A DNA stretch of 64,000 nucleotides from Parasitella parasitica NRRL 2501 (GCA_025201805.1 MU619279.1:121160-185159); one strand, 5' to 3'; shown: positions 1 through 64,000, counted from the first letter of the stretch. Made by a program: numbers and translations. Notes: generated from the sequence alone by a model not told the origin.

Positions 1-60
1 TCGATGCGCGGGGGGGGAGGAGGGGCTCCTAATTTGACATGTCTTTAATGTATGCCCTAG

Positions 61-3000
61 GACTGTTCGCAACGAAACCAAAGAGAAAATCCTTGGCATC
101 AAGGCAAAGTACCCCCACTTTAACCCTCACTTGGCCATGATTCAAGTCGGTGCCCGAGAAGATTCCTCAATTTACGTGAAAATGAAAGACAAGGCTGCCA
201 AAGAGGTAAATTAAGCGTGCTCATGACTCTGCCGCCGTGTTGGTTGAATGTCGCATTTTCTTTTTCGTTTAGGTTGGTATCTCCATCACGATGGAAAACT
301 TACCCGAATCAATCAGCCAAAGCGAGCTTTTGAGAAAGGTCAAGCAGCTTAACAATGATTACAAAATTCACGGTATTCTCGTCCAAATGCCGTTGCCTCC
401 TCACATTGATGAAGCTGCTATCATCGAAGCTATTGACTTTCAAAAGGACGTAGACGGGTATGCTTTAAATTTCAGGGCAAAAGGACATCAGTAAACTAAC
501 AATCCATATGCAGTTTCCATGCCATCAATATTGGCAACATGGCAAAGAAGGGAGGCCAACCTCTTTTCCTGCCCTGTACTCCCAAGGGCATCATCCATTT
601 GTTGAAATCTACAGGCATCGCTATCGCTGGCAAGCAGGCAGCTGTTGTTGGCCGCAGTGATATTGTTGGTGCCCCTGTTGCAACTCTATTAACAGCGGAG
701 CATGCTACTGTTACACTCTGCCACTCTAAAACTCCTGACATTGAAGCTATCGTATGTATATAGTAGTACCGCTTTCCCCTCCCCACACACACACACACAT
801 GCGAATTATACAGGTTTTTAAGCATAGCGTAGGTTAAATCGGCTGATATTGTTGTCGCTGCTGCTGGCAAGACCGAACTGATCAAGGGAAATTGGATCAA
901 AGAAGGAGCCGTTGTTATTGATGTCGGAACAAACGCTGTTGAAGGTAAAGCAATTTGGTCAAAAGTTTGTTGTAAAAAGTTTCTAAGCGAAAACAGATGC
1001 CACCAAGAAATCTGGTATTCGCTGGGTGGGTGATGTTGAGTTTGCAAAGGCAAAAGAAGCAGCTTCCTTTATCACTCCTGTTCCTGGAGGCGTTGGCCCT
1101 ATGACAGTTGCCATGTTGATGCAAAATACCGCTATTAGCGCTGAACGCTGGCTAACTTTGAGCCGTAAGCGCGATATTTCTGCACTCGAACTGGATTTGA
1201 AGGTGCCTGTTCCTTCCGACATTGAAATTGCAAAGGCTCAAACACCCAAGCACATTGACGAACTTTGCAAGGAAATTGGTTTAAGTGCTAGCGAGGTATG
1301 TTGCAGCTTGGACAACAACGAGCATGTTTGGAACTGACAGAAGCCCTAGTATGAGCTTTATGGCACAGCCAAAGCAAAAATCAACCTTGATGTCTTGAGC
1401 AGACTTGACCATCGTAAAGATGGTCGCTACATTGTAGTAACAGGGTATGTCCATTCACATAGCATCATCGAGCTTTAACTTACTCTCGGATGCGTAGTAT
1501 CACTCCAACACCCCTTGGCGAAGGTAAATCCACTACTACTATTGGCCTTGTTCAAGCTCTCGGCGCTCACTTGAAAAAGGCAGCTTTTGCTTGCGTTCGC
1601 CAACCTTCTCAGGGCCCTACATTCGGCATCAAGGGCGGTGCTGCTGGTGGTGGTTACTCACAGGTCATCCCCATGGATGAGTTCAATCTCCACATGACAG
1701 GCGATCTTCATGCTGTTACTGCCGCCAACAATCTGATGGCTGCTGCTATTGACGCTCGAATTTTCCATGAAAACACCCAAACTGACAAGGCCTTGTTCAA
1801 CCGTTTGTGTCCTGCAAAGAACGGTGTTCGCAAGTTCGCACCTGTCATGATGAAACGACTTGAAAAGCTGGGCATTACCAAGACTAACCCTGCTGATTTG
1901 GACTCAGAGGAAATCGCCCGTTTTGCACGTTTGGATGTTGATCTGAATAGCATCACCTGGCAGAGAGTAGTTGATGTGAATGATCGCTTCTTGCGCAAGA
2001 TTACTATCGGTCAGGCTCCTACAGAGAAGGGCATGGAACGCCAAACTGGCTTTGACATTACTGTTGCTAGTGAAGTCATGGCCATCCTCGCTTTGGCTAC
2101 TGACTTGAAGGACATGCGTGAGAGATTAGGTAATATGGTAGTCGCGTCTTCTAAAGCCGGTGAGCCCATTACAGCCGATGATTTCGGTATCGGTGGTGCC
2201 TTGACAGTTTTAATGAAGGACGCCATCAAACCAAACTTGATGCAAACTCTTGAGGGCACTCCTACTATTGTGCATGCGTAAGTTCTAATACGCTATACAG
2301 AAACACCCTATTAATTCGTGTATTGCCGAAATAGTGGTCCCTTTGCTAACATTGCCCACGGCAACTCTTCTATTTTGGCTGATAAAATTGCACTCAAATT
2401 GGCCGGTTCTGACGGTGATGATATGGAGCCTGGTTATGTTGTTACAGAAGCCGGCTTTGGCGCTGATATGGGTATGGAGAAATTCTTTGATATCAAGTGT
2501 CGTGTTTCTGGTTTACAGCCTAACGCGGTTGTCATTGTTGCAACTGTCAGAGCCCTTAAGACACATGGCGATGGTCCTGAAATTACTGCTGGCAAGCCTT
2601 TACCCGAGGCCTACATCGGCGAGAATTTAGAATTGTTGGAAAAGGGCTGTTGTAATTTAGTCAAGCATATTCAGAATGCTAAAAAGTTTGGTGTTCCTGT
2701 CCTTGTTGCCGTTAATCGTTTCACGTAAGTCAATCATATGTCAGTTTCTCGTACGAAACTTCGTCTCATTTGCTCGTTCATAGTAATGATACTGATGCCG
2801 AGATGGAACTTGTCCGTGATCTTTCGTTGAAAGCTGGTGCTTTTGATGCAGTTGCTTGCGATCATTGGGCTCGTGGTGGTGCCGGTGCCATTGACCTTGG
2901 TAACGCTGTAATCAAGGCATGTGAGGAGCCTACAAACTTCAAGTTTTTGTATGAGCTTGATCTGCCCATCGAAAAGAAGATCGAGGCCATCTGTCGCGAT

Positions 3001-3309
3001 ATTTATGGGGCTGATGGTGTTGACTTTAGCGATTTAGCCAAGGAGAAGATGGAAACTTATACCCGCCAAGGTTTTGCCTCTCTGCCCATTTGTATGGCCA
3101 AAACGCAATACAGCTTCAGTCATGATGCCGCTCTCAAGGGTGTCCCCACTAATTTCACTGTTCCCATCCGTGACATTCGTGCCTCCGTTGGTGCTGGTTT
3201 TCTTTATCCTTTGGTCGGCACTATGCAAACTATGCCTGGCTTGCCTACTCGCCCCTGCTTCTTTGATGTTGATTTGGATGACGATGGTGAGGTTGTCGGC
3301 CTCTTCTAA
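61..3309 (+). CDS. ADE3: C1-tetrahydrofolate synthase (trifunctional methylene-THF dehydrogenase/cyclohydrolase/formyl-THF synthetase), multi-exon; 5' end lies before the window
   Basis: Spliced translation gives [57 protein letters not shown], then the FTHFS motifs [46 protein letters not shown] and MPGLP. Stop TAA at 3307-3309. ADE3 versus MIS1 cannot be resolved without the N-terminus. Confidence 0.95.
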
Positions 3310-3562
3310 ACAAATAAATAGTAAATCAATCTTGTCGAAACAAGATATTTTTTGTAATTTAAAATCAATACTCTATACAAAGCGTAACCACTGAACCGTT
3401 GAAAACGAATGTTCTTTTGGGGGTGGGAGGGGGGGGGGTTACGTTCAAGTATCGCTGTAGTTGACTGAGACACATTCAGATATAACAATAGGAGTTGGCG
3501 CGATTGACAACTGAGTTCAAAGGCTCTTTTCTTCCCTTCGAAACTTTTTCACTCGAAACTTG

Positions 3563-4865
3563 ATGGAATTTTCAGCAGTTATTACATCCGAAGGCTTCAG
3601 AAGTTAGTGCATGTTTTTACAATAAACGATTTTAAAGATAATAACTCGACTAGCCTAGTTTTTTCGGGCACTCTCCAAGTTCTGGCAGCTTTGGGTGAAG
3701 TAGTTACTTTAGAGATACACAATGGGCAGGTATGGCTTATCAGGTCAACCTTCACACATCAGCTAATAAAAGATCAGTTTGTCATGAGCACGCTGAATAG
3801 TTCTAGAACTGGCCAAGGTGTTGTGCATCTTTCTAGAGACTTTTTCAAAGACTACATTTTACTAAGACGAGGTTCACCTGACACAGTTTTGCGATGCAAT
3901 GTTTTAAACAAGGTAAACACAGATTAATTGACTAAAACTGTAACTAACTGAATTTTCTATAGCAATTTTATAGCATTATCAAAAAAAATATGGCAGGCTA
4001 CAAATCAATCAATGAATGCCAGCTCAGAATCACGCAAGGCAACATCAACGCTGTGAATCACACAGAATCAAGAATCTACATGAAGATTCTGTATAATAAT
4101 GGAGTGACGAAAAAGAATACGCTTTGGTATTCGAACGGTGATCCAGTTGTCATGTTTTGCAAGAGTAGATACGAGAGTAAATTGGTGTGTCAGCCGCAGT
4201 TGTTGAAAGATTTTCTCGTTCGATTTGATCATAAAACCCAAGATATAGAGTTTATCTGCACCGAACAGGGCCTAGTATTGAAAACACATCCCGAAAGCAG
4301 AACTTTATCTACAGGTAATTTTGCAGACTTTTGAATTTACACTGTCTATTAACATTACAGTATAAAGGTGATCCACCTGTCAAATCAATGTTTCTCATTT
4401 ACAAGGCAGATTTTGCGACATTCGACATCAAAAGAAATGCGAAACTTGTCATAAACCTCAAAGAATTCAAGTCAATTGTGGACTATGTCGAGTATTTAGG
4501 TGGTGCCCTGGAGCTTCAGTACGAAGCTCCAGGATTGTGAGTGCATTTTTGTATTCAGAACGTATAAATGTACTAATCTAAAACCTAGGCCAATCTTGAA
4601 TACGTACACATTACCAAATAAAGTGATGTCGTTTCTGGCTTTACAATCAGTGCCACCTCATGTCTATGATTCACAAGACGAACCAGACGAAGTAAGCTTT
4701 GTAGATACTCACGAACTTGATTATACCCCGTCTTCTAACTCAAGGCGCCTGACACCAACACCAGCACAGGCCTCAACGGTGCCTATTGGTTCTGGAACAA
4801 GCGGCAACACAAGAGAGGACGATGACGACGAGCCATTATTTTCAGAGATGCATGCTTCAAAATAA
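3563..4865 (+). CDS. rad9: Rad9 subunit of the 9-1-1 checkpoint clamp (PCNA-like fold), multi-exon
   Basis: ATG at 3563 gives MEFSAVITSEGFR, then LAALGEVVTLEI, STLNSSRTG..VHLSRDFFKDY, NGVTKK, INLKEFKSIVDY..YEAPGLP and an acidic Ser/Thr tail. This matches the Rad9/Ddc1 family pattern (S. pombe nomenclature). Confidence 0.8.
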
Positions 4866-6824
4866 AAATTTACCATATAAAATGCTAGATTTTACTGATC
4901 ATTTATTTATAGTAATTGGACCAGAGAGTTAAGCTTTCATTTTAATTTTTTTTTTTTGAGAGCAAAGGAAGAGGTTGGTTAACTGCTTACAAGGCAAAAT
5001 TTCATACTACATGTTCAATGCGCCCCGCGCCAGCCCGAATACAACCAGATTGCTACCTGTCCACATTTTCAAGATGATTTATAGTGTTTAATGTGAACAT
5101 TTCAGAAAATAGCAAATGATCTGACTATGGATAGCTACAAAAAAAGAATAATATGGGTAGCTCAAATGTGAAAAATGGTTAATCTTAAAAATCTCTCAAC
5201 AGGATTATATCGTTTCTGTACATACATTTATAGCCGATAATTGCTATGTGTTACTGTGTACAATACCCCCCCCCCTATATCATAATCTATTGCAAGAATA
5301 TAAATACATTATATCATGATGAAGAAGAAATAAATTAGGAAATTCTTTACTTGCGAAAAAAATCATACATAATACATGTTAGCTTATAACTTCTGCTAAA
5401 ATAACCGTATAACAGATATCTAATTTGGAAAACTTAGCGCTACCTGGCAAAAACATTTGTATTGACGATGTTTGTATTGAAATCTAGAAAGCTATCTGCA
5501 GAAACCACAAATTATAGTATATAATTGCTGATAGGCTACGATAGATAGTAAATCAAAGCCTATCTTTAGGTATCATCAAATCAGGCATGGTCGTCGCTAC
5601 CTGAGCATAACTTGATCTCCACTGGGCAATGTGTCTATCAAAAAGTTATCTGCAAAAACAGTTACACGTTTTTGAGTGTCAGAGTTTCGAATATAAAATC
5701 ACGTGCTTATTAGTGTGGTGTACTTGGTTGTAAAGAACTGCTTCAAGAAAAGAAAATGGCATAAAATAACCACAAATCGATATGGGATGTATTAGAACCT
5801 ATTTACTCAACAATCTAATATTTCCCAACTATTTACTGCTCAGAATATTACAATAAATATTAAGTAAATCAATCAGTGTCATCTGAAGTCAATGACAAAT
5901 AACTTCTCCTATAAATCCATTCACATTAAAAATAGGATGTAGTATATTCTATCAATAGACTACGTGTAATCAAAACGACAGCAGAAATTGGTATTGCTTT
6001 TGCTCTCATAGTAGATTTAGTAACAAAAGCTTCAATATCTTTCTTGGGCCAAGCATTTGAACGACGTTTCAGATCATTATCAAAGCAGACTCGTCGACGA
6101 GCAACCATGTAATGTGTCATAAAGTTCATATTTGTATTTTCCTACTTACGAACCAGATTGTATCGCGCCCCGATCTTTTTGGCTTTGTCTTTTTGGATAG
6201 AGGAGAAAGTCTGCTTTTTCAATCGAACATTGTGTTCACTTCTCATAAAGTTATAAACAGTACACTGTGAAACGTTGAAGCCATTGAACGGATCCAACAA
6301 AAACATTAGGACGCTTAAAAAAAAAAGGAGCAAAAGGGCTAGCATCAACTCCCCCCTTCCGTTAAAAATACTCTTAAAACCTACTTTGTTGCAACTTTCA
6401 AAGATTCTGTCAGGTACTAGCTAAACTCTATATTAAAAGTCGTGCTCAAAATAACACATCATGCAAACCACAAGGCTTATAATATACAGTCTTACATGAT
6501 ATGGGTATTCCTGCCTTGGCTAAAGAAAATGGATTTTCGAAAATAGAGTGATTTTTTTTATTTTTTCTATATAGTTCGTCGTAAAGCTAATATAGTAAAT
6601 GACTCAAACAGGCATTCTATAGAGATAGGCCTTCTGTGTATAGATACATCGTTTGGTATGTAATGTTTGTACGACTCGATTCTCGGTCTACGCTATAAAC
6701 TTGGCTATCATACATCTTATTTATACACAATTACCTTTCTTTCTTTTCTTTCTTTACTTCCTCTTCTTCTTTCCCCCCCCCTTTTTTTTTTTTTTTTTTC
6801 TATTTTTGAAACAAACCCCTTTTT

Positions 6825-7674
6825 ATGTTTTGGTTATTTCTTTCTTAAATCCCAAAAGAACGGTCATGTCTTGGACATAAATGGTGAAGATGAGGCATGT
6901 ATACAGAACTTGAGCAAGAAGGCGCGACTGGTGATTAATAATATATTCGTGTAGGCTGGCTCTAAGTTGATCATCAAACCCCAGGTAAGCTTTAATAAAT
7001 AAATAAATAAAAAAAGTGGCTGAACGGTATACTTACAAAAGCATTAGGGCGAAGATCATGAATTGGATAATCAAGTACATATGAGATCCCGAAAAATAAA
7101 TTATACAGGGTCGTATACTCACTAAATATCTTGCAGTTGTGGACTTTTGAAAATGGTTACTTGGTCTCAAAGAAGACTTCATTTGGTATGAAAAGAAGAC
7201 AGCATGGAAAAAGACAAAAACTAACAAATGCTACCTTACAGTTATGGACATTGAAGGGGGTAAATACTAACTGAGAAAAAAGAAAGATCACCACTACACA
7301 TACTTAATAATAATGATAATAAGGCGATTTGAGGTCTGATAAAAAGGTACTACAATACAGCCGCAAAAAGACAATGTAAGTTGTGATCTGTAGAAAGCCT
7401 CTGATAATGATATGAATTTCATGTCTCTTCCTAATTTTACAGGGCCCACAATCAAAGATGGGGAATCCGCGATGGATTTATTTACGCAGTCGCTGACCCT
7501 AGCCTTGTATTAGAATGCCAGGTATTTCTTACAATTGATCGTGTACATAAAGTACCTGGGCTCATATGCTGAATGAAAATGCAGGATAATGATGATGATG
7601 TTCGTGTAAACCGCAAGACAAATGATAAAGAGCACCAACAGTGGTATATTGAACTATACGAGGGAGACTATTAA
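6825..7674 (+). CDS. Ricin-B lectin (CBM13, beta-trefoil) protein, 8 small exons
   Basis: Exons ~6825-6894, 6955-6984, 7048-7074, 7137-7185, 7242-7259, 7324-7375, 7443-7521 and 7585-7674 splice in frame. The product reads GYFFLKSQKNGHVLDINGEDEAGSKLIIKPQGEDHELDNQLWTFENGYLVSKKTSFVMDIEGGDLRSDKKVLQYSRKKTMAHNQRWGIRDGFIYAVADPSLVLECQDNDDDVRVNRKTNDKEHQQWYIELYEGDY*, with three QxW repeats. The start codon is uncertain. Confidence 0.85.
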
Positions 7675-7945
7675 ATATTTCCACGTACATGTGTTTTTCG
7701 TCGACTCACACACACACACAGACTCTCCATTTTTATTTACACTTTCTCTGCCTACATGGTTCCTTTTTTTTTTTTTGCTCGTAGTACCCAAAGACTGGTT
7801 GATTTATAAAGCGAGAATCCCGCCATTTTCCGCTACCCAATAAAAAAATTTAAAGGGAAGGCATTTTGTTATGGCTTCTTCTTTTTCTCTTTCTTCTTCT
7901 CTTCTTGATTGTCAACCTTTTCTTGATAAATTTCCATATATAGCC

Positions 7946-9577
7946 ATGAGCCAACGTCAGTCAGTTCCACTAGGAGAACTTCGTCATGGTAGCCAAGGCC
8001 AAATTGATGCTGTGAAAGAACTGGAGCAATTGTTTTGCTTGGACCAGTCAACTTTATTAACAGTCGTAGACTCATTCCAGCGTGAACTTGTAGCAGGCTT
8101 GGCTGATGATAGGTCTAGTGATTTGAACATGATTCCAACCTATGTTACTGGTAAAGGAAATTATTGTCCAAACGTACGAAAAAAGAAGAAAAAAAGGGTA
8201 TTTACATATTTGTGTAGGTTACCCAACGGGCGATGAAAAAGGAACCTACTTGGCATTGGAAATTGCGGGCATGGATATTTATGCCTGTCAAGTTAAATTA
8301 AAAGGCGATTCTGGAAAACTGGCCATCAACCAATACCAATACAAGATTCCTCAAGACTTGGCGAGTGGAGATGACTTTGCAGTATTGATCGACTATGTCG
8401 TTGAATGTATATCTGATTTCTTAATGCGAGTGGGTACACAAGATTTATTTGTATACCCCATGGCTGTGTCGTTTGGATTTGCGATCAAGCAGACGAGATT
8501 AGACTCGGGTAGGATTCTATCATTGGGTTATGGCCTCAGCTATCCAAACGGCGTTGGTGTCGACATTGTCGAATTGATGCATGAACGGATTAGACTAAAG
8601 GGTTTACCAATCAAGATTGTTGCAACTGCCAATGGTTATGTATTCAGAGAAAATTACCCATGATTCATTGGTTTTACTAACTTCTGTGCATTTCATGTAG
8701 ATTCAGTGTGTACTTTGCTCGCCCATGCCTACCAACATCCAACAACCCGCTTAGGCATTGTCCACAGTCTCGGCACAAACTGCTCCTACTATGAGCCAGT
8801 GAAGAATGTAACAAAGTTGAAAGACCAAAGTGTTACAAGAAATACAGACATGATTATGAACACAGAGTGGTGCAATTTCGGCTCTTCGCGACGTACGCTG
8901 CCTTGCACATGGTTTGATAGAAAGCTAGCGCGTGAGTCTATCAATCCACAATTTCATGTATTTGAGAAGATGACAACAGGTATTTTTCTCGGCGAGGTTG
9001 TGCGCAACATTCTGATACATCTCGTTGATCGAGAAATTTTGTTTTGTGGCGAATCCTCGGAAACATTAAACACAGCACACAGTTTTGATACAAGTTATAT
9101 GTATGTTTGCGAGGCCGACGATTCGGATACGCTGGAGGATACGCGGATCGTCTTGGAAGATATGTTGGACTTGTCTAAAACCACAGTCGGCGACCGAGAA
9201 GTGGTGAAAAAAGTCTGCGAATTAATAGGAACTCGTGCTGCTGCCTTGGTGGGAGCTTCCATTGCAGCTATTGTGCAACATATGGTTGCCAAGGGGATTG
9301 GTATGACTGAAGAGGGATATGCCATTTGTAAGTTAATTCTAGTGGCAACTCCCAATGTCTGTACTCATGCGAATCTATAGCCATAAGCGGTAGCATATAC
9401 GAAGATTACCCTTCATTCCATCCTCGTGTATGTAAAACAATCAAAGATTTGATTCCTGAGCAAATCGCTGGTAAGCTTTCTGTTGGTGTGGTTAAGCATT
9501 CCCGTATTGTCGGCGCAGCAATCGTTGCCATGATGGCGGAAAAGATTGCTGCTTCAACAGCCTCATTGCAATCATAA
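7946..9577 (+). CDS. Hexokinase-family protein with degenerate active-site motifs (4 exons)
   Basis: Contains MIPTYVTGYPTGDEKGTYLALE, ANDSVCTL, GTNCSY, MNTEWCNFG, FEKMTTGIFLGE, RAAALVGA, GSIYEDYP and VGAAIVA. Stop TAA at 9575-9577. Confidence 0.9.
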
Positions 9578-10210
9578 TACCACTCGGAAGGTTTTTTAAC
9601 ATCATATGCTGGTGATGATTCTGTTATAGATCAAAAAAGAGTCCTTTTACACAATATGTATCGTCTCACTCGAAGTTTACATCATATACATTTCTACACG
9701 TTTTTTCACAAATCAAAATTATAGCCATCCATCTTTTTTTTTCACACTAGCTTTCAGGGAAGAAAAAAAAAATTACAGTGTTTTCAGACTAGATATACCT
9801 TAATAATACAAGACTCATGATACTCGACAGAAATTGCTTGCATTACATGGTATTGATTTATAGAAATGGTTTTAGCATTTTATTCAAATAAAAACAAAAA
9901 CAAAACTATGTTGTTATTTTATATCTTGTATACTTGACTTGTTCGAAATTTCAACAGCTTTTTTATTTTATCTATTGAGAGGCATGTTTGCTCTCGTTTA
10001 GAAGATACAGTGTATAGCAACTTTATCGCTGCAGATGCGATGCATGTGACTTGATAGATCATGGCATTCGAAATGCTGGACGAAAGGGGTGTGCACGTAT
10101 ACAACTTCTCCTCGAATGAATTATGGCTGCCCTCAAGACCACAAACAGGAAAATGTGAGCCCTTTTTTCTCCATTTGTTGCGTATTCAATTATCTTTTGA
10201 CAAAACAAAA

Positions 10211-13010
<2,800 letters not shown>

Positions 13011-13117
13011 ATAAAATAAAATATAAATATAAAAAGAGAGAGACTCGAAGAGTAAGGAACGCAAATTAGCAAAGAATACAGCTCCTGTTCAATGTGGATT
13101 CATAAAGCCCAAAACTT

Positions 13118-14419
13118 TTACTGGTCAGAGCGATTTATTGAACTAGTAGCACGAACATCACTCTCTTTGGGACAACATAATAGACTAGAAATTGTCGTGG
13201 ATGAAGATTGCGAACTAATGGATTGTCTAGATTGTAGTACAAGACTGCCTTCATCTTCATTGTCATTGTATTCTTGAGAAGAAGCGGGAGATAGAGGCTT
13301 GTAAACCGAAAACCCAATATTGAAGGAATGCGATGTTGCTACTGATTTAGTAGCTGATGACGGTGATGTTGATGATGATGATGGTGCTGAGCTGGTGGTG
13401 TTACTATGGAAACTATCTTTAAAAAAAGACGAGGACAGAGAAGAGAAGCCTTCGTCATTATATTGGCTGCTATCATTACTCGCAGTACGTTCCTGCTTGC
13501 GACGCTTGTACCATTGATGCTTGCGCTCTTGTGCTTTCAATTTACTAATTTCTCTTGTGAGCTTAATTTTCGTTTCCTCGTATCTTATGAGTTCCGCTTC
13601 CATGGCAAGTTGGGTCAATGTGTCACGACAAGTACTATTCTGAGCTAGCTGGTTTTCTGTTGCTTGTCGACATTGAATCGCATGATCTACCTGTTGTTGT
13701 AGGACTTCGATTCTTTCTAAGCGCTGCTCGGATGAACGTTGTGCGCTTTCTTGACGTCTTATCATGATGGCTCGCTTATGCTGATGAGTATCGTCTTGCG
13801 GACGGCTTTGCTGCTGTGAAACGGATATATATTTGGGAGGCGTAGTGCTTTTTTCTCGCAATTTAGATCTGCTTGAGCCCCTCTTATAGCGGTAACCCTC
13901 TTCAAGAAGTTTCTTCTTGGCTAGATCAAATAAATCACCTTTTTTTGATATCAGTAAAGGGTTCTCTAGAGCCAGCTGGGTAGATGCACGGTTGATTGCT
14001 TCTTCATAAGATGTTAATGGCCTATTACTGGTATTTTTCCCATAGATAGTGGCATTGAGAATGATGAATTCTCGAGTGGAAGGAGCAGGAGTCTATGATT
14101 ACAAATTAGCATAAATCGGTTGGTAAGATACAGCAGCTTTAATTACGGTATCATTGGCAGGTGGTGTGGGCTGCCCTTGTGGTTGTAATAGCGATTGTTG
14201 TGACGAATTGAGCTGTCTCACAGCCTTTTTGAATTTGATAGAATGGAAAGGCAGCATATTCAAAGCTTTTAGAAATTCTGATAATTCTTGATCAGTAAAT
14301 TGCAATATTTGATCTAAATCTTCATCAGTTGCGCCAGCTTCTATGAAAGCTTGGTGGTATTTTTCAAGCTGTAGCGTGAGTAAAAAACTTTTCAAGGTTT
14401 GGCTTTTATCTATAGACAT
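13118..14419 (-). CDS. NAB (NGFI-A binding protein)-like protein: NCD1/SAM-like N-terminus, NCD2-like domain, coiled coil and Ser-rich tail (2 exons; intron 14093-14146)
   Basis: Exon 1 encodes LQLEKYHQAFIEAGATDEDLDQILQFTDQELSEFLKALNMLPFHSIKFKKAVRQL. Exon 2 encodes ATIYGKNTSNRPLTSYEEAINRASTQLALENPLLISKKGDLFDLAKKKLLEEGYRYKRGSSRSK and continues in frame into ORF 13118-13861. Confidence 0.75.
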
Positions 14420-15425
14420 TTATGTACTAATAAAAAAAAAGTGTAGGTATAATAACGACAAAAAAAAAAGAACAAAAACAAGACAAATTTCACTTTGTTT
14501 TGTAGCAAAAATCTCTCAAATTCCAATTATCTAGTCTGGGGAGGAAATATGCATCAACTTGTGTATAGAAGGAGATGTGTTCCAAACATCTGTCCTGTGG
14601 GTGCGTCCTAGTTGTTTGACTCAATCGCTGGAGAAATTTTTGAGACTGTCAAGCCAATGAAATGAGTAAATTTCCATCGTTGATGAAGCATAAAATGTCC
14701 GGCGTTTCTGAGGAAGCTCGAAAGGAGAGAATCAGATCATAAAAAATGAACAGCAAATCTTTTTGAGCTCCAGAAAGACTTGCAAAATGGACAACCCAAC
14801 TCTGCAATAGTTCGCAGGCCTTTGTAATTCTTGGTATTTATGTATTAGTCGTACCGAATGATGTTGGCTTCCGAGTACTTGAGATTTCTTAGTGTTCAAT
14901 GTAAAACTGTATAATTATGGATACAATAATATTACATTAAATTCACTTTTAATAAGGAATATTAAGCAATAAAACTAAAGATATTTGCTATTCTTAAATG
15001 TGCTTGAGCTAGCACGTTTGAAGGAGTACCAAGAAACCTATAAAGTCTTTATACTGTACTACACATGATAAGACTATCATTTAATAATAACAAATTTGCT
15101 GATCCCTTGGACCTGACAATGGTGATTACACTCAAGTGTTGTTCCTGGGCCATTGTTGATTTTCCTAAGCAGGCAAGCAAGCATAAAAAGCAAATTGTTT
15201 TTCAAAAAAAAAAAAAAAAAGTACCAGCATCTATTAAAGAACGACTAGTAGTGTCTATAAAATATGTCCAGCATTTAATTTCTACGATCTTTGTCTTATA
15301 AAGCGACTTTTGGTTTATCACTGTATTAATCTTAGCCACAATGCAGGCTTCTTGAAACAGAAGAGATAAACAAACCAACGATTCGAAGCATCCAAATTTT
15401 ATTTTCTTTCTTTCACCGTTTCAAA

Positions 15426-16370
15426 ATGGCGTTGCTTTTCTACGTTGTTATTCTTTTTCTCTTTGTTAGCAGCTATTCATTGAATATAGTTGCTTTGATT
15501 TTGCCCAGATGGTAGTTATGGTGACACTATTCCAATAAATAAATAAATAATAAAACCTGAAAATCCTTGATAATAGGTTAAAATTCATTGTTCTAGATCC
15601 ACAACATTACTCCAAGACGACCTATGGTTTGTTTCAGCAGTGTGAAAGGTATAGGCATCTGGATATGTATATATAAAGCATTTCATTGTATTGATAAATT
15701 AATCCAAAGTTCCACGGGAGAATGCAAATCATTTCCTCAGGAAAATGACTGTAAAGAAGGTTTGTTTATTTGGAAACTCTATATATTATACCCACGAATA
15801 AATCACTGACAAAATAAAAAATTTACAGAAAGATTTTGTGAATTATGGTAAATGCTTTTCTTCATTTCAAGAGACACGATTCGTTATTACAAAAGAGGAC
15901 TCAGTAGTATACAAATACTAGGCAGATAGCAGGCGCTGGTGTCATTTTGGCTATATTCATTGGCATATTGATCATAATTGCACTGTCAAGTATCATTTTC
16001 ATTAGAAAGGATAAACGAGTTCAAGGTTGGAACTTGATTACGGGGTAAAAAACTATACAATGTTAATGAAACAACGACCCTAAAGATTAATATATATTTA
16101 TACATAATCAGGATGCTCGTGCTTCATGGTACTACATGTGAACATGAATTCTATATTGATCCTAATGCTTATTTAGCTATCCCGCTGATTGTGTCATTTT
16201 CAATTGTGATTTATTTGTCCAACATCAATAGCACCAATTTTCATTTAGGGACAAGTTACGATCAATCCTTCATAATGAGCGGCATATCCTGGTGCTCAAG
16301 CGTGATTTTGGCGTTTTTTATGATGGCATTTTCATCTTCAAACAACAACGAATATGAAAGTTTGCTATAA
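15426..16370 (+). CDS. Claudin/PMP22/Sur7-superfamily four-TM membrane protein (7 exons)
   Basis: Spliced translation: TM1 (ending ALILPRW), a loop with YGLFQQCESSTGECKSFP..DC..FCELW, and three further hydrophobic segments. The tail ends NNNEYESLL, a YxxL/dileucine-type motif. Confidence 0.75.
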
Positions 16371-16659
16371 AAATAATTTACAATAATATTAACCTGTTGC
16401 TGTTGGTTACAAAAACCATTTGAAATAGCTTAATACAATACTTTTTTTGTACTATTGTGTTACAATAAATAATATATATAAAAAAAAAAATTTGGTTGTT
16501 GATAGTATTGTTAAAAAGGTACATGTATCTTTTTATTTTTTTTTCTTTTTTTCTTGGCTTTCTTTTCTTTTACATTATCTACATTTCATCAATTTAAACA
16601 TATACCCTCACATTCATCAGGCAACCATCCCCCTTTTTGCAGCAGAAGTTTAGTTACGT

Positions 16660-18159
16660 ATGTTTCATTCTTCTAGTTCACGACATGAACAATATCTTTT
16701 CCGTTCAAACACATCAAAAGCGACATTACATAAAAAACGATCTTCTCTGGAATCAGAAAATTCAGGGGCAGATAGTGGATACACTTCATCTTCCTCCACG
16801 CCATCTGCCTTGACGTCTCCTTCCACCGCTGCGACGTCGACTGCAAACGTTTCTGAGATTGCTAGCATCACCAACAAACATGTGACCCCGCCAAATCATG
16901 ATTTGATTGCAACAGCACCAACAGCTACAGTGAAGAAAAAGAAATCGAAAAGGCATCAACCTCCTCGACAGCCCGATCTTGTTTATTCTTGTCCGAGGCC
17001 TTTAGCCTTTCCGTTTCACAACGATGACCATTTTTTACCCATTGCGGAAGCCGATCCGCGCGATGTAGCAAGAGTTTCTCCATCACTGAATAGATCCTCG
17101 TCGCTTCAGTCAAGCAAAACATCAATTGGGTCTACTCCAATGTATGAAAACTACAGCTACGCTGGCAGCAATAGCCAGAAAGGTTTAGACAGCGAGTCGT
17201 CTTATAGCCGGCAATCTTCTATCTTCAGCACAATTCAGCGTGGTACCGTGCGCTCCATCCGATCTCTGTTCCAGCTATCGGAGTCGCACTCTACTGGAGA
17301 CTTGAACCGTGTTCAGACCAACAACACTACAAAAACAAACTATAGCGGGTCTGCCTCAACTTCAAACCCTCCGTTGCAGAAATTGGTGATTAAGAAAGGA
17401 ACAGTCCAGTCCATCAAGGATATGTTTACCTTGAAGCGAAACAACATTCAGGCCCAACGTGTACCACAACAACAACAGCAACCATCACTAAAGCAACAAA
17501 ACGGAAGAATAAGTGCCGCTATTGGCCAGTTTGAGTCATCGTCGTCTACCATCAACTATTCCAGAGCATCCATCGCTGCCTCTGCATCCAGAAAGGGCAG
17601 TTCAAAATCTCTTGCAGCTACCAAAATCAGTATTACGCCTCCAACTCCCTCTCCTTCTCCCTCTCCCTCCCGATCCAAGTCTCTGAAATCCAGGGCTGCT
17701 GAATTTGCTAGCCGAACAATATGGAAACCCAAGGCTCAGGAACCCTCGTTGGCGGCAAACGCGACTCCTGCAACCAAACCGCTACCCAAGAACCCAGCTG
17801 GCAAAAAGACGCTGAAATCAGAAGTCAAAAAGATCTCAGCGCGAGTAATGGCTTTACCGAAAAAGTGGGCCAGTGCGACGCCGTCAGCAGCAGCAACAGC
17901 TGCACCATCATCATCACCATCACAGCCAGTACCAGGGCCTAATGCCAACGACACATCCAAGTCTAAAAGATCTCTTTTTGCTTCATTAAGACGATCCGAT
18001 GTATCTGCGAGTGTGGAAAACGGGAAAAAGGGTGTTTGTACAGCCACTCGAGATGAAACAACGCCCCCTTCTGCCCCTACTACCAAGGTTGGTAAGATGT
18101 GGAAGAGCTTCAAGGGCTTCGTCACTGGTAAAAAACCTTCCAAAATTGGTATCTTGTAA
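16660..18159 (+). CDS. Uncharacterised 499 aa Ser/Pro/Lys-rich, likely disordered protein (single exon)
   Basis: Uninterrupted 1.5 kb ORF with coding-like composition and no recognisable globular domain. Confidence 0.75.
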   Translation: MFHSSSSRHEQYLFRSNTSKATLHKKRSSLESENSGADSGYTSSSSTPSALTSPSTAATSTANVSEIASITNKHVTPPNHDLIATAPTATVKKKKSKRHQPPRQPDLVYSCPRPLAFPFHNDDHFLPIAEADPRDVARVSPSLNRSSSLQSSKTSIGSTPMYENYSYAGSNSQKGLDSESSYSRQSSIFSTIQRGTVRSIRSLFQLSESHSTGDLNRVQTNNTTKTNYSGSASTSNPPLQKLVIKKGTVQSIKDMFTLKRNNIQAQRVPQQQQQPSLKQQNGRISAAIGQFESSSSTINYSRASIAASASRKGSSKSLAATKISITPPTPSPSPSPSRSKSLKSRAAEFASRTIWKPKAQEPSLAANATPATKPLPKNPAGKKTLKSEVKKISARVMALPKKWASATPSAAATAAPSSSPSQPVPGPNANDTSKSKRSLFASLRRSDVSASVENGKKGVCTATRDETTPPSAPTTKVGKMWKSFKGFVTGKKPSKIGIL

Positions 18160-18261
18160 ATCACCCCTTCTTCCTGACCTTATGATTATGTAATTTTTTA
18201 TTTTTGCTGTAACTTATGTTATGAATATGTTTATCCTTTTATGCCCTTTTATTTAATATTG

Positions 18262-18305
<44 letters not shown>

Positions 18306-18332
18306 TACACATATACACATATACACAGAGAG
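18262..18332. repeat. Compound (CA)n/(TA)n/(AG)n microsatellite
   Basis: Visible directly in the sequence. Confidence 0.9.
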
Positions 18333-18603
18333 AGAACTATATACCAGCCCTTCTTTTAGTTTCCCTTCTCTTTCATTTCGTTAATTTTATTGGCCTACAT
18401 GTTGTACAACAAATTAATAAACAACTTGTATAAATACCTTAGTAATTGCTTACTGTGCATTTTGCATTGTGAATTTCAAACAGCAAAAACATGACAAATA
18501 TACTTTCTCCATTTATCCCGTTTGTTTTATAACGCATGTATAAATAAGTATTCATACGCTTTTTGTCTTTCTTATCTCTCCAGCAATCTTTATCTTTGTG
18601 CAA

Positions 18604-19596
18604 ATGTCTAGTTCTCCTCAATGTGCTTACATCGGCTTGGGCGCTATGGGCAAATCCATGGCCGGCCATATCGCCAAGAAGCTTGAAAGTCTAAACTACC
18701 CTCCTCTTTTGGCTTACAACCGTACTCAAGCACGCGCCGAAGATTTAAAGAAAACCCATAGAGTAGTGGTCGCCGAATCCTTGGAACAAGTAGCGCAATC
18801 TGCAGACATAATCTTTTCCTGTCTCTTGAATGACGCTGCTGTCGTCGATACTGTCAACTCTCTCAAACCTTACTTAAAACCTAACGCAATCCTTGTAGAG
18901 TCCTCTACCATCAGCCCCGCTCTTGCTCAAAAACTTGCTGCTGAACTAAAGCAGAAAAACGTCTCTTACATTGCTTGTCCCGTAGTTGGTCCTCCAGTAC
19001 AAGCTGCTTCAGGTAGCTTGACTGTTTTAATTGCTGGTCCGGAAGATGCGCGCCAGCAAGTATTGCCCTTGTTGGACCAGGTTATTGGGAAAAAGGTGAT
19101 TAATTTGGGCCAGGACGTTGGTGAATCATTGCGTTTAAAGCTGTGTGCCAACTTCTTTGTTACCAGCGTAGTAGAAGTGGTCGCTGAAGGCATGACTTTG
19201 GGCGAGGCAGCTGGTGTGGGCCAGGAAAATGTCAAAGAGTTGCTTGATTCCCTCTTTCCCAACACTCTTTTCGGCATCTATGCTGGCCGTATGCTGAATA
19301 ATACCTACCGCGATGAGATCGCTTTCCCTATTTCCGGAGCAAAGAAGGACGTTGGTCATATCACTGAAATGGCAAAGGAGAATGGCGTCTCGCTTCCTGT
19401 TACTGAAATTTTTCTGCAAAATGCCAATAAGGTACAAGAGGAGCAAGGCAATATTGACTTGTCTGGCATTGTTGGAAGTAAGTTCACACTTTGCCATAAA
19501 AATATAGATTAAATCGTGCTAATATTAGTCTAAATACTAGATTTGAGAGTGAAGGCCGGTCTCGGTTTTGATCTTGAAAACAAAAAAGAGAAATAA
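18604..19596 (+). CDS. NAD(P)-dependent beta-hydroxyacid dehydrogenase (3-hydroxyisobutyrate/6-phosphogluconate dehydrogenase NAD-binding family)
   Basis: Contains YIGLGAMGKSMA, AYNRT, ESSTISP, ACPVVGPP, catalytic LKLCAN and KDVGH. One 3' intron (~19478-19540); the final exon ends NKKEK*. Confidence 0.9.
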
Positions 19597-19739
19597 CTGT
19601 CAATTTTCAAGGCTTTCTCTGAATACATAATTGGTTATCGTAACATTCTCTGTATCAATAAAATATAACATCTTCACCCTCAAAATAATAGTAATTCAAT
19701 GCAGATTTATTGACACTTGAGAATTAAAACTATATTTGA

Positions 19740-22298
19740 TTAAGCTTGGAAAAGTGTGTTTTTAGGTGTCGTGGGCGACTTTATAGCATTGGAGTCTGTA
19801 GGCAATCTGTTCCAGTAGCGTTGTTGGATAATACCTTGCTTGAAAAGATTTTCCAAATCATTTCCCATGTCACTAGCGAGGAATACGCCGATATTTTTTT
19901 GTTTAGGAACACTGATGTTGAGAGCTTCAGGTGGAAGCTGTGCAGCCTTCAATAAAGTAGCAGCACGACCACTAGCAGCGATGGGCTTGCCATGGCGATA
20001 TGCATCCAGCAAGAACACAGAAGGTTCGTTGTATGGGAAAGCAGATACAGAATCCATAAGCAACTTAAAAGCACTCTTGTCGCCTGAAGGTACATAGACA
20101 GCATCGTAAAGAACTGAAGACGTTGTCAAGAACGTGTGAGTCGTATTGAGCCCGTCTTGTTCGCCCAATTTAAAGCCAACGTATTCAGGGTAAGCGCCTT
20201 CTTTCTTGAGGAAGTTGTACATAGCTTTTGCTTCAGAGACGTCAGTACCAGGAGCAGTAAAGATGGCCACCTTCTTGGCACGAATATTGTTAGGTTTGGG
20301 GTAGTTTTCAATGGACAAGCCCTCACTGGTCTTTTTCTCGTTCTTTGTCACAGGCTTTGGCTCGGGTACACCCAAGGAGTACGCAACACGAACAGCCAAA
20401 TTGTTGTCTACACGGTTCAAAACCTGCACCATGTTACTACGAACATTGTAATCGGGACATTTACCAATCTCAAAGCGAGCACCATCGACTAATTGCTGCT
20501 GCTCAGCGGTGGTCAGGCTGTTCCAAAAGAGCTGGGCTTGAGAAAAGTGATCAGAGTATTTGCCGCCTTTGCCTCTCTGCTTCCGGGCATTAAGCTGTTC
20601 AGGATATTCCAAGTAACCGTCATCCTTGTCATTGGCCATGGCAGGCGTGTTGTTTTTCATGGTGTTGGGGAAGTAAGCAACTTTGCCTTTGTAAACATTG
20701 CGTTGCATGTATCCGTCACGTTGATTGTTGTGAACAGGGACTAACGGCTTGTTTATGGGCAGTTGCAGGAAATTGGCAGAGTTCATTCTGTTGATCTGAG
20801 TGTCAAGGTAGCTAAACAGACGGCCTTGTAAGAGAGGATCATCAGTGAAAGTTATTCCTATACGTACACACACATGTCAGTGAGCGTAAGAGCTAAAATC
20901 GTATTTGCGAATACATGCCTCTGACAATATGTCCAAGATGGAACGTAACCTGCTCGGTTTCAGAAAAGAAGTTCTCAACATTGCGATTCAATGTCATTTT
21001 GCCCAATTTAGTTACGGGAATGATAGATTCCGGAATTATTTTGGTGGAATCAAGCAAATCAAAGTCGAATTTGTCTTCATCTTCAGGCTTTACGATTTGG
21101 ACGCCGAGTTCATATTCGGGATAGTCTCCGTTCTCAATAGCGTCATACAGATCATTGCGGTGAAAATCAATGTCTTTACCAGCGATCTTCTGCGCTTCGT
21201 CCCACACCAGGTTGGACAAACCTTGCTTGGGTTTCCAATGAAATTTAACAAATACAACTTTGCCTTGCTCATTGATGAATCTGAATCTATAAGTTTGTTA
21301 AAAAAAACATTAGTAAACATGACGCCATTGTCAAATCATTGAAAAAAAAAAAAAAAAGGTAATATTGACGTACGTGTGGACCCCAAATCCTTCAACTTGT
21401 CTGAAGCTTCTGACTAGGCCACGACCTGAAAGCGCCCACATGACAGTGTGGATGCTTTCCGTGTGTTGCGAAAAGAAGTCGTATGAAGAACAATGCGCAG
21501 TACCTGCTTGGGGAACTTCCTTGTCAGGCTCAGGTTTAGCTGCGTGAATCAAGTCTGGAAACTTGATGGCATCTATATGTGTGTTAGTGCATTGTTTTAT
21601 ATATTGTATTTCAAAGCCTTGTGCACACCTTGGATAAAGAATGGGGCAATGACGTTACCGACTGCATGTAATGATGAATTAGTGCTGTGCCAGTAGATTT
21701 TCTTTGGTATAACCTTACCCAAATCCCAGTTGCCTTCCTCGGTGTAGAAACGAGTAGAAAACCCACGGACGTCTCTGACAGTATCAGGAGAGCCTCTCGA
21801 CCCCAATACAGTAGAGAAACGAACAAAAACAGGTGTCTTTTTGTCAGGATTTTGAAGAAACTTGGCAGCAGTAACGTTGGACCAGTCGTGATAAGGCTGA
21901 AAGAATCCATGAGCGCCTACACCTCTTGCATGAACAACACGCTCTGGAATCCTAAAGTATACATGTCAGTTTGCGGCCTATGACACCGATGCTTCAATAA
22001 ATGATAGTTTTACCTTTCATGATCTATATTCAAGGAGCTTTAGTACACATGGCAATCTATCTTTTCATTATGTATGCTTACCAAAATGCATAATCTTTTC
22101 TCTCAATTGGAAGTCTTCCAACAAAGTTGGGCCTCGTTTACCAACAGTCAAGCTGTCAGTATTGTTGATTTTGACACCAAAATTAGTGGTCTCTGTGGTG
22201 CCGGCATCATTAACATAGGCATCAGCAACAGGATCTTTTTGTGCCAGGCAGTATTGAGCAATTGCACAAAGCGGGATAATAGAAGCAAGCAATTTCAT
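19740..22298 (-). CDS. Secreted large-subunit heme catalase with a C-terminal DJ-1/GATase-like domain, multi-exon
   Basis: Signal peptide [42 protein letters not shown] (via a 10-nt microexon at 22014-22023), [18 protein letters not shown], heme ligand motif [12 protein letters not shown], and C-terminal domain [19 protein letters not shown]. Confidence 0.95.
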
Positions 22299-22809
22299 AC
22301 GTTCTTTTTGATGAATTAATGTTGATTAAAGAAGAAATACAAAAGAAATACAAAAGAAATATGAAGGATGCATTGATGTCTTTTTATAAGCGATATATTG
22401 ATCTGGGGCGCATCTAAATGTTTCAATCAAGTTAATGCTGGTAAGTGAACTTTAATTTGTTAAAATAGTTTGTGCTCTTCATATTGTTAGTATGTACCGC
22501 TCCAATATGTTACAAACTATTTAGCAAGTCTATGGCGTCGTTCGTGTGGCCCTGCATATAATGCACTTTATTAAACTCGTTCAGAGCAGGCCCTTGGGAT
22601 CAGCACTCAGGATTCAATTTATCTAGTTTCGGATTTATGTTTATTTGATGTATCCGCTACTAGTTTGTTTAGTTTATTTCTCTTGTTTCCTTCATACCAG
22701 TCAATACCTTTGTTTAACAGAAAAGGAAAATAGAGTAGACATAGTAGATGCCAAGTCTTTGTTCCAAAACGATAAATAATTCGACATAGTATATATGGCT
22801 TTTTATTTT

Positions 22810-23281
22810 TCTACCTCCAATTTTCTAAACATCAACTCTTTCTCATTGCCCAATATTTTTTCCCTAGTGTCCTTTACAAGGTGCTCTCAAGATACTTGCT
22901 AAAATTAATTGCTGCTGTTCTGAATGTAGCTTGCCTTTTTGTTGATTGCTTATGAAGCGGCTGTTGAAGCCATTTATCATGACTTAAAAATGGCATTCTA
23001 CATGCAAATGTTGTGCATTTATCCAAGAATCATTTTCAAGAACCTGATGACAATTCCTTCATGTCGGCATTCAATCATTGCCGAAATGTTTCTCTTGATA
23101 GAAACTTTCATCAATGAAAAGCTGCATTGAATTCCCATAAATTTACCGATGGTACCTCACAAGTCTTTACAGATCTTGAAACTGAGTCGGCCACTTCAGC
23201 CGTACCAGTAGAGGAATTAGTAGCAATGAAGCTGATGGCAGTGGGTTTATTCATTAAATTTATATTTAGTCTTGTCATCAT
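22810..23281 (-). pseudogene. Degenerate ORF, possibly a repeat or transposon relic, interrupted mainly by in-frame TGA
   Basis: One frame reads MMTRLNINLMNKPTAISFIATNSS...VNLWEFNAAFH**KFLSRETFRQ*LNADMKELSSGS*K*FLDKCTTFACRMPFL...SKYLESTL*. Family not recognised. Confidence 0.35.
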
Positions 23282-23398
23282 GATTGGCTATCTTTTGAAT
23301 CTATTTTTGAAAGGCCCTTACGTTCATAGAGATTTGGAGGTGCCCCTATAATCCGAGCCTTTTTCTCTCTCTCTTTTCTTTCAAAATATAATAATACC

Positions 23399-23967
23399 AT
23401 GAGTCAAGTTCAGAGACAATCATTAGAAGAACAGCAACATCAGCAGCAGCAGCAGCAACCACCTCAAGTACCTTCCCATGGACCTTTGGATATTTCGCCT
23501 ACACCATCAAGATCAGTCCAACGCTCAAAGACAGTTCGTAACCTTAACTCTGCAGGAAGTAAAGTGAGAGGTCTATTCAAGAACAAAAACAACAAGACCA
23601 AAGAATCATCAACATTATTTAATAGCGCTGGCGATGACACTAACAACACCTTCTTGACAAGGCCGCCTTTATCTTCATCTGCTTCGTACGGACCGACAAG
23701 TGGAAGCGATAGCCTTCACTATCAGCATCAGCAGCAATATACTCTCCCACCTCCACAACCGCAACTGCGATCACAGCAGCATTATCAAAAACAAGGTACA
23801 CAAATATTTGCTTATTTTGTTTGATTTCCTTTATTTATAACTTTATTTTTTGTTCTCCTTTTTTTTCTTTATTCTTGATTACTTTAGAAGAACAATTTGA
23901 TATGAATTCTGCCGAAAGTGAGGTGAAATCAACTACTTTGCCTGTAGATGAAGTTGATCAAGGTCAA

Positions 23968-24058
<91 letters not shown>

Positions 24059-25023
24059 GACAGCAGCAGCAACAGCATATAAACTATCAACTGGAACTTG
24101 AACAATTAAATGAACTTATTGCCCAAAGAACACTGGAAATTCAAAACGAAAAGAAGACCAAGGAGCGTCTTCAAAACGAACTTGGTGAAGCTCAACGTAT
24201 ATTTAAAGAAAGAGAAGCTGAATATTCGTCTATTGAGCATAGTTTCTTTGAGCATACCCGTGCTATCCGTGCCACTGATGACGATTTATCCACCATTCGC
24301 GATTCTTTCAAATTGCTCAAATACTCGATTGCTCGTTTGATCATGACTTTGAACAAAAAGGCAGACAAAGCCAAGGCTGCAGAGAAATTTTGTCAAACAT
24401 GGCCCAATTTACCTATTGTCGACCCCACTACGCAAGAATTAGAGCCTTCCTTTGTCAATCTATTGGCTGAGAAACTGGTTCATGAACATTTGGTCAAGCA
24501 TGTCTTCAATGCACCCATTTACCCTGGACTCAAGGTCAACGATGCTTATCACGCTTTGAATACATGGCTCCAGCGACACAAATCTCAATTCTCTGTTCGT
24601 TTGAGACAACAAATGGCTGCTGTCGTTGCAAAGAGTAAACCAGAAACAGAAATCCAACTTGCCGCACAGAAAGAAAAACTGGTTGTAGCCAAGAAAATCT
24701 ACGATGATTTAGCTGATATTTACCACCCATTTTTGCGCGAAAATGATGCTGCTGTAGAAGAAGAAAAGCGATATTACAACAAGATTTGCGATATTGTGGA
24801 TAAAGCGCTTAAATTATGCATTGCTATTCGTGGTCAAGAAGTGGAAATTAAAACGGTAGCTATAGAAGAAGGCTGCAACCAGCCGTTTGAAGAGGAAACA
24901 ATGACAGAAGTGAAGGGTAGAACAAGTGGTATGGTTCGTTTTTGCATATGTCCTACTTTTATGGGTGGCGATGGTGAACATGGTTTCCTTGAAAAGGGCA
25001 AAGTGGTTATTTCAAGTAGTTAA
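23399..25023 (+). CDS. Uncharacterised polyQ/coiled-coil protein with a globular C-terminal domain (2 exons)
   Basis: ATG at 23399 and an intron at ~23796-23887. Contains a polyQ tract, a coiled coil, IRATDDDLSTI and C-terminal VRFCICPTF...LEKGKVV. Confidence 0.8.
23965..24075 (+). repeat. (CAACAG)n coding repeat giving a polyglutamine tract of ~36 Q
   Basis: Visible directly; near-perfect alternation of CAA and CAG. Confidence 0.95.
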
Positions 25024-25128
25024 TAAATGATCCATGTGGTACAAGGGGTAAAAATTGCTGTATCTTTATTTCGTTTTACTTCATTATTATGTTTACCCTT
25101 TTTTTTTTTATTCCTTAAATAAGCCTAC

Positions 25129-26308
25129 ATGTCTCGAGAGAGTTCACTTGTTACTCCACAATCAGAGCATTATAGACACAACTCATTCAACAGAAATGAG
25201 AGCAACGTACGTCCAGTTGATTCTACCTCCAACTTGTATCGAGCTCCATTACCACAGCCCTATCATCTTCCCCTTCGTCAAGCTACTATGTGGGAGCTGA
25301 ATGAATCACAGAGGCATTCACATCAATCTATACGTCGAGGCTCAGAGCAAGTTTTTCATCCACCGTTGTATGCCAACACTTCATTTCCATATCAGCCTAT
25401 TACAGGGTTCGAGCCGTTAGACCCATCCCAGGGATACAATACAGTGCAGCAGATATTCATTGCTGAGCCTGACGAAGATCCAATGCAGCATCTTGTAATT
25501 ATACCGCTTGGAAAAACTGGAGCAGGAAAATCAAGCCTTTTAAATTTGATATTGGGTTACAATGAATTTAAAGCAAAAGCTGCAGCCAAAGTAAGTCGCA
25601 GAAGGAGGCCAAAGCGATAGCAAATAATTGAATTCTACGTTATTTGTACAGTCTGTAACAGATTGTATAACAGAACGGACAGGAGTTTGGGCGATCGATA
25701 AAACAGAATCCATCATCACAGTGGCTGACACACCAGGATTTGCAGATTCAATGCAACGAGATACAGAATTTCTGCAAGTTTTTCAAGATTATATAGCAGA
25801 TCTTGGAGGTCGTTTAGGCATTGATGCATTCCTACTAGTCTTTCAATGTGATTCCTCGACAAACAAGTAAATTATCATTTAAAGTAGAGATATACTACAT
25901 GAGCATACAGCAGCTAACACCAGTAATAGTATTATGTCTATTTTAGAGCATTTCAATAACATGATGCAACAATTTCAACCAAATACATGGTGGAACCACG
26001 TCATGCTGGTCTTTACGCGAGTGGATTATTATCCCAACCTCAAATTTCCTCCAAATATCCTTAGTAAAAAGCAGAGCATAGCAGAAATACTGATACCAGG
26101 CATTCAAAAAAAATTCAATCTGAAATCTCCACCAAAGTATGCCTTTGTTAGTAGCAAGGCTCCCAATTGTTCTTTCTCGAAGAAGGGCCAATGTGATTGT
26201 TTTGCTGCTTCAAAGTACCACTTGGATCAAATGAGAACCTTGAGGTCTAGGATAAATTCCATTCTTACAGATAATGGAGGTAGATGGATACCATCAGATT
26301 TACAATAA
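25129..26308 (+). CDS. AIG1/GIMAP/Toc34-like P-loop GTPase (3 exons)
   Basis: G1 LGKTGAGKSSLLNLILG, G2 SVT, G3 VADTPGFAD, GIDAFLLVF and G4 MLVFTRVD. Confidence 0.85.
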
Positions 26309-27454
26309 AATCTTTTCATGCAACATAAAACCATGTATTACACAGCATTTCAGGCAAAAATGATCACTATATCGTACAGTATAATACTGTGAGAGTGCCA
26401 AAATTAGATTTGCCATGATATGAATTATATTTAAAAATACCTTGATACTACCTCTATAACTGAGACTGTGGTTGTTGAATAACCACAACTACAGATATCT
26501 TAAATATTATTAATTAATAAACTGATTTAAAATAGAAAATTAAATCTATAATTTAGTATTTTTAGTCAAACATATTGTTTAAATTCTATAATTAATGTAT
26601 GATTGATATTAATATAGGACTAAGAAGGTTACGGATCTGTCAATAAACCCTTTAAATCGAGTATCGTTCTACATTTCTGATTTTGAAATTCCGGTATTTC
26701 AACTCCTCTATAATCGGAGTTAAATACAATTTAAATTCAGACGGCCTCACACAATTAATGGTCAAGAAAATCCAGAAAAACATCAAACTTCTTTATTAAT
26801 ATGTGTAGGCTTTCTCTTTCATTCTATACATAGCTAGACCAATAATAACATGATATAAACACATCCTGAGCAGCCGTGAGCAAGAACGAACAAAACATAA
26901 ATGCAACATTATTATTTCGAACATGCTATATCTATCCAGAGTAATCAGCAAAAAGCAATGGCGTTGTAGTGAGTTTGCTGCGAAATATGACTAAAGCTGC
27001 CACTATCTTCTCTCAGTTGTTACTTGTAAGATGATGGTTATACCCAGATTACTCGCCCGATGGCCGTGATTTTGTTTTGTGTCATTGGTCAATATTGAGT
27101 TAAATGTTCTGCTTGGTACTATTTAAATTGAAATTTATTGTTAAATTCAAGTTGCATCTTGTATTTGATAAATTGGCAAAAATATGAATCCTGAAGTAAG
27201 GAGTATGAAGATACATCAAATATACAACTTTTTTTTGCAACCAATGCGTCTAAATACAGGAATACAAAAGCTTCGTGAACTATTGTTTTATCAACAACCT
27301 TAAGTTGTATAGTCAGTTTTATTTCAAAGCAATTAGATACATCTTCATAATGCAGAGAATTTCGCATTTTTAAATCATTTATTTGTATCAAATTACATAT
27401 GAAATGTCATTATGAATTAAGGCTACTGCCAGATCAGATCAACGGCTGATATAT

Positions 27455-28417
27455 TTACGAAGACCTCTTATCCTTTGCTTGTCTTGATACTGATGTCTCT
27501 AATTCAGTATCGTGCAATAGAAACTTGTAAAACAAAGGAGCCAAAGGAATAGTAGCGGCATGCCATAGAGAATGAGCATCCAAAATTTCCTTGATAGGAG
27601 GAAAGTCGAAAACCTCCAAGCTCATAGCGCAACTGACCAAGACGACGGAAACACCTACCATATAAGCAAAAGGTCTTCTCTCTGATTGTCCCCATCTGGT
27701 ATACTGCATCACTGACCATCCCAGCCACAAGTTTGTTTGTAATAAGCCAACCACGATGCATGCTGTCATATTGTAGCCATAGTCAAATCGATCTAAGCTT
27801 GACAAGTAGCTTACATGAGCTACGTAGAGGAGAGCACAAATAGTGACCCAGATCGATGCTAGTGTGTCATTCATATAGAATATACGCACAACAGCTACAC
27901 AAAAACCGTAGAAAATGTAAAGACCAGCACTAAAATAATCCAGCTTCTCTGTAATATGTGTATCTCTGGTGTGAAAGACAGTACTCCATAACCATGCATT
28001 CATGCCTACAACGGCGATTCCTAGATAGAATTTTTTAAGCCGATAGGCATCATTCACTTGTCTCTTGATAATTTTAAAGTATCGTAAATGCACAAGTCCA
28101 TTGAGAATAGAGAAAGTTACAGAAGCTGGTTCTTGGATGCCGAACACGCGCTGAAAAGGCCATTTTCCATGGTATTGGTGGATGTACTTTTGATTTGCAA
28201 TTGCTCTTTGTGTAATTGTTTGCATACAATGGTAGCCACAATTTTGACGCACTGTCCACTGCAATAATCGTAGGTAGTGCGGTAACTGTGATATGTCTGT
28301 GTCGGCTGAGCATTGTTCTACACAATTGATGTATTCTGGCAATCTATCACCACTTGACCCAAAACATACAGCGAAAAAAGTGACTAAAATGACAGCAACC
28401 GCTAAGGAATTTTTCAT
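27455..28417 (-). CDS. PER1: Per1/PGAP3 GPI lipid-remodelling phospholipase A2-like protein (single exon)
   Basis: SSGDR..Y..C, QYHGKWPF.RVFGIQEPAS, NAWLWSTVFHTRD..TEKLDY, FDYGYNM and LEVFDFPP...DAHSLWH. Confidence 0.95.
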   Translation of the reverse strand: MKNSLAVAVILVTFFAVCFGSSGDRLPEYINCVEQCSADTDISQLPHYLRLLQWTVRQNCGYHCMQTITQRAIANQKYIHQYHGKWPFQRVFGIQEPASVTFSILNGLVHLRYFKIIKRQVNDAYRLKKFYLGIAVVGMNAWLWSTVFHTRDTHITEKLDYFSAGLYIFYGFCVAVVRIFYMNDTLASIWVTICALLYVAHVSYLSSLDRFDYGYNMTACIVVGLLQTNLWLGWSVMQYTRWGQSERRPFAYMVGVSVVLVSCAMSLEVFDFPPIKEILDAHSLWHAATIPLAPLFYKFLLHDTELETSVSRQAKDKRSS

Positions 28418-28566
28418 TTCTCAAGCAGAGGTTGTTCTCAGTTGTTTCTACAGGAAAAGAGAAAAATGCCTCTTTTTGCGATGAGCCCTGCCAGAAAACA
28501 CAGAATTCGGGAATTCAACCACGCCTAGGGCAAAACAGGAACATAATTGTGTCAACAATATTTTAT

Positions 28567-30350
28567 TTACCATGGCACTTGGATCTCAATATTTTCGGCA
28601 GATGCAATGCCTTTTGTCACTACATATTCCGCACTTGCAACACAACCTTCCAGTAAAGGGATTCCTTTCCAACAGTAAGAACCAACAAACCAAATGCCAT
28701 TCTTGCCCTGACATGGTCCTAATGAGGGGTTTTTATCTCCAGTAAAAAGCTGTTGTAAAGCTTTCTTGGATTCTAATGTCACCGTAGCACGCTCAAACCA
28801 AGCAACTGAAAGCAGTTTCTTGGGGTCGACCGATAGGCAAGGATTTGTGGTTTGCATGTATAAATTGTCCGTCTTTTTTCGCAGTGTGCCGTGAGTCAAA
28901 TTGATTATATGCGTGGCCATGGTGGTATCGTGAGGATAGGGCACAATAAGATCGCTTTTCCCAGGATCTACACTTTTATCGACAATGGCTAAATTGAGAG
29001 CTTTCCAATTACTCTGATCAGAGGGTAATAATCTGGTATCGGTGTGGTTAACAACAAGAGCAGTGTCGTAACAGAACGTCTGCAGCATTTCAATCTGAGC
29101 CTGCACACTTTTAATCATGGGATCGCTTGCAGATTTCCACATCTGAAATGTTTCTTCTTTGGTATTCTTTAGCGATGCAACATATTCGTTCAATATAGAT
29201 ATAGCTTGGTTGCCTTGAGTAGCAAATATAACATGGTCAATATCGTATATGAGGCCATGTTCGTCCGTCAGTTGAAACCGATGCTCGGGGTTTGCGTTTG
29301 GCTTGATGCTAGTAATTTGAGTCTTCAAGTGGATGTTTTTCAGTGGAGCAGAAATGATCTTTACTACTTGCTGAACGCCAAAACCAGCAACATATGATTC
29401 TTGAAACAAACCCATTGCCATGTATTCTAAACATAATCAATTAAGTCATTGAAGGGCATAATCCATCAACCGTGTGAGTTTTTTTTTTTTTTTTTTTTTT
29501 TTTNNNNNNNNNNAATGTCAGATGCTGGATAATTTAACATGGATTGATACGAATTAGTGCAGACAGCAGCAAACAGTGGAACAAAGATTTCATGCGCAAA
29601 GTACGAATGAACATGATACTTTTTAAAGAATTGCCCTAGTGTCATATTGCAGATCGGATGTAGAGAATCACTTAGGTGACCACGATAAAACATCCACAAG
29701 GAAATGAACATGAGCCACAGATAAGAGAATGCAACCACGAATGATCTCCAGATGAAACGACCGAGGTCTTCAACAAAACCCAAGAAAGTCAAAGATGTCG
29801 AAGATTTTACCATATCCAAATGGCCAACGGTGCGTGCGCCGCTGTACACTAAATAGGAGTCATTTGTCGTAAATGATGCAACTTGACTAGCATCGATATC
29901 TTTGTACAATAGCGTTGATTTCGATTGCATAATGCGATACCACCCAAAACTAAACTTTGCCTTTTTCGCTGGAATATTCAAGTGTTGATAAAGCCTGGAT
30001 AAATGTGAATAATAGCCTGATCATGTATGCATTTAATTAGATGGTTGACTTGTATTACAAACAAATATGAGGTTTACCAGGCATGTAGGATCGCATAGGC
30101 ACCTAAGATTGTGATACAAGAACAGGTTTTTAAATGATTGTCGAGCGATATGGGGTATGCTTACATCGATCCGAAAGTCTTTTTCTGGTCCAACGGATAT
30201 AGAAGCAGCATCCATACCAAGAGAGCTGTTCTTTTCGAACAAATGTACGTTGATGTGGTCATGCTGGCTCTTTTCGAGCAAATACACTGTGGACAAGCCG
30301 GCCAGTCCTGAGCCGATAACTGCAATGTTGATTTGTTTTTTGGTTTCCAT
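28567..30350 (-). CDS. FAD-dependent oxidoreductase (amine oxidase/NAD-binding-8 type), multi-exon, spans a 10-N gap
   Basis: IAVIGSGLAG, HLFEK..LGMDA, DVPMRS, PLFAAVCT, DHVIFATQ and QGKNGIWFVGSY..GIPLLEGCVASA. Confidence 0.85.
29504..29513. other. Assembly gap (N) next to poly(T)
   Basis: N run; removes an exon end and splice donor of the FAD oxidoreductase. Confidence 0.99.
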
Positions 30351-30608
30351 GGCAATTGGGCCGTTTGTGATACTAATGAAAGAAAGAGGAGGAAAAGAAA
30401 AGGACAAAAATTTGTCTTATATAATGGCAATCATTACAACCAACAAATGTTGAGTTGAAATTTATGATGATTTAGGTTGTACGATCAGGACTACCACCTT
30501 CTGTCAGTGATTTGGAGCCATTCCCTTGCCAGTCACCGTCTCCATAGAAGAAACCATCACGTAGCTTTTTTCATTTTCTCTTTCCTTCTTGGCAATTTAC
30601 TAAATAAC

Positions 30609-31489
30609 ATGCTGGCAGCACCTATATTTACTGTGGATCACAGTAGACTGACATTTGATTTTGAAGAATTTATCAAGAACGAACTTGGGTTGAAGCTAGA
30701 CAATCAAACTAAGCGAGAAGGTAGTTTAATCATTATGGTTGAGATTGATTGAAACTTATTCGGATTGTAGATGAACCCATCTGCAAATACTTTTTAAAGG
30801 GTACCTGCACAAAAGGAAAAAATTGCCAATTCAGACACAAAGGATATGACAGGGATAAATCTGTTGTGTGCAAGCATTGGTTGCGTGGGTTGTGTAAAAA
30901 GGGTGATGGTTGTGAGTTTCTTCATGTGTTTAATATGAAAAAAATGCCTGAATGTTGGTTTTACTCGAAATACGGTGAATGCTGTAATGGAGACGAATGC
31001 ATGTATCTTCATATTGACCCAGAAAGCAAACAAAAGGAATGTCCATGGTACGCTCGAGGATTTTGCAAGCATGGACCCAATTGTCGCAATAAGCATGTAC
31101 GAAAGTTGGTTTGCCAGAACTATTTAACAGGATTTTGCCCTGATGGCCTCAATTGTCCCAATGGACATCCAAAATATGAATTGCCAGTGATGCATAATTT
31201 GCTTAATGAACTGTCTGATACCGCTCAGCCACAGCAGCAGCAGCAGCAGCAGCACCAACAACCACAACCTCATACCCATGATAAAGTACCGTTTAACAGA
31301 CAGAATAATATGCATCAACAACAGCACTCATTTCATAGCAATAACAACAATAATAATAACCATATTAATAATAATCAGCAGCAGCAGGGAACGTTTAGAA
31401 AGCTAGAAGATGTTACATGTTATAAATGTGGCCAGCAAGGACATTATGCCAATCGCTGTCCTCAAGGTAGATCTGGTCCTCCAATGTGA
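30609..31489 (+). CDS. YTH1: mRNA 3'-end processing factor Yth1/CPSF30 (five CCCH fingers plus a C-terminal CCHC knuckle)
   Basis: VVCKHWLRGLCKKGD.CEFLH, MPECWFY, ECPWYARGFCKHGP.C and VTCYKCGQQGHYANRCP. Intron ~30721-30770. Confidence 0.95.
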
Positions 31490-32655
31490 AATTGAAACTT
31501 GGCAAATTATTCGAGTATAATAATAATCCCAAACAGAGTGAAACAAGAAGTTATGCGTAGAAGTTAATTTATTATGTATAATAAAACTTTTGGATGATAG
31601 CCTATAGTCTATGTATCTTGCCACCCAACTTCACTTGCATTAAAAGCACGCCACCCCCAATCTATAAGCAACAATAGTATACTTGAGAAGGACAATAAGG
31701 CTCTGTAAATCAATGATGATTGTACCATTTTAATTCTTTTTCATTACTATAAATGACATGGCTACGTTCAGGTCTAGAAGCAGATGTCGTGCGTATAAAC
31801 ACTGTCGATGATCTGTATTGTTTGTTTCATCGAATCTTCGTTTTTAGCACGACTTCATAATATGTCGACAGGCATTACCAATACCGGACACAATAACAAA
31901 ACCATCACATCTCATTTATTCATGTATTCATTTACTCATTTGTTCATTTATTCATTTATTCATTTATTCATTTTAAGACTTTAAAAAAAAAAGAATGGTA
32001 TACATTATGAGTCCTGCCATTAAAAGTTGAATACCTTAAGACTCATAAAGTAGGCACTGGCAAGAAAGAAACAGGAAGATTTCGCTTCAAAGTACTTTTC
32101 ACAGTAGATCTACACCCTCTCTTAAAGCAAGACTGGCTCCAATTTGGATATATGAGCTTAAAAACGAATACAATGGAGAGAAAAGTTTTAAGGTCGACGA
32201 CTCGAATAATTACATGAGAAACACCAAGCACTTTTTTGACGGTACTTTCAAACATCCAGTTAATTGAGAGCAATTATATTCACATTATTTGAAACATTCA
32301 TCTTACGATTTACCGTTATAAACCTTAATCTCCCAATTGCATACATGTTCTCGACCATGTAATGAATATAGCCTGTAAATCCGTTTGTTTCCATAGTAAA
32401 TAGAGATAAACAATAAATGTTCATCATTTGAATGTGCGTGTGTATTTCATTCATGTAAATCAACGTGATTTTTAAGCGTAGTGTAATGAGACATGATTTT
32501 TTCCTGTTAATCGGAATTTTTGCATACATGGACACCATATTGATCTGCATTGTAAAATCCATCAAACCAAATCTTGATTATAAAAATATAAGCTTTTGGT
32601 TTCTTGTATTTACATTCTCTCTCTCTCTCTCTCTCTTTTATCTGTAACTAGAACC

Positions 32656-33685
32656 ATGATGACACATAATATGGATTCTTTCTCTTTTGATTTCAGCGTT
32701 TTTGACAAAATAGCTAAAAGAAAGATTTCTAGTTATTTACTAGGTATGTGTGTGCATCGCCATGGCAGCAATGTGTAGCTTACTGGCTTGTTTAATTGTA
32801 GATTATGTAAAAAGTGAGTTTGAAGCAATTATTTCTTGTCCCTCTTCCTCTCGGAATGGTACCATAACACCCCCTTCGTCCTCGTCTTCTTCTGCTGCTT
32901 CTGGCAATAATAACCTTGATCTAGACACACAGCGTCATCTATATAAAACTGGTTCTACATTTGATCATTCTGGTTTACCTTCACCTCCTTTATCTACATC
33001 TCCCCAAAGAAGAAATTCTACAATTCCATCGATTCACATGACATCGTCTTCTACTTCTCTCAATAATCCCATGCCCCTGCGTACTTATATAGAGGTTGTT
33101 GTGAAGAAGTCTCGTATGGACACTGGAACGATTTTGACTTCGCTGTGTTACGCACGGCGTCTTAGGCGAAAGCTATTTAATACTTCCAGAGGTAGCTATT
33201 CCGAACCTTTACGTTTTGGTGTGTCAATACTGACTCAATCATTAGGAATGGAATGCACTCATCATCGCATTTTCTTGGCAACTTTAATTATAGCAACAAA
33301 GTATATCCACGACTCAGCAATCAAGAACAAATACTGGGTCGATTATTCCTCTCAACTTTTCTCAGGCAGTGAAATTAACCTAATGGAAAAGCAATTGTTG
33401 CAGCTGTTAGACTACAATCTAGAAATTCCTTCTCACGATTTTGAAGTACTTGCAAACGACATTGTGCAACTCCATTTTCAACAGAAACTGCAGCAATATC
33501 AATGCCCTAGTATTCCTTGCAATGAACCTTCTTTTCCGTGGTATCCAACCAGACAGAATTACCGAGATAGCGCTTATCAATGTGGCCCTCCTTCTCAAAA
33601 TAGTTTTTGTTCCGCCACAACTCCTGTCAGCACATTACAAATGATGAATCCTTACAAGCCATCTCCTCCCACTCTCCATCCATAA
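32656..33685 (+). CDS. Pho85-type cyclin (Pcl1/Pcl2 family)
   Basis: PLRTYIEVVVKKSR, SLCYARRL, GMECTHHRIFLATLIIATKYIHD..KNKYW and EINLMEKQLLQLLDYNL. Two introns inferred. Confidence 0.88.
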
Positions 33686-35894
33686 AATTTACACACGATC
33701 TTTATTATTGTACATACACATCTTCTAGGTTTGTCAATTTGCCTATTCTAGATCAACTAAAAATATAAGAAATTAAAAATAACAAAAACTTTATGATACA
33801 TTGGCTCCACCACCAAAGTTCGCTTTGATATCATCCAGATTTCGTGTGACGGACAAGACTGGGTATATAATAGTTAGATAGTGTAGTTATGAGTTTGGAT
33901 AAACACAAGAGTTAATCAGTGAATATTCGCTTGGCTGACATAATAGACAAGATATTGCAAGGCATGCCAATAGAGACTTTTTTTTTAACAGCTTCAACAA
34001 AACAACTTGGACTTTGATGACGATTTCGATCCCCCCAAAGAACATATTATGGCTATGATCGGACCCGAAACTCCATTAATACCCTGCTTTTGAGTAAAAT
34101 GCCGATAAATTCACGAAGAGTGGTTTAAAACACACGAATTGAAACTTATTTAAAAATACAAAAGTTGGAAATCTAAAAACGAATTAGGTGAATTGGATAA
34201 CGAATTTTGGGGGATGGGAGCCACTGTAATATAAAACTTGACAAATGCAGCTGTCTTTCATTGTTCTCTTGAAACAAGTGCTCTTTATCTATTGGGTCCT
34301 CCGGATTTTTATTTGATCATCTTTGAAACAGACTTTATCTCGAAAAGTCTTCCCCTTCTAATATGACGAATATGATGCTTGTGCTGTCAATAAACTCATA
34401 TATGATAGTCTAGACACGATTTTGATTTTCGTGCACACGTTTAAAAGGAAGTATAGCATTTCGTGCGCTAAAATTTGCTGATAAAGTGTTTGTTTCCTTC
34501 TATACACATCATGTCACACGATTGAATTCTGTAATTTAACGGATATAAAATCACATGTGACATTTGACGCTGCCTTTAATAAAAGTAAAATGTCAGATTA
34601 CAATTGATAATCTATTAATTTCGTAAGGCGTAGGAGTGTTGCTCAGCCGAAAAAGAAAAAAAAAGAAAAAAAAGAAAAAACTGTTCAAACTGTTGTTTTG
34701 TCAGAGATGATTATCTCTAAAGCATTCGAGTTTTAACAGTCTATTGTACTCGATCAAACTACATTTTGTGTCTTTCAGATTATAGAAAAGCTCTGACCAT
34801 TGGGGAAAACGAGTACCTGATTTAGTTTCACATAATTATTAACCTCAATATTAGGGTATTGATAGCTGTTCAATGCCATGAAATGATATACCCATTTTTG
34901 TTATTTACATCATGCTATAAATGCCTAACACTTATACACATTGTAGGTGTGAACCAAATGCGCATAAATTCACAGTGTTTAAGAATAAATTTGTATGGTA
35001 AAAGTGATATCTTATTGACTATGTTTTATACATGATATATACGTCAAGTTGCTGTTCGGTGAGATAAGAGACAGAGTCAGCTGTTTACAAAGAATGGTCA
35101 ATATTTTGAAAGATCACTGGTGAACAAGGATTTGGGTTTTCCTTCATATTGCTTATGATTCCTGAAATAGAGAGTATTCTCTTGAAAACTGTTGCTTGTG
35201 AGCTGTTGTTCTTTTTAAAAAAATCACTAAAGTAATAGCATACTTTGATCATTGATGATGTAGTTCCGTAGTGGACACGCCAGGAAAGATTCGCTTGATA
35301 TCCTTTTCGTGCAAGTGATTTACAAGAAGTTGAGCATGTTTGGATAGTTTGTTGCTTATTACCATCACTATGATTTGTTTTGTCATTAATTTTATATATT
35401 TTTATCTGTCTAATCGCAATTCTTACTAGTCGTCAGTATTATGATCATCTTTGCACACCCTGTTTTTTAATTTAAAAGATAGGGCTTTAACGCTGTACAG
35501 ATAAGTCTTTTATACAGGCAACCTTTCATTATCAATAATGATTCAGCATTTAACAATTCAATTGATGCAGTAGTATGCTTAAATCATTGTCATGGGCATC
35601 GCAGTGCTAGTAAAATTTAGATCATTTACATAATTAAGTACTTCTAGACTAAAATGCATGGACGCGTAAACATCTCAATTATACTGCTCAAGTTCACAAC
35701 TGGGATTTGAACAGCAATTTTAATTACAACACAGAGAAGCAATGTTCGTTTGGATTAGATGTCTTTATTAATAGATATATATTTAGTACATAAAGGACAA
35801 ACATCCTTGTAAATACATCAAGAGAAGAAAGCCTTTGTTAAAAGAACGGGTACTTTATACAGGTATCCCTTTAACAAAAAGCATATAAAAGTTT

Positions 35895-37257
35895 TCAAGA
35901 AATTCTGCATCCAAGATTGGGATTCCAAGTGGATGAGGAATCCTTTGGCTTTTGAGCAGTGATCACGTTGCAATAAAGATACGCTTTATTCGTTGCCGCT
36001 TCAACTCTACAGTCTTGCAAATGCTGCTTGTATACTTTTGCGTCTTTCCATGCAGGCACGATTTCACAGAGATGAGGGCCGAGACCTTGAAACGCACACA
36101 AAATCGCATCACTACGAATTTATAGATAACGGTCAGAATATCAAGTAATTAGGATACATGTTTATACATGTGCTATTCTGTTTACACACCCTGTTAGCTG
36201 TCCCTTTTCATTGTCTATTCTGCAAAATAGCTGCTTCTTTACTCGTTTCTTTATGTTAGTAAACCCTGCTTGCTTGAGACGGTCTACTAACTCGGTGGCA
36301 ATGAAAGGGGGGATGCCTTGAGAAGTTTGATATTTTTCGACTGTAAAGCAGAAAAAGTTATTGATTGGGTTCGCTTGTCTTTTGTGCTATTTTTACTTAC
36401 TCGCATCTTGTTGCTTGGCAAAAGTAGGACCATATCCAGACATTTTACTGTGATCATACTAGACGATCAAGGGAAATTAAGTCAGTCTCGATCAAATGCA
36501 TATTACTAGCAGCATATGTGGTCTATGTTGCAACTTACCTCAACCAGTTCAATATAGCCTCCTGGTTTCATTACACGCAGATCTTCTTTGAGATTCTACG
36601 CATACGATGACATGAAATTACAAGGATTAGTAAGCTTCTGTTGTCTATATGTCGGACGAGCAGTAAAAGTTCTTACATCCTCCCATTGTTGGCTAGTGAG
36701 TGCCATGCAGAGCAAGCGCTGATAGACGTAATCAAATGTATTGTCTGGATAAGGGATCTTGTTGACCAGATTTCCTTCAATAAACTCTGTATTTGCGAGT
36801 CTGTCCTTTTCATCAGGAAACTGCTTCTCAAACATATCAACTCCATGGAATTGAGAGTTTTTGTATTTGGCTGCCATATCTAAGGACCAACCTCCAGGGC
36901 CACATCCACCATCAAGAACCGTAATACCATGCTTAAGCTTTCTTTTCAAAGGCACTGAATAGAGCCTATATATGTCGGGGGGGGGGGAGAGAGAGAGAGA
37001 GGAAATAAACGGATGAGAATCAAAGGGAATGCTATAAGAAGCCATCAGTAGGTTACCCGTCTAATGTAACTTTCATCAAATCATGCTGTCTTTTCAAGCG
37101 GTCAATTTCTATTTAAAGTGTTTAGGGTATGCACAGAAAAAAAAAAAAAAAGAAATCTATACATACCTTCTGAATCGTTGGGGAGAAGATATCGGCTTTC
37201 ACTTTCATTATGGTAAGTTCTGCCGTCTTTGTGCCTGTAGTTGTCGACTTGAGCCAT
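35895..37257 (-). CDS. Class I SAM-dependent methyltransferase (LaeA-like/Methyltransf_23-25 type), multi-exon
   Basis: GRTYHN..SRYLLPNDSEEIDRL, VLDGGCGPGGWSLDMA, FHGVD, PYPDNTFDYVYQR, RVMKPGGYIELVE and terminal VITAQKP. Confidence 0.85.
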
Positions 37258-37333
37258 TATCAAAACGCTTTTAATTAGAGAAAGAGTAAAGGACTTTGAT
37301 TGTAGTACCTTTTTTTTTTTTTTTTTTTTTTTT

Positions 37334-37368
37334 NNNNNNNNNNNNNNNNNNNNNNNNNNNNNNNNNNN
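37334..37368. other. Assembly gap (N) next to poly(T)
   Basis: N run. Confidence 0.99.
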
Positions 37369-39473
37369 TAGCTTGAGGCGAAGTCGTAGGTGCCTCCATG
37401 GTGCTCATTTCGTTGAGAGGACTCCGGTTTGCATGCAAAAAGGGCACAAATCAAGTGAGAATGTAGTTGACGGATTACTTGCGCTGTATCTGTCGCCATG
37501 AACAAGCATACCGTTGTTAAATTAAGATAAATGTGCAACCTCGATTATAAACTGCCAATGCGCAAGGCTTTATTCCGTATGCACCCACCGTATAGCATGA
37601 ACAGTAAACACTACGGGTGCCTCACTTTCTTATCTGGGGCATCTCCAGAGGGGTCACTCCCTTTTCCCGCATATTTTTTTTTTGACACTCACGGACACCA
37701 AATGGTAGTAGTAGATCAATTATTCTAATAACGAACCTGTCAGTCCACATAGAGCAGTAGTTACAAATAAAATCTACCTCCTTTGCTGTGAAAAAAAAAA
37801 TCATTGCGCATTTGATTTATTACCAGGCAAGTTTTAAACTTGCTAATTGCTGCGATGTCCAAGTACATTTGCGATAAATTTAAGAGCTGACAGGCAACTT
37901 GTTTCCCTCCCCTCTCTCACTAAAGAAATGCGAATACCTGCAGACTAAAACTCCAGAGTCTTGGGACGCAGGGGCCAATCCATGTGAAGTCTGTAATGCA
38001 TTCGATATTTGTACTCGATACGAGATCCTATAGGCTGCCGCTTGTATTCTCATTCTGTAGATAACACATATATATTATCGACCTTCTGTGTTACTATTTG
38101 TAACCAAGAATTGATGGAAAATAGGCTGGAAAGCTTGTATATAGCAGCGGCCATGCTTGGTTAGACACCATCGAAAGATAGGCTGTATAGCTTATTTAGG
38201 GTCAACAATCATTAGCATAGTATAGTGTTGTTAACGTCCGATCTATTACAGTGGTTCTCTGAAAATAGAAAAAACTGGAGAGGGGAGGGGTCGCCCCTCT
38301 CAAGCTACCTACGAGAAGGAGACCCGTAGTAATTTTAAATAAGGCATATCGAAATCTCTAGTACTCGCCACCCTCGTCGATCCTGCTGAGAAAATAACAA
38401 CTGTCGCTTGGATCAAGTAGAATATATATATTTGTATATGTATACCAATAATTATGAGTCGTGAATATATCTAGCTGCAACACTCAAATCCCATGACTAC
38501 AGTTTCTGTTCTGTTACAAATAAAAGAGCTCTTAGATACGGCAGCTCTTTCTCCTGATGCGCGCCATTTGCGGATCAAAGCAATTGTGTTACAAATAGTC
38601 TTTGCTGGATCAAATGCTAAGATACCTACAAAGAATGAAGCGAGAAACATGCTGCTAAATGAGCTCGGTTATCTTCGAATCGAATCAGACGCAGGAATCT
38701 CCTGTGAAAACCAACCGTTCCCTACAAAGGCCAAAACTAGCAGTCGAGCTTTTTGTTGAATGCAACGCTGAAACACCATGGACCCAATGACGTATTTGCG
38801 GTTCCGTGTCCCCAAGGCAGAATCGTCCATTAAAGGCAATTTGAATTACTTGGTGATGCGCCCCTTGATTGTTGTTACCTTTTTTGTACAATATACTACT
38901 ATTTTCCTTTCAACATTCGGAAATGATGGTGAAAGAGAAAACAGCCTTCACTTGTTTGGATGCTTTAGAGCGGCGGCCCAAGAAACAGTAGCGAGGAAAC
39001 AAAATCCCGTCGCCTGCAATGGCTTTGAATCCTCTATTTGCCTGCGATAAATTACATCGTTTGCTTTTATTACAATGGTTGCTCGTCGAATGATGGGCGA
39101 GCGTGGCTCGAATCCACCTCCATGACATATTCTCTGGTCAAGATTATAGCTTTTCGATCTCGCATCTTGTGTCTGCCTGTGCATGGTTATAGTCTATTAC
39201 TGTGCAGCTAAACTGATAAAAAAAAGAAAAAGAAAGTGGGTTGTAGTAGGCGTAGGCTTACGGATTCTAGGCATTGAGGCAGCGTAGCAGCAATGGACCA
39301 AAATAACAACAGGCAACCCCGAAGCAAGCTAAAATTTTTCTAAAAAACACACGCTAAAATAAACTTAATCGAGAGAGCCCTTCTTTCCTCTCTTTTTATA
39401 TATCACATCTTACTTGAAGCCATTCCAGTGCGGACATCTTTGAGTGAGCCCCTTGGCATATTTTGAATTAGCA

Positions 39474-42400
39474 ATGACACAAGATGAGGCTGATTTGAAA
39501 CAGGAAGATCAAATCAAAGATCTACATCAAAACAACAAGCCGACACACCGAGATGAGCCGTCGACGACCCAAAACTCGCCTGAGCCCACACACCGGGCTC
39601 AAAGGCCTCTCAATGCGAGGTCGCATCCCTCTTCGTTCTCGGTTACCAGCACAGACGACGATGAATACCACGACGATCGTCTGCTCATCGATGACGGCAT
39701 TCCATCAAATGTACCGCTGGAGGCTCTGGCCGGTCCTGCTCTGATCCTGCCATCCAACGACATTGATGGCCGTACTCTGAACGAAGAGTTCGATTGGGCA
39801 GGCAAAGAAGACGATGGTGACGAAGAAACAGACAAGAAAGACGACGACCAAGGTAGAATGAAAAGCGGTGCATTGGCACAGAGCAGCGTAATCATCTGTC
39901 TAAGCAGAAACTCGTCGCATATTGCATGGACTTGCATCCTTTTGTTTGGCTGCATTCTTATCGCAATCGACGTTGCCATCTTTGTTGCTTATCGAGATAG
40001 AGTCAGTGGAACGTCTTACGGCCTACAGCTGTGGTTTACCTGGATCTGCTTTATGTGGTGGATTGGCTTTGCGTCGCAGATATTTGTTGAACTGGTGCCC
40101 TGGGCCATCAAGAGGAGTGTCGGCTATCTTAGGCCTCAGTCTACCGAAGTCCTTCGCATGCGATTGTCTGTAGGTATTTAAATCTGCTAAACGTGGTTGC
40201 ACAATGACTCATTTGTTGTTTGGAAATAATGCTAGTATTACATGGCTCTGCGTGTCTACATCAAGCTGTTTGCCATCTCAGCGTGGGCGTGGGGGTCGTG
40301 GGCCTTCATCAAAGCGCATGTTGCCCTGCCGCTGGCCAGTTCTACGCCTGAAGAAGGCGACAAGTACGAACCAGAGCCTGCCTACGTTGGTGTTTTCTAC
40401 AGCATTTGGGAATGTTTTTTCTTTGCGACACTATTTCTTTTCATAGAAAAGTTTATTTTACAATTAATTGGTAACACAATCTGATTTGGCTCTAACGCAC
40501 GCTTTAATGTCGTACTAACGTTTTTTTTTTTTTTTAATTTTGTCTATTCACAGTTACATCCTTCCACAAGTAAGTCAAGTCATCTCAGCGTTGCCAGCGT
40601 TGCCAGTGCCGTGCAATGACACAAGTGACCCAGCAGCGTACTGACTGTATTTTTTGTTAGGAAAGCGTATGGCGATCGCATCAAGGAAAACGACAAGGCC
40701 CTTCGCATACTCGACAGGCTCAAGAAGATGAAGCGAAAAAACCCTCAGGAATTTCTGATGAAACGCATCCGTCGCAAAAACAAAACGGCCAGTGGTACAA
40801 ACACAAACACACCAAACACCCCCAGAGCATCGCACTCGATGGACGAGAACGGGCCCAACGACCACTATTTTAGTGCCAATCACAACCAGCAGCAACAGCA
40901 ACAGCAGCAGCAGCAGCAGCAGCAGCAACAGTCCAAGTCCATCATCGCCAACCAGCAACAGTACCTGGATGGTAAATCAACTGTCAAATTCCCAACTCAA
41001 AACATGGATACCTTGATTGCCATCCCTCCCCTAGAAGATAGAGGAAATGATGAAAAGCACGAATTAGCAGCAGAAACCCAAGAGGAAACCACGCCCGATG
41101 TCATCAACAAATCTTTGCCTGGCTACGACGAAATGCCTGCTGCCAACAACAATGCAAGCAAAACCAAGGGATTCATCAATAAGCTCACTCGTAAAATGAG
41201 AAAGGGGTCTATCAACGACACGAGCCAGTCTCAGACGCCCTCCGGTGACGAGGGAAACATGTCCCCACCTGCCCCGGCTCCTTTGTCAAGAGAAAGCACA
41301 TGGTTTTCTCGAAACAGCCAAGACGAGAAAGGCTTCTTTGGTGCTACGCGCGATTTCGGCCTGAGCACCACAGCTATTCCTGGCAAAATTCTAAAGGGCG
41401 GATACAACAAGTTTGTGTCACAAAACAACAATAACAAGGCAAGCCAGCAAGCTGCTACCAACTCGACCCAGCAGGCCAAACATCTGGCTAAAAAGATTTA
41501 CACAAACTTAGTGGGGCCCGACAGCCATCGTGAGACTATTGTGGAAGCCGATCTCTACCCATTCTTTAGAACCACCAAGGAGGCTACGTTTGCTTTTGGT
41601 CTTTTTGACACTGACGGAAACGGCGATATCAGCAAACGAGAACTGCGATCAGGTTGCATTCGCATTTACCGTGAGCGCAAAAACTTGACTCGGTCCATGC
41701 GTGATTTGTCTCAGGCTACTGGTAAATTGGACATTATCCTGATGATTATCTTTATCATCATCTGGGCCATCATTGTGTGTGCTGCCTTTGGGGTTGACGT
41801 CGGTACCGATCTGATGCCTTTGTGGAGTGCATTTGTTGCTGCCAGTTTTGTATTTGGCACGTCAGCAAAAGATGCATTTGAAGCCATTATCTTTGTGTTT
41901 GTTACGGTACGTCAATACAACTCTATTTAGCATAGCTTCAGCGGCGACTAACTTTTTAGTCTGTGTAGCATCCGTTTGACTCTGGCGATCGCGTCTTGAT
42001 TCAAGGGGAGAATTGGGTTGTCCACAATGTTGGTTTGCTGGTTACTACTTTTCTGTAAGCATATATAATATAACACATAGCACGTGGGTTGACTGACATT
42101 TGATACCTACTTTTCCATAGTAAATGGGATGGCTCAATTGTCTATGCCAAAAACTCAGTCCTCACAACACAGTACATTATCAATGTTCGAAGATCCGGCC
42201 GCACTGGTGAAACAGTTGGTAATGACATTTATTAAAACGACTTGTACAAAAGTGTATTAACAGCAACGCACCGCTACTAGAGCTCCAAATTAGCTTTTCG
42301 ACACCTTCATGGAAGATCAGGAAAATAACTGACCATATGATTGAATGGTGCAACAAATTTCCAAAGCTCTACACCACCAATTCCGCCTCTACAAACATCA

Positions 42401-42804
42401 CTGGCTTCCATAATCAAAATATTGTAAACCTTTCATTCTACTTTGAGCACACTCAAAACTGGCAGGACGCTGGAGGCCGCTGGCTTCGTCACAATAACTT
42501 TATGATGGAACTCAAAGAGGAATGCGAGCGCCTCGAAATCACTTACTCTTTGCCTCCTCAGCCTTTTGTCGAAGGTAACAAGAAGAATGATGCTCCTCCA
42601 GAGACATACAATATGGGCGACAAGGCTGGATATGGCCTTGATGGCATGCAGAGAAGAAGGCCATGGAATCACGACGACGAAGATGGCTTCAAGAACTCAC
42701 CTATTGGTGGCGAATCGAATTCTCACTCTGGCAACAGTGGTTCTGATAATTCTGGGGCTATGGCAGGAGCTGCTTCCGCAATGATGTTTGCTGAAGGCTT
42801 GTAA
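39474..42804 (+). CDS. MscS-family mechanosensitive ion channel with EF-hand (Msy1/Msy2-like), multi-exon
   Basis: Multiple TM segments, EKFILQLI-VTSFH (via a microexon at ~40554-40570), EF-hand FDTDGNGDISKREL, SFVFG..AKDAFEAIIFVFVTHPFDSGDRV, INVRRSG and NWQD. Confidence 0.92.
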
Positions 42805-43392
42805 TAAATAGAATGTAGTTTTTTATTTTATATTATTATTATTATTATTATTAATATATTTTTTTTTGGCTTATTGGAATTTCATGCCTTGATATATGGT
42901 AGTCGTCTTTGTTAGCCAGCGGATGATCATCCTTGCTCAAGTCAGTAGTCGAAATAACTCGAGAAATAAAAACACATTTAATGTGATAAACCTCTACTGT
43001 GTCTATTCTGAGGCAGAACTGGCTTTAAAGACATTGAGATTTACAGAGTACTCTCATGAGCAATAACATCTCCATTGCATGCATTGTTCATGTCATTGTT
43101 ATCGATAGTCGTATATGCATTCTGAGAAGGACTATGAGAATTTCCCATTGTACCAAGTCTAAAGAAATACCATTAGATTGACATGATTTATCAGGAAGAT
43201 CGAACATACACTGTTTGGGGAAAAGATTTCATAACTGTACCTTAGGCATTTTGTACTATATAAATGCTCCTGAATAATTACAATTCAGACTGCCGCTGCT
43301 GTTTCGTATTAGCTTTACACAGTAGTTTATTTGCTAGACAAATATCATTTTCTCTTTCTCCTTTATTAATCAATTACATACATATAAACAGT

Positions 43393-43447
43393 ATGGATAC
43401 CGCTACTGCCGCCGCTACTGCCGCCGCTGCCGCTGCTACCGCTACTG

Positions 43448-43479
<32 letters not shown>

Positions 43480-44457
43480 AATACTGTTAATGTCAACACA
43501 GCATACAGTCCATTAAACTTGTACACCAACTCTAATCGTATCATACAACAGGTGTCTCAGGCACAATATCAACATCACTGTTTGACGCTAAATCAAGCAC
43601 AATTTTACAATGCCAACTCTCATTCCAATCCTCCATCGAATCAGATGTGGGATAAACAACAGCTGCAACCAAAGCCAGGCCATCTTGGGGCTAACGATGA
43701 ATTTGACTATATGTCTCAGCATTTCCGCAATCACTACTATCCCTATAACCCAAATACCACTCGAAACATCAAAACAGAGGATGAGCCTCTATTGTTTGTG
43801 GGTAGTGCAGCAGAGCACTCTAAAATGACAACAAACAATGATTATCGGAACAATTCTCCCCAGAAACAGCAGGGTTTTCTCGAAAACGATCCCAAAAACT
43901 CATCGGCTGCCGTCGATGATGAAGCTTGCAATGAAGAGGAAGAAAACGAGGAAAACGATGAGGACGATAATCATGCAATAAAGAGGTAATGTGCATGTAA
44001 TTGCACACAAATAAACATGCTATTTTTAATTCACAACTAAATCTGCGTATTATCTTTTTTTTTTTTTTTAATATATAAACACTGCCTTTAGATCGACAAA
44101 CACTTCCAAACGAAACGCTGGCGAAAAGAAAAAATATCGGAGAGAATCGCACAATGCAGGTTCGTGATAAACAAAAAGTACTATTAGCAGTTACTCACAT
44201 GTTTTGTATGTGTATTTATAGTTGAAAGGAGACGACGAAACAATATAAATGACAACATCAGAAACTTGGGCTTACTTTTACCTGAAAACATGTGCCAAGG
44301 AAAGCTCAACAAGGGAACTATATTACGAAGTTCAGTCATGTACATACACATGCTGAACGATCAGTTGTTTAAATACAAGGAGAGACTGGAGAACTTGAAA
44401 TACGAAGCTGCCACTCTGGATCCTTCCTTATTAAACCAGTATTCACAACTACGATAA
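43393..44457 (+). CDS. bHLH-ZIP transcription factor (USF/MiT/Cbf1-like), 3 exons
   Basis: RRESHNAVERRRRNNINDNIRNLGLLLP...KLNKGTILRSSVMYI after splicing; N-terminal poly-Ala from GCT/GCC repeats. Confidence 0.9.
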
Positions 44458-44668
44458 ACCCTAGTGGCCCTCGCTGTATGACAATTAACGATATATAATC
44501 ACATTCAAGACTAGACGCAAAAATACATATATATTCAATATGCCATATTCTTTCCATTTTACATTATTTGCAAAGAAACGAGAGATATGTATTTGCATAA
44601 CTCTATAAAAGAAAAACAAATCAGATTAAAATCCATATAGCATTCTCTCTCTCTCTCTCTCTTCTATA

Positions 44669-45758
44669 ATGTACAGTACAATAAATAAAATAACAATATC
44701 TTTGGTGATATGTCTATTGATGCAGATCTCGCTTGCAGAGCAAACAGGCATACAAAATGCATCAAGAGATAAAGCTGTGCTAAGTTCGATATGGTCAGCC
44801 ATAAGAGGCAAATTAAACCCTACAGCTAGTGCGAACGCCACTATGTTTGAAACACCTGTCCAGGAAGCATTGCCTAGTGCAAAAACGATGCAAGAAGAAC
44901 CAAATAACACTGTGCAAGATAAAGTTCCAAGTCAAATGGCGCCCATCCAGAAGGCAATAGTATATCTTCGCCCCAAGGCTGACGAAAGATGGGTTTTAAG
45001 GGAAGAAGGGTACGTACATATTCCATATTGTGGTTTGATGACTGGAACATGCATTGATGGAGTATAAACTATCCAGGTCAATCATTTGGGCTATTTCCAA
45101 TACCCTTCAGTCCAAGGCAGACACTATATACATGGTATTAAAGTAGCCAGGTAGTAAAAATTCATACAACTGACCAGTTCTTGTAGAATTGTAACCTGTA
45201 TCAAGGTGAAAAGATGCTATTATCGGTGTTTAAGGGCGTACCTTTGATTGTTGGGACAGAAAGGTACATGTATTTTTTCAATCTTTGTACATTCACAGCA
45301 TATTAACACAATCAATGCTACACTGTATATATCGCAAACATAGCTGGACGCCACCTGTATTTCTAGAGCCGGCACCAGACTATAGATTGCGCTTATGGAG
45401 TCAACCCTCAGAAGCAGGCATTATCGATGAATACAGCACAGAGTTTTCTATGGTTCCTCGACCAGATGATGCTTACATGTTTTCGTACAATAGATCAGCC
45501 ATGATGGATAATTCAAATGCGACCCTACCGCCCGACACAAGGATACGCATTGGCCAATACAATTTGCCACCAGTCAATGAATCTCAACATTCAGGCATCA
45601 TGTTGGGTGTCAGCAATAATCCAACTGCTTCGTTCTCTGATCCGAATCTCCCAACAGGAATCTACGCCTTGTATCCTTCAGTTTCTGGGCATGTGTCAGT
45701 GGAATGCTATTTGTATGCTATCGTTCTTGTTACGGGGCTTGTGGCAGCGTTTATGTAA
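44669..45758 (+). CDS. Putative secreted/GPI-anchored cell-surface protein, multi-exon
   Basis: N-terminal signal peptide (ITISLVICLLMQISLA), WTPPVFL..APDYRLRL resembling Kre9/Ser-Thr-GPI family beta domains, and a C-terminal hydrophobic tail. Internal exon boundaries are approximate. Confidence 0.65.
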
Positions 45759-46110
45759 ATCAAAACATTTCAATCATTTTCAAATAAAAGTTTGAACTCA
45801 GGAAAATGAATTTGCTTTTACGTATGCCTCCTAATCAAGCATTAACTCAGGATTAGGCGAGCTTATATGCTTTCATATGAACATGAGTTGATCGAATAGC
45901 ACTTTTGATGGCGTCATAATCACTGAGGATAGGTAGGAACGGCTGCATATAGCTGCAAACTACAAGTTAGGGCAAATGTCCTGGGAAAAAACACAAAATG
46001 TGACGTATTTGAGTCCAGAAACAAACGATAGCGCGCAAGACAAACAGACAATAAATATTGATCCCTTGACTAAATCAGGATGTTTTTCTTTTTTTTTTTT
46101 TTTTTTTTTT

Positions 46111-46385
46111 NNNNNNNNNNNNNNNNNNNNNNNNNNNNNNNNNNNNNNNNNNNNNNNNNNNNNNNNNNNNNNNNNNNNNNNNNNNNNNNNNNNNNNNNNN
46201 NNNNNNNNNNNNNNNNNNNNNNNNNNNNNNNNNNNNNNNNNNNNNNNNNNNNNNNNNNNNNNNNNNNNNNNNNNNNNNNNNNNNNNNNNNNNNNNNNNNN
46301 NNNNNNNNNNNNNNNNNNNNNNNNNNNNNNNNNNNNNNNNNNNNNNNNNNNNNNNNNNNNNNNNNNNNNNNNNNNNNNNNNNNNN
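46111..46385. other. Assembly gap (N)
   Basis: N run flanked by homopolymers. Confidence 0.99.
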
Positions 46386-46419
46386 TAGAAAAAAAAAAAA
46401 GAAGAGAGAAGTGGTCGTT

Positions 46420-48716
46420 TTAAATGTGGAATAGCTGACTCATAAGTGGATCCATCAAATGATCGTCCTCAGTCTTGATGTAATCGCATTGCTCAAAATC
46501 AACGCCGGCAGAAGGTAACTGAATAGGCTCAGCATACAGCTCAAACATGGTATTGTCTTTGAAAAGTGTTCCGTCCAATTGCTCGTTTTTGGTGTACGGA
46601 GAGGCGACTAAATCAGAACCACTACTACTACTGCTGCTGCTGATGCTAAGACGGCAAGAATCGTGATTAGACTCTACAAACAAAGGATGCTGGGAACTGC
46701 CGAAGAGTAAGTCATCAGAGGTAGGAGGAACAGATAACATGAGTTCATTGATGGAGGCATTGGGAGACAGGAGCATGGAAGTATCGGATGTAGAAGGAGA
46801 ATGGGATGAATCAATCTTGGTAGTGTTCAAAAAGAGAGAGGAGTTTACGGTGGTAGTAGTATCTGCAGGAGGAGAAAAGCAATCATGGAAATCAAGGGAA
46901 TCAGTTGTGCCACTATAAAGAGACTCATCGTCATCGTTTTTGTCGGTAGGGACGCGGGCAACCCGACGAACAACCTTTGGAGTAGAAAGTTCTTGTTGTT
47001 GAGCAGCAAGAGCAGCGACAGTTAAAGGAGTAGAGGAGCCTACAGTCCCCGCCTTGGCAGTCAACATGTCAGTATCAATTGAAACACGATTGGGAGGATT
47101 GGGCATGCGAAGAGAGTTTTTGCGAGGATTTAATTCGGGTAAGAATTTGGTGCGGTAAACATCGAGGACACGTTGAAGCAAGTTTTTGCGATAAGCGAGT
47201 TGTTTCGGATTCAACCATGCCAATTTCCAGCCCAATTCGTTACATTTGGCTTCTTCGATTTGACGTTGGGAGGCAAAAGGAGAAAGTGTGTTGATTTCCA
47301 TTGCACGGGGATACACACAATTTGCTTGGCGGAATTCAAGATCAATGCTGTCGAGAGAAACGGTCTCTACATTGATGCGAATTCGATGCTTTGAGCCTCC
47401 TAAACCATCATCGATAGTGACAGTTTTGGGGAACTCGGTGGCAGTAGAATTTAAACTGACATCGGAGTTTGAATGTGAATCGGTTTTGACAGATTTGACA
47501 GGTCTGTCATCGTCTTCGAGCAGCTCTTCAGCCTCACGTTGCTTGCGCTTACGGAGAGTACCTTTCAATAGCTTTTCTTGACGAGCAACGCGGCGAGAAC
47601 GCATACTAGGATAGCGGTTACGATAAGAATCAACGGCACGTTGGATTAAACCTCGCTTGCCAGCAATTTCAGAGGAGTTCAGGTAAGCAAGCTTCCAGCC
47701 CAAAGTATTACATTCGGTTTCATAAGCCCAACGATTGCCCTTGTATTCATCGCGAGAGAGATTAGCACGAGGATAGACCTAAATAGGTAGGAATTGTGGT
47801 TAGATGATGCGTTGTCTAGCGAATAAATAGGCGACCCCGTGAAAAAAAAGCTAAACTTTTTTATACAGATAGAATGCACAATCCATTTGGATTTTCTATC
47901 ATGCTGATTCTATGCCTACAGTCTTGAACAAAGAAAAAAAAAAGAATACTTACGCAATTTTCGCTCTTGAATTTATCATCCAGGATATCAAGGTCAACTG
48001 TATCTACATCAGTACGAATGGAGTAGCGACGCAGGACACGATGATGAGAATAGACAAAGCTAACCCACTCGACACCTTCACGAATTTCTGTACGAGGCTC
48101 ATGATTAGGTACTACTGAACCAGCAGCAGCAGCAGCAGCAGCGGTGGTGGTGGATGAAGAAGCGGAACTGGCGGGAATATTCGAAGAAACTGATGAAGTA
48201 GGCGAATTGTTGGTATTTGTAGTGGAAGATGTTGTGGATGGAGATGAAGTATTAGCTACGGAAGATTTGTCCAAGCTTGTTTTGGTAGCCAGTGGGGAAG
48301 ATACGGGTGGCTTAGTGTTATTTGACGCATGTTTTGCGTTATTGTTATTAGCCGATAGAGGTGAATTCGCAGCAGTGCTGATGCTATCTGCTAAAGCCTT
48401 TGCAATTTGAGCAGCAACTAAGGCCCAATCGTGGTGTAAGGTAGAAGGATTCGCTGCCTGTGACAAAGGGGGTTGATTAGATGTGGTAACTATGATAATC
48501 AACAAAAACAGATAAATATTTTGACATTTGACAGATTAGAATTTTGCTTTGCTTTTTACCACTCTGTATGGTTTGCTTTTTGCTTTTGATTTTAGTTAGT
48601 GTCTTTTCGATTTCTTCAAGTTGAGATGATGTGAGAGCTTCTAATAGTGATTCTGATTTCTCTGTTGGGTGAAGTAAATCATTGACACATAATTGAAGAT
48701 GTGGACTGGTTGACAT
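46420..48716 (-). CDS. Uncharacterised conserved fungal protein with a tandemly duplicated domain (3 exons)
   Basis: Copy 1: GVEWVSFVYS..YSIRTDV..FKSENCVYPRA..YETECNTLGWKLAYLN..GKRGLIQRAVDSYR. Copy 2: HRIRINV..FRQANCVYPRA..CNELGWKLAWLN..RKNLLQRVLDVYR. A basic NLS-like LRKRKQR lies between them, and the tail is acidic. Confidence 0.85.
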
Positions 48717-50096
48717 TGCGAACGGTTGATTCAAAATTTGAAATGTAAGAAACGCGTCGATTTGGAGTATGCGAAAGAAATGAACAATTCAGAAAAGAAA
48801 GAGAGTAGTGAACATCAAGTCAATTTATAAAGGCTTCTAATAGAACATAGGAGATGGAAAAATTTTCACTTAATTGAACTGCCGAGCGAAACTGGAAAGG
48901 AAACTTTCAACTGGAGAAGACAAGAAACTCCTAGATGACGATTTTTTTTTCTATGCTGCTACCTTGCCGCTTTTAAAAAAAGAAAAGAAAAAAAGTGATT
49001 TTCACAAGTTTCAAATGTCTTGTTTCGAAATGCGTCTTTCTTTCCACATGGATATACAACGTTTTCATTTCTTTACAATCAAGCCAGTAGTTACACTAAA
49101 GAAGACTACCATGTATTCAATTGGATACCTTATTTTTTAATAATAATATGGCAGATATTTTAAGATAGTTTCCATTGATAGGATGACCGGAGTCAGCATT
49201 AGATGTAAGGTTGTAATGCCTACTGAATTAAGCATCGGCTGTTTCAAAGAAGTTTTCTACTTTAGTCAACCCCTATACTAACTTTTTGTTTATTTGACAT
49301 TTACACTGAATCCCAACCTATTAGAAAGAAACCTTGTGAAAGCGAAGATTTAGGCTAATTCCGTCTTGTTATTTACGGTAAATCAATAAGCATTTTGTAC
49401 AACCAAAATTTTTGGTTACTTTTTGGTACTACTGAAAAAACATTTGCCTGTATATGTTACCTAAGAGACGGATCAATTTTGGATAAACATTTATGTTCAT
49501 TATATACCGACACCTTGAGTCATCGATTTCATTGAGCTCTTTTTTTGCAGGATTTTAAGAACTCACCTTCATTATAAAACATAAACATTCGGAATACTAA
49601 TACTATGAACTGTTCTAGCCCTTTCTTTAAAGCTAAATGTTCAAATATACAAGAACAAAATGTAGGGTAAGATTAGTATCCAGGTTTACTATACAATAAA
49701 TCTGTTGTCTCCCATGTTACACATATTGAACACTTTCTGTGGATCATCATAATTAAATCTGTAACAATCCCTCGAGACAATATTAATCCTGCAGTTGAAA
49801 AATAGACAGAAACATGACGATGATAGTCTTTCCTTTCAGAGTGTTTTCACGAGAGCACCTCCAATATTTCAGTGAATCTCATCCAATTATATGATTTTAA
49901 CTGCATATATTTGTTGAAGAAGTAAACCTTAATTCAAACGGCTAAATCAAGTAAAGAAAAAATCAGGATAAACGTAAAAGTTCAATTATAATAGTATTAT
50001 CAAGGAAATTGCTTAAACAGAATTCTATCAGCTAAATAAACTATCAAAAGTTACTGCTGGTAGAACCATATAGAGATTAGGCCACTTTTATCTTAC

Positions 50097-50097
<1 letters not shown>

Positions 50098-50190
<93 letters not shown>
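50098..50190 (+). repeat. Poly(A) run of ~93 nt
   Basis: Visible directly. Confidence 0.9.
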
Positions 50191-50194
<4 letters not shown>

Positions 50195-50327
50195 GAGGAC
50201 GACGAAGCGAAAACTTATTTATACAAAATGATTTTATTTAGAGAATGATTTAGGTTGCACAAAAGTAACCCGCTCCTCGGATTTTATAGATTAAAACCAC
50301 AAGGTCATTGGGACATCATTTTTGTGA

Positions 50328-50843
50328 TTAAATGTGATGACGAAAGGGAGGGAAAGGAGGGAAAGGGGGGAAAGGGGGTACAGTGGATGGAGGGGGGAAG
50401 GGAGGGAAAGTAGGTGGAGGGGGGAATGGAGGGAATGGAGGGAAAGTAGGTGGAGGAGGGAATGGAGGGAAAGTAGGTGGAGGGGGGAATGGAGGGAATG
50501 GAGGGAAAGTAGGCGGAGGGGGGAATGGAGGGAAAGTAGGTGGAGGGGGGAAGGGAGGGAACGGAGGAGGGAAAGGCGTGAATTGAGCAGGTTCAGCAAC
50601 ATCTCTAGCTCTATTTACAATAAATCATTACGAGGGATGCACATAATGTTCTAAAATAAAGACTTACGCTAAAGCGGAAGAGGCCATACTAGCATAGTAC
50701 TTGTCATAAAGAGATTTCCAAAGATCTTGAGTCGAGTCGGAAGTAGAGCCGACATCCGATTCTTCGGGAGCGGCTGCTACTTGCATGATTGTAACCAAAA
50801 TGGCAAACAAAAGCAAGGCGATAGATGTAAAGTACTTCTTCAT
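50328..50843 (-). CDS. Small secreted protein (152 aa) with a Pro/Phe-rich tandem-repeat C-terminus (2 exons; intron 50611-50667)
   Basis: Signal peptide MKKYFTSIALLLFAILVTIMQVAA, an acidic pro-region, a GTAAGT..TAG intron, then ARDVAEPAQFTPFPPPFPPFPPPPTFPPFPPPPTF...PPFPPFRHHI*. Exon lengths (176 + 283 nt) keep the frame. Confidence 0.85.
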
Positions 50844-51945
50844 TTGTTAATACTGTTCTGAATATTATGAAAACCACCATAAAATCTTCTCATTTTATAG
50901 GAAATTTTGCAAACTAATCTATCATACACAATATAAAGAAATGTGTTCACAAAACCAACTTCTATTATTAAAAAAAACCAAGTTACTGACTCGAGCCGTC
51001 TTTATTCATATCTAACGATCCATTCCAATTTTTTGCACATGATCGAGCAACCGCTTTTTTTTTTGCAGTTTAATGCAAATAAGGTTAAGAATAACCAAGA
51101 AAATGTTCTACAAAGTTGGTCAGGAAGAGTAACATGACTAATGACAAGTCCAAGTAAATAAACAGATCATAAGGATTGATCCCCTTTAAAACATTCGGTT
51201 TGGGGTTTCAAACAAGATACACACTGCATTTGGAAATCTTTAAATGCCTTCAGACAATAGATTTCTCGAATCATCAGAGAATGGTCAGGTTGCGAGGCAT
51301 TTAATACAAGAAAAATTACCTTTGAAATTAATTGAATGGAAGCTGAACCATATTCTTATATATTCTAAAAAAAAATATATCGTGTTCTTTTGTTTGAAAA
51401 TTGGATTTATGAATATGCAAATCAACGTTTTAGTCTTTCGAAAATTCCAAATTATTATGGAACGCGAAATATAGATTTCTCCTTTTTTTGAAACCTTTTC
51501 ACATCTAAATTTGGCTCTATCTTTACCTATAATTTGACACCATAATACAAGTAAGGTGATTAATTGTATAATGATTATACAAAGTAGCAATGTCGCTTGT
51601 GTAATCAGACATGCTTCAAACCATCAAACGCTCATGTGACTCGTAGAGTGACAGAATATTTTTGAAGCATGAACTGTATCGAAAAAGAGAAAAAATTTAT
51701 GGTAATCGATGCTCTTTACATGGAGTATGAACATTAATCTGTATAGAAGAAGAAGACTGAGGTCTACGCAGCCCGTTTTAACTAGAGTTCAAATCAAAGA
51801 TCTCGGCCGGATAATTGGCTATACTTCTTTTAGGCAGTCTGTCGAGTTTTTCATGGTAATAAATGTTACAGTTGACATTTTGGGGTTATGCCATTGATTC
51901 CAAACATAGGATCCTTTTAACTATTTTAAATTGAGCAAACTGAAA

Positions 51946-64000: not shown

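What the first reader, a model, noticed from the sequence alone, without database searches (positions are those of the whole stretch)
13118..14419. Fungal homolog of the animal NAB (NGFI-A-binding) corepressor with both NCD1 and NCD2
Seen in the sequence: after removing intron 14093-14146, the protein has a SAM-like N-terminal block (L..Y..AFI..G..D..Q......E.......M.P.H.....KA.R). It also has a second block (AtIYG....R.LT.yE..INrA..QL.l.np.Ll.kk.dLF.LAkk...eGYrY...sRSK). Established: these patterns match the NAB conserved domains NCD1 and NCD2 as I recall them. NAB1/2 are known as metazoan corepressors of EGR zinc-finger factors and are not described in yeasts. Inference: this early-diverging fungus may retain a pre-metazoan NAB repression module. 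A possible partner is the set of EGR-related C2H2 factors such as CreA/Mig1. The ORF track misses the NCD2 segment entirely.
Basis: partly seen in the sequence, partly recalled or inferred. Interest (0 to 1): 0.8.

Follow-up and report, generated by a model that had tools for sequence, protein, structure and literature searches.

The report
Fungal NAB-family transcription cofactor gene
This two-exon gene of the mould Parasitella parasitica encodes a true relative of the animal NAB (EGR-binding) corepressors. The family is present across the Mucoromycota fungi, databases already tag it automatically, and I found no study of it.

Summary
A minus-strand gene (exon 1 14419-14147, GT..AG intron 14146-14093, exon 2 14092-13118) encodes 415 aa. 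It is identical to NCBI model BD408DRAFT_416396 of Parasitella parasitica.

- **NCD2:** exon 2 hits Pfam NCD2 above the curated cut-off (31.3 vs 25 bits), but only model positions 59-125.
- **NCD1:** exon 1 is a SAM domain whose best Pfam model is SAM_NCD1, below cut-off (20.1 vs 24.3). Sixteen of 22 orthologs hit it.
- **Homology to animal NABs:** a Mucorales profile finds human NAB1 NCD2 (2YUF) as best PDB sequence (E 3.7e-7) and best fold match (Z 6.2). It finds coral and sea-star NABs at E 1e-16 to 1e-18 among 1.8 billion proteins. Profile-profile comparison gives 99.6% probability (E 7e-25) over 270 collinear columns: SAM, NCD2 core, an xSRSK motif, a helical region and a basic motif.
- **Distribution:** Mucorales, Umbelopsis, Endogone, Glomeromycota and Mortierellomycota.
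- **Support for the model:** intron position, synteny with a cullin gene and a synonymous-substitution excess.

It is not new to databases. UniRef names orthologs 'NAB co-repressor domain-containing protein', and a 2014 survey lists PF04905 in Rhizopus. I found no paper describing it. Corepressor function, the partner and the origin (ancestral versus ancient transfer) remain inferred. No RNA evidence could be obtained.

The parts
14147..14419 (-). Exon 1, codons 1-91 (start ATG at 14419-14417)
   Evidence: Translation. Identical to the first 91 residues of NCBI model P0001.
14195..14407 (-). SAM domain of NCD1 type, residues 5-75
   Evidence: Pfam SAM_NCD1 20.1 bits (cut-off 24.3), best of the SAM models. 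16 of 22 orthologs hit SAM_NCD1, best E 9.2e-7. The AF2 model matches the EphA5 SAM domain with Z 10.1, rmsd 1.6 A over 68 residues. It aligns to NCD1 of animal NABs in hhalign. There are 27 synonymous vs 5 amino-acid-changing codon differences to the other Parasitella assembly.
14093..14146 (-). Intron, 54 nt, GT..AG, phase 0 after codon 91
   Evidence: Sequence. Introns sit at the same codon in P. parasitica GCA_000938895.1 (58 nt) and Mucor circinelloides (65 nt), with lower identity and indels.
13118..14092 (-). Exon 2, codons 92-415 plus stop (13118-13120)
   Evidence: Translation. Identical to residues 92-415 of P0001.
13856..14077 (-). NCD2 core, residues 97-170, ending in the invariant YKRG-x-SRSK motif
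   Evidence: Pfam NCD2 31.3 bits, above the cut-off of 25, model positions 59-125. The family profile against PDB finds 2YUF (NAB1 NCD2) at E 3.7e-7. The AF2 model (pLDDT 84) has 2YUF as best of 48,161 chains: Z 6.2, 77 residues, 29% identity, rmsd 7.3 A; the next hit is Z 4.3. Codon differences are 21 synonymous vs 3 amino-acid-changing.
13493..13765 (-). Helical, coiled-coil-like region, residues 201-291. It ends in the basic motif at 13496-13543 (residues 275-290), a likely nuclear localisation signal.
   Evidence: The QERKH-x-WY core is invariant in the 22 aligned Mucorales proteins. The motif is also found in Endogone, Acaulospora and Mortierella proteins. It aligns to the helical region and R-S-[DE]-R-Y motif of coral and sea-star NABs. 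Codon differences are 24 synonymous vs 7 amino-acid-changing. The coiled-coil and NLS roles are inferred from composition.
13142..13174 (-). C-terminal motif C-P-K-E-S-D-V-R-A-T-S (residues 398-408), conserved in most Mucorales only
   Evidence: Alignment. A motif scan finds it in Mucorales proteins but not in the Endogone, Glomeromycota, Mortierella or animal proteins. Function unknown.

Best explanation
The gene encodes the Mucoromycota ortholog of the NAB (NGFI-A/EGR-binding) family of transcription cofactors.

Shown:
- A 415-aa protein with the NAB layout in the same order as in invertebrate NABs: an N-terminal NCD1-type SAM domain, a short disordered linker, the C-terminal core of NCD2 ending in YKRG-x-SRSK, a helical region of about 90 residues, and a basic K/R motif.
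- It is single copy in this genome, under purifying selection in these three blocks, syntenic with a cullin gene in Mucorales, and present in all major Mucoromycota lineages sampled.

Inferred, by analogy with NAB1/2, Drosophila Nab and C. elegans MAB-10:
- The SAM domain binds a short peptide in a sequence-specific (probably C2H2) transcription factor and self-associates.
- The NCD2 core and helical region carry the regulatory (mostly repressive) activity.
- The KRRK motif brings the protein into the nucleus.

The protein lacks the N-terminal half of Pfam NCD2, the long animal linker, and the vertebrate Nab1 C-terminal / CHD4-interacting region. Any repression would therefore have to work through the NCD2 core, not the NuRD-recruiting tail.
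For: - Gene model.
- Pfam NCD2 above cut-off. 20 of 22 orthologs hit NCD2 and 16 of 22 hit SAM_NCD1.
- PDB sequence search with the family profile: only NAB1 NCD2 (2YUF) is significant, E 3.7e-7.
- Exhaustive profile search of 1.84 billion representatives: 236 hits at E<=1e-10. After Mucoromycota, the next full-length hits are annotated NABs with both domains matched (Montipora NAB1-like 2.3e-18, Acanthaster NAB2-like 1.1e-16).
- hhalign of the fungal against the animal alignment: 99.6%, E 7e-25, 270 collinear columns.
- Folds: SAM Z 10.1; NCD2 core best match 2YUF, Z 6.2.
- ESM Atlas nearest clusters are all NAB (score 0.81-0.84, a lead only).
- Distribution across Mucorales, Umbelopsis, Endogone, Acaulospora and Mortierella/Podila.
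- Single copy in the genome.
- Known roles of NCD1, NCD2 and the CID: PMC8230482. NAB-EGR/LIN-29 function: PMC10584935.
Against: - For this protein alone SAM_NCD1 is below Pfam's cut-off and nearly tied with generic SAM_1. A whole-genome six-frame scan with PF04904 found nothing.
- Only half of the Pfam NCD2 model is matched.
- Foldseek did not find 2YUF. The VIA match has a high rmsd (7.3 A) and Z 6.2, a level the tool's notes call possibly a common arrangement for helical domains. It stands out only because it ranks first and nothing else reaches Z 5.
- There is no expression, localisation, interaction or phenotype data.
- No EGR-type R1 peptide was sought.
- The vertebrate repression tail (Pfam Nab1 PF04902 / CHD4-interacting region) is absent.
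Confidence: 0.85

Rival explanations
1. It is the same homolog, but not inherited vertically from the common ancestor of animals and fungi. Instead the ancestor of Mucoromycota acquired it by ancient horizontal transfer, possibly on a mobile element, from an early animal or another eukaryote.
For: - Patchy range: every named fungal hit is Mucoromycota. No Dikarya, chytrid or unicellular holozoan name appeared.
- A third set of NCD2-core proteins exists in coral- or sponge-like assemblies. One copy lies about 4 kb from a protein-primed DNA polymerase B ORF.
- These score higher with the fungal NCD2 profile (64-77 bits) than canonical animal NABs do (35-56 bits).
Against: - In the NCD2-core tree the Mucoromycota sequences form one group (SH-aLRT 92), apart from the animal NAB group (branch length 0.8, SH-aLRT 90). 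They are not nested in any animal lineage.
- The family is in every Mucoromycota lineage sampled.
- The fungal proteins share the NCD1-type SAM and the whole collinear layout with canonical NABs. The one third-set gene examined has a generic SAM_1/SAM_2 exon and a PHD exon.
- Most hits are unnamed, so absence elsewhere is not shown.
Confidence: 0.2
2. It is a true NAB homolog, but in fungi it is not a transcriptional corepressor. It could, for example, be a SAM-polymer or coiled-coil scaffold, or a condensate protein with another nuclear or cytoplasmic role.
For: - The vertebrate CHD4-interacting tail and the Nab1 domain are missing.
- The N-terminal half of NCD2 is missing.
- A Mucorales-specific C-terminal motif of unknown role is conserved.
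- Nothing functional was tested here.
Against: - The blocks conserved between fungi and animals are the ones that carry partner binding and repression in NABs.
- A basic KRRK motif fits nuclear import (inference).
- NAB function with zinc-finger factors is conserved from nematodes to mammals.
Confidence: 0.25
3. It is a generic SAM-domain protein whose second block resembles NCD2 only by chance or composition.
For: The single-sequence SAM_NCD1 score is below the cut-off, and the single-sequence PDB hit is weak (E 0.0078).
Against: - NCD2 scores above Pfam's curated cut-off.
- The family profile gives E 3.7e-7 to 2YUF, with the next PDB hit at 0.005.
- E 1e-16 to 1e-18 to annotated NABs in 1.84 billion proteins.
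- hhalign E 7e-25 over 270 columns.
- The block is not low-complexity, and it shows a 7:1 synonymous excess.
Confidence: 0.02

Closest known systems
Invertebrate NAB proteins (e.g. Montipora 'NGFI-A-binding protein 1-like' P0183, Acanthaster 'NAB2-like' P0089)
   Same: Collinear over about 270 columns: NCD1-type SAM, NCD2 core with the I-Y-G ... L-T ... N-x-A ... L-F ... G-Y/F ... G-x-S-R-S-K landmarks, a helical region, then a basic motif ending in an aromatic residue.
   Different: The fungal linker between SAM and NCD2 is about 20 residues, against 70-250 in animals. The region matching Pfam NCD2 positions 1-58 is absent. The basic motif reads QERKHQWYKRRK, against Q-[RK]-R-S-[DE]-R-Y in animals. 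The fungal tails are unrelated, and most Mucorales tails end in a C-P-[KR]-E-S-D-V-R motif.
Vertebrate NAB1 / NAB2
   Same: Same family. NCD1 binds EGR factors and NCD2 represses (PMC8230482). NAB1 NCD2 (PDB 2YUF) is the best sequence and fold match in the PDB.
   Different: There is no Nab1 C-terminal domain (PF04902) and no CHD4-interacting region. The fungal protein is shorter (415 aa). EGR partners with an R1 peptide are not known in fungi.
C. elegans MAB-10 and Drosophila Nab
   Same: These are NAB cofactors that work with zinc-finger factors other than classical EGR1-3 (LIN-29; Rotund/Squeeze from my own knowledge). This shows the module is not tied to vertebrate EGRs. Nematode NABs are hit by the fungal profile with both domains.
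   Different: They are more divergent from the fungal proteins in NCD2 (32-39 bits) than cnidarian or echinoderm NABs (about 53 bits).
Unnamed NCD2-core proteins of coral- or sponge-like assemblies (P0094, P0163, P0179, P0124)
   Same: They share the NCD2 core and the xSRSK motif followed by a charged helical region. They score 64-77 bits with the fungal NCD2 profile.
   Different: No NCD1-type SAM was detected. The one gene examined has a generic SAM exon and a PHD exon, and another copy lies beside a protein-primed PolB ORF. They form separate groups in the tree.

Membership tests
NAB (NGFI-A/EGR-binding) cofactor family | N-terminal NCD1, a SAM-type domain (Pfam PF04904) | tested here: met
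   Met at family level. 16 of 22 orthologs hit SAM_NCD1 (best E 9.2e-7), against 6-7 for generic SAM models. The region aligns to animal NCD1 in hhalign, and the SAM fold scores Z 10.1. For this one protein the score is 20.1 bits, below the 24.3 cut-off, and the genome scan with PF04904 was blank.
NAB (NGFI-A/EGR-binding) cofactor family | NCD2 (Pfam PF04905) downstream of NCD1 | tested here: met
   31.3 bits against a cut-off of 25, but only model positions 59-125. 20 of 22 orthologs hit it. 2YUF is the best PDB sequence match (E 3.7e-7) and the best fold match (Z 6.2).
NAB (NGFI-A/EGR-binding) cofactor family | Searching back from the fungal family finds NABs, with both domains in the same order | tested here: met
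   The best non-fungal full-length hits among 1.84 billion proteins are annotated NABs with two matched stretches. hhalign gives E 7e-25 over 270 collinear columns.
NAB (NGFI-A/EGR-binding) cofactor family | Binding of NCD1 to the R1 peptide of an EGR-type zinc-finger factor, and self-association | not testable with these tools
   Needs yeast two-hybrid, a pull-down or complex modelling. No candidate partner was sought.
NAB (NGFI-A/EGR-binding) cofactor family | Transcriptional repression by NCD2 | not testable with these tools
   Needs a DNA-tethering reporter assay or a knock-out with RNA-seq.
Vertebrate NAB1/NAB2 subfamily | C-terminal Nab1 domain (PF04902) / CHD4-interacting domain | tested here: not met
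   No PF04902 hit in this protein or in any of the 22 orthologs. A hemichordate NAB does carry it. This feature defines the vertebrate/deuterostome subfamily, not the NAB family as a whole.

The most novel reading that the evidence does not exclude
NAB is an ancestral opisthokont cofactor that predates animals, survives in fungi only in Mucoromycota, and there partners a fungal C2H2 factor. On this reading the NAB / zinc-finger regulatory pair is older than multicellular animals and can be dissected in a genetically tractable mould such as Mucor lusitanicus.
Probability: 0.35. Interest if true: 0.6.

Novelty: new member of a known kind. Interest (0 to 1): 0.45.

Why it matters
NAB proteins are treated in the literature as animal cofactors of EGR-type factors. 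They act in differentiation, myelination, puberty timing and the NAB2-STAT6 fusion oncogene.

A collinear, selected ortholog in every major Mucoromycota lineage means one of two things. Either the module predates animals and was lost in Dikarya, or it crossed kingdoms very early.

It offers a simple system in which to ask what the conserved NCD2 core actually does. Its biochemical mechanism is still unclear in animals. The fungal protein has this core without the NuRD-recruiting tail.

It also shows that the evolutionarily conserved unit is larger than the two Pfam domains: NCD2 core, xSRSK motif, helical region and basic motif.

The practical value is modest. Databases already tag the domain, so the finding is an unremarked annotation rather than a discovery of a new kind of system.

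Tried and rejected
- **Foldseek against PDB:** the two-domain model returned only SAM domains. The NCD2-core model returned nothing significant. Only the exhaustive VIA search recovered 2YUF.
- **PF04904 scan of the whole genome:** blank, and its controls were also blank, so it is uninformative.
- **Word-indexed search with a mixed fungal and animal alignment:** it returned only Mucorales, Umbelopsis, echinoderm, hemichordate and nematode names, so it did not extend the range.
- **Search with the orphan fungal-like metagenome protein P0091:** it found only itself.
- **Cluster look-ups of 20 unnamed hits:** they named only nematodes and one coral. The taxa of the third NCD2 set therefore stay uncertain.
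- **Pfam scan of ORFs around the third-set copies:** it gave only SAM and PHD hits, so I cannot say whether those copies sit in Maverick/Polinton-like elements.
- **Literature searches for a fungal NAB:** they found only a passing Pfam listing. One search was badly framed and uninformative.
- **Rejected:** chance similarity, and a bZIP reading of the helical-plus-basic region (the basic motif lies C-terminal to the helix, not N-terminal).
- **How the spliced model was searched:** exon by exon by reference, or as the identical database protein P0001. The exons were joined only inside scripts, to check identity with P0001 and to count codon changes. No typed joined sequence was sent to a search tool.

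Full report
**What is there**

On the minus strand, window 14419-14147 translates to 91 residues and 14092-13118 to 324 residues plus a stop. The two are in frame with each other. The 54 bases between them begin GT and end AG on that strand.

A word-indexed protein search with exon 2 returned NCBI protein P0001, 'hypothetical protein BD408DRAFT_416396 [Parasitella parasitica]', 415 aa, at 100% identity. Its sequence is exon 1 followed by exon 2 (checked in a script).

The mechanical ORF list has exon 1 running into the intron (14099-14419) and an ORF that starts only after the NCD2 block (13118-13861).

All searches were done exon by exon by reference, or with the identical stored protein P0001. 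The exons were joined only inside scripts.

**Is the splice real?**

Comparative evidence stands in for it.

- In a second assembly labelled P. parasitica (L005) and in Mucor circinelloides (L006), the orthologous genes have one intron at exactly the same codon boundary. The introns are 58 and 65 nt, GT..AG, with indels and lower identity than the exons.
- Without splicing, the NCD2 block could not be translated.
- That block shows 21 synonymous against 3 amino-acid-changing codon differences to L005, and 32 against 6 to Mucor.
- The SAM block shows 27 against 5, and 25 against 13.
- The helical-plus-basic block shows 24 against 7, and 42 against 11.
- The two linkers show the reverse pattern (2 against 10, and 5 against 16, to L005).
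- In all three genomes the gene lies tail to tail with a cullin gene (window + strand, ending at 13010).

**Domain tests**

- Against Pfam, exon 2 hits NCD2 (PF04905) at E 2.4e-07, 31.3 bits, above the curated cut-off of 25. The match covers model positions 59-125 of 125.
- Exon 1 hits SAM_NCD1 (PF04904) best, at 20.1 bits. That is below the 24.3 cut-off and nearly tied with SAM_1 at 19.1.
- Across 22 Mucorales orthologs, 20 hit NCD2 and 16 hit SAM_NCD1 (best E 9.2e-7). Only 6-7 hit the generic SAM models.
- A six-frame genome scan finds a single NCD2 locus in the 32.8-Mb assembly. The same scan with PF04904 was blank, as were its controls.

**Homology to animal NABs**

- Exon 2 alone finds human NAB1 NCD2 (PDB 2YUF) as its best solved relative, at E 0.0078.
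- A profile of the first ~170 residues of 18 Mucorales proteins (A2) raises this to E 3.7e-7, with the next PDB entry at 0.005.
- The same profile, scored against 1.84 billion representative proteins, gives 821 hits at E<=0.001 and 236 at E<=1e-10.
- After the fungal proteins, the next full-length hits with both domains matched are annotated NABs: Montipora 'NGFI-A-binding protein 1-like' at 2.3e-18 and Acanthaster 'NAB2-like' at 1.1e-16. Nematode 'NAB co-repressor domain-containing' proteins follow.
- Profile-profile comparison of the full-length fungal alignment (A1) with 20 animal NABs (A4) gives 99.6% probability, E 7e-25, over 270 collinear columns.

That alignment, and the direct multiple alignment, show that the shared unit is larger than the two Pfam domains. 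It comprises the SAM domain, the NCD2 core with its I-Y-G, L-T, N-x-A, L-F and G-Y landmarks, an almost invariant G-x-S-R-S-K motif, a helical charged region of about 90 residues, and a basic motif. In fungi the basic motif reads QERKHQWYKRRK. In corals and sea stars it reads Q-[RK]-R-S-[DE]-R-Y.

The ESM Atlas feature search also lists only NAB clusters as nearest (scores 0.81-0.84, a lead only).

**Folds**

- An AlphaFold2 model of residues 1-172 (pLDDT 75) has a five-helix SAM domain. It matches the EphA5 SAM domain with Z 10.1, rmsd 1.6 A over 68 residues.
- A model of the NCD2 core built on 45 diverse sequences (pLDDT 84) is a small helical domain.
- Foldseek found nothing for it.
- An exhaustive alignment against 48,161 PDB representatives put 2YUF first: Z 6.2, 77 residues, 29% identity. 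It was the only chain with Z of 5 or more. The rmsd is poor (7.3 A) against this NMR model.
- I take this as supportive, not decisive. The sequence evidence carries the claim.

**Range**

Named fungal members come from:

- many Mucorales genera and Umbelopsis;
- Endogone;
- the glomeromycete Acaulospora;
- Mortierella and Podila.

All of these have the ERKH-x-WY basic motif about 100 residues after xSRSK.

One orphan protein (P0091) also has the NCD2 core, the helical region and an ERKFQ variant of the basic motif. It lies on a metagenome contig next to a Fungal_trans gene, and it has no named relatives.

In a maximum-likelihood tree of the 81-column NCD2 core, which is weakly resolved, three groupings appear:

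- the Mucoromycota sequences form one group (SH-aLRT 92);
- the canonical animal NABs form another, on a branch of length 0.8 (SH-aLRT 90);
- a third, unnamed set lies between them.

That third set includes a Montipora coral protein, and the Atlas associates it with Porifera. The one gene I examined has a generic SAM exon, the NCD2-core exon and a PHD exon. Another copy lies about 4 kb from a protein-primed DNA polymerase B ORF.

I saw no named Dikarya, chytrid or unicellular holozoan member. Most hits are unnamed and only the top 150 were listed, so absence is not shown.

**How it most likely works**

In animals, NCD1 binds the R1 peptide of EGR factors, NCD2 represses, and a C-terminal region recruits CHD4/NuRD (PMC8230482). 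MAB-10 works with LIN-29 in nematodes (PMC10584935).

The fungal protein keeps the first two modules plus the helical and basic region. It lacks the Nab1/CHD4-binding tail.

My best reading is a nuclear adaptor. Its SAM domain would dock on a sequence-specific, probably C2H2, factor and self-associate. Its NCD2 core and helical region would deliver a regulatory, probably repressive, activity. The KRRK motif would serve as a nuclear import signal. These functional steps are inferred.

The fingers of Mig1 resemble EGR fingers (from my own knowledge), but NABs bind outside the fingers.

**Novelty**

- UniRef already names many Mucorales orthologs 'NAB co-repressor domain-containing protein', and their precomputed Pfam hits include PF04905.
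- A 2014 survey of fungal domain content lists NCD2 (PF04905) among domains found mainly in Fusarium oxysporum and Rhizopus delemar, without comment (PMC4102429).
- Full-text searches found no paper that discusses a fungal NAB.

So this is a genuine but automatically annotated and unstudied fungal branch of a known family: a new member of a known kind. Three things add to the bare annotation: the extended collinear architecture, the presence in all Mucoromycota lineages, and the existence of a third NCD2-core set in early animals.

**Verdict**

- Vertical versus horizontal origin, and function, remain open.
- Interest is moderate.

Noticed in passing
window 10211-13010 (+) and 13118-14419 (-); L005, L006: The NAB-like gene lies tail to tail with a cullin gene, with the stops 108 bp apart in the window. 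The same arrangement is kept in the other P. parasitica assembly and in Mucor circinelloides, where the neighbour carries Pfam Cullin and Cullin_Nedd8.
   Followed up: partly
window 13118-14419 vs L005:3001-4345: The two assemblies labelled Parasitella parasitica are quite divergent at this locus: 84% protein identity, and about a third of the codons in conserved blocks carry synonymous changes. This suggests distinct lineages or species under one name.
   Followed up: partly
L002:5001-6026, L003:10001-10882, L004:324-1364: A third set of NCD2-core proteins, neither Mucoromycota nor canonical NAB, occurs in unnamed assemblies. One member is from the coral Montipora, and the nearest Atlas cluster is mostly Porifera. 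In L002 the gene is about 4 kb from a 1388-aa protein-primed PolB ORF (PF03175). In L003 it is preceded by a generic SAM ORF and followed by a PHD ORF. In L004 it overlaps a 930-aa ORF with no Pfam hit.
   Followed up: partly
P0097 (479 aa, ENA contig): One unnamed protein carries two tandem NCD2-core copies.
   Followed up: no
P0091 (metagenome 3300059473, 18-kb contig): A fungal-like contig (its neighbour has Pfam Fungal_trans) encodes an NCD2 core, a helical region and an ERKFQ basic motif, with no SAM in the called ORF. A search found no named relatives. It may come from an unsampled fungal lineage.
   Followed up: partly
window 13142-13174 (-): The C-terminal motif C-P-[KR]-E-S-D-V-R-A is conserved in most Mucorales orthologs. 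It is absent from Endogone, Glomeromycota, Mortierella and animal proteins. Its function is unknown.
   Followed up: partly
window 16660-18159 (+) and 18598-19512 (+): A 499-aa Ser/Thr/Pro-rich low-complexity ORF lies beyond the 5' (promoter) end of the NAB-like gene. Further on is a 304-aa ORF with a G-x-G-x-M-G dinucleotide-binding start that looks like a 6-phosphogluconate / 3-hydroxyisobutyrate dehydrogenase-type enzyme. This is by eye only.
   Followed up: no
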